64,000 nt of DNA, from contig DGWA01000011.1 in NCBI GenBank assembly GCA_002395105.1, positions 9,840 through 73,839 on the forward strand, written 5' to 3'. This document shows positions 1 to 64,000 of the stretch, in pieces (the first letter of the stretch is position 1; each line of letters opens with the position of its first letter). The stretch is from Rickettsiales bacterium UBA4270 (GTDB taxonomy: Bacteria > Pseudomonadota > Alphaproteobacteria > Rickettsiales > Deianiraeaceae). The notes under the pieces are model-generated. The model ran no database searches. It was not told the DNA's origin and saw only the letters and a list, made by a program, of their open reading frames with translations. A program made the translations under genes and the position numbers.

Positions 1-239
1 AACAGAAATTGCCTGTGGTTGATGCTAAACATCTCGAAGAAACAACAATGCAAGTTAGTATTGCTATAAATGGTAAGTTTAAGATTTGCATAACTCTTGA
101 TAAAAACTTGGATCAAGATGCTATTATAGCAGAAGCAAAAAAGCAGGAAAAAGTAGCTAATGCACTTGCTGGAAAAGATGTCAAAAAAGTCATTGTTGCA
201 AATTCAAAAGCCGGCAAGATGGTGAATTTTGTGATTTAA
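1..239 (+). CDS. leuS: Leucyl-tRNA synthetase, C-terminal end (5' partial, continues upstream of the window)
   Basis: The frame is open from the window edge. The tail '...VSIAINGKFKICITLDKN...DVKKVIVANSKAGKMVNFVI*' matches the conserved LeuRS C-terminal pattern, e.g. E. coli '...VNGK.R..I.V......KVIYVPGKLLNLVV'. Confidence 0.75.
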   Translation, partial: QKLPVVDAKHLEETTMQVSIAINGKFKICITLDKNLDQDAIIAEAKKQEKVANALAGKDVKKVIVANSKAGKMVNFVI

Positions 240-244
240 ATATT

Positions 245-1075
245 ATGAGTGATAGATTTTGTGAAAGTATAATAGTTGATTGTCCTAATTGTAGAGCGAG
301 TAAAGTTAGGCATCATTGTTATTATTTAATTGATAAATATCGCTATACTAATCATTATGATGATCATGGTAACAAGCACGAAAATTTTGAATCGTTCAAT
401 AATAGTTATCTACATGAATTATCATTAGATTTATTAAAAAGTAATTCACTTTCTTTTGATGAACTTTCTTTTTTGATGAACTTTCTTTTGATGGACTTTC
501 TTTTGATAAACAATATGTTGTTGAAATAATATGTAATAATTGTTTTTATAAAAGATTAGTCATTTTAAATGATAAACTTAATAATATTAAAAAAACAATA
601 TATCCAATTTTGCCAGATGGTGAGCCACTGCCAGATTGTATTTCAGAAGACGTAAGAAAAGATTTTGACGAAGCCAGATTGATAGTGAATTATTCTGTTA
701 GATGTGCTGTTGGTTTGTTAAGAATTTGTAGTGAAAAACTATGCTTTTATAGCAGATAAATACATAACTGATAAAAATATAAAAAAAGAAATAAAGAAAA
801 AACAAAAACACTTAAAAGCAAAAATAGATTTGCTTGTTAAATATAGGAATTATTTTTCATTTATTAATGAAGAATATATTAAAAAACTCGAAGTTGTTAA
901 AGATGCTGGCAATATTTTATTACATTCAAGAGAAATTTCAGATGAATATACAAAAAAAGATTTTGATACACTATGCACTATAATAACTGCTATTTGCAGG
1001 ACTATTGAAACAGAAGAAAAAAATGATAAAGAAATAAATGCTTTGAACAAAAAAAATGATAATAATCAAAAATAA
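245..1075 (+). pseudogene. DUF4145-family protein (zinc-ribbon N-terminus plus DUF4145 helical domain), broken by two frameshifts
   Basis: Three consecutive ORF pieces lie in different frames. Piece 1 is 245-529 ('CPNC' ribbon half). Piece 2 is 463-759, read by hand as '...CNNCFYKRLVILNDK...LPDCISEDVRKDFDEARLIVNYSVRCAVGLLRICSEKL'. Piece 3 is 731-1075 ('...KIDLLVKYR...LEVVKDAGNILLHSRE...'). Joined, they read like one DUF4145 protein (EA....a....R..lE ... GN..aH pattern). Confidence 0.5.
448..509 (+). repeat. Four-copy tandem repeat, unit about 15 bp (ACTTTCTTTTGATGA); copy 2 carries two extra T
   Basis: Read directly. The units are 448-462, 463-479 (17 nt, T6 instead of T4), 480-494 and 495-509. 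It encodes repeated LSFDE-like pentapeptides. The +2 nt in copy 2 coincides with the first frameshift of the DUF4145 gene. Confidence 0.85.
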
Positions 1076-1199
1076 AAAACACAAATCCGCAAAGAAGAAC
1101 TCGATGATGTGATAAATTATTTTGCAAAACAGAATGAAAAATTAAAACAAAAAAATCTAACAAATCGACTAAATTTTACATCAAACTTATCTAAGTTAA

Positions 1200-4100
1200 T
1201 TATAATATCAATTGGCTTGTTATAACAAAACACATTCTTTTAAAATGTTTTTGCTCTTCTTCTGTGAAAATTCTGTCTTTCCTTTTTTTTAGATATTCTT
1301 GAACTAGTTTATATGAACCAATTTTAAACATCCACAAACACTCTGGTATAACCAAGTATTGATATTTATTAATCCATACTCTACAAGCTGGAAAAATAGT
1401 GCTATTATTATCTTGCTTTCTAATACAACAGTTGTTATCAAAACTACACTTATCAAAGCCACAACCATCAAAACAACAACTAATGTTTAAGTTTTCTACT
1501 TTCTCCATCTTAACATTTTCTATCTTGTTTTTACAATCTGATGCTTGATGTTTATCCTCTAAAACACAAGCATGTTTGATTGCTTTGGTGTCGTCATTAT
1601 CTTTATCTGTTTCGTTATACAAAAGAGATAAAGCTTCAAAATCCACACACTCAAACTTCTCTACATCAGCCACCTCCATCAGATGAAGATGTCTTAATGT
1701 TTCTCCTCGTTTAGCATATTCAAAAAACTCATCTACACTCTCAGGATAAGGAACTCTTGGGAAACCCATTTCTAAGAATACTTTATATTTGTTTCTGTAT
1801 TCTTTATCATTTAGTATTCCATATATATAATCAAACAAATGAAGTTCATTGAACTTGGTTTTGTCTGTATATTTGTTCCAAAAACCACTAACACGAAGGC
1901 CATTGTGAAAGCCAGCAAAGGCGTCATTGTCGCTTTCAACAAAAGGTATTCCAAGTTTTTCACTGAATTTTTTCAACAAGCTTGGTGAAAAGTTTACGTG
2001 GCGGTGTGCTATAAACTCGCTTGGTTGAGAGCTAGCAGCACTTAGGTCAGCCTGTTTATAAACGCCAGCAGCATTGGTTGCTTGTCGGTTGATTGCACCC
2101 CCGCCAGCTTCGCTGGCGGTGCCGGCCGTTCCGGCGGGATTTGTTTGGTTTGTGAAGGTGTAGAGGGGAAAAATACTATCGCCACCGCAAGAAAAATGCA
2201 TGTCAACAAGTTTGTTAACAATAAAACAATCTATACTATATATTTTTGATGCTATAATGAATATGTTGTTTTGATTTATAAATTGTCTCATTGTGTTTCC
2301 TGACGGACAACAATAGAAACCCTTATAGCCAGTATAACAAGTCCATCTATCGTCAAAAACACGATAAGAATATTTCATAATATAATTTTTATTTTTTATC
2401 AAATCTTTTTTAGCGCTTTTAATTGACCAACAATATTCAGTTTGAATATTATATTTTTCTTTTATCTCTTCTTCTTTTAAAGATTTAAAATCGTTAACAA
2501 TATTCTCGATTTTCTCTTTTTCAAATTTTACAGTTAAATCATCTTTTTTACTAAGACAACCGACGTTACTTGTTGAAAACAAATTTTTTATATTAAACAT
2601 CTTCAACCATTCTTCCTCGCCAGTTCTATCTTTCGGTTTGAATAAGTAATTTTCATTTCCATCTGGTATCCACTCATTGTCAAATTGAACAGGTTTATGG
2701 TTGTTAAAATCTAAGTAATCTGATGTACTATTATTTTCAGAAGTTTTAAAAATATCATGCTCAATAAGCCACATAAACTTATCATATCTAGCACCAATTA
2801 AATCTTTGTAATGGACCGTCGCTAATGGTTTTGTGTAAGTTTTGTTGTTTTGTTTTGCTGTGTATATATCTTCATCATGGGGCTTTTTGACGAAGATGGA
2901 AATGGCTACACCTTGCATTATGTTAAATGGATTTTGATCGTTGTTGTTTTTCATTAGATCTTTGTCACGTCTTGCATCACCATGAAGATTAAAGATATAG
3001 ATATCATCAAATGTTTTAAGCAGATGTTTTCTCATGCCACGATGGGTACAACCATCAAGATAGGAGTTGTTGGTTATGAACGAAAGAATGCCTCTATCGT
3101 TCTTTTCAATATAGTTCTCACCATATCTTATGAATTTAACATAGTCATCTGAAAGAGGCTTGATGTTTTTTTCTCCTTCTAAGAGGTTGATTATTTTATT
3201 TCCATTTTTATCTTTTTCATACTTATAATCTTCAAGCAGGCCCATTATCCACTTACCTTTATTCATTGTTGAAGCATTATACGGCGGATTTCCCATTACA
3301 ACCATAATGTGTTTTTGTTGCTTGATTTTACGAGCCATTGTACCTTCACGTTCAATGATATCACCAAAAAGATCTTGTGTTGCACTTGTGTCTGTTGAAT
3401 CATTCCAGTCATCAAGAGAGTTAGTAAGAAATATGTTTGGATTAAATTTATTATTATCTTTGTCTGCTATATGGTAGCCAGAGTATTTTTCTATTGCTTC
3501 GTTTATGTTGTTTGTCTTGCAAAATCTCTTCCAAATAAACCCTTTCAGGAGGAGTTTTTTATCTTGCGGATCTGGAAAAATATTATTGTTTTTAATATAT
3601 TCTGAAATAAAATTTGCAGCATTTGTACCAAATTGTTGAAGTATCATATCTATCTGTAAATGAGCTAAGACATACGGACACATCATTATCTCAAAAGCAT
3701 TAATATTCTTTAAAAGATGTTTTTCTACAAAAGAACTCCACTGATTATATTTACCAGTTTTCATGAATTTTTCAAATGCCAATCTTATGTATTCAACAAC
3801 AAAAGTTCCTGTTCCAGTAGCTGGATCAAGAACTTGAACTTGTGGTTGTGATTCAACTGGTTTGCCAAATTTGTCAATCTTTCCCTCTTTATTATAACCA
3901 ACTTCATCTGTGTTAATTATCCCATCTTTAATGTTAAAAACATTGATTAAAATTAAGTCTATCTGCCTAACTATGAAATCAACAATTGGTTGAGGAGTAT
4001 ACCAAACGCCCATTTCAGCTCTGAGTTTTGGGTCATATTTTTCAAGAAATGTCTCATAGAATTCAATAATTGCCGTAGAAGTTTTATTCTTTCTAGCAAA

Positions 4101-4781
4101 ATCATCAAGTATCTTAACAACGTCTGTTTGAGCCATCATTTCGATTGTTTTATTTATTATTAGTTTTATTTTTTCATCCATATAAAATGGATTGTTTTGT
4201 GTGTAAAAAAGCTGTTGTAGAAAGCTATTTGATGCTGGTATGTTTTCAACAATTCTTTCAAATTTGAAGTCTTTTTTGTCTTTGTCGCCATAGTATAGTT
4301 TAGCTATAAATATGCCATAGATTGTCATTTGTGCCTTGATGTCTGCAAATTCTTCTTTTGTTGTGTCGTTCTTTAAATTTTTCTTTATTTGTTGTAGTTC
4401 GTTTTCTATTACGTATGAATTTTGTTTATCAAATAACTTTAATATTTCATCTCTTAATAATTTAGCTTGTTTAGCCATCCTGAACGATAAAGTATCGGCA
4501 CTTGTTATTTTTGTTGTATAATTGAGGAATTCCACTAAGATATCATAAAAATTTTCAAAATTTTCTGGAAGTATTTTAATCTTATTATTTACTAACTCTC
4601 CAATTTTAGCTGATCTTATTTCATTTTGTTTATAGTACCATCTCCATTCAAGGAAGTTAGTGATTAATATGTTTTCATATGTTTGTTTATATTTATTGAA
4701 TTGTTCTTGAAAATCTAAATCATCAAGATCTTTGTCTATGTCTTTTGCTTCAATTATTCCTACATCACATAGGCCTTTCAT
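1200..4781 (-). CDS. Type IIG / type ISP-like N6-adenine DNA methyltransferase with C-terminal specificity region; the 5' end is out of frame (see 4903-4968)
   Basis: 1193-aa ORF. SAM motif I 'VLDPATGTGTF' lies at about 3802-3830. Motif IV 'GNPPY' has NPPY at 3279-3290. The C-terminal 'FPLY...NFSPSLLKKFSEKLG...GFPRVPYP' pattern is typical of type ISP/IIG C-terminal domains. 'IEAK' right after the annotated Met is the ExK half of a PD-(D/E)xK nuclease motif. Confidence 0.8.
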   Translation of the reverse strand: MKGLCDVGIIEAKDIDKDLDDLDFQEQFNKYKQTYENILITNFLEWRWYYKQNEIRSAKIGELVNNKIKILPENFENFYDILVEFLNYTTKITSADTLSFRMAKQAKLLRDEILKLFDKQNSYVIENELQQIKKNLKNDTTKEEFADIKAQMTIYGIFIAKLYYGDKDKKDFKFERIVENIPASNSFLQQLFYTQNNPFYMDEKIKLIINKTIEMMAQTDVVKILDDFARKNKTSTAIIEFYETFLEKYDPKLRAEMGVWYTPQPIVDFIVRQIDLILINVFNIKDGIINTDEVGYNKEGKIDKFGKPVESQPQVQVLDPATGTGTFVVEYIRLAFEKFMKTGKYNQWSSFVEKHLLKNINAFEIMMCPYVLAHLQIDMILQQFGTNAANFISEYIKNNNIFPDPQDKKLLLKGFIWKRFCKTNNINEAIEKYSGYHIADKDNNKFNPNIFLTNSLDDWNDSTDTSATQDLFGDIIEREGTMARKIKQQKHIMVVMGNPPYNASTMNKGKWIMGLLEDYKYEKDKNGNKIINLLEGEKNIKPLSDDYVKFIRYGENYIEKNDRGILSFITNNSYLDGCTHRGMRKHLLKTFDDIYIFNLHGDARRDKDLMKNNNDQNPFNIMQGVAISIFVKKPHDEDIYTAKQNNKTYTKPLATVHYKDLIGARYDKFMWLIEHDIFKTSENNSTSDYLDFNNHKPVQFDNEWIPDGNENYLFKPKDRTGEEEWLKMFNIKNLFSTSNVGCLSKKDDLTVKFEKEKIENIVNDFKSLKEEEIKEKYNIQTEYCWSIKSAKKDLIKNKNYIMKYSYRVFDDRWTCYTGYKGFYCCPSGNTMRQFINQNNIFIIASKIYSIDCFIVNKLVDMHFSCGGDSIFPLYTFTNQTNPAGTAGTASEAGGGAINRQATNAAGVYKQADLSAASSQPSEFIAHRHVNFSPSLLKKFSEKLGIPFVESDNDAFAGFHNGLRVSGFWNKYTDKTKFNELHLFDYIYGILNDKEYRNKYKVFLEMGFPRVPYPESVDEFFEYAKRGETLRHLHLMEVADVEKFECVDFEALSLLYNETDKDNDDTKAIKHACVLEDKHQASDCKNKIENVKMEKVENLNISCCFDGCGFDKCSFDNNCCIRKQDNNSTIFPACRVWINKYQYLVIPECLWMFKIGSYKLVQEYLKKRKDRIFTEEEQKHFKRMCFVITSQLIL
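1995..2140 (-). other. GC-rich, hairpin-containing in-frame patch inside the methyltransferase gene
   Basis: It encodes 'NPAGTAGTASEAGGGAINRQATNAAGVYKQADLSAASSQPSEFIAHRH'. Codons end in G/C far more often than elsewhere (aat ccc gcc gga acg gcc ggc acc gcc agc gaa gct ggc ggg...). Perfect hairpins are CCGCCAGC-ttc-GCTGGCGG (2101-2119) and GCCGG-ccgtt-CCGGC (2121-2135). Confidence 0.7.
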
Positions 4782-4902
4782 TACTGTAAAATCAGGCCTT
4801 CCCGGATCTTTATTTGTTTTTTCAACTATAATTTTACACTCACATTTTAGTTTTTCAAAAATGCTGTTAAACAGCTCTTCTACAATTGGATAATAAGAAC
4901 GT

Positions 4903-4968
4903 TCAACACTCCCCCCCCCCAGGAACGTTTAATTTACTAGATATTCCATCGAGGTATTTATTTATCAT
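4903..4968 (-). pseudogene. Out-of-frame 5' segment of the type IIG restriction-modification gene (true N-terminus, ATG at 4968)
   Basis: ATG 4968 reads 'MINKYLDGISSKLNVPGGGEC*' with the tract at 10 G. Removing one G gives MINKYLDGISSKLNVPGGGSVERSYYPIVEELFNSIFEKLKCECKIIVEKTNKDPGRPDFTV, fused in frame to MKGLCDVGIIEAKD... This reconstructs about 1255 aa and supplies the 'PD' half of PD...ExK. Confidence 0.65.
4911..4920 (-). repeat. Homopolymer C10 (G10 on the coding strand) inside the 5' end of the restriction-modification gene
   Basis: Counted directly: exactly 10 C, flanked by t (4910) and a (4921). Such a run is highly unusual in this AT-rich sequence. Confidence 0.95.
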
Positions 4969-4981
4969 TTTCACTTTTAAC

Positions 4982-5009
4982 AAGTTAAAAAATAAAATAC
5001 TATTGTCAA
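4982..5009 (-). promoter_or_regulatory. Candidate promoter for the restriction-modification gene (TTGACA-N16-TAACTT on the minus strand)
   Basis: The minus-strand TTGACA is the reverse complement of 5004-5009. TAACTT is the reverse complement of 4982-4987. The ATG lies at 4968. The -10 is weak and -10-like hexamers are common in AT-rich DNA. Confidence 0.25.
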
Positions 5010-5046
5010 ATTTTGACTTTTATAATTAATAGCTAATTCTTTTTAT

Positions 5047-5487
5047 ATGAAAAAATTAAGAATTTGTTTATCTTTTATATTTTCTGGATTTTGTTGCGCA
5101 ATAATCGGTACTGCATTTTATATGGCAAGTAGTTATATTCCTTCGTTAAAACAACAATATTCAAATGCAGATATATTCTTTCAAAACATTAATCCAAGAG
5201 ATTTTCTTTATGGCTTAGAACCATTTATTCTGTCATTAGTTTTATTAACTATGTTTCTATTTTTTAAGAATTGCTATTTTTTTAAAAAAAAATTAACAAA
5301 CATTCTTTCTATATCACTATTTTTTGGATTATTATTTTCTTTACTAATTTTGCCAGTATTTATATTGTTATTCGCGATGATTAAAATTTCCTTAAATGTC
5401 ATTCTATATTGGCTTTTGCAAAGATTTTGCCAAGCTTTCATTTGTGGAATAATTTATTCAAAATCTATTAAGTATTGCTTTTTATAA
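5047..5487 (+). CDS. Hypothetical multi-pass membrane protein
   Basis: 146-aa ORF with several long hydrophobic stretches (IFSGFCCAIIGTAFYMA, FILSLVLLTMFLFF, LFFGLLFSLLILPVFILLFAMI). No recognisable family. Confidence 0.45.
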   Translation: MKKLRICLSFIFSGFCCAIIGTAFYMASSYIPSLKQQYSNADIFFQNINPRDFLYGLEPFILSLVLLTMFLFFKNCYFFKKKLTNILSISLFFGLLFSLLILPVFILLFAMIKISLNVILYWLLQRFCQAFICGIIYSKSIKYCFL

Positions 5488-5512
5488 TTTTCAATTAGAT
5501 ATTATTTGTTTT

Positions 5513-6421
5513 ATGAATTTTAAGAAAATTATCATTTCAGCATTTGTTATCTTTGTTCCGATGTGGATTTTAGCATATATTTTTGCATATATTTTTTTTA
5601 CAAGCGATTTTTGTAACAGAACTTGGCCTCATGATTACAATAACAAACACTGTATTCGTTACGGAAATAAGTTTTTTCGTATTTTAGAACAAAACCCTAT
5701 AATAAGCGTATACACACACAACAGGATTATGAAAAATGATGTTTTACATCAGAAATATGTAAATCAAGTTTATGAGATTTTAGCCTTTATTGATTATGTT
5801 TTTACAAAGTACAATATGAAATACGTATTAGAATTCGGAACTGAACTTGGTGCAATAAGACATAAAGGTTTTATTCCATGGGACGATGATATAGATATAG
5901 TTTTGTTTGAAAATGAAGAAAAAGTTGCGCAAGCTTTTGAAAAAGAAATAAAAGCGAATAATCAAGAAAATAGATTTGTCTTTATAAGAGGAAGAGACAA
6001 TAAGCATTTATCAACGAAATGGCCAATAATAAGAATTAAAGATGGCATAGTTAATGATATGTTTAATAAGTATATTAAATGTAAATTTAATAATAAAGAA
6101 AAGTATTATCTTAGCTCAGATGGTACTTGTGGCAAAATTATTTATAAAAATTTTAGTTTTAGTTATAATGAAATTTTTCCTTTAAAAAAGTGTGTTTTTG
6201 GACCATTAAAACTGCCTTGTAAAAATAATGTAAAAGAAGCATTTAATTTTTACTACGGTGACGATTGGGAGCGTATATTATATACATCTAACCACACTCT
6301 CAACAAGAAAAGAAACAAAAAAATAGTTTTAACAAAAGAATTGCTAAAACCAGCTCTTCCTACAGACGATGCTTGGAAATATTGGGTAGATAAAAAAAAA
6401 TCATTAAATATAAAGAAATAA
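5513..6421 (+). CDS. LicD-family (fukutin-like) phosphotransferase with an N-terminal membrane anchor
   Basis: 'LEFGTELGAIRHKGFIPWDDDIDIVLFE' matches the LicD signature GTLLGAvRHkGFIPWDDDiDi. N-terminal hydrophobic helix 'IIISAFVIFVPMWILAYIFAYIFF'. Confidence 0.7.
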   Translation: MNFKKIIISAFVIFVPMWILAYIFAYIFFTSDFCNRTWPHDYNNKHCIRYGNKFFRILEQNPIISVYTHNRIMKNDVLHQKYVNQVYEILAFIDYVFTKYNMKYVLEFGTELGAIRHKGFIPWDDDIDIVLFENEEKVAQAFEKEIKANNQENRFVFIRGRDNKHLSTKWPIIRIKDGIVNDMFNKYIKCKFNNKEKYYLSSDGTCGKIIYKNFSFSYNEIFPLKKCVFGPLKLPCKNNVKEAFNFYYGDDWERILYTSNHTLNKKRNKKIVLTKELLKPALPTDDAWKYWVDKKKSLNIKK

Positions 6422-6459
6422 TACATAAAAATATACAAAATAAAACTTGACAATTATTA

Positions 6460-6469
6460 CCCCCCCCCC
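6460..6469 (+). repeat. Second homopolymer C10, intergenic
   Basis: Counted directly (c at 6460 plus nine c at 6461-6469, then g). It lies between TTGACA (6447-6452) and TAGACT (6472-6477), 22 nt upstream of ATG 6491. Confidence 0.95.
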
Positions 6470-6581
6470 GCTAGACTTTTGTAATATTTTATGAAATTAC
6501 AAAAACTTTATATTAAAAATTTTAGAGGTATTAAGGAAAACTATACAAGTTTATCAAAAATCAAAATATGCAAATTTTTAT

Positions 6582-15900: not shown

Positions 15901-18900
15901 CAAAAGCTGTTCCTTGAAATATAAAATTACCGTCAACGCGCTTAAACCCAGAGACTGTATATTTTTTCAAATATGTTGCTTTATCAAAAACAACTATCTC
16001 AGATGGTAAATCTTTTTTTTTTCCAGGAAAAGCATATTTTGCATAATAAATTTCATTGGTTTTGTTAGGTTTTATTTTATCAACTTTAACATATTGATGA
16101 CCTTTTATCAATTTACCTTTTTTATATGTACCAGTCTCTAAAATTATTTTGTTATTATTGTACTTGTTTTTAATAAACTTTTCGCCAAGACCGTCTGGTT
16201 TTTCTTTTATCAAATAACCAGTATAATAAACATTTGATTCATTTGATTTTTCGTTCAAAGATTTTTCTACAGTATAGCCAACTATCTGTTTTCCATCTTT
16301 ATACTCAACTTCCTTTTCACCATCTTCAGCTATTATTACTGCTTTACCATCGATATCACCATTAATATTTGTCTTACCTTTGATGTAATCTTTTAGTGAA
16401 GAAAAAACTCTTTTGTTACTACAAATACCATTTTTATTATATTCATAACGTACTATTTTTGGATTTTCTATGCGTTTATTATTACTATCACCATCAAGAA
16501 TAGTGTCAATATCGTTAAAATTCATAAAAAGATTTTGACGTTCTTCTTCATAAATACTTTCTGAATATTCTTCAAGAATAGATGATAAAGTTTCTTCTTT
16601 TATCGTACCATCTTTATTGAAAGCAACTTTACCTAAAACGAATTTCTCATCTTCAATTCCTTTTTTAACTTTTTCTTTTATTAATTGTTCTTTTATTTTT
16701 TTTTCTTTTAAATTGTTAATTAAGTAATTTTTAAATTCTAAATCTTCAAGTTTGAACACATATTTATCACATCTACCATTTATTGAATGTTTATAATAAG
16801 TAAAATAACTTGTTCCAAAATCAGTATCAATATCATCATTGTCCAAATCAATCGAAAAATTATCATTTTTCATTGATTCTTGATCGACATACGATTTGTT
16901 TTGGTATAATGTTAATTTTCCAATAAGTTCATTATCGTTGTCAAAAAAGAAAAAATTTCTTTGAATTAAACATATGTATTCATCATCATCGTCAGATAGT
17001 GTTTTTTGAAAAAAATATTTATCAACTCTATCTAATTTTTTGCCATTATAAGAATTTATAGTACGAGATAATGGGATACTTCTGCCTTGTAAATAAAATG
17101 TTTCTTTTGCTAGTAATTTGTCTTCATTAAATGAATATTGTTTTTTACCTTTAGTTTTGATAATAACTTTTTTACTAAATAACGTGTGTCTAAAAGAATT
17201 AAATTCTATTTCACATTCTCTTTTTTTGTCATCATAATTTAACATTTTTTCTTTACTTAGAATACTTCTTTTTTGAGTATTAAAGTCGCCAACTTCTTGA
17301 TACTTATACGACATATATTCAATAGAATCGTCATTATCTGTTATTTTTGTAATTTCGTTGCCGAATTCACTTTGCAATCCTTTTTTTTTATCAACACGAA
17401 ATGTTCCTTTTTGAACAACTTCAATGCCGTCCATTATTTCTCCTGTATACTCTTCTACACCGTTATCTTTTTTGTATGTACCATCAAAAATTTTTCCATC
17501 ATTAAAAAATATCGCAGTACGATCTTCTTTTTCTGTTTCAGACAATTCATGTTCATAAACTTCCTTGTTATAACATTTTAGGATATGTTTTTCATGCTCA
17601 ATTTGTTCTTGATTTTTCTTCTCATTAATTTTTCTATCTTTTTCAAGTTTCATTATGTTTTTTGTAAATGCAGACATAGCATTTTTATATTCTTTGTATG
17701 TTGAGCAACCTTGACCTTGAAAATAATATTTTTCTTTATTTGTTTTGGCTAATAATGTTAAGGTTTGATTTAATTTTTTTGTTTCTGTGTCTATTTCTTT
17801 TTCTTTCGATTCTTGTTCTTGTTTTTTTTGAAGAATTTCATTATTTACTTTTTTTATGGCTTCTACATGTTTTTCTATTATTGTTTTATTAAAACTACCC
17901 TTAAAATAAGAAAGTTTATTACAAAGTTCAAAAATACTATCGTCGTTTTTTACTCCTTTTTCAAGATACAATTCATTAACAAAATAAAAATTATTAATTT
18001 TTTCTTTTAATTTTTTTCCATCTTCGTAATCTTTTTTGCCTTCTTTCGTAGCTTTATCAAATAATTCAACAACAATCAAATACTCTTGTTTAAAATCTTG
18101 TTTTAAATTATTAATTTTTCTATTTAAACTTTCAATTGATGATTCAAGTAATCCTTTTTTTCTTTCAAGGGCTTTTATGTTTTTGTAATTTTCGCTATCT
18201 TCTTTGATTTTCTTCGTATCTTGATATTCATACTCTACTCCTGTATATTTTAAGCCTTCACGAAGTTCTCCGTCAAAACAAACTGCACCAAGGTCATTTA
18301 TTAATTGTCCTTTTCCTGTATAAGGTTCACCATCTACAAATTCACCTTCAAAACAAACTTTGCTTTTACCATCTTTGTATTCCGTTTCAGGATAAAACAT
18401 CTTTCCTTTACTGTAATTTCCTTCATCATCGCATGAGCCTTTAAATATAACTTCACCAATAATCGGTCTAATATATTTTCTTATTACGAATGCATCTTTT
18501 CCTTCAGCGTCCTTCCCTACTGGGACTTTTGCATCTTTTAAATCAATTGTTAATTCTTCTTCAGAAGGTTTACTATAAAATGTCATGTCTTGACAAGGCT
18601 TTCCATTCTTGAATTTTCCTTCACGTTTACAATATAGATAGTTCGTTTTGCCATTTCGAATTTCATAATATTCAGTTCCAAAACCATTTTTAACATACCG
18701 TCTTAAATCATCAATTGAATATTGTTCATCTTCAATAAAACTACCAACATAAGTTGGATATCCATATTTATTATATATATATATTCTTTTGGGTATATCT
18801 TGTGAAACAACAAATTCTAATCTATAGGTCTCGTCATCACCTGTTTTTCTGTATCCCGTAGGATAAATATTTTTATTTATATAATCATTAAACTCATAAT

Positions 18901-21900
18901 CTGGAACATCTTGTGGCTCGTAATACTTTGTGCAATACGCTATTCGTATTTGTTTTGACAACTCATCAATATCAAGTTCCTTATCATCAAGTAAAATTCT
19001 ACCGATCTTATCCTCTGAAAGTCTTGTAGCAAGTTCGTGTGCTTTACCTGCACTCTGATCATACCCAACTTCAAAAGTAATATTGTTATTATTCTTACAT
19101 ATTTTTTGACTAAGTAAAGCGTAGCTTCTGTATGATTTAAAATCTTTTACTTTTTTTCGTTCGTCTTTGATTAATACTTTTGCTGCCTCTAGCTTTTTTG
19201 TATTTAATTTATTATAACCAAACAAATAATCAGTAGTTTTACCGTCCTTTCCAACCGTTCCTTCTACTCTGATATTCTTAATAGACGAAAAAACGCCTGT
19301 TTTTTCAGTTGTTTGAATTAATTTATATTTTGGATTGTAAAACAATATTTCTGAAATTTCCCCTGTTGGCAAATGCCCCTCGAAATAACTGACTCTCAAT
19401 TTTTCATCCAAAAAATATTTGTAAACATTAAGATTATAATTACTTTGTCCTTTTTCGCATATTTCTTTTAGTTCTTGATAATTAAGAAGTTTAGAAAATA
19501 ATACACAATTTTGATTAAAATCATAATAATAATGATTTCCACTACTCTTGACGTCTAGAACAAACCAGTCATATATGTTATAATCTTCGTTTACCGATAA
19601 CAGTTTACTATACTCTTCATTTATTTTTTTATTGGTAAGCTCTATCAGAACTGGAATAAAAGAAACTTCTTCGCCACCGTTGTCTACTGGTACTCCTTGT
19701 TTAAAATCTATATAAACCAATGTATGTTGCAATTTTTTTTCGTTGTCATTATGATCTTTACGTAGACTATATACTTCGAACGAGCCTTGTTCTATTCCAT
19801 TTTTATATGAACCCTCCATTCTTTTTAGTCCATTAGGAAAATAATCGGTACACTTACCTTCTCGTTTCATATCTTTGTTTAAATAACATTCGGATTTTTT
19901 AACAAGTTCTAGTTTACTTTGGTCAAATCCTACAGATATTGTGCAATCAACTGATAGTTTATAATCTGATTTATTAATATAAAATCTATCAATTTCCCCA
20001 TCGCTATAATAATATATAACTTGTTTTTTATTATCGATAACACCATTATTAAAATATGCTTTATATAACACGTCATTATCATTTATTACATACCCATATC
20101 CATGTTTTTTTCCAGATTTAAAGCCACCTTTATAAACAAGTTTTCCTTGTTCGTATAATTCACCTTCCCCGTCATATTCGCCGTCTTTAAAATCACCAAG
20201 ATATACAATATAATTTGAATATTTTGAAATTACAACACCATAACCATTCTTTGTTGCTTTTGTTTCGTTTGTTTTAACTTCATCTTTTATATCTTCCTGT
20301 TGTTTAAATTCTACTTGACCAAAATATATATCTCTTTCATTAATCACTTGTATTTTAACTTTTTTTAGTTTTTTCGCTAAGTCAGAGAATTTTTGTTTCA
20401 CCAAGGCGACATATGAATCGTGATCAATATTTGCATTACTTAATTCATTACTAATAGAGCCATTTTTTACAGTTTTTGGTTCTTTATAAACATTAAGCTT
20501 ACATTTAGTAAAATTTTCAACTGGTTCTCCATTATATTTATCAATGTAAGTGTCACCTTCTTGAAATATACCTTTTATAAAGCTACCTTCAAATAATAAT
20601 TTTATTCCACCAATATACGTTCCATTGTCTATCATTGAGTAAAATTTACCATGTCCATTTTTTAATGAATTCATAAATCCACCAACATACTTAATTTCTT
20701 GTTTGTCATCATAATCATGATATTCAGTAAGTGAATCTCCAGTAATTTGAAAATTTCTAATATCTGTTGTTATTATTTCTTTAAACCTCCGTATGCCACT
20801 TGCGTAATATACATTACCTACAAATATACAGCTTGTAACATTACCACTGATATAGCATTTAATTCCATCTATCATTAAAAATCTCTTGTTTATTACACCT
20901 TTTTCAAGTACACCACCAACATATGAGCCTTTTTCAAGAACATCTTTTCCCTGTTTTGCTCGTGAAAGATCATCACAGTTAATAGAATATTCTGTGTTAT
21001 AAACGGTACCTTGCCCAGATTTGTGTAAATTTTTTACTTGACCTACATAATATGAAATAGAGTTAGTAGCGTCTCTTTCAATTAATACTTCTTGTTTTTT
21101 ATCTTCATTACTCTTATATACAGTATTCGCATCTATTTTCTTTGTTTCAGAAATTTTTGTTTCCATTCCTGCATTATATTTTGCTTTGTAATTATAATAT
21201 CCATCTTTGATTTCAATAGTTCCAGAATATGGAAGACATTGTTTAAATGTTCCTTTAAAACTAAAAAATTTATCCTTGCCGAACGGCTCATATAAATCTA
21301 CTTCACCATTCTTTATTTTAAAATCTTTTATACGTGCGCGAAACTTTTCATATAGTTCCTGTTGTTCTAAAGAAGTTTTTTCTTTATATTCTTTTTCTCC
21401 TTCCTTAAAACCTGCAAATTGTTGTTCTTGTTCAACAAAGTTCTCATAACGAACAACATTTTTTCCTCTAAACAACACATGATAGTTTTTATCACCTTTA
21501 GTATAATTATAACTCAAACAAGAAGAAGGATCTTGTTTTAAGCAATCTATGTTGAGATCATAAGGATCTATTGATTCAATAACATTATACTCTTGAATAC
21601 CTGTGAAAAATTGTTTCGTTTTAAACGAACTATGTTTATCGAAAACCATTTTTTCGTCTTGCTCGCCATTCTTTTTTATTAATAATTCATCAATATTACA
21701 TCGTTTATTTAATTTTACAAATTTTTCCTCTATCTTATATTCTTCTCCTCCTGCTTGTTTATATTTAGTTGTTGTTTTTGTGCTAGGTAAACAACTTTTT
21801 GTACTATCATAACCATATTTCACATCATAGCTTTTAGCACCGTTAACTTTAACTACTTTTTCAACTGGAATAATATCCTTACCATCATTCCGACGACCTA

Positions 21901-24900
21901 TTGTAACTTGAACTCCTACTCGTTGTTTAAAACAATTTTTATATTCAAAAGATTTTGTATTTTGTATGTCATCAAACGTAAAAGATGGTACTTCTACTTC
22001 TTCAAAAAATGAAATATCACCAATATCAACTGTTACAGTAGTTTGTCCAACAGTAATTTCGTATTTTCCATCGCTTTTTTTGTTTTCTTCAGGAAAAGAC
22101 AATTTATTATCTTTTACAAAATGTTGACTATCATACCTTATAATGTTAAAAAAATTTTTTATGTCGATAAAATTATTATTTGTATCAGAAAATTCAACAA
22201 AGTAATGTTTTTTAAAAGGGACACCACGATTATTTTTAAAAATTGACAATGGGTCGATCGTAAAATCAAATTCAAAAGCTTCGACCATTTTTCCCATACT
22301 ATTTACACATATTAAAAAGTTGCTTTCCTTATAATATTCAATTTTTGAACTATCTTGATACTTGAACGTAGCATCTTTTTTTCCTGTAGTAATGCTTTCA
22401 ATTGGTTTTTCACTCGTTAACCTTAACACTTTTCCAAAAACACCATCTATTGTTTGTTCTTCGTAAACGATGATACCTTCTCCGCTATCAACGCGCAGCT
22501 GTTCTTCTCCTTCAATATTGTAAAAAATATTAGTACCATAAAGTTTACTTTCTTTTACAGCATATGTATTCTTCCCTGTTTCAGCTTGGCCAGTTTTGTG
22601 CATCACAATATAATCAGTACGATCATCGTCTTCTCTATCGTCTTTTCTAAAACTGGTTTTTACACTATTTATGTTTCCATCCTTATATTTATATTCTTTT
22701 TTTTTTGAAAAGCAGCCATCGTCTAAAAGCCAGTCATCATCATTTGAAAGATTATATATATCGTTATCAAGATCCACTCTCTGCTCTTTTAATTCATTAA
22801 TTTTTTTTGGTGAACAATATTTTTCAATAATCTTACCATTTCTACTATACTTATATAAAAATGTTTCAAAATTACTGTTTTGATGTGTTTTACTCTCATC
22901 AAAGGCATTTTTAAGTAATTGTTTAAATCGATCATTTTCATCTTCGTCCTCTTTGCTTGAATCTTTTGCTTTATTTATAAGTTCGGCAAATTTAACTTTT
23001 TGTAGTTGACTTAATGTAAAATCATTCTTCTTTTCTAACCGATAAAAAACCTTTGATTGAATTTCGTCATTTTCATCATAAGTAGTTTCAGTCATTGTAA
23101 AGTTACTATAATCATATTTAATTTCTTTATTACCTTCCCTCTTGAACGTATCCACCCACTCATTATATAAAAATTGCTGTTGTTCTTTGTTTCCATTCTC
23201 ATCATTCCTATATCTATACTGAATGTCATTTTGATAAATATAGTTATAACCATCAGAATCTTTTTTAGCTAGTTTACTTGAATCCATTTCACCGACATTA
23301 GTGTTTTTACCGTTTGTGTAAAGAAAACTGTCAACTATAAAATATATTTCCGTTTCTCTTGATTTAGTATGTTTTACAATTCCTGCATTCTTATCAACTT
23401 CGTATTGTTCTGTTATTCCACTTTCGTCACCTTCACTAACAGTCATTTTTGAAAGATATAAACTGTTGTCATATTCATATTTGTATACTTGTTTTTTATC
23501 GCAGGTAATTTTTCTTTTTTTACCCACAAATTTTATATTATTAGAATAAACTGTTCTTTTTGTTATATTATCATTGTTATCTATATATTCAAACTCTTCA
23601 ACTCGTTTTAATTTATCAAAACAATCATATTTACATATTCTTGTTATTCTTTGTCTTTCGTCATAAAGATAGACTGTTTTTTTAGGAATATTTAAATCAT
23701 CATATTCTATATTTTGAACAATTGTATATATTTTGTTGTTCAGTTTTTTTGTTTTTCTTAGTTCTCTACTTTTTATATTAATACCATCTTCTTTGTATTC
23801 AATGTTCTCAACATATGAACCATATTGGTTATTGTTACTTGTTATTGTTATCGATTTTAATTTATCATTGTCATAAATATATTGTTTTTTATACACAATG
23901 TCTTTGCCTGTTTTTTTTTCGACAGACATTTTCTTCCCATTTGCAAAATGACATGATAATATACTTTTTCCGCATTTGATTTCTATTTCTCCTGTTTTTT
24001 TATAATTATATTTTGATGTTATACCGCTAATTTTGTCTTCTGCTTGTGATATCTCATCGCTATCTTCTTTGTATGAAAAAGTTTTATCCTCATCAAGCAT
24101 CATTTGTTCTGGTGGCAACGTTGAGATATTATGATATAAACAAACTTTTTTCAATTTCCTAAATATACGATTTTTATCATCAAGTTGCATAACATATTGA
24201 TAACTGTCATTTGCAGAGAACACTTCATCGCTAGTTATAATATTATCTTTATATTTCGTTTTCCTATATAATTTAAATCCGCTATTTTTGTTAATCTTAT
24301 AGTCATTAGCTTCTGAATTAACATCATCAGTATATTTTATATATATTTCTTCTTCAGTTGCATCTTTCTGTTTATATATAACAACACCTCCGTTTAAATC
24401 GATAATTTTATTATAATATATATTATTTATTTTGTCATAACATGTCAACTCAATTTTGTTTTGTCCGTAAATTACTTTGGTCTTTATTTTATCATCCTCT
24501 TCTGTTTTTATTTCTATTTTACTTGTTTCCTTCTTACCGTTAAAAAATGTTGTCGTTGTTATTGTTGCACTATCTTTTTTATCAACAGTCTCTGTTTTAA
24601 GCAATGATTTATCTGTTGAATAAAAATATTTGATGTTGTTTTCTTCTTTAATATGTGGTACATTTGGATCATCATAATAATATACTGTAAATCTTACATT
24701 ACCTGAACCGTCATAGTAGATTTCTTTTTCTACAATATCATTTTTTTTGATTATTTTTAAGTATATTTTATTATCCTCAAACTTTTGTATTTCGTGATAA
24801 TCACTATCGATTATCTCTTTTTTAAATAATCCTGTTGAATTACTATAATATTCAATAATATGTCCAACACCTGTTTGATTGTATGCTTTAATACTTATTG

Positions 24901-27900
24901 ATCCGTCTTCGTCTTCTATTGGTATTTTAGATTCATTGCTTATCGATCCTGAAATTTCAATTGAATCACCTGTATTGCGTTCACATTTTGTACTAATTCC
25001 ATTGCCATCAAATAAATCTTTGGTTTTTATATCTCGTCCATCGTCATTGTCTTGAATTTCTCTTTCTTTTGTTAATAAACCATAATTATTAGATTCTAAC
25101 TCTTTAAATGGTTTATACTTATTTTTTAATAAAAATATTCTTGCTCCATCTTTTTCATATTGTATTTTTTTTATTTCATTCCCAATTTTATCAAAAATTA
25201 TATCATATAATGGTTTTTCATCATTGTTCATACTGTATGTTCTTTTATATTTTTTTACGTACTCTTCACCATTTGAACTTTCAGATACAGTTTGATATTT
25301 TTCGTTTTTTTCAGTATCATATTCTGTATTTGTTTTACAATATATATTTTTAATGTTATCGTGTTGAACAGTTGATACTTCACGATTTTGAGTATCATAA
25401 GTAAAATCTTTTTCCGACAAAATTACATGGTTTTGATTGTCATTTTTGTAATCTTTTATGTCTCCCTGATAGTAAATTTCTTTAATAATTTTATCACCAT
25501 CGCGCTCTTGTTTTTTATATTTTAATTGCGTGTCACTTTCGTATATTACACATGGTTGTTTTTGTTTGTCTTTATATTCTTTTATTGTTGTTATATTTTT
25601 GTTACCATATGTAACCAGTTTTATTTCTCGTCCTTCATCATCATATTCTATTTGCTTAGTCATAGTGCCATTTTGATATTCGTTTTGTTTAATACAATGT
25701 ATTCCGTCTTTATGTTCATAATCTAATTCTTTTTTTATGTCATCAAACGACATTTTGTCCCTTATTGAATTATATATGTTCGAGAGTTGACCTTTTGGTA
25801 TATCGTTGTTTTTTAGTTTGTAAATTATAAACTCTGAGTTCTTTTTCGCTTGATTCTGATCGAATATTTCGTACTCAGTACAAGTTGCGACAATTGCGTT
25901 TGTATTGTTATCATAACGAAAAAAATAAGATACTAATGATGAATCAGTCGGATATAAACTAACCTTTAACGTATAATCATTTTTTTGCATAACAACACTA
26001 CTACAATCTGCGAAAAATCGCTTTAGTTTGGCTATCCCGTCTTTAAACGAATAAAGTTCTTCGCATAATAATGAATGGTTATCTTTTGATAAATATTTCC
26101 TATATCCTTTTATTGTTTCATCTTTCTCTTTCTTATGCTTATACTCGTGTTTATTTAAAAGATAATTGTCATAAACTTTCTCATTTACTTCCGTTTCGAT
26201 ATTAAACTCGGTTTCGCTTACAAATGTTGTTGTAGTTGATGATACTTTTTTTTTGTAACTTTTATCTTTAAATTCATTAATTACAGTCTTTAACACAACA
26301 CCTTTCTTATCTTTTGTTGTTTCCTTTATTTTGAAATTTTCATCGTCCACAGTCTCTTCATATACATTGCCATTGTTATATTTTTTTTTACATATACGCT
26401 TACCGTAAATATTGCATCCACCAATAACTTCACCGGCTTTTTTTTCAGAATATATTAAACCACTATTACCGCGTGTTTTTTTAAAAATAGGAATATATGT
26501 ATTGTAAATATCGCTATATTTATAAATCGAACTTATAGTGCCTTGATCTATAACTTTTACTGTTTTTTCTTTATTATCCCATTCATAATCAATTGATATA
26601 TTATTTATTACGGCAATCTCTTTGATTGCTTGTTTCAATCGTTCTATTGAATCATTATCATCATTTTTTACTTTAATTTTTCTTTTACCCCCATTATACG
26701 TTTTTAACTTTCTTCCTTCTGTATCATATTTTGTTACACTTATAAGTATTTCTCCATCAAATTGAGCCTCAAACATATTATTATTAACAGTAACATATAT
26801 AAAATCATATGTTTTATCTTTGTTTTTTTCTCGATGTTGTACTAATTTTCTCTCAAGAATTATACCAGTCGACTTATCATATTCACAAGTTTCCTCGTCA
26901 TAACATCGTTTATCATAATAACTTGTAACTTTTGAAGAATATTTTGGCAAAAAGTATTTCTCAAAACCTGGAAAATTATTTTTCAATATTTGTTTTTCTG
27001 AAAAAATATTTAAATCATACTTCCGTTCTATATTTTTTATTTTTAATTTTTCTTTCGTAGTAGTTGATACATTAGAGAATATACTAACTGTATCATATTC
27101 GTTAGAGTCGTCACCATACTCTGAACTAATAACAAAATATGTTCCATTTTTGTTATATTGATGTTGTTGTTTATTTTTTTTGCTAACAATACTTTTTATT
27201 TGAGATTCTTCACCGTCAAAAACGTATTGTTTTTCAATCATAAGTTCACTGCCAAATAAGTATTTTTCAGTCTGAACTTCTACAAAATCTTTTTTAGAAC
27301 TATCTAAACTTGAAACAATTTTTACTTGAGAACCTTCAATAGATCTTTCAACTTTTTTATCTTCTACGTCACATTCGAGGCTATCAAGTTGTGATTGATC
27401 TTTAGCACTAATAACAAATTTTTCAATTATATCATAACCATCGCCATTTCTTACTACTCTATCTGCCGTTCTTTGAAAAATGTTATTATTTTTTATAATA
27501 TCATCATAAAATCGCAAACCTTCGATAAAATCGCCGTCTCTAAAACGTCCTTGTTCCAATACAACTAGTTCTTTGTTTTCTTCTGATGCTTTTTTTTTAT
27601 CTGCATCAGTATATTTATGAACTAACTTACCTTGACCATTAAATAATCCACGTACGAAATCACCTTCGTATGTTGTTTTTTTATCGTATTGAAGCTGGCC
27701 ATGCCCGCTATACTCACATTCTACATTTTCATTAAATTCGCCTTCATATATTAATTCTCCATTACTGTTATCGAACAATTTACCTTTCAACGGATTCAAA
27801 TTTTTCATTTTTCCTGTAAATTTAAACTTACACTTATCAAGCATAAAGTCTGTTACATTTACGATGCCTGTATCGTAATCTTTGTATTTCAATAAAGTAA

Positions 27901-30900
27901 ATTTGTTTTTTAAATTATCTACCTGATGCTCAATAACACCGTTTTTATAAGAAAAACTATGCTTTTCTTCACCAGCCGTTTCACGCTCTTCATTGTTTTC
28001 GTTTCCAACTATGTTACCTGTGTCAGGGACAAATGACGGTATTTTATCGTCCGATATTGTTTCAGAACTACTAAAACGACCTTCAAATATTTTATAATCA
28101 CCATTTATATCAATATAACATAATCCTTGTGCTTGTATACCATGATTACTTGACTTAACTTTATCAATTTGTATATGTGATTTTATATATTTTTTTGTAC
28201 CTAAAAAACTATCAATACCACTAATATATGGTTTTTTTCCAGAAAGATCTTTATCTGCTTTGTTCCAAAATTCTTGAATTGTACATAAACCATCGCTGTT
28301 ATGTCTGCATGCTTTAATTATTTCACCATTTTTATCCATTTCTAACAACGTTTCTTCTGATTCATTAGTTTTTTCTCCAGAAAAACTACAATTTTCTATA
28401 AACTTGTTAATTTTACCTTTTTTATCGTAACTAACATATTTGTACCATTTTTTATTGTCATCGTAACATACAATAGACGATATTTTATTCATACAAGCAT
28501 TATCTTTATAATACATTCCTTGTTCCAACAAACTTTTAACACTATTGACGCCAATTGCATCACTGTTAACGCCATTTTCTGAAAAATTAATCATGCAAGT
28601 ATTTTTTTTATTTGCATTATCTGTATCTTCTAGCATTAAACATTTTAATGTCATATTTCCACCTAAATCTCTTGTATATTTTTGCGTTATGGTTTGAGTT
28701 CCTTTTATAATCTTAACATTTATTCCTCCTCTAGCATTAGCAATTATAGTGTATTCTTGATCAGAAATCAGTTTATCTTGCTCCCATTCTCCAATAATAG
28801 TAAAATTTCTGTCTGTCACTGTTATATTTGGACCGCTTTTTGCTTGTATTTCGCACGATTTATTGTTATAAACATAAAACTCACCTTTACCATTTCTAGT
28901 AAATTCTACCTTGCCATTAGTCTTGACAGACTTGAATTCTCCATTATAAATGATTTTACCACCAAGATACTTTTTCCCTCTTTTAATATAAAAAGAATCA
29001 CCATCGAAGTCAAAATCACCATCATAAAGATAATAATTACTATTATCTTCAATGCTTACAAAACCTTTACACTTCCATTTATTGTCACTTTCACATGTTT
29101 TCTCAAAGCTTGTTAAAACTTTTTGCTTAGCGTCTATTTTAGTTAAACTCGCAGTTTTGCCCTCAACATTGCTTTTTTGTTCATCTCTCGTACTCACAAC
29201 AGAATACTCCTCGTGCTTTTCAATTATAGTTCCTGTTTGGTTTTTACTTTGTTTTGTACATTTTTTTATCAGATTTTTATTATTTGAATCATCGTATTCA
29301 ATTTCGGTAAAATCACCCTCAACCTTATTTCCATTTTGATCGCAATTTTTTATTTCATGCTTTATTCTTCCTTCTATTCCATATTCATCCATATTAAACT
29401 TGTTTACATCCTGAGGATCAGGATATATAATTCTTGCAACTCTATATTGTTTAAAATCAGCACTTGATAAATCAAGAGCACTTGCTATATATGAGTCATC
29501 TAAACTGAGATTAAAATTTTTTTTTATATTTTCTAGTGTTTCGCCATTTTTAGATTTATCAAATACAAGAATATGTGAAACTTTTCCTTCTTTAATAACA
29601 CTATATTTATAAACAATTGAATCTAAATTCAATTGTGGAACGCCATTATTTTTACGTGGTCTTGATGTAGATGATACAAGATTTCCTCCTCTATACTGTT
29701 TAATTGTTTTAGAACCTGCTCCTGAATCAATACAACTAGTTGAAAAATCGCCATTAACAATGTATTTATCATTTTCTTCTTTAAAAGAACCATCGATTTC
29801 TGTATCTTTATCAATTTTAATGTTTACAACTTTGTCTGTTCGTAAAAGATTGTAAAATGATGTAATTTTATTGCAAATTACAAAATTTTCTGATAAAACT
29901 TTTAATTTTCCTTGAGATATTTTAGTACCTGAAAACGTACCTTTATAGTGGAAATCCTTATTTAAATATTCTACGTTGTGTCCATTTTCAACAACGTATG
30001 CATATGCATTTTTACAATTACTATCTAATTTTACATTTTTAATCGTTTCGGAAGTCATTATATTGTCATGTGCTTGGCCGTTTTGTTGTTTTTCGTTATT
30101 TTGTGATTTAAATAATTTAAAAAAATCAAGACTTACCTTAACTCCTTTGACAAGATTAAAACTAAAATCAAACTCACCCTCTTCCACAAGTCCATCGTAA
30201 TATCTTATACCAGAATAAACATTTTCTCCTGTTTTCTTAAGATGACCTATACAAAAAAAACTACCACCATTTTTTTCAGAAAATTCTTTAAACACTTTAT
30301 GTCCTAAATCTACATTATTTTCATTGCTATACAATTGAACTATAACATTTCCATTTTCTTCTTTCGTAGCTTGCGTTGGATAATTACTTTTATCTTCAGA
30401 ATTATCTGTTGTATTATCATATTTATATTTTATATTTTTTATTAAATATTCAACATTACTGGAAGCATTTTTTTTAGTTATACTATCAATTAAACCAATG
30501 TTAAAAACCGTTGTAATTGTGGAATTATCACCTTGTTTTTCACATGCTTTGATAAGCATATCATTATCACTCTTAAACGTTGCATATTTTTTAATATCTT
30601 CCTCAATTTTAGACACAAAACGACGTTTTTTGTCTATTGATTTGAAATCTGCTGTAATTTCTTTAGTATTTCCTTCTTTGTGAATAATACGTTGAAGTTC
30701 ATATTTTTTACTATAAGTTGACTGTGAACATTTATTCCCTTCATGTATATCGATTTGAATTGTGTCTTCATTTTTGTGTTCAATGGTATATTTTTTTGTT
30801 GCATCAAGTTTATCATTTTTAAAAAATCCTTCAAGAATGTCATCTTTTTTTAATTTTACATTTAAACTATCGTCAATTTGTAAATTATCAGTTTTAGATG

Positions 30901-33900
30901 TTATATTTATTTTTCCTTGTTTTAAAACACCTTTATCAAAATACCCATCATTATCATGATTTTCATTATCTTTTGATGTTTGTATCGTTTGATTATCACA
31001 TTCAATACAACCTGTTTTTATTAAATATTTGTTAATATCTAAATCATTAACATCTGTTTTAGTTATGAACTCATCACCTACAAATTTTTTACCATCTTTC
31101 TTAATATGACCTGATATTTTTGAATTTGCTTTCTCTTTAACCAAACAAGCACATATTTTTTCTGTATCAACTTCATTTTTAATTTTTTCTATATAATAGC
31201 CAAAATCTATATTTTCTAATTCTTCTTCCGTGAAAGCTCCACCTTGCGTATCCGGTGCATTATTACAACAAATAAATATTTCATTATCTTTTGTATCAAT
31301 TTTAATTCCTTTGAGTTTTTTACTACCATCGTATTCAAAATCAGCTTTATAATAATCTTTTACATTATTATCAGCATGTGTGCCGTTAGTAACAGGAAAT
31401 TCAAATGTCTTCAATTTATCTCTGTCATATTCTCTACGTTGTTGAGCTATAACCATGTTTTTGATACGTAAATTTTTATTCGCAGATGGATCAAAAACTG
31501 CGTTTTTAATAAGTTGTTCAATTTGGTCATATATTTCAATTTTATCACGTATGTTAATATCGTTATTGCTAAGTAGCAAACCTGAATCATTATTACTGCA
31601 AAACTCATAAACATCTTTTTTGTTATCAGAATATAATATTTCTAACTTTTTAAAATTACCATTATCATCAAGACTTATAACAGCATTAACAAAATTACCA
31701 TTTTTATCTTTAAAAAAATTAATCACATTGGCATTTTTGTCTTTGACTTCGATATACAATGAATTAGCATCAAATTTATTTTCATTGTTCAATTCAGCAT
31801 AAAATCTTTCTTTATCTCCTGGAAGTTTAACTACTCCTTTTTTTAAGTTACCTCTATCTTTATCAAAACTACCTGTAATTTCTATGTTGCCATTACTATG
31901 TTTAACTTTTTTAGTCAATTCTCTTGCTAAGTAAGTTACGCCCAAAACCGGAAGAGATATAGCACCGGCAAAAGCACCAGCAATAGTCTTTATTATATCC
32001 ATTTTTTTACTATTAACTTGTACAGTCCCTTCAATTATATTATTACCTGAGAACTTTCCTTGATATGTAATGTCTTTTTGTTGTAATTTACCTTCAATTA
32101 ATTGCTTGTTTTTATCAAATTTACCTTCTGAATAACTATCTTGTTTATTTACATAACCACTATATTGGTTACTGCTAATGTCGTATGACAAATAACTACT
32201 TATCTTTGAATTTTTATTCAATTTATCATTAATTTTGAGTCTGTCCAGGTCATTACCAAAATATTTATCAACTCTTTCATTATTATTATTGAATAATATA
32301 TCTGCCTCCTTTGCAATTTCAAAACATTCTTTTTTGCCATCTTTATCAATTCTTGTGATATCTGTATATTCTTCACTGCTATTGTCATAATTAAAATCAT
32401 ATTTTTTTATACCGTTGTTTACTTTACTGTGAATTTCTACACTTTTGATAACACTATCTTGACACGTTTCATACTTTTTAAAGTCATCACTTTCTACTAT
32501 ATTTGTAAAGTTTTTTCCGTCACCACGAAAATCATTTAATACTTCGTATTTTTGTTTTTCATCACTATACTTATAAACCCTATATCCATCATAACGAGTC
32601 GTTTCCGTTTTCATTGTTCCTTCATAATTTAAATGTATACCGTTTGGAAACTCAATTGCTATTTCTTGTTTTATGTCAATGCGATCGTTTGATGCTTGAA
32701 AAATAAATTTTATTGGTAAAGTCGAATTACATTTTTGATAGTCACTAAGCTCCTTTATAATATCTTTTATTACAGCATCATTACTATGTTCGGTTTGTTT
32801 ATAAATAAAATCTTTTAAAAGATCAACATTGTTTTCGTTAAACAGGCACAAAATTTGACCGGATAATTTATTGTCTATAAAATTTGCTTTAATATCAAAT
32901 CCTTCTCCTTTAATTTCTGCTTGTCCAGTTTTGACGAGTCTGAAATTTTCTTCTTTTACTCTTGTCTTGATTTCGCAATTATCAAAAACTGAATAAGATG
33001 ATTTTAATTTTGCCACGATTACTTTATGAGCACTGTTAAATTGCACGTCTTTACTAAAATAATTTGATTCTCCTTCTTCAAAAGAACCTACAATTTCTCC
33101 GCTATTTAAGTCTTTTTCTGTTTGCTTGTATACAACATATTCATCGTCTTTAATCCCAAATTCTCCAGAAACTTTGCTTGGTTTAATAATACTATCAAAT
33201 TTATAATTAGTATCACTACATCTTTTTTTCATAAATGTCTTTTTCATCTTTTGATCATTGTAGTTCATCGTATTAATTATAATTTCATCGGTATTTGTAT
33301 CATTTTGTATTTCATATTTTACTCCTTTATTATTTCTAAAAAACTCAACTAAATTATCCTTACAGTTTTTTATAAAACTTTTAGCGTTTTTAAAATTAAA
33401 ATTACCTTTAAATTTATACAACAGATTTAATTTACCTTGATCGTTATATTTTCTTAACACGAAAGTATCGTCTGATCCTTTTTCTATTTGTAATGATACA
33501 CGACGATTTTTATTTCTAATTGTTCCTCTGTTACCGCCACTACCATCAAACATGATATCATCTGTTATTTTAACGTCGTCAGGTAAATCGTTACATATAT
33601 CACCAAAAAATCTTAGATCTTTTACAACGCTGTTGACGTCTGTTTTTAAAATATAATGTAATTTATGTTCATTTTCGCTAATATCATAACCTTCGGTTAT
33701 AACCGTATCGTTTTTCTTTTGTTCAACATTATAACTATTGTCTTCTTTTCGTCCTATTGAAATATCTTTGTTGCCAATATTGTCTATATAATCATAACAA
33801 AATTTACACTTCACTGTATCACCTGGTTTGTATTTTTTGTTATGAGGAAATATTTTATCGTCTAAAACATCTAAGCGTTTGGCTTTTGATACTATGTATA

Positions 33901-36900
33901 TTCCATCGCCGTGTTTTAAACCACAACTCATTTTGCCATCATAACGATCACCATTGGCATATATTACTTGCATTTCACCATTAGGAAGCCCGAAATTATA
34001 AATAGGAAGATCAACAATTCCGTATTTGTCCTTAGCATATTGTATATAACTAAAATTTCGTTCAACATTACTAATCGTATTTTTAATATTATTAATCTTA
34101 TCATTTTTAACACTTGTAAGTTTATCCATTTCATATCGACAGTTAAATGTTCCTTCATATTTATTTCCTTTCAAGTCAATAACTTTACCTTTAAACTCTG
34201 TTGAATTTATTTGTTGCTCTAAATATAATGAACATTTGTATTTTTTGTCTCCATTTACAACAAACTGATATTTTTCAGGTACATAATCGATATTATCATT
34301 TATTTCAAAATATTTTCCATTGTTTAAAAAATTATCAAAAAATATGTGTGTGATTTTATTTTTTGTATTAATCTTAAAACCATATGTTTTACCTTTATTA
34401 TATAAATATTCTACACGTTCTGCTTCTTCACTGTTTATTTGTGGCATCCTATCCTCGCCTAATGGTATGTTTTTAGTGTGCGACAGTGTTGTATCATCAG
34501 TATTATATAGCATTTGTTCATATTTTTCATTAGAACTTTTTTTTAAACAAGATTTTAAATATACTTCTTTATAATTTTGTTTAAATGTAGCATCAATGTT
34601 GCTATATCTTCCTCGTACTTCATTACTTGTTCCCATTGTATCAGAGATCCTCGATCTAAATTGTAATTGTTCTTCAAAAAAAAATTTTTGTAATACTAAA
34701 TTAAATTTTTTTTTTGTAATTTGATTAACAATAAGATTGTTACGTGTTGTACTTTTGTTGACATAATCATTATGTATTTTAGAAACTTCACAATTTCCTT
34801 TTCCTGCAACATCATATATTTCTGATTTTAAGATACAGTTTGAATTATTATAATTATAAATTGAAAATTTATTACTTAAACTATTTTTCTCTGTTAATAC
34901 AAAATCGTCAATCGTTAATTTACCTTCTTTCCAAGTACCTGTAAGACAATAAGATTTATTTTTATTAAAATTAATAAAATCAAAAATTTTTTTTTCTTCC
35001 TCTGATAATCCAAAATTAAAACCTGCCAAAGGAACAGTCATGTCAAGATCTTCATTACCTGCTGTATTTGTACTAGCATCCTTAACAAGAGTATGTAGTT
35101 TACCTGATCCATCTTCTTTTCCTTGTTTAAATTCTCCTTCGTAAATAATATTATATTTTTTATATGTTTTCTTGCAATCATTTCCGTTAATAAGAAACTC
35201 ACTGTTTGTTTCATCAAAAACAAAGTCACCTTCAAGCTTACAATCCTCATTTTCTTCAAGACCTTTAAATGTATAATTTTTAAGTAAGTCTCTGTAATTA
35301 TTAATATCTATTCCTTCCGTATTTATTTGTGTTGCTTGCAAGCAAATATTCGACATCATGCTCAGTTCAGTATTGTTATCAATTGATTCTAAGTCTAGAT
35401 TAATACTGCTATTTAATTTATAAACTTCAGTTAAAATATCAGCAGCATTTTTTACAAAAATAAACTTTGGTTTATTACTATTCTCTGGAACATAGATAGC
35501 TTCAAATACTTTTTCAAAATTTTGACCTTTCTCGTCTTCAGCATTAAATATTTTTTTACAAGCTTTACCGTAGCGATTATATTCAATTATATCATATTTA
35601 CCATTTTCTTTAAGTGTAGCTTTTTTTTTGATAAACACTACTCCTTGTTGCAAATCAATATCATTATTATCTGAGCCAAGAATGTTTTTTATATCTTCTA
35701 CTTTTAGACCTTCATCTGCAAATTCAAAATAACTTTTTGTTCTATTTGTTTTAACATCTTTGATATATAAATTAACTATTTTGCCACCTTCATTAAAATT
35801 TACTTCAATACTTGTATCGTTTTTTACGAATCTCTTAAATTTATGTTTTTCCATTATTAAACGCTTAGAAATATCAAAAGTTAAATTGTCAGTCCAATTG
35901 CCTTTAACCATAGTGAAACCTGTTACATCAAATTTAACTACACCATTGTCTTTGTCTTTTATTTGTAGTTGTTGCTGTGCAATTGGTACTTGTTGTTGCA
36001 CAACATTTGCTGGTACAATATTATTAACTTGCCGTACATCAAAGTTATAACTTCCAACGCCAATTGGTTTATCAGATTTTACGTTCCCTTTATATTTATA
36101 TAATTCGAAGTTTATTTCACCATTGTCATCATTAAGAACATATCCTCCTTTTTTATCATCTTCAAATTTACCTTTGTAAATGATTTTTTTCTCTATTTTT
36201 TTTCCTTTAATAATTTCGCCTTCTTGTGTGTAATCTCCAGTAAGTATGACTTTGTCTTTTTTTGTTTTTTGTATATCTTGTTCTATATTTGTTAATATAT
36301 CTTTATCTAAACGTTTAGTATCTGTTAAATAACCATTAGAGTCTTTTTGTGCATCTGGTTTGAAAACTTGAATTCTTACGTTACCGACAGTAATTTGTCT
36401 TTGTTCTGTATCAATATTTTCAAGATTAATTTCTTGTTCTTCATTTTCAACATTACTGCCAGCATTGTTATTAACAATTTCTTCTTCAGCTTCACAATAT
36501 GTTGTTAGCAACAATTTATTTATTTCATGTGAATTACCATCGTATATATAATCAAATTCTTGTGAACTTGTATTTGTTGGATTTCCGTTATAATCACATT
36601 TATAAAATGCAGATTTAACTTTAATGTCTCCTGGATTTGGACCGATAGCAGTGAATTCAACTGTATCATATTGTTCTGGAGCTATTTGCTTCTTGTGTAA
36701 TGTGATGTGCTCATTAATATCATACAACTTTTCTTCTGTGATTTCATTATCACGCCCTTTAATATATCGTTTTATTTTTTCCGTTCGATTACCTCCTTCA
36801 TCTGAATAATAAACTTTTCGTTCAGAAATGTAATAAACTTCCGCTCCTTCTTCTTCTGCAGTTTTTTGTTCATCTATTGTTTCTGTATACCAACAGTTAT

Positions 36901-39900
36901 TATCTTGATGATTATCTTCAAAATATTTTGACGTTATTGTTATTTTTTGGTTATCACCACTGACATAAGAATTGTTTTTAAACTTTAATGTTACTTTTGA
37001 GCCCTTAAACATATATCGACCCGATTTTGCTTCATCATATTTTACTATTGGTATTCCTAACAATAACACATCGCTATCAAAATATTCTATAGTTCCTTCA
37101 CCACATCTACAATCGTATTTAAATGGTCCTTTATATAGTCGTCCATCGCACATTTTTTCAGTACCGTTATCATCGTGTACTTGCATGTTTTTATTGAATT
37201 TACATTCATGTGTTGTTAATACTCCACCGATATCACGTTCTAATTCTCCCACTTTAGTTTTTTGTAAAAGAATAATTTCTCTTTTACCTTGTTCTGTTCC
37301 ATTAAATTTCATTGGATCAATATCGTCATTATTATACGTTCCTTTGTAATCATAATATTTAATATGTTTTAATGTACTTTTACTGTTACATATTTCACGA
37401 TCAAAAAATACCTCATCAGGATCTGTTGTTTTAAAGCAAAACCCTGTAATATTATTACCATCATCTTTACAACGTTTTGCAAGCAATTTGAATTTTCCAT
37501 AATCTATACCTACTGTAATATTTTTTACATCTTTTATTTTATATTTGTAATATTCTAAATTATAATATTTTTCTATTACAGACGTAGATTCTTGTGCTAC
37601 ACTAGCTTGTTGTTGAACTGGTTGTGCATGTTGTGCTGGTACTGTTAGTTGTGATTGTTCTAAATCTTGAGATATATCGTCATAAATATACGCATATTGT
37701 TCTTTGTTTGTTTTTAATGTTATATTTAATTTCCCAGCATTGTCTTCTTTAGTATATTTCTCGGTAAGACTAACTAACAGATCATTACTATCACCTAGTT
37801 TATAATCTTGATTGCAAAAAAATGTCGTTACAGTATTTGTCTTGGTACCATTTGCATTATTATAATTAGTATTGACATAACCTGTTTGATCATAAGTATC
37901 TTTTCCTCTTCTTGTGATAATATCACCAACTAATGTGTTTTTATAAACTTGCGAACATTTATCAAATGGTACTGCTTTAAGAATATTTTCAATTTTAAAA
38001 TCAATTATCGTACCACTTGGAATACCATCTTTTATATTTTTTTGATCTTCACTTGAAAGTGTGCTTACCTCACAACCATTATTTCCAACACTATATTTAA
38101 ATAAAAGTTTACCATTTTTATATTTTGATATTTCTTTAACTTTTTTATCATTATCTAATTGCAACAAAGTGCATTCACCATTATTATATGTAACTGCAAT
38201 ATTATCTGGTAGTTGTAATGTAATTTTTTGTGAAACATCAATTGTAAAATCTTTACTAAATGTTGCATTAATAGTACATCCTTTTTTTAAACAGAAACAA
38301 TTTAGACTGTTTTTATCGTCTTTTTTTTCAACATAATTTTTAGTTAATTCATTATTGGTTAAAAAATTCAAAAAAGCTTTACATTTATTGCTATCGTCGC
38401 TTGTTACGCAAATATCGCACCCTTGATTATGACCAACTGTAATACGTCCAAAACCTCTATGACGACCTGCAGAAAAATTACCTTCATAAACATTATCTTT
38501 TTCGTATGTTTTTTTTCCAAGACCATGTTCTTTCCCTTCTGAAGTTTCACCTTGGTAAAAACTGTTTTCATAAACAATTTCGCATTTTTCTCCATCAATA
38601 CATACTTTACCGTCTTTTTTATATTTAAAAGTACCTACATAAAAAATCTTTTTTTCAGTATCAAGATTGTATCCTTCTAATACTCCATTATTATTATTTT
38701 TCATTATTTTCGTTATTTCAACATCATTTTCTTTTATTTTTAAGCCTTGAATGTCCCTACTACTACTTGAATGAGTAACATCGCGTGACATAACATCGTT
38801 TATAGCATTTTCTTGGCTTTCTGAAAGATTGTATTCTCTAATAGTTCCATATGCTTTAATTTCAGTCGGAACCTCATTACCTAAGTTTTCTTTTTTTATG
38901 TCTGAAAGTCGTAAACCTTCTGTACACCCAAACAATTTTAAGTTTTTTAAATAACTTTGTTCATCAACTTCGCATAAAAGCAGTTTTGATGTACTACTTG
39001 TTTTTTCTTTTTCTATATCAACATCAGTTATCTTTATATCGCATTTACCTAAATTATTATACTTAGTATATGATGGCCGATTACTTTCATCTAATTGATA
39101 TTTAATTCCTCCGTGTAATTCTATCTTTGGAAATTCAATAACAGTATCGACAACAAAATCTCTTAGTTTATTAAATTCAATCCCTTCATCTTCAAAGAGT
39201 TGATCATTTGGGTTTACTCCGGTGAATTGTTGGCATATTTGCTGATCATATTGTTCTAATTTTTTTCCTTGTCTTGCAAAATATTTCACATAACACTTTT
39301 TAAAAATAGTTTCGTTAGCTGAGTTTTTACATTCATTATATTTAGATAAACTTACAAAGCGTTTTATTGTTTTTTTAGTGTTATCGACGTTATGTTTTTT
39401 AAGTTCTACCCTAAGAACATTTTTTTCAATTGTTCCACGTACAAATTGATATTTGACTATATCTACACAATATTCATCCTGGTTGTCTCTTGTTTTATAT
39501 TCTTTTATCAACAACAATTTTTTACCATTAATTTTGGCTCCCGAACATTGAAAATCCATTCTCCAGGAATAATGTCGTTCTTTATTAATTTCATTAATCA
39601 CGTCTTTTTTTAATTTCACTAAACCATTGGAACCTATAAAAAAACTATTAAAATTATCATCGTTTTCAAAAACAATACTTGCTGGATGACTTGTAGATTT
39701 TACACTTACCATTTGTTCGCCCATCAACTGAAGATTACTAAATTTTCCTTCGACTAAATAACCAAGATTTTCATAAGTACATGTACCTTGTTTAAAAACA
39801 CCTTTATTAAAAGTACCGTCTAAAGTAACATTGCAAGTAATGTTTGGTTTACCAAGTGTGATTTTCTTTTTCAATGTTCCTTTTCCTTGATACAAACTAT

Positions 39901-42900
39901 CATCTAAAAAAAGTAAACTTTTTCCGCTATAATACTCAATCTTTTCACCTTCTTTATTATAAGTATAAAATTCACCTTTACAATATTCATCTTCTTTTTT
40001 CACTTTTGCATATATATAATCATCAGAACATGATTTTTTGTTGAAAGCTTCTACTGTTGTATCATCGTTTATTTTGGTATTTTTTTCATTTAAAAATTGT
40101 TTGTTTTCTAATTTAGATATAGTTTTTGAATATTCAGTAAGCTCATTATTCTTATTACAAGCCATTTTATATGCTTTTTCAACTTCTTCATTAATTGCAT
40201 ATTTTTCACTTATTTCACTAGGGTTTTCTTCTCTATATTTAAAAATAGCTTTTTTTATAGTATTATTATCATATTCAAATTCAATTTCACCACCATGATC
40301 TAAAATATTACCACCTTCATCATTAGCCAAACCTTTATTATTACAATATAACGATTGTTTAGTTATTTTTTCTTCTCCATTTCGTATAGTAGAAAAAATT
40401 TTTCTTTCATCCGAAACTTTATTGCCATTTTTTTGTATAAACTCCTCAATAAATTTACCAACGTTATCCGGTTTTTTACGCGATATTTCTGTTGTTATTA
40501 TTCTATTTCGATTATCCGTACTTTTTTTATTATATTTCTCTAAAATACCGTTAGAAAACGATACTTCAATAGTAGAATTATCGGTGTCTTTATATGAAAC
40601 AGACGCACTATCTTTATTGAATTTAAGCAAAAAGTCATCTGCTTTAAAAATGTTTTCTTTCGTTGTATCAATATTACCTTTATGGAAATTACAATGTCCT
40701 GCTTCTCCTTCTACATCTACTTTAAAAATAATTGACGGTGAGTCATTAATGTTAAAAACTCCATTGTTGCCAATAAATTTTAATAATTTAGCAAGAGATG
40801 TATCTTCTTCGTATCCATACAATGTAAATGGTTGTTCTTTTTTTATTTTAAATTCTTGTGCCACTCCGTGCGCACCATAGAGTTGAAATGGACCTTTATA
40901 TTCAAAATCAGGATTGTTAGATTTTAATGTTCCACCATCTTGAAATGCAGTTTGACTGGCAATACCTTTATAGTGAATTTCGCTATCATAAATGTCTCCA
41001 TTAAACAAAACACTACCATCATCAAAAATATCTTCATATCCTTTAAATAAAAATTTATTATCTGTTAAATTGTTTAGAGTAAAAAAATTTCTATATTTCA
41101 ATATATAATGTCTATTTTGGATTTGCCCTTCATCATCATTTTCTTTTATCATCACATCTTTTTCAGTAATAAAAAAATCGTTTTTAAATTTTTTATCTAA
41201 AAACAGTTTATCGCTTTCCTTTACAATGTCTTCTTTAAAATTTAAATCAAAACATTGTCTTATACTTTTTACAGTCTCAGAATCTTCTGCTTGTTTTGAA
41301 AACAAATATTTTCCTTCGACCTTCTTATTAGCGTCCAATTCATTATCTATAAATTGTTTTAAATTTTCACTATCACCATCGCTTGTATGATAATCAATAG
41401 TTAAGCCGTTATAACTCGCAGTATCTTCATATTTATAAACTTTATATTCTTCAATTTCAAAAGTCGTTTCATCTTTATTATATCCGTCAATATCATTATT
41501 GGTTAAATCTTCATCTTTTTTATTATATTTGATTTTATGCAACGTTAAATTACTAAAATCGTTATTATCTATGTCATACCCATCAGCGCCATATAAAACT
41601 CTACAAGCACGATCAAAAATTTCAATAGTTCCATTGTCTTTACTTTCTTCATTACCTTCATTATAAAATATATAATTTCCATTATCATCCATCTTCCTAC
41701 TTACAGATTGTATTATTTTAACGTCATCTTGAATATTATAATTATTTAATAATCCCAAACAATATTCTTTGTTCTTTTCTTTTAAAATCTTTTTTAATCG
41801 CCTTCCCTTGTTGTTATCGGATTCTTTACTAACTGTTAAATCTTGTGTTTTTTTCCATTGATCATTGTTAAATACATGCATGGTAATGTTATCCAATACA
41901 TCCTGATGGTTAACTATTATATATTTTAAAACAAGCTTTTCTATACTTCTATTATTACGATAATAAATTACGGTTTCTTTTTTATTGTCATTAGACTGAT
42001 AATTTACAACAACATTGCTATTGAAGTCAATAAAACTATCTTTTGTAAAATTACAAATTATTTCAGCGTTTTTAATTTTATCACTACCATTCTCTATATT
42101 AGCCGTTCCAAGAATATCTGCAAGATATGTATCTTTTTCTGACTGCTTAATAAAACGACTAAATAAAGATAATTCTTGACCGTTATTTTGTTCTGCGTTT
42201 TCATTAAAACGAATATTACATTTATTCACTGGTTTGCCTTGTGCAAATTCCGACTTTAATTCAAGTCCACAACTGTACTTTTTAGTACAATTTTTACCGT
42301 TCAGCATTCCATTAGAACTAAATGTTCCTTTGCACAAACTATTTTCTGCATCATATTTTATACCTTTTATACTGCCATCAGCTTTTTTAGTAAAATGACT
42401 GATAATTCTATATTGTTCTAAATCAAAATCATATGGAATATTATTTTGCTCTACTGTAAGTGCATCTTGTGCATTCGACAAATCAAATGATTCTTCCATT
42501 TGCTCACCATCGACTTTACTAACTTTCGTAACTTTTTTTAATAAGTATATGTTGTTGTCATCGTAATCATACTTATAACATTCGCTTTCACCTATTTTAC
42601 CACCTTTGTCATCGCAATTTTTTATGTAATTTTTAAGTCTGCCATCTTCGTCATAAATCAATAAATTATATTTTCGTGAATCCGGATTAAAAACAACTAA
42701 CCGACATATTTTTAATCTCTTGTTTTGTCTTACAGTTTCTTGATCTACAACTGCTTCTAATTTATTGCTAAATCTAAGTTGCTGACAGCCAACTAATATA
42801 TTTTCTATTCTTTCGTTGTCTTCAATACTTGCAACTTTTTTATAACGATTAATGATGTTTTCATAATTAACATGATATTCTGTTTCCGAAGAAGTTGCAA

Positions 42901-45900
42901 AAAAATCAATACTAAAATTAAGTTTATTTTGTTTAATGTTTTTGCATTCTGCCTTGAGAATTTTATTTTCTTGAGAAAATGTACCAACAACTTCAATGTT
43001 TTCACAAAACGTTTTAGTTGTTAATCCATCGGCTGAAAAAGAGCAACAATCGCGTCGAGAATCTAAAACACTGTTTATCCACGTACCTTCAATAGTTTCA
43101 TTTTCCTGCAATTCAACATAATTATTCACGCCATATTTAACTTTTAATTTACCTGAACTTGTATTTTTTAATTGGCCACGACCGTCCATTTTATTATCAC
43201 GTAATGAACCTTTATATTCGGCAGTTTGGTTTCGTTCTTCATTGAAATTCAAATATTTCACCACAGCGTTCTCACATGTAAAATTCAATTTGTTTATATT
43301 GTCAATCAAATCATCTGGACTATTAATTTCACTGATTTTTTCAACACCTTCTTTTCTTCCATCATACGATAAAAAATCATATATATTTGATTTGTCATCA
43401 TAATATGCAATTCCACTATAGATACCTCGTTGTTTTACATCCCTAAAATCTTCTAATAATATTTCTTCGCATTGAATTTTATCTTTTGAAATTGTAATTA
43501 AACCATTTGTTTTTATTTTTGCATTTTTTATGTCTAGTTGTTTTTGTCGTTCAAAACAGTTTTTAAATGTTGCTGATTGTCCTTCTTCTTTAATGCTCTT
43601 TAAAATTTGGCTTTCGGAAACTTCTTTATTAAGAGTTCCTTCTTCTTTTTGTTTTTTATAAAATTCAAAAAGAACTTTAGAACGATCTTCTGCTGATGTA
43701 GTATCTATAGTAATTCGAGCAGCAGATTTTAGCATGTTGTCATTACCATAAGCAATTGCGCTTATTTCTTGTTCGTAATCTGGAGAATATAATGTTTTTC
43801 CTTTATCATTACATCTTGTTTTTTGTAAAATAGTGAGACCTTTTTTATTATATTCTACATTATTATAGTAACAATCTCCACCATTATTATCAATATAAAT
43901 TTTTTTTAAACTATTTTTATCGACCCAAATTTGTTGCTTAATTTTAGGAGGATTAGGATTTCTATAACATATTCTATCAAACAATGCTCCATATGTAGTA
44001 ATGTTGCACATTCCCTGTTCTATTTGTTCTTTGCTATCTTGATCTTCAAAATCTAAAAAATTTTCTCCTAGTTTGTTTCCAATATATCTTCCTAAACCGT
44101 CATCTTTAAAAAAAGCAAAACTCGCCAATATTTCACCGTTTTCTTCTTGTACACCTTTTTTGATTTTTAATGATAATATTTTTTTTTCATCTTTTTCAAG
44201 ATCACTATTATCATAAACTTCTTCTAAAGTTAATTTGTTGCCGATATAATTATAACATCTTCCATCGTTGTTATGCATAATTTTCGCATCTTTGTTTATA
44301 TAGATGATGTTTAAATCTTTATTAAATTTTCCTTCCAATTTATCATCTTCTACAAAACAATCATTGCATACAAAAAATCGATCTTTATATTCACTAATAT
44401 CATATCGAGCTTTTATTGTCAATTCACCTTCTACATCATTTTCACTATACTTGCCTTTAAAATGATAAGCACCAGACATAATTTCTGCATTATTGCAAGA
44501 TAATTTAAGATCTCCTTCAGATTCAACAAATTCACCTTTTTCAAAAAAAATTCCTATTTTGTCTTTAAAACTAGCTACAGTGCCTACATATGTGCTGTCT
44601 TTAGAATTTTTATAAGTACAGGATAACAGTTTTTCATTTCTATATTCTTCATCATTTAACAACATAGAAACCTCGTTCTCGAAACTTGAGCTAGAATAAG
44701 AATTGATAATTCTTTTCTCTTCTTCAATTATATTACCAAACTCATCGCGTAGTAAAAACGGATCTTTTACTTTGTACCTTTTAGGAATAAACGTCAATCG
44801 CAACTCTTTGTCTTGTTTTTTTATTATAACTTTTTTAAATAATCCTTGTAAAGTTTTTTCAATAGATGTCGAATCGGATTTCTCGTTCCCATTTTGGTCG
44901 CAGTTAAATATAGTTTTTATAACTTCTTCATTTTCAAATTGTTCTGATATATATTGATTAGTGTTATTATTAATATGAATCATTTTTTCTACTCCTTTAT
45001 TATTTAAATCTCCTAAATGTTTATGTATTTTTTCTACATCAAATCCTTTTTTGGGACCTAAATTGTTAAGTAAGTTTTCTAAATCATTAACAACACTGTT
45101 ACCGAAATCATTGCTAGTATCTCCATTGAAGAAATATTTGCTTTTGAAACGAATTTTTTCATCTTCGATATTGCTATCTTCAACAATATCATCAGTGACT
45201 TTAATACATTTTCTGTTATAATAGTATTCAAAACTTTTGCCATCGTTTTTAATAACTATAACAGGAGTCTCTGCCTTACCATCTCTAAAAGTTGCTAACA
45301 CTTTATCGCCTTTATTTAATTTAATTCCAATCATCTTTCGATTATAAGCTCTGCCTGCATACTTAACGCTTAAAGTAAAATCTTCTAAAACTTTCAAAGA
45401 ACCACCTTCATCTTCTTCTTTTCCATTCATAATATTACCTGTGTATTCATATTCTTTCCGTGCTTGATATTTACAAACTTCGCCTTCTAAAATGTTATCA
45501 TCTAGAAAATCACCTTCAAAAACGATGTTACCATCGTCATCAAACATCTTTCCTTTGCCGTTTTTCTTATCATCTTTATAATTGCCAAAAAATCTAATTC
45601 CACCGTTATCATAAAAGGTTTGAAAAAAACCATTTTTAAGATCATTACTGTAAGAACCATCTTCAATAAGAATGTTGTTTTTGAAAGTCTTACCTCTACC
45701 GTTTTTTTTACCATATTTGAAAGTTCCTAAAAAATAAGATTCTTCGTCCTCTGCGTATAATTTACCTAAACCGTGCCTTAAACCTCCTCTATATTGACCT
45801 TCATACTTTATAACCCCATTGTCATAAAATTCTTTAACAAGATCACCTTCTCTTTCATAGTCTTTATACGATCCTTGATATTTTCGTACCCCATTTTTGT

Positions 45901-46431: not shown

Positions 46432-47901
46432 ATGAAAAAAAAACAAAAAAATACAGAAGATTATCTAAATCAAAAAAAAGAACAAAAAATTGCAAATCTT
46501 GCGAAAATAAAAATGAGATATTTCCTTAGAAAAGCATTTTCAATAATAAATCCAGCTACAAAAATTAAATGGAATTGGCACCTAAATTACTTGTGTGACA
46601 CACTAGAAGCTGTTGCAGAAGGAAAAATAAAACGGCTAATTATAAATATTCCACCTAGATATCTAAAATCAATAATTTGTTCGGTTAGTTTCCCAGCATG
46701 GATACTCGCAAAAGATCCTTCAAAAAGAATAATAGTCGCAAGTTATTCGAAAATTTTAGCAACAAAGCATTCACAAGATACAAGAATAATTATGCATTCA
46801 AATTGGTACAAAAAAAATTTTTACAAAACAGTAATTGCCGAAGGAAGAGACGAGAAAAATAAATTCTGTACAACTGAAAATGGATTTAGATTTTCTACAT
46901 CTGTAAATGGTACATTAACTGGAGAAGGTGGAGATATATTAATAGTTGATGATCCTCATAATCCAATCGGAATATATAATAAATCAAACAGAAAACGAAC
47001 AATAAATTGGTTTACTGGCGTCTTCTCTTCTCGTCTTAACGATAAAAATACAGGAGCAATTATAATAATAATGCAAAGACTGCACGTAGATGATCTATCT
47101 GGATACATTATATCAAAAAATACTGAAAATAATTGGTTTATAATAAATTTACCAGCAATCGCAGAGCAAGAAAAAAAATATTACCTATTTGATAAATTAT
47201 ATAAAATCCGTAAAGTTGGTGATATATTGCATCCTCTAATGGAAAAAAAAACAACATTAGATAATATAAAAAAAGACATAGGTGAATACAACTTTGAAGC
47301 ACAATACCAGCAAAATCCAGTAACATTAGATGGAAATATGATAAAAAAAGATTGGCTAAAATATTTTGATTTATCAGATAAAGAAAACATATTTAAAAAT
47401 GACAAAATAAACTATTGTATTAGTATTGATTGCGCCTCTGGACTTGGAACCGAAAATGATTTTACAGCAATAGCTGTTTTTGCAATTTTTAGTAATAAAT
47501 TTTACATATGCGATATGTATAGACTTAAAATTGCATATCCAGAATTAAAAATAAAAATTGAAGAAATAATCAATAAATACAAGCCAAATAACGTTTTAAT
47601 TGAGGATAAATCAAATGGTTCATCTATGATACAAGATCTACAACAAAAATATACAAATATTATACCAATTAAACCAACTAAATCTAAAGAATGTCGAGTT
47701 AATGATATACTAACAACCTTAGAAGCAGGACATATACTAATTGCAGACAAAGAAAAATGGACACAAGAATTAGAAATCGAATTGTTATCCTTTCCAGCAT
47801 GCAAACATGACGATCAAGTTGACGCAATATCGCAGTTTATAAACTGGTATAATTTAAGTAGAAAAAATGAAGTCAAACCTCCAAAAATAAGAAGAATATA
47901 A
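46432..47901 (+). CDS. Phage terminase large subunit-like protein (ATPase plus RNase H-fold nuclease)
   Basis: 'WNWHLNYLCDTLEAVAEGKIKRLIINIPPRYLKS' (Walker A-like), 'GGDILIVDDPHNP' (Walker B), 'QRLHVDDL', C-terminal nuclease acidic residues 'ISIDCASG...DFTAIAV', 'LIEDKSNG', 'HDDQVDA'. Confidence 0.8.
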   Translation: MKKKQKNTEDYLNQKKEQKIANLAKIKMRYFLRKAFSIINPATKIKWNWHLNYLCDTLEAVAEGKIKRLIINIPPRYLKSIICSVSFPAWILAKDPSKRIIVASYSKILATKHSQDTRIIMHSNWYKKNFYKTVIAEGRDEKNKFCTTENGFRFSTSVNGTLTGEGGDILIVDDPHNPIGIYNKSNRKRTINWFTGVFSSRLNDKNTGAIIIIMQRLHVDDLSGYIISKNTENNWFIINLPAIAEQEKKYYLFDKLYKIRKVGDILHPLMEKKTTLDNIKKDIGEYNFEAQYQQNPVTLDGNMIKKDWLKYFDLSDKENIFKNDKINYCISIDCASGLGTENDFTAIAVFAIFSNKFYICDMYRLKIAYPELKIKIEEIINKYKPNNVLIEDKSNGSSMIQDLQQKYTNIIPIKPTKSKECRVNDILTTLEAGHILIADKEKWTQELEIELLSFPACKHDDQVDAISQFINWYNLSRKNEVKPPKIRRI

Positions 47902-47909
47902 AATATATA

Positions 47910-48683
47910 TTATATACCTAACATTTTATTTTTAGCACATTCAATAATGCTTTTAATCCTTAAATCAGCATCAATGAAATTAATAGTTCTACTATATTGT
48001 AAAAGCTCTGGTTTTTTACATGTAGCTACAACTTTAAATTGTTTATTTCTATACTCACTAACAATATTTTGAATTATATTATCACAAGCACCAATTACGC
48101 CATTAAAAACTCCAACATTCAATGCATTATACCTATCTACTGCTGTACACTTTTGCGTAGCTTCAATCATAATCTCTGGATATTCAGCTACTTGCTCATG
48201 AACTGCGCCTGCAAGCAAATCAAGTCCAGGAAATACAGAATAGCCAATAAATTCATTGTCCACACATAATGAAAATGTAATTATTGTATCAAAATTTATA
48301 AACACTACATTGCTGCCGTATTTTTTATTGCAAGCATAGCAACCGGCAAAAATATCAACCGGTATATTTTCTATATTAATAGATTCATCATGTACGAATG
48401 GTATATCCTTATTTGAGATTATTATTGGCTCTATCTTAATATACGCTTTAAGAAATTCTTCAACTATATGATCAAATTTTGGAACATTACTCAAAATTGC
48501 AGCATGAGTTATCTCCGTTTTATTTACTTGTAAATAATCAAAAACATTTTTTATCTCAGTTGTATATTGATCGTCGGTTCTTTTATTTTGCGTAGATATA
48601 CTAAATTTTGAAACAATTTTTGCTTTATCATCTATCAATGCAAACTCAATTTCAGTTCCACTTATATTAACAGCAACAAACAT
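47910..48683 (-). CDS. Type III pantothenate kinase (CoaX)-fold protein with degenerate active-site motifs
   Basis: Collinear with PanK-III: 'VAVNISGT' (vs DxGNT), 'FINFDTIIT' (vs iDxGTAtT), 'VFPG', 'NALNVGVFNGVIG', 'VVATCK' (vs vvlTGG). Confidence 0.55.
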   Translation of the reverse strand: MFVAVNISGTEIEFALIDDKAKIVSKFSISTQNKRTDDQYTTEIKNVFDYLQVNKTEITHAAILSNVPKFDHIVEEFLKAYIKIEPIIISNKDIPFVHDESINIENIPVDIFAGCYACNKKYGSNVVFINFDTIITFSLCVDNEFIGYSVFPGLDLLAGAVHEQVAEYPEIMIEATQKCTAVDRYNALNVGVFNGVIGACDNIIQNIVSEYRNKQFKVVATCKKPELLQYSRTINFIDADLRIKSIIECAKNKMLGI

Positions 48684-48749
48684 AATACTAGTTATAAAGA
48701 GGCTTTTTTAAAAGTAAAGTGTATTTATTTTTTGAACTAATAATTTTTT

Positions 48750-48777
48750 TTGACATAGTACAAAAAAATTGTATAAT
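48750..48777 (+). promoter_or_regulatory. Consensus sigma70-type promoter TTGACA-N16-TATAAT
   Basis: TTGACA at 48750-48755 and TATAAT at 48772-48777, both perfect hexamers. The first ATG downstream is 48799. Confidence 0.5.
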
Positions 48778-48798
48778 ATTTTTGTAAAATATTTATAT

Positions 48799-50166
48799 AT
48801 GCCTGTAAAAAAAAGAAAAAAAAATAAAAATAAAGTTGCGTTAGATAATACGATGCTATCAAGTATTAACAATGCGCGTAAACAAAACGAACTCGAACAA
48901 GATATTGAATTCGAACAAAATAACGTGCAAAAAAAACAAAAAAATAGCGGTATTAGCTCTATTGGAAGCAAAATTACAATAGATGGAAAAGAATATGATC
49001 TTTCTAAAGATGGTGACATAGAAGAATTACAAGGTTATTACAATGGAAGCAGTCAAGAAAAACGTAGCGACATAAAATCAGAGGTGGAAAAATACTTAAA
49101 TGTTAAAATAAATAAACACAATTTAGTTGAATCTACCAGTGAAGATCAAAAATATTTCATCGAAAAAAATATTTTTGATAAATTATTTAACGGTAATGTA
49201 TTTGAAGAACTAAAATTAGTAAATAAGGTATCAGAGACAACGCATGCAGAAGAAGGATTAGCAAATGCTATTAAAACACTTAACAATAATAAAAGTAAAA
49301 AAATAAAAGACTTAAAAAACTATGAACGTAGTCGTTTTGAAGAATTTTTCAATCTTGTCGAATCAGACAGTTTAAAGGGTACTGGATTAAAAGAACAATT
49401 TATTAAAGACGCTGGAATGGAAAACAAAAAAGGTGGACAAATAAAAGAATATTTTTTCAGCAATTACACTGCAGCAGAGGGTGCAAAAATTATACATGGT
49501 TTCATAAACAAATACAGCAATGTATTAATGAATGAAAAAGATATAATTGAACATAACAAAACAACAATTGAAGACAGCACAAACGAAATAGAAGGCAATA
49601 GAAAAAAAATTGCCGAAGTAGTAAAACAAATAAATAACAGTTCTGAAAGTGATATAAAACAGATTGATCAATTATTTTCACTTGTCGAAAAGGCTAAAGA
49701 AGTAGACAAGAAAGAGCATCCTGTGGCATATTTTTTTTCAAAAATGTTTAGTTTTTTCGGCGCTGGTAATAATTATATGTCAAAAGATACAAAACAACTA
49801 AAGCAAGCACTAAGTAGTATTAGTTCAAAAATATTGAAAGACAGAATGACGATCAATGAACAAGTAACTAATACAAGCAATGATTTAATTAAAAAACAAC
49901 TTTCACTAGCAAACTGTTCGATTGCTAATTTAGATAAAAAATTATCATTAAATGGAATTTCAATCGATCAGAATAATAATGAACCAGGAAAAACAAAAAA
50001 TGAAATTAAGTTTAATGATGAAAAAATTCTTACAGAAAAAGATAATAGCAAAATATCGGAAAATATGCTAAAAATAATGGGAATAAAAGAAAAAAAAGAT
50101 AATGATTTTTCACAAAACATAAACAGTAAAGATTTTATTATTACTGGAAATGGAATTGCCATGTAA
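48799..50166 (+). CDS. Hypothetical K/N/E-rich protein (456 aa), no recognisable domain
   Basis: Long ORF. ATG 48799 ('MPVKKRKKNKNK...') is preferred over the alternative start at 48769, which overlaps the promoter -10. No signal peptide or transmembrane segment. Confidence 0.6.
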   Translation: MPVKKRKKNKNKVALDNTMLSSINNARKQNELEQDIEFEQNNVQKKQKNSGISSIGSKITIDGKEYDLSKDGDIEELQGYYNGSSQEKRSDIKSEVEKYLNVKINKHNLVESTSEDQKYFIEKNIFDKLFNGNVFEELKLVNKVSETTHAEEGLANAIKTLNNNKSKKIKDLKNYERSRFEEFFNLVESDSLKGTGLKEQFIKDAGMENKKGGQIKEYFFSNYTAAEGAKIIHGFINKYSNVLMNEKDIIEHNKTTIEDSTNEIEGNRKKIAEVVKQINNSSESDIKQIDQLFSLVEKAKEVDKKEHPVAYFFSKMFSFFGAGNNYMSKDTKQLKQALSSISSKILKDRMTINEQVTNTSNDLIKKQLSLANCSIANLDKKLSLNGISIDQNNNEPGKTKNEIKFNDEKILTEKDNSKISENMLKIMGIKEKKDNDFSQNINSKDFIITGNGIAM

Positions 50167-50178
50167 TATTCTCAATTC

Positions 50179-50208
50179 TTGCAATTAATTTTTTTAATAA
50201 ACTATATG
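50179..50208 (+). promoter_or_regulatory. Candidate promoter TTGCAA-N18-TATATG upstream of the HMG-CoA reductase gene
   Basis: TTGCAA at 50179-50184, TATATG at 50203-50208, ATG at 50221. Confidence 0.3.
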
Positions 50209-50220
50209 TTGTAAATTGCA

Positions 50221-51285
50221 ATGAAAAAATCTATTTCGAACACAATTATTCCTACAAAAATTATAGAAAATTTAAACGTAATATTCAATAAAAAACAAAG
50301 TGAAATTTGTGTTCCAATATCAACATACGAAAGTCCGTTATTTTTAAGCATTCAAAGAGGCGCAAATGTTTCAAAAATACACCCAATATCAGTTAATATT
50401 CTAAATGATTGCATGACAAGAAGTTCTATTATTCAATTTAAAAAAAACATAGATGTCAAAAAATTTATCGAAATAATCGATGATAACAATTTTCAGCAAA
50501 AAACAATACAAAAAATAATAAATAAAACAAGTAGACACTGTAAATTATTAAAAATTGAGCACCAAGTAATTGGTAATTTAGTTTACTTACGCTTTTCTTA
50601 CGATACAGATGAAGCTTCTGGACACAATATAACAACAATCGCAACAAATGAGGTATCTAAAATGCTAGTTGAAATTGCTAAAAAACATAATTTATTAGCA
50701 AAATACATATCAAATTCAGGAAATACATGTGTTGATAAAAAAAATAGTGCAATAAATTTCATTTCCGGGCGTGGAAAAAATGTTGTTGCCGAGATTGTAA
50801 TAAGCAACAAAACATGCAAAAAAATTCTTCACACGACATGTGAAAAAATATTTGAATTAAATAACAAAAAAAATCTTTTAGGTTCAATCTTGGCAGGCAG
50901 TTTATGTTCTGCAAATGCGCATTATGCAAACATGCTTGCAAGTATATTTCTTCCATTTGGACAGGACATAGCAAATATAGTCGAAGGTTCTCAGGGCATT
51001 ACATATTGTGAATTACAAGGAGAGAATTTATATTTTAGCGTAAATTTACCAAATATAATTTGTGGTTGTGTTGGAAATGGCAAAAATACAGATTTTGTAA
51101 AAAAAAATATGCAAATGGTAGGTTGTATAAATAAACAAAATAAACTTGTAAAAGATGCGAGCAAAATTCTTGCAGGAACTATTTGTGCAATAGTTTTATG
51201 CGGTGAACTATCTCTCCTTGCCGCTTTAACGAACGAAAATGAACTAGTTAAAAGTCATTTAATTCTCGAAAGAAAACATATTTAA
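50221..51285 (+). CDS. Class I-type HMG-CoA reductase catalytic domain (short, 354 aa)
   Basis: 'VPISTYESPLFLSIQRGANV' (vs VPmATtEGcLVAStnRG), 'DEASGHN' (vs DAMGmN), 'SGNTCVDKKNSAINFISGRGKNVVAE' (vs sGN.ctDKKpaA.NwieGRGKsVv), 'NAHYANMLASIFLPFGQD', 'CGELSLLAALTNENELVKSHLILER' (catalytic His region). Confidence 0.8.
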   Translation: MKKSISNTIIPTKIIENLNVIFNKKQSEICVPISTYESPLFLSIQRGANVSKIHPISVNILNDCMTRSSIIQFKKNIDVKKFIEIIDDNNFQQKTIQKIINKTSRHCKLLKIEHQVIGNLVYLRFSYDTDEASGHNITTIATNEVSKMLVEIAKKHNLLAKYISNSGNTCVDKKNSAINFISGRGKNVVAEIVISNKTCKKILHTTCEKIFELNNKKNLLGSILAGSLCSANAHYANMLASIFLPFGQDIANIVEGSQGITYCELQGENLYFSVNLPNIICGCVGNGKNTDFVKKNMQMVGCINKQNKLVKDASKILAGTICAIVLCGELSLLAALTNENELVKSHLILERKHI

Positions 51286-51342
51286 AAAAGCAAAAAAATT
51301 TTCCTTGATTTTTACATATATAATTATAATCGTTCTCTTGAT

Positions 51343-52365
51343 ATGAAAAAGATCAGTTGTTTTTTTATTTTATCATTAATACTATCAAGTTACAGCTGTA
51401 ATTCGTTATTTTCCGATACAAATATTCATCAAGAAGATAAAAAAATTGATAAAAATGAAAAAAGTAATTCAGTGAATTCAGTAGATAAAAATGAAAAAAA
51501 AAATAACATAGAACAAAAAAATAAAAAAGAAACTGTTTCGAAAAATAATCAAGAAAAACAGCAAAAAAATGCTAACGAAACAGAAGTAAATAAAACAGAG
51601 AAAGACAGCACAAATGACATTGTTAAAGAAACAAATATTAAAGAAACAAATAAAGATGATAATAATAATGAAATTGAAAAACCAAAAGATAAACAAAGTC
51701 AGAATTATCACATAGTAAAGGATGGTGAAAATATTTATAGAATTTCAAAAAAATACAATATAACGCATCAAGAATTAGTGCAATTAAATAACATTAAAAA
51801 TGATAATATATATATCGGTCAGAAATTAATATTACCAAAAAATGCTTTTCTAAAAGAAGACATTAACGATAATGAAAAAAATAATGAAAATGCAAAAAAT
51901 AAAAATCTAAACAATAAAACTGTTATCACGAATGATGTTCAAAATCAAAATTTAAATAAAAATCTTATAAATAAACTCGATCCGACAACTTTTATATGGC
52001 CATCTAGAGGTATAATTTTAACAAAATTTGGATATAAAACAAAAACAGGAAGATTAGAAGGTGTAAACATAGGTGGAGAAACAGGTTCAGTTGTTAGAGC
52101 TTCATCTTCTGGAACTGTTGTTTATAATAATACAATCGAAGGATACGACAATGTCATTATAATAAAACACTACAATGGTTTTATTACAGCTTACGGTTAT
52201 ACAGAACCAATTATTGTAATTGGTGACAAAGTAAAAAAAGGACAAATTATTGCATATATGAAAAAGAATAAGCAATCAAAAAGATCACAACTTTATTTTA
52301 CAATCAGAAAAGATGGAAAATCATACGATCCTGAAAAAATAATTCAAACAAAAATAAGCGATTAA
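51343..52365 (+). CDS. nlpD: LysM plus degenerate M23 (LytM) domain lipoprotein, NlpD-like
   Basis: Lipobox-like 'LILSSYSC'. Long K/N/E low-complexity linker. LysM 'YHIVKDGENIYRISKKYNITHQELVQLNNI...IYIGQKLILP'. C-terminal M23 fold 'GVNIGGETGSVVRASSSGTVVY...VIIIKHYNGFITAYGY...GDKVKKGQIIAYM', without a clear HxxxD metal motif. Confidence 0.8.
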   Translation: MKKISCFFILSLILSSYSCNSLFSDTNIHQEDKKIDKNEKSNSVNSVDKNEKKNNIEQKNKKETVSKNNQEKQQKNANETEVNKTEKDSTNDIVKETNIKETNKDDNNNEIEKPKDKQSQNYHIVKDGENIYRISKKYNITHQELVQLNNIKNDNIYIGQKLILPKNAFLKEDINDNEKNNENAKNKNLNNKTVITNDVQNQNLNKNLINKLDPTTFIWPSRGIILTKFGYKTKTGRLEGVNIGGETGSVVRASSSGTVVYNNTIEGYDNVIIIKHYNGFITAYGYTEPIIVIGDKVKKGQIIAYMKKNKQSKRSQLYFTIRKDGKSYDPEKIIQTKISD

Positions 52366-52410
52366 ACTATAAAAAATTTGTATATTTAGTTATAAAATAT
52401 ATAATTAAAT

Positions 52411-53460
52411 ATGCAATCACTAACGGCACTAAAATCGTTTCTTGAACCATTTGAAACATATTTCAACAGAGATGGAGTGACCGAAATAACAATAAATAAA
52501 CCATGCGAACTATGGGTTGAACAGTATGGAAATAGTAAACCGTACGTTGTTCCGTTATGTGATGCAAAACATCTTCGCAGCATGGCGTCACTGATTGCAC
52601 AATCGACCGAACAAATGATTGACGAAGAGCATCCATTACTTAGTGGAACGTTACCAAATGGTTATCGTGTTCAAATAGTTATTCCTCCTGCATGCGAAGC
52701 CGGACAAATAGCCTATTCAATAAGAAAACCATCTCCATTAAAATGGACGCTCGATGACTATGAAAATATGCACTGTTTTGATGATTGTGCTATAGAAAAA
52801 ACAGAAGACATAAACAATCAGATATTGTATGAATTATTAATGCAAAAGAGAATAAAAGAATTTTTAAAATATGCAGTTTTGTTTAGAAAAAACATAATTT
52901 GTTCAGGAGGAACATCTACTGGTAAAACAACATTCACAAACGCTATTTTAAGAGCCATACCAGAACAAGAAAGACTAATAACAATAGAAGATGCGCGAGA
53001 AATTGACTTATCAACACATAAAAATCATGTTCATCTTATTTGTTCAAAGGGAAAACAAGGAAGAGCAAATATAACAGCACAAGATTTAGTTGAAGTTTGC
53101 TTGCGTATGAGACCAGAAAGAATTATAGTTGGTGAATTACGTGGCGCCGAAGCATTTGGCTTTCTTAGGGCAATAAATACAGGTCATCCTGGTTCAATAT
53201 CAACACTGCATGCAGACACACCAACTATGGCAAAAGAACAATTAAAAATGATGGTAATGCAAGCCGGTCTTAGCATTCCACCAAGTGAAGTTACTAACTA
53301 TATAAATTCAGTCATTGATATAATAGTGCAATTAAAAAGAGGAGAAAATGGAGTTAGATTTGTTAGTGAAATATATTATAAACATAAACAGCATTTTGAT
53401 GATTTAAAAAAAAATGGATTATATAAATCTATAGATCTAAACAAGGAAATAAAACAATAA
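52411..53460 (+). CDS. virB11: Type IV secretion system ATPase VirB11
   Basis: 'LEPF...DGVTEITINKPCELWVE' N-terminal domain, Walker A 'SGGTSTGKTT', 'ITIEDAREI', 'RMRPERIIVGELRGAEAF.FLRAINTGHPGSISTLHA' (His box). Confidence 0.92.
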   Translation: MQSLTALKSFLEPFETYFNRDGVTEITINKPCELWVEQYGNSKPYVVPLCDAKHLRSMASLIAQSTEQMIDEEHPLLSGTLPNGYRVQIVIPPACEAGQIAYSIRKPSPLKWTLDDYENMHCFDDCAIEKTEDINNQILYELLMQKRIKEFLKYAVLFRKNIICSGGTSTGKTTFTNAILRAIPEQERLITIEDAREIDLSTHKNHVHLICSKGKQGRANITAQDLVEVCLRMRPERIIVGELRGAEAFGFLRAINTGHPGSISTLHADTPTMAKEQLKMMVMQAGLSIPPSEVTNYINSVIDIIVQLKRGENGVRFVSEIYYKHKQHFDDLKKNGLYKSIDLNKEIKQ

Positions 53461-53473
53461 ATTAATATATTAA

Positions 53474-54115
53474 TTATAAACCTAGTATAATACTCTTAAC
53501 ATTTGTTATCGCTAATAATATAATTACAAAACCAGCAATCTTATCCATTAAAGCAGCATTTTTACTAAATAACCACCAAAGTTTTAAAAAATAACAACAA
53601 AAAGCGATCAAAGCAAACGTAATAAAACTAATGAAAGGAACACATATAAGAAGACCTAGATAACCATACCAACTGCTAACATAACCATAAAACTGAGAAA
53701 TAACACTAATTATAACAGTTGCTATACCGAAATTAGAAAACGTATATAAAAAACCACTTTTATAAGCATCTAAAGCAAGTTTAGATGTACTCGGAGCATC
53801 TTCAAGAGAACATGTCTTTTTTTTAGTTGTCATCATCTTTATTCCAACACATAGTAAATACGACATACCAACAATTTGAGCATATTTAAACGCAGTTTGA
53901 TAATTATTCAAGACAGAACAAAAGAAAAAACCAATAATTGCAGAAATTCCATCGCTAGTCGCAACACCTAAAGCAGTAAAAAGACCCATTTTTAATGATT
54001 TATTTTCAATTGTATTTTTAGCAGTAATTACAAAAGAAACACCAGGTGATATATCAAACAAAAATAGCGTTATCATGTATACTACAATCCAAGATGAAAT
54101 TATACCTGTAAACAT
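53474..54115 (-). CDS. LysE/RhtB-family amino-acid exporter-like membrane protein
   Basis: 213 aa with about six hydrophobic helices. The N-terminal 'LFLFDISPGVSFVITAKNTI..........G..TALGVATSDGI' resembles the LysE-family PGP motif region. Confidence 0.5.
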   Translation of the reverse strand: MFTGIISSWIVVYMITLFLFDISPGVSFVITAKNTIENKSLKMGLFTALGVATSDGISAIIGFFFCSVLNNYQTAFKYAQIVGMSYLLCVGIKMMTTKKKTCSLEDAPSTSKLALDAYKSGFLYTFSNFGIATVIISVISQFYGYVSSWYGYLGLLICVPFISFITFALIAFCCYFLKLWWLFSKNAALMDKIAGFVIILLAITNVKSIILGL

Positions 54116-54247
54116 ACTCTTTTATAAGTATAATTGTAATTTGGTATTTTTTAAACGTCAAGTAATTTTATAACAAACAAAAATAATATTGAAAAATAAA
54201 TAATTTTTAGTTAAATATATCGTTTTTATATACATTCACATTATTAT

Positions 54248-54877
54248 ATGAAAAAAGCAAAAATGTTCATTTTTTTACATGGTTATAATTCAACTGGTGA
54301 TGAGATGAAAATTCTTGATAAACCTTTTCGTAAAATAGCGGCACAAAATTCTGTTTTTTTATATCCAGATGCTCCATTTAAAGTTAATAATAGTGATAAA
54401 TACTGCTGGTTTCAGTTCGTATTTGGGGACGATCCATCTCTAATAAATGAAGAATTTATCTCCCAAAGCATGCAACAAGCGATACCTTATTTAGAAAAGT
54501 TTATAAAACAAAATCTTGAAAAATATAAACAATTTACATATTCAGATGTAATTTTAATCGGTTTTTCACAAGGCGCAGGACTATCACTATATGCTTCAAT
54601 GAGATTACCAGAGCCAATATGTGGAGCTATATCTTTCTCAGGTGGAATAGCTAATCCAAATAATGAAATCTCTAAACCAAACATGAAAAAATCACCATTG
54701 CTACTAATTCATGGGGTAGACGATCAAATTTTGCCTTATCAATTTTCGATACGAAGCGAGAAAATGTTAAAAAAAGCTAATTTTAATGTAAATTGTCATA
54801 TTTTAAAAAATACAAAACATCTAATAACGCCAGAGGCTATAAACATAGCGGAAAATTTTTTGAAAAAAATCTGTTAA
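54248..54877 (+). CDS. Alpha/beta hydrolase, phospholipase/carboxylesterase family
   Basis: 'IFLHGYNSTGDEM', nucleophile elbow 'GFSQGAG', 'LLIHGVDDQILP', C-terminal His 'NTKHLI'. Confidence 0.75.
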   Translation: MKKAKMFIFLHGYNSTGDEMKILDKPFRKIAAQNSVFLYPDAPFKVNNSDKYCWFQFVFGDDPSLINEEFISQSMQQAIPYLEKFIKQNLEKYKQFTYSDVILIGFSQGAGLSLYASMRLPEPICGAISFSGGIANPNNEISKPNMKKSPLLLIHGVDDQILPYQFSIRSEKMLKKANFNVNCHILKNTKHLITPEAINIAENFLKKIC

Positions 54878-54942
54878 TATTTTGATAACAACTAAAACAA
54901 ATCTTGCAATTTATATTTTTTAATTCTTTTGTCTTTTATACT

Positions 54943-55018
54943 GGATGGTTAGCTCAGTTGGTAGAGCATCACCTTGACGTGGTGAGGGTCACAGGTTCGA
55001 GCCCTGTACCATCCACCA
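54943..55018 (+). tRNA. tRNA-Val, anticodon GAC, with encoded CCA
   Basis: Folded by hand. Acceptor GGATGGT/ACCATCC. D arm GCTC-agttggta-GAGC. Anticodon stem TCACC/GGTGA with loop ttGACgt. Variable loop gggtc. T arm ACAGG-ttcgagc-CCTGT. Discriminator A followed by CCA. It is a local GC-rich island in AT-rich DNA. Confidence 0.9.
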
Positions 55019-55082
55019 TTTACACATATAACTTGTAAATTATAAATTATAGTAATTTATGTTTCGTTAATTATTTGATTAT

Positions 55083-64000: not shown

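What the first reader, a model, noticed from the sequence alone, without database searches (positions are those of the whole stretch)
4903..4968. G10 homopolymer frameshifts a type IIG/ISP-like restriction-modification gene: candidate phase-variable switch separating nuclease from methylase
The annotated 1193-aa ORF starts at an internal Met. An ATG at 4968 opens the true N-terminus but hits TGA after the G10 tract (4911-4920). With 9 or 12 G the reading becomes continuous (about 1255 aa). That restores '...GRPDFTV-MKGLCDVGIIEAKD', a complete PD-(D/E)xK nuclease motif of which the current ORF keeps only the ExK half. Homopolymer slippage is the classic mechanism of phase-variable R-M systems (phasevarions) in Haemophilus, Neisseria, Helicobacter and Mycoplasma. 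Here the OFF frame could still allow internal initiation of a methylase-only product, which is a speculative but testable twist.
Basis: partly seen in the sequence, partly recalled or inferred. Interest (0 to 1): 0.72.

Follow-up and report, generated by a model that had tools for sequence, protein, structure and literature searches.

The report
Phase-variable poly-G switch in restriction gene
A run of ten G's near the start of a combined DNA-cutting and DNA-methylating defence gene knocks it out of frame, and related rumen metagenome assemblies carry 6 to 10 G's at the same spot, so this is most likely a reversible on/off switch of a well-known kind, found here in an uncultured rumen bacterium.

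Summary
A G10 tract lies on the minus strand at 4911-4920. The ATG at 4968 opens a frame that stops at TGA 4905-4903. With G9 or G12 the frame runs 1255 or 1256 codons to the stop at 1200.

The gene encodes a single-chain Type IIG/IIL restriction-modification enzyme. It has an N-terminal PD-(D/E)xK nuclease, a helical connector, an NPPY adenine methylase and a target recognition domain (TRD). DrdV is the closest solved structure. There is no helicase, so it is not Type ISP.

In about ten independent metagenome assemblies of close relatives, the same codon position holds different tract lengths:
- **In frame (ON):** G6 and G9 (four assemblies).
- **Out of frame (OFF):** G7, G8 and G10.

Flanks are often 98-100% identical. 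The downstream frame is intact in every OFF allele. Homologues without the tract are invariant. This supports slipped-strand phase variation, as in Campylobacter cj0031 (G9 ON, G10 OFF).

The tract does not separate nuclease from methylase. It sits at codons 17-19, upstream of the whole nuclease core. The proposed methylase-only product from Met-4781 is not supported. That Met is not conserved in the other tract-bearing alleles, and it has no usable ribosome-binding site.

A second length-variable C tract lies 1.5 kb away at 6460-6469.

Verdict: a real feature and a new member of a known kind. Interest is moderate.

The parts
4911..4920 (-). G10 homopolymer tract (C10 on the + strand) covering codons 17-19 (Gly-Gly-Gly) of the R-M gene. 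This is the hypermutable switch. This length is out of frame (+1).
   Evidence: Homologous tracts of G6, G7, G8, G9 and G10 in related loci.
4966..4968 (-). True ATG start codon of the R-M gene.
   Evidence: The N-terminus read from here aligns with full-length homologues P0002-P0005. The same start is used in the ON alleles L005, L011, L012 and L013.
4903..4905 (-). Premature TGA reached in the G10 (OFF) frame after 21 codons.
1200..4968 (-). Complete Type IIG/IIL restriction-modification gene (1255 codons at G9). It is currently split by the frameshift into a 21-codon leader and a 1236-codon open downstream frame.
   Evidence: Pfam Type_ISP_C plus N6_Mtase. PADLOC REase_MTase_IIG. DrdV 7lo5 by profile at 5e-68 and by Foldseek at 3.8e-34.
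4740..4904 (-). Catalytic core of the N-terminal PD-(D/E)xK nuclease: E22 (ERSYY, 4904-4890), P58-D59-F60 (RPDFTV, 4799-4782) and E73-x-K75 (IIEAKD, 4757-4740).
   Evidence: Invariant columns in A1. Motif present in 117 of 119 homologues. Weak but motif-consistent alignment to the DrdV N-terminus. The predicted fold is H20-38, b42-46, b57-61, b64-71, H81-93 in homologue P0002. Coordinates.
4779..4781 (-). Internal ATG (Met63), the start of the mechanically listed 1193-aa ORF. It is not a conserved start.
   Evidence: Residue 63 is not conserved. In allele B the gene caller had to use a GTG about 140 codons in.
3276..3830 (-). Methyltransferase core: motif I LDPATGTGTF (3830-3801) and motif IV GNPPYN (3293-3276).
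   Evidence: for coordinates. Alignments to DrdV, LlaBIII and LlaGI across these motifs.
1266..2582 (-). C-terminal TRD region (Pfam Type_ISP_C, residues 796-1234). Residues about 753-930 are the allele-specific segment.
   Evidence: Windowed identity against the L001 allele.

Best explanation
The G10 tract is a hypermutable simple-sequence repeat, a contingency locus. It sits at codons 17-19 of a single-chain Type IIG/IIL restriction-modification gene.

Slipped-strand mispairing during replication adds or removes G's. Lengths of 6, 9 or 12 keep the frame and give the full enzyme: N-terminal PD-(D/E)xK nuclease, helical connector, gamma-class N6-adenine methylase and TRD. Lengths of 7, 8 or 10 end translation after about 21-28 codons. 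Restriction and methylation are then lost together.

The window carries an OFF allele (G10, +1). Because methylase and nuclease are one polypeptide with no companion methylase, switching OFF is not lethal. Switching back ON is expected to be tolerated as in DrdV/MmeI-type enzymes, where cleavage needs several DNA-bound enzyme molecules.

What is shown: the tract, the frames, the domain content, the tract-length polymorphism between populations and the integrity of OFF alleles.

What is inferred: reversible high-frequency switching within a clone, enzymatic activity, and the biological pay-off (phage defence versus DNA uptake or epigenetic heterogeneity).
For: 1. The tract and frames are as described.
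2. At the same codon position, independent assemblies carry these lengths:
   - G6 in frame: L011.
   - G7 out of frame: L008.
   - G8 out of frame: L001 and L002.
   - G9 in frame: L005, L009, L012 and L013.
   - G10 out of frame: the window with L003, and L010.
3. Pairs with 98-100% identical flanks differ only in the tract: L001/L010 (8 vs 10), L005/L011 (9 vs 6) and L008/L009 (7 vs 9).
4. In every locus, ON or OFF, the downstream frame is open to the natural stop or to the contig end. Correcting L001 to G9 gives an intact 1322-aa ORF.
5. The tract is kept in three divergent 5' allele classes whose flanks are only 46-73% identical. Tract-less homologues (about 55% aa identity) have an identical intact 5' end in four independent assemblies and no G/C run of 6 or more nearby.
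6. Two contigs break exactly at the tract (L007, L014), as expected if reads are heterogeneous.
7. The tract encodes a loop between helix 2-13 and helix 20-38 of the predicted nuclease domain. This explains why GG, GGG and GGGG are all tolerated.
8. GGG is a rare codon here (5.3%), and runs of 10 or more are about 4e-4 expected.
9. Precedent: C. jejuni cj0031, a Type IIG enzyme that is ON at G9 and OFF at G10 (PMC4889913).
Against: - No read-level data were available. Within-population heterogeneity and reversibility are not shown directly.
- All comparisons are between consensus assemblies, some of which may derive from the same samples (window/L003; L001/L002).
- Illumina homopolymer errors could contribute plus or minus 1 to a few calls.
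- No activity or methylation data exist for this enzyme or for any close relative.
- The host organism is uncultured, so mutation rates at G tracts are unknown.
Confidence: 0.8

Rival explanations
1. Plain pseudogene. A one-off +1 frameshift killed the gene in this lineage, and the tract is incidental.
For: The window allele is out of frame. About half of the related assemblies are also out of frame. Natural disrupted MmeI-family genes are known (PMC2731913).
Against: The 1236-codon downstream frame is fully open in the window and in all other OFF alleles. OFF alleles lie on both sides of the ON length (7, 8 and 10). In-frame alleles occur on near-identical haplotypes. The methylase core is 98-100% identical between window and L001, which indicates purifying selection.
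Confidence: 0.05
2. Sequencing or assembly artefact. The true length is G9 and the homopolymer was miscalled.
For: Homopolymers of 9-10 are error-prone. Two contigs end at the tract.
Against: The same length was recovered by independent assemblies: window and Logan L003 both G10, L001 and Logan L002 both G8, L012 and L013 both G9. The lengths span 6-10, not just plus or minus 1. The second tract varies 9/10/12 with 100% identical flanks. Tract-less homologues are identical across four assemblies.
Confidence: 0.04
3. In the OFF frame, translation restarts inside the gene (Met-4781 or a near-cognate codon next to the tract). This yields a nuclease-defective but methylase-active protein, so the switch toggles R+M+ against R-M+ rather than ON against OFF.
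For: A product from Met63 would lack E22 and P58-D59 but keep the connector, methylase and TRD. A sigma-70-like match (TTGAAA-16-TAAAAT) lies at 4858-4831 upstream of that ATG. In allele B at G10, a TTG abuts the tract in the main frame, and the gene caller used it. In DrdV, N-terminal residues K8 and D15 form the nuclease-nuclease interface needed for cleavage. Loss of the first 16 residues could therefore plausibly spare methylation.
Against: Met63 is not conserved. It is Thr in the tract-bearing allele compared (L001 type) and Thr or Leu in two of the three tract-less homologues. The next usable start in allele B is a GTG about 140 codons in. Reading the sequence, GGAAGG ends 15 nt before ATG 4781, which is too far to serve as a ribosome-binding site, and the upstream stop is about 120 nt away. 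Promoter-like matches are not enriched over shuffles in this AT-rich region (22 found against 15.9 +/- 4.4). The availability of an adjacent alternative start depends on allele and tract length, so it is not a designed feature.
Confidence: 0.07
4. Leaky OFF state. RNA-polymerase or ribosome slippage on the G10 run restores the frame in a fraction of transcripts, so the gene is expressed at a low level rather than switched off.
For: Long homopolymers can promote transcriptional slippage. This is general knowledge and was not tested here. The tract is long and lies at the 5' end.
Against: Nothing in the sequence points to a programmed site. There is no stimulatory structure: the only hairpin-like match is a 5-bp stem at 4875-4863. 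DNA-level length variation is directly observed and is sufficient to explain the data.
Confidence: 0.04

Closest known systems
Campylobacter jejuni Cj0031 (cj0031/cj0032), a phase-variable Type IIG R-M enzyme (PMC4889913)
   Same: Single-polypeptide nuclease-methylase of about 1240 aa. It has an intragenic poly-G tract that is ON at G9 and OFF at G10. Both activities are lost together in OFF. Alleles differ in the TRD, and only some alleles carry the tract. The window gene shows the same features.
   Different: In cj0031 the tract lies at nt 2573 of 3732, between conserved domains. Here it lies at codons 17-19, before the nuclease core. The proteins belong to different Type IIG subfamilies: cj0031 has Eco57I/TaqI_C-type domains, whereas this gene has a DrdV/Type_ISP_C-type TRD. 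The host here is an uncultured rumen bacterium, not a Campylobacter. No experimental data exist for it.
DrdV (PDB 7lo5/7lvv) and the MmeI family, Type IIL single-chain R-M enzymes
   Same: Same domain order: N-terminal PD-ExK nuclease, helical connector, NPPY adenine methylase and C-terminal TRD. There is no companion methylase. DrdV is the best profile hit (5e-68) and the best fold hit (3.8e-34). Architecture as described and in PMC2731913.
   Different: Sequence identity is only about 17%. DrdV and MmeI are not reported in the papers I read to carry a homopolymer switch. The disrupted natural MmeI-family genes described there include stop-codon mutations in NmeAIII and DraRI. Recognition site, cut position and single-strand methylation are untested for the window enzyme.
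[quoted passage not shown]
   Same: Homologous methylase and TRD (Pfam Type_ISP_C 6.9e-48; profile hits 1e-60 and 1.5e-52).
   Different: No helicase-like ATPase motor. Alignments cover only the methylase-TRD part. The region between nuclease and methylase is a short all-helical connector.
Phase-variable Type III mod and Type I hsd genes (phasevarions) of Haemophilus, Neisseria, Helicobacter and others (PMC5909438, PMC7383803)
   Same: A simple-sequence repeat in the coding region switches a DNA methyltransferase ON and OFF.
   Different: Those are multi-subunit systems in which the methylase can act without the nuclease. A regulon effect has not been examined here.

Membership tests
SSR-driven phase-variable (contingency) locus | Uninterrupted homopolymer or short repeat of hypermutable length (G/C of about 8 or more) inside the reading frame or promoter | tested here: met
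   G10 at 4911-4920 within codons 17-19. About 4e-4 such runs are expected by chance.
SSR-driven phase-variable (contingency) locus | Changes of repeat number switch between a full-length and a truncated product | tested here: met
   G6, G9 and G12 give a full-length product. G7, G8 and G10 stop after 21-28 codons.
SSR-driven phase-variable (contingency) locus | Repeat number differs among closely related strains while the flanks are conserved. Both ON and OFF alleles exist, and OFF alleles are otherwise intact. | tested here: met
   Lengths 6-10 in about ten assemblies. Three pairs have 98-100% identical flanks. All downstream frames are open.
SSR-driven phase-variable (contingency) locus | High-frequency, reversible switching within a clonal population | not testable with these tools
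   Needs raw reads or cultures. The only hints are contigs that break at the tract (L007, L014).
Type IIG/IIL single-chain R-M enzyme (MmeI/DrdV type) | N-terminal PD-(D/E)xK endonuclease motif | tested here: met
   E22, P58-D59 and E73-x-K75 are invariant. The motif is present in 117 of 119 homologues. The PD/ExK residues align with the DrdV N-terminus, though weakly (i-Evalue 4.5). The alpha-beta-beta-beta-alpha fold is predicted with pLDDT 75-91 in homologue P0002.
Type IIG/IIL single-chain R-M enzyme (MmeI/DrdV type) | Gamma-class N6-adenine methyltransferase motifs (motif I, NPPY) in the same polypeptide | tested here: met
   LDPATGTGTF at aa 380-389 and GNPPYN at aa 559-564. Both align with DrdV, LlaBIII and LlaGI.
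Type IIG/IIL single-chain R-M enzyme (MmeI/DrdV type) | C-terminal TRD fused to the methylase, with whole-length similarity to a characterised member | tested here: met
   Type_ISP_C at 796-1234. PADLOC REase_MTase_IIG at 1.3e-171. DrdV matches over nearly the full length by profile and by fold.
Type IIG/IIL single-chain R-M enzyme (MmeI/DrdV type) | No companion methyltransferase or specificity gene next to it | tested here: met
   Neighbours are a 146-aa membrane protein, LicD and small unknown ORFs. None gives a methylase hit. L001 has only a 41-aa C5-methylase fragment downstream.
Type IIG/IIL single-chain R-M enzyme (MmeI/DrdV type) | Cleavage at a fixed distance from an asymmetric site, with protective methylation of one strand only | not testable with these tools
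   Requires biochemistry or a methylome.
Type ISP R-M enzyme (LlaGI/LlaBIII) | Helicase-like ATPase motor between nuclease and methylase | tested here: not met
   No helicase or ATPase domain in Pfam. LlaBIII and LlaGI align only from the methylase onwards. Residues about 134-345 are predicted as a helical connector.
Phasevarion (phase-variable methylase controlling a regulon) | Methylation state changes the expression of other genes | not testable with these tools
   Needs transcriptomes of ON and OFF populations.

The most novel reading that the evidence does not exclude
The poly-G tract may be more than a simple ON/OFF switch. It could be placed so that out-of-frame lengths still allow initiation just downstream, at a near-cognate codon abutting the tract or at an internal Met. 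That would produce a protein lacking the N-terminal helix or part of the nuclease core. The protein would still methylate, so restriction would phase-vary while self-protection or epigenetic marking persists. This would take place in a Rickettsiales-like, probably protist-associated rumen bacterium, a group in which SSR phase variation did not turn up in my literature searches.
Probability: 0.07. Interest if true: 0.7.

Novelty: new member of a known kind. Interest (0 to 1): 0.42.

Why it matters
Homopolymer-driven phase variation of restriction-modification genes is textbook biology in a handful of host-adapted pathogens. Here the same device appears in an uncultured, low-G+C rumen bacterium. 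Its DNA ligase is nearest to those of Rickettsiales.

The case could be made from public metagenome assemblies alone. ON and OFF tract lengths sit on near-identical haplotypes. This shows that contingency loci can be recognised and partly validated in uncultured organisms by comparing assemblies.

It also flags a Type IIL enzyme family with naturally swapping TRD alleles. Practically, the annotated 1193-aa protein is a truncated artefact. The functional allele is 1255 aa.

If read-level data confirm heterogeneity, the locus would be a convenient marker for defence or epigenetic bet-hedging in the rumen microbiome.

Tried and rejected
- **Genome-contig scan.** A scan with the corrected protein found only a 28%-identical Nitrospirota homologue. 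The organism is not among the species representatives, so no named genome could be used.
- **NCBIfam.** No family matched the R-M protein.
- **Exact look-up of the G9-corrected 1255-aa protein.** The sequence is not in the collection. No ON version of this particular allele (type A) was found. The ON alleles found belong to allele types B and C.
- **Metagenome scan.** It returned only two loci. Most variants came from look-ups of neighbouring proteins.
- **Promoter/terminator scan of 4700-6800.** Promoter-like sites are not enriched over shuffles. I do not rely on the internal match at 4858-4831.
- **RNA fold of the second-tract region.** The z-score was 0.25, so there is no structure worth claiming.
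- **Pfam on the 11,117-aa ORF.** Only a marginal MORN hit.
- **Type ISP membership.** Rejected because there is no motor domain.
- **Alternative genetic code (TGA sense).** Considered and rejected. The 11,117-codon ORF and 96% coding density hold under table 11, and with TGA read as sense the OFF frame still ends at a TAA a few codons later (and reading).
- **Literature search for Rickettsiales plus homopolymeric phase variation.** None of the listed papers mentions Rickettsiales.

Full report
**1. The observation**

On the minus strand the sequence reads ATG(4968) ATA AAT AAA TAC CTC GAT GGA ATA TCT AGT AAA TTA AAC GTT CCT G10(4920-4911) AG TGT TGA(4905-4903). This is a 21-codon peptide, MINKYLDGISSKLNVPGGGEC*. 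The mechanical ORF list gives 1200..4781 (1193 aa), starting at an internal ATG. Deleting one G joins the two frames into a 1255-codon ORF that ends at the same stop. Adding two G's gives 1256 codons. The coordinates and the arithmetic of the finding are therefore correct.

The tract is not a chance feature.
- The window is 27% G+C.
- It contains no G or C run longer than 5 except this tract and a second C10 at 6460-6469.
- About 4e-4 runs of 10 or more are expected.
- GGG is only 5.3% of glycine codons in the window's genes.

**2. What the gene is**

The corrected protein has the following matches.
- Pfam Type_ISP_C at residues 796-1234 (6.9e-48), plus a weak N6_Mtase hit.
- PADLOC REase_MTase_IIG at 1.3e-171.
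- More than 2,600 homologues of about 1050-1150 aa, annotated 'DNA methyltransferase', 'N-6 DNA methylase' or 'type ISP restriction/modification enzyme'.

A 38-sequence profile of the family hits DrdV (PDB 7lo5) at 5e-68 over positions 378-1041. It also gives a weak N-terminal alignment that is consistent with the motif: query ...EHSYR...PDY...IEAKD against DrdV ...NESSVR...PDG...WESKD. LlaBIII and LlaGI match from the methylase onwards only.

An AlphaFold model of the full-length homologue P0002 (57% identical; mean pLDDT 74; N-terminal domain 75-91) has DrdV as its best fold match (3.8e-34), followed by LlaGI and LlaBIII.

The motifs are as follows.
- **Nuclease:** E22 (ERSYY), P58-D59-F60 and E73-x-K75. 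All are invariant in the alignment with P0002-P0005. The motif series is present in 117 of 119 homologues.
- **Methylase:** motif I LDPATGTGTF (aa 380-389) and motif IV GNPPYN (aa 559-564).

There is no helicase or ATPase domain, and residues about 134-345 are a helical connector. The enzyme is therefore a single-chain Type IIG enzyme of the Type IIL (MmeI/DrdV) architecture described. It is not a Type ISP enzyme. The 'ISP' label comes from the shared methylase-TRD module. No companion methylase or specificity gene is adjacent.

**3. Where the tract sits**

The three Gly codons are residues 17-19. In the model of P0002 this position is the loop between helix 2-13 and helix 20-38. Helix 20-38 carries the first conserved glutamate. 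It is followed by strands 42-46, 57-61 (PD) and 64-71 (ExK).

The tract is thus upstream of the entire nuclease core, not between nuclease and methylase. A loop position explains why in-frame lengths coding for GG, GGG or GGGG can all be tolerated. Relative to tract-less homologues (SGAG-ER, KSG-EE, PDSH-ER), the tract-bearing alleles carry a two-residue insertion here.

**4. Comparative test of phase variation**

Look-ups of the gene and its neighbours, plus one metagenome scan, recovered related loci from independent public assemblies. At the same codon position the tract lengths are as follows.

| Tract | Frame | Loci |
|---|---|---|
| G6 | in frame | L011 (JGI 3300041753) |
| G7 | out of frame | L008 (JGI Ga0247611) |
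| G8 | out of frame | L001 (ENA ERZ12289773, a 181-kb contig syntenic with the window) and L002 (Logan SRR12081293) |
| G9 | in frame | L005 (ERZ920175), L009 (Ga0310691), L012 (ERZ28613006), L013 (ERZ27280356) |
| G10 | out of frame | the window, L003 (Logan SRR5322641) and L010 (Logan SRR18765425) |

Further points bear on the interpretation.
- **Matched flanks.** Three pairs with 98-100% identical flanks differ only in the tract: L001/L010 (8 vs 10), L005/L011 (9 vs 6) and L008/L009 (7 vs 9).
- **Intact OFF alleles.** In every locus the downstream frame stays open to the natural stop or to the contig end. L001 corrected to G9 gives an intact 1322-aa ORF. None of the OFF alleles carries a second lesion.
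- **Tract retention.** The tract is retained in three 5' allele classes whose flanks are only 46-73% identical.
- **Internal control.** The tract-less homologue P0003 has an identical, intact 5' end (AAA TCA GGC GAA GAA) in four independent assemblies. Neither it nor P0005 has any G/C run of 6 or more within 6-13 kb.
- **Contig breaks.** Two short contigs begin exactly at the tract: L007 from the sheep rumen assembly AUXO01, and L014. This is what assemblers do at sites with heterogeneous reads.
- **Agreement between assemblies.** Independent assemblies agree with each other: window and L003 on G10, L001 and L002 on G8. This argues against random miscalls.

Together this meets every criterion for an SSR contingency locus that can be tested without reads. 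Within-clone reversibility is inferred.

**5. Mechanism**

Slipped-strand mispairing changes the number of G's.
- G6, G9 and G12 give the full-length bifunctional enzyme.
- G7, G8 and G10 give a 21-28-residue peptide and no enzyme.

Nuclease and methylase are one chain with no partner methylase, so both activities disappear together and OFF is safe. The same argument was made for cj0031. In DrdV, cleavage needs assemblies of several DNA-bound subunits. I infer from this that an OFF-to-ON switch could be survivable.

The closest precedent is C. jejuni cj0031. It is a 1243-aa Type IIG enzyme with a poly-G tract that is ON at G9 and OFF at G10. It has allele-specific TRDs, and only some alleles carry the tract (PMC4889913). 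All of these features recur here. The window and L001 proteins are 98-100% identical over residues 303-750 (the methylase) but only about 40% identical over residues 753-930 (a TRD segment). Their N-terminal 300 residues are also divergent. Meanwhile the LigA proteins of the two contigs are 100% identical. The gene is therefore a recombination-diversified specificity locus as well as a phase-variable one.

**6. The 'methylase-only' twist**

A product starting at Met63 (ATG 4781) would lack E22 and P58-D59 but keep the methylase and TRD, so the idea is structurally conceivable. The evidence is against a dedicated mechanism.
- Residue 63 is Thr in the tract-bearing allele compared (L001 type) and Thr or Leu in two of the three tract-less homologues.
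- In allele B the gene caller had to start at a GTG about 140 codons in.
- Reading the sequence, the only purine-rich element (GGAAGG) ends 15 nt before ATG 4781.
- From the same reading, the premature stop is about 120 nt upstream of that ATG.
- The sigma-70-like match at 4858-4831 is one of many in an AT-rich region where such matches are not enriched (22 found against 15.9 +/- 4.4).
- A near-cognate start abutting the tract exists only in some allele and length combinations: CTG in the window at G10 and TTG in allele B at G10, both read from the flanks listed. The TTG was used by the gene caller.

I keep the idea as a low-probability rival.

**7. Host and context**

The window is ordinary chromosome. 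It carries def, a MerR-family regulator, an aminotransferase, folK-folP, rpsB, tsf, lpxC, ligA, coaX, a VirB11-like ATPase and tRNA-Val. Coding density is 96% under table 11.

The nearest named LigA sequences are all Rickettsiales: Candidatus Deianiraea vastatrix at 47%, Rickettsiaceae and Wolbachia. One related contig comes from the sheep rumen metagenome AUXO01 (PMC4158751). Rumen-derived Rickettsiales MAGs are mentioned in PMC10847448.

The placement rests on one marker at modest identity and is tentative. My searches found no paper linking Rickettsiales with homopolymer phase variation.

**8. Verdict**

Phase variation is strongly supported by comparative data. The family is Type IIG/IIL, not ISP. 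The nuclease/methylase 'separation' and the internal-start product are not supported.

This is a new member of a known kind, and interest is moderate. The device is classical. The host lineage and the way it could be validated from assemblies alone are the new elements.

Noticed in passing
window 6460-6469 (+); L001 4075-4086; L010 3839-3850; L011 3124-3132: A second homopolymer, C10, lies 1.5 kb from the first in the 160-bp gap between the convergent licD-like gene and a 636-aa tail-anchored protein gene. It is C12 in L001 and L010 and C9 in L011, while the flanks are 100% identical. It lies between TTGACA (6447-6452) and TAGACT (6472-6477). The spacer is 19 nt at C10 and 18 nt at C9, so it looks like a promoter-spacer switch, but nothing obvious lies downstream.
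   Followed up: partly
window 6491-6581 (+): Directly after the second tract, an ATG opens MKLQKLYIKNFRGIKENYT.... This resembles the N-terminus of AriA/ABC-type defence ATPases (PADLOC AriA, E 0.0066, residues 1-23). There is no Walker A motif. The ORF runs antisense into the neighbouring gene and is broken in L010. It is probably the relic of a deleted phase-variable gene.
   Followed up: partly
window 12920-46273 (-): A single uninterrupted ORF of 11,117 codons takes up 52% of the window. It has no Pfam domain apart from a marginal MORN repeat hit. Its function is unknown.
   Followed up: partly
window 1266-2710 (-) vs L001 6001-9549: The R-M alleles are mosaic. The methylase (aa 303-750) is 98-100% identical between window and L001, whereas aa 753-930 (a TRD segment) is about 40% identical and the N-terminal 300 aa are 50-80% identical. 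LigA on the two contigs is 100% identical. This suggests TRD and allele exchange by recombination.
   Followed up: partly
L008 2496-2806; L001 about 5700-5900: Alleles B and C carry an insertion in the nuclease domain between the first strand and the PD motif. It is about 48 aa in L001. In L008 it is a 135-bp in-frame tandem repeat of 2.3 copies at 98% identity. This is a second length-variable element in the same gene.
   Followed up: partly
L007 position 1; L014 position 1; window 6392-6400: Short metagenome contigs start exactly at the poly-G/C tract. Two contigs (L006, L007) end at the same A9 run near 6392-6400. Assemblies appear to fragment at homopolymers in this genome.
   Followed up: no
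window 5005-5017: A perfect palindrome, GTCAAA-A-TTTGAC, lies in the 78-bp divergent intergenic region between the R-M start (4968) and the 146-aa membrane-protein gene (5047). It overlaps a TTGACA hexamer. It is only partly conserved in L001. It could be an operator.
   Followed up: no
window 5047-6421 (+): The two tracts bracket a two-gene cassette: a 146-aa multi-pass membrane protein and a LicD-family (phosphocholine transferase-like) protein. LicD-type surface decoration is itself phase-variable in some pathogens. No tract lies inside these genes here.
   Followed up: no
window 46432-47901 (+): A lone phage terminase large-subunit-like gene (TIGR01630, 1.7e-20) lies next to the giant ORF, with no other recognisable phage genes nearby.
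   Followed up: no
whole window; L001 10470-14169: Of 27 gene stops, 24 are TAA, 3 are TGA and none is TAG. In L001 the leucyl-tRNA synthetase-like region downstream of the R-M gene is called as several separate ORFs (586, 118, 62, 57 and 245 aa). This may reflect an insertion or gene decay.
   Followed up: no
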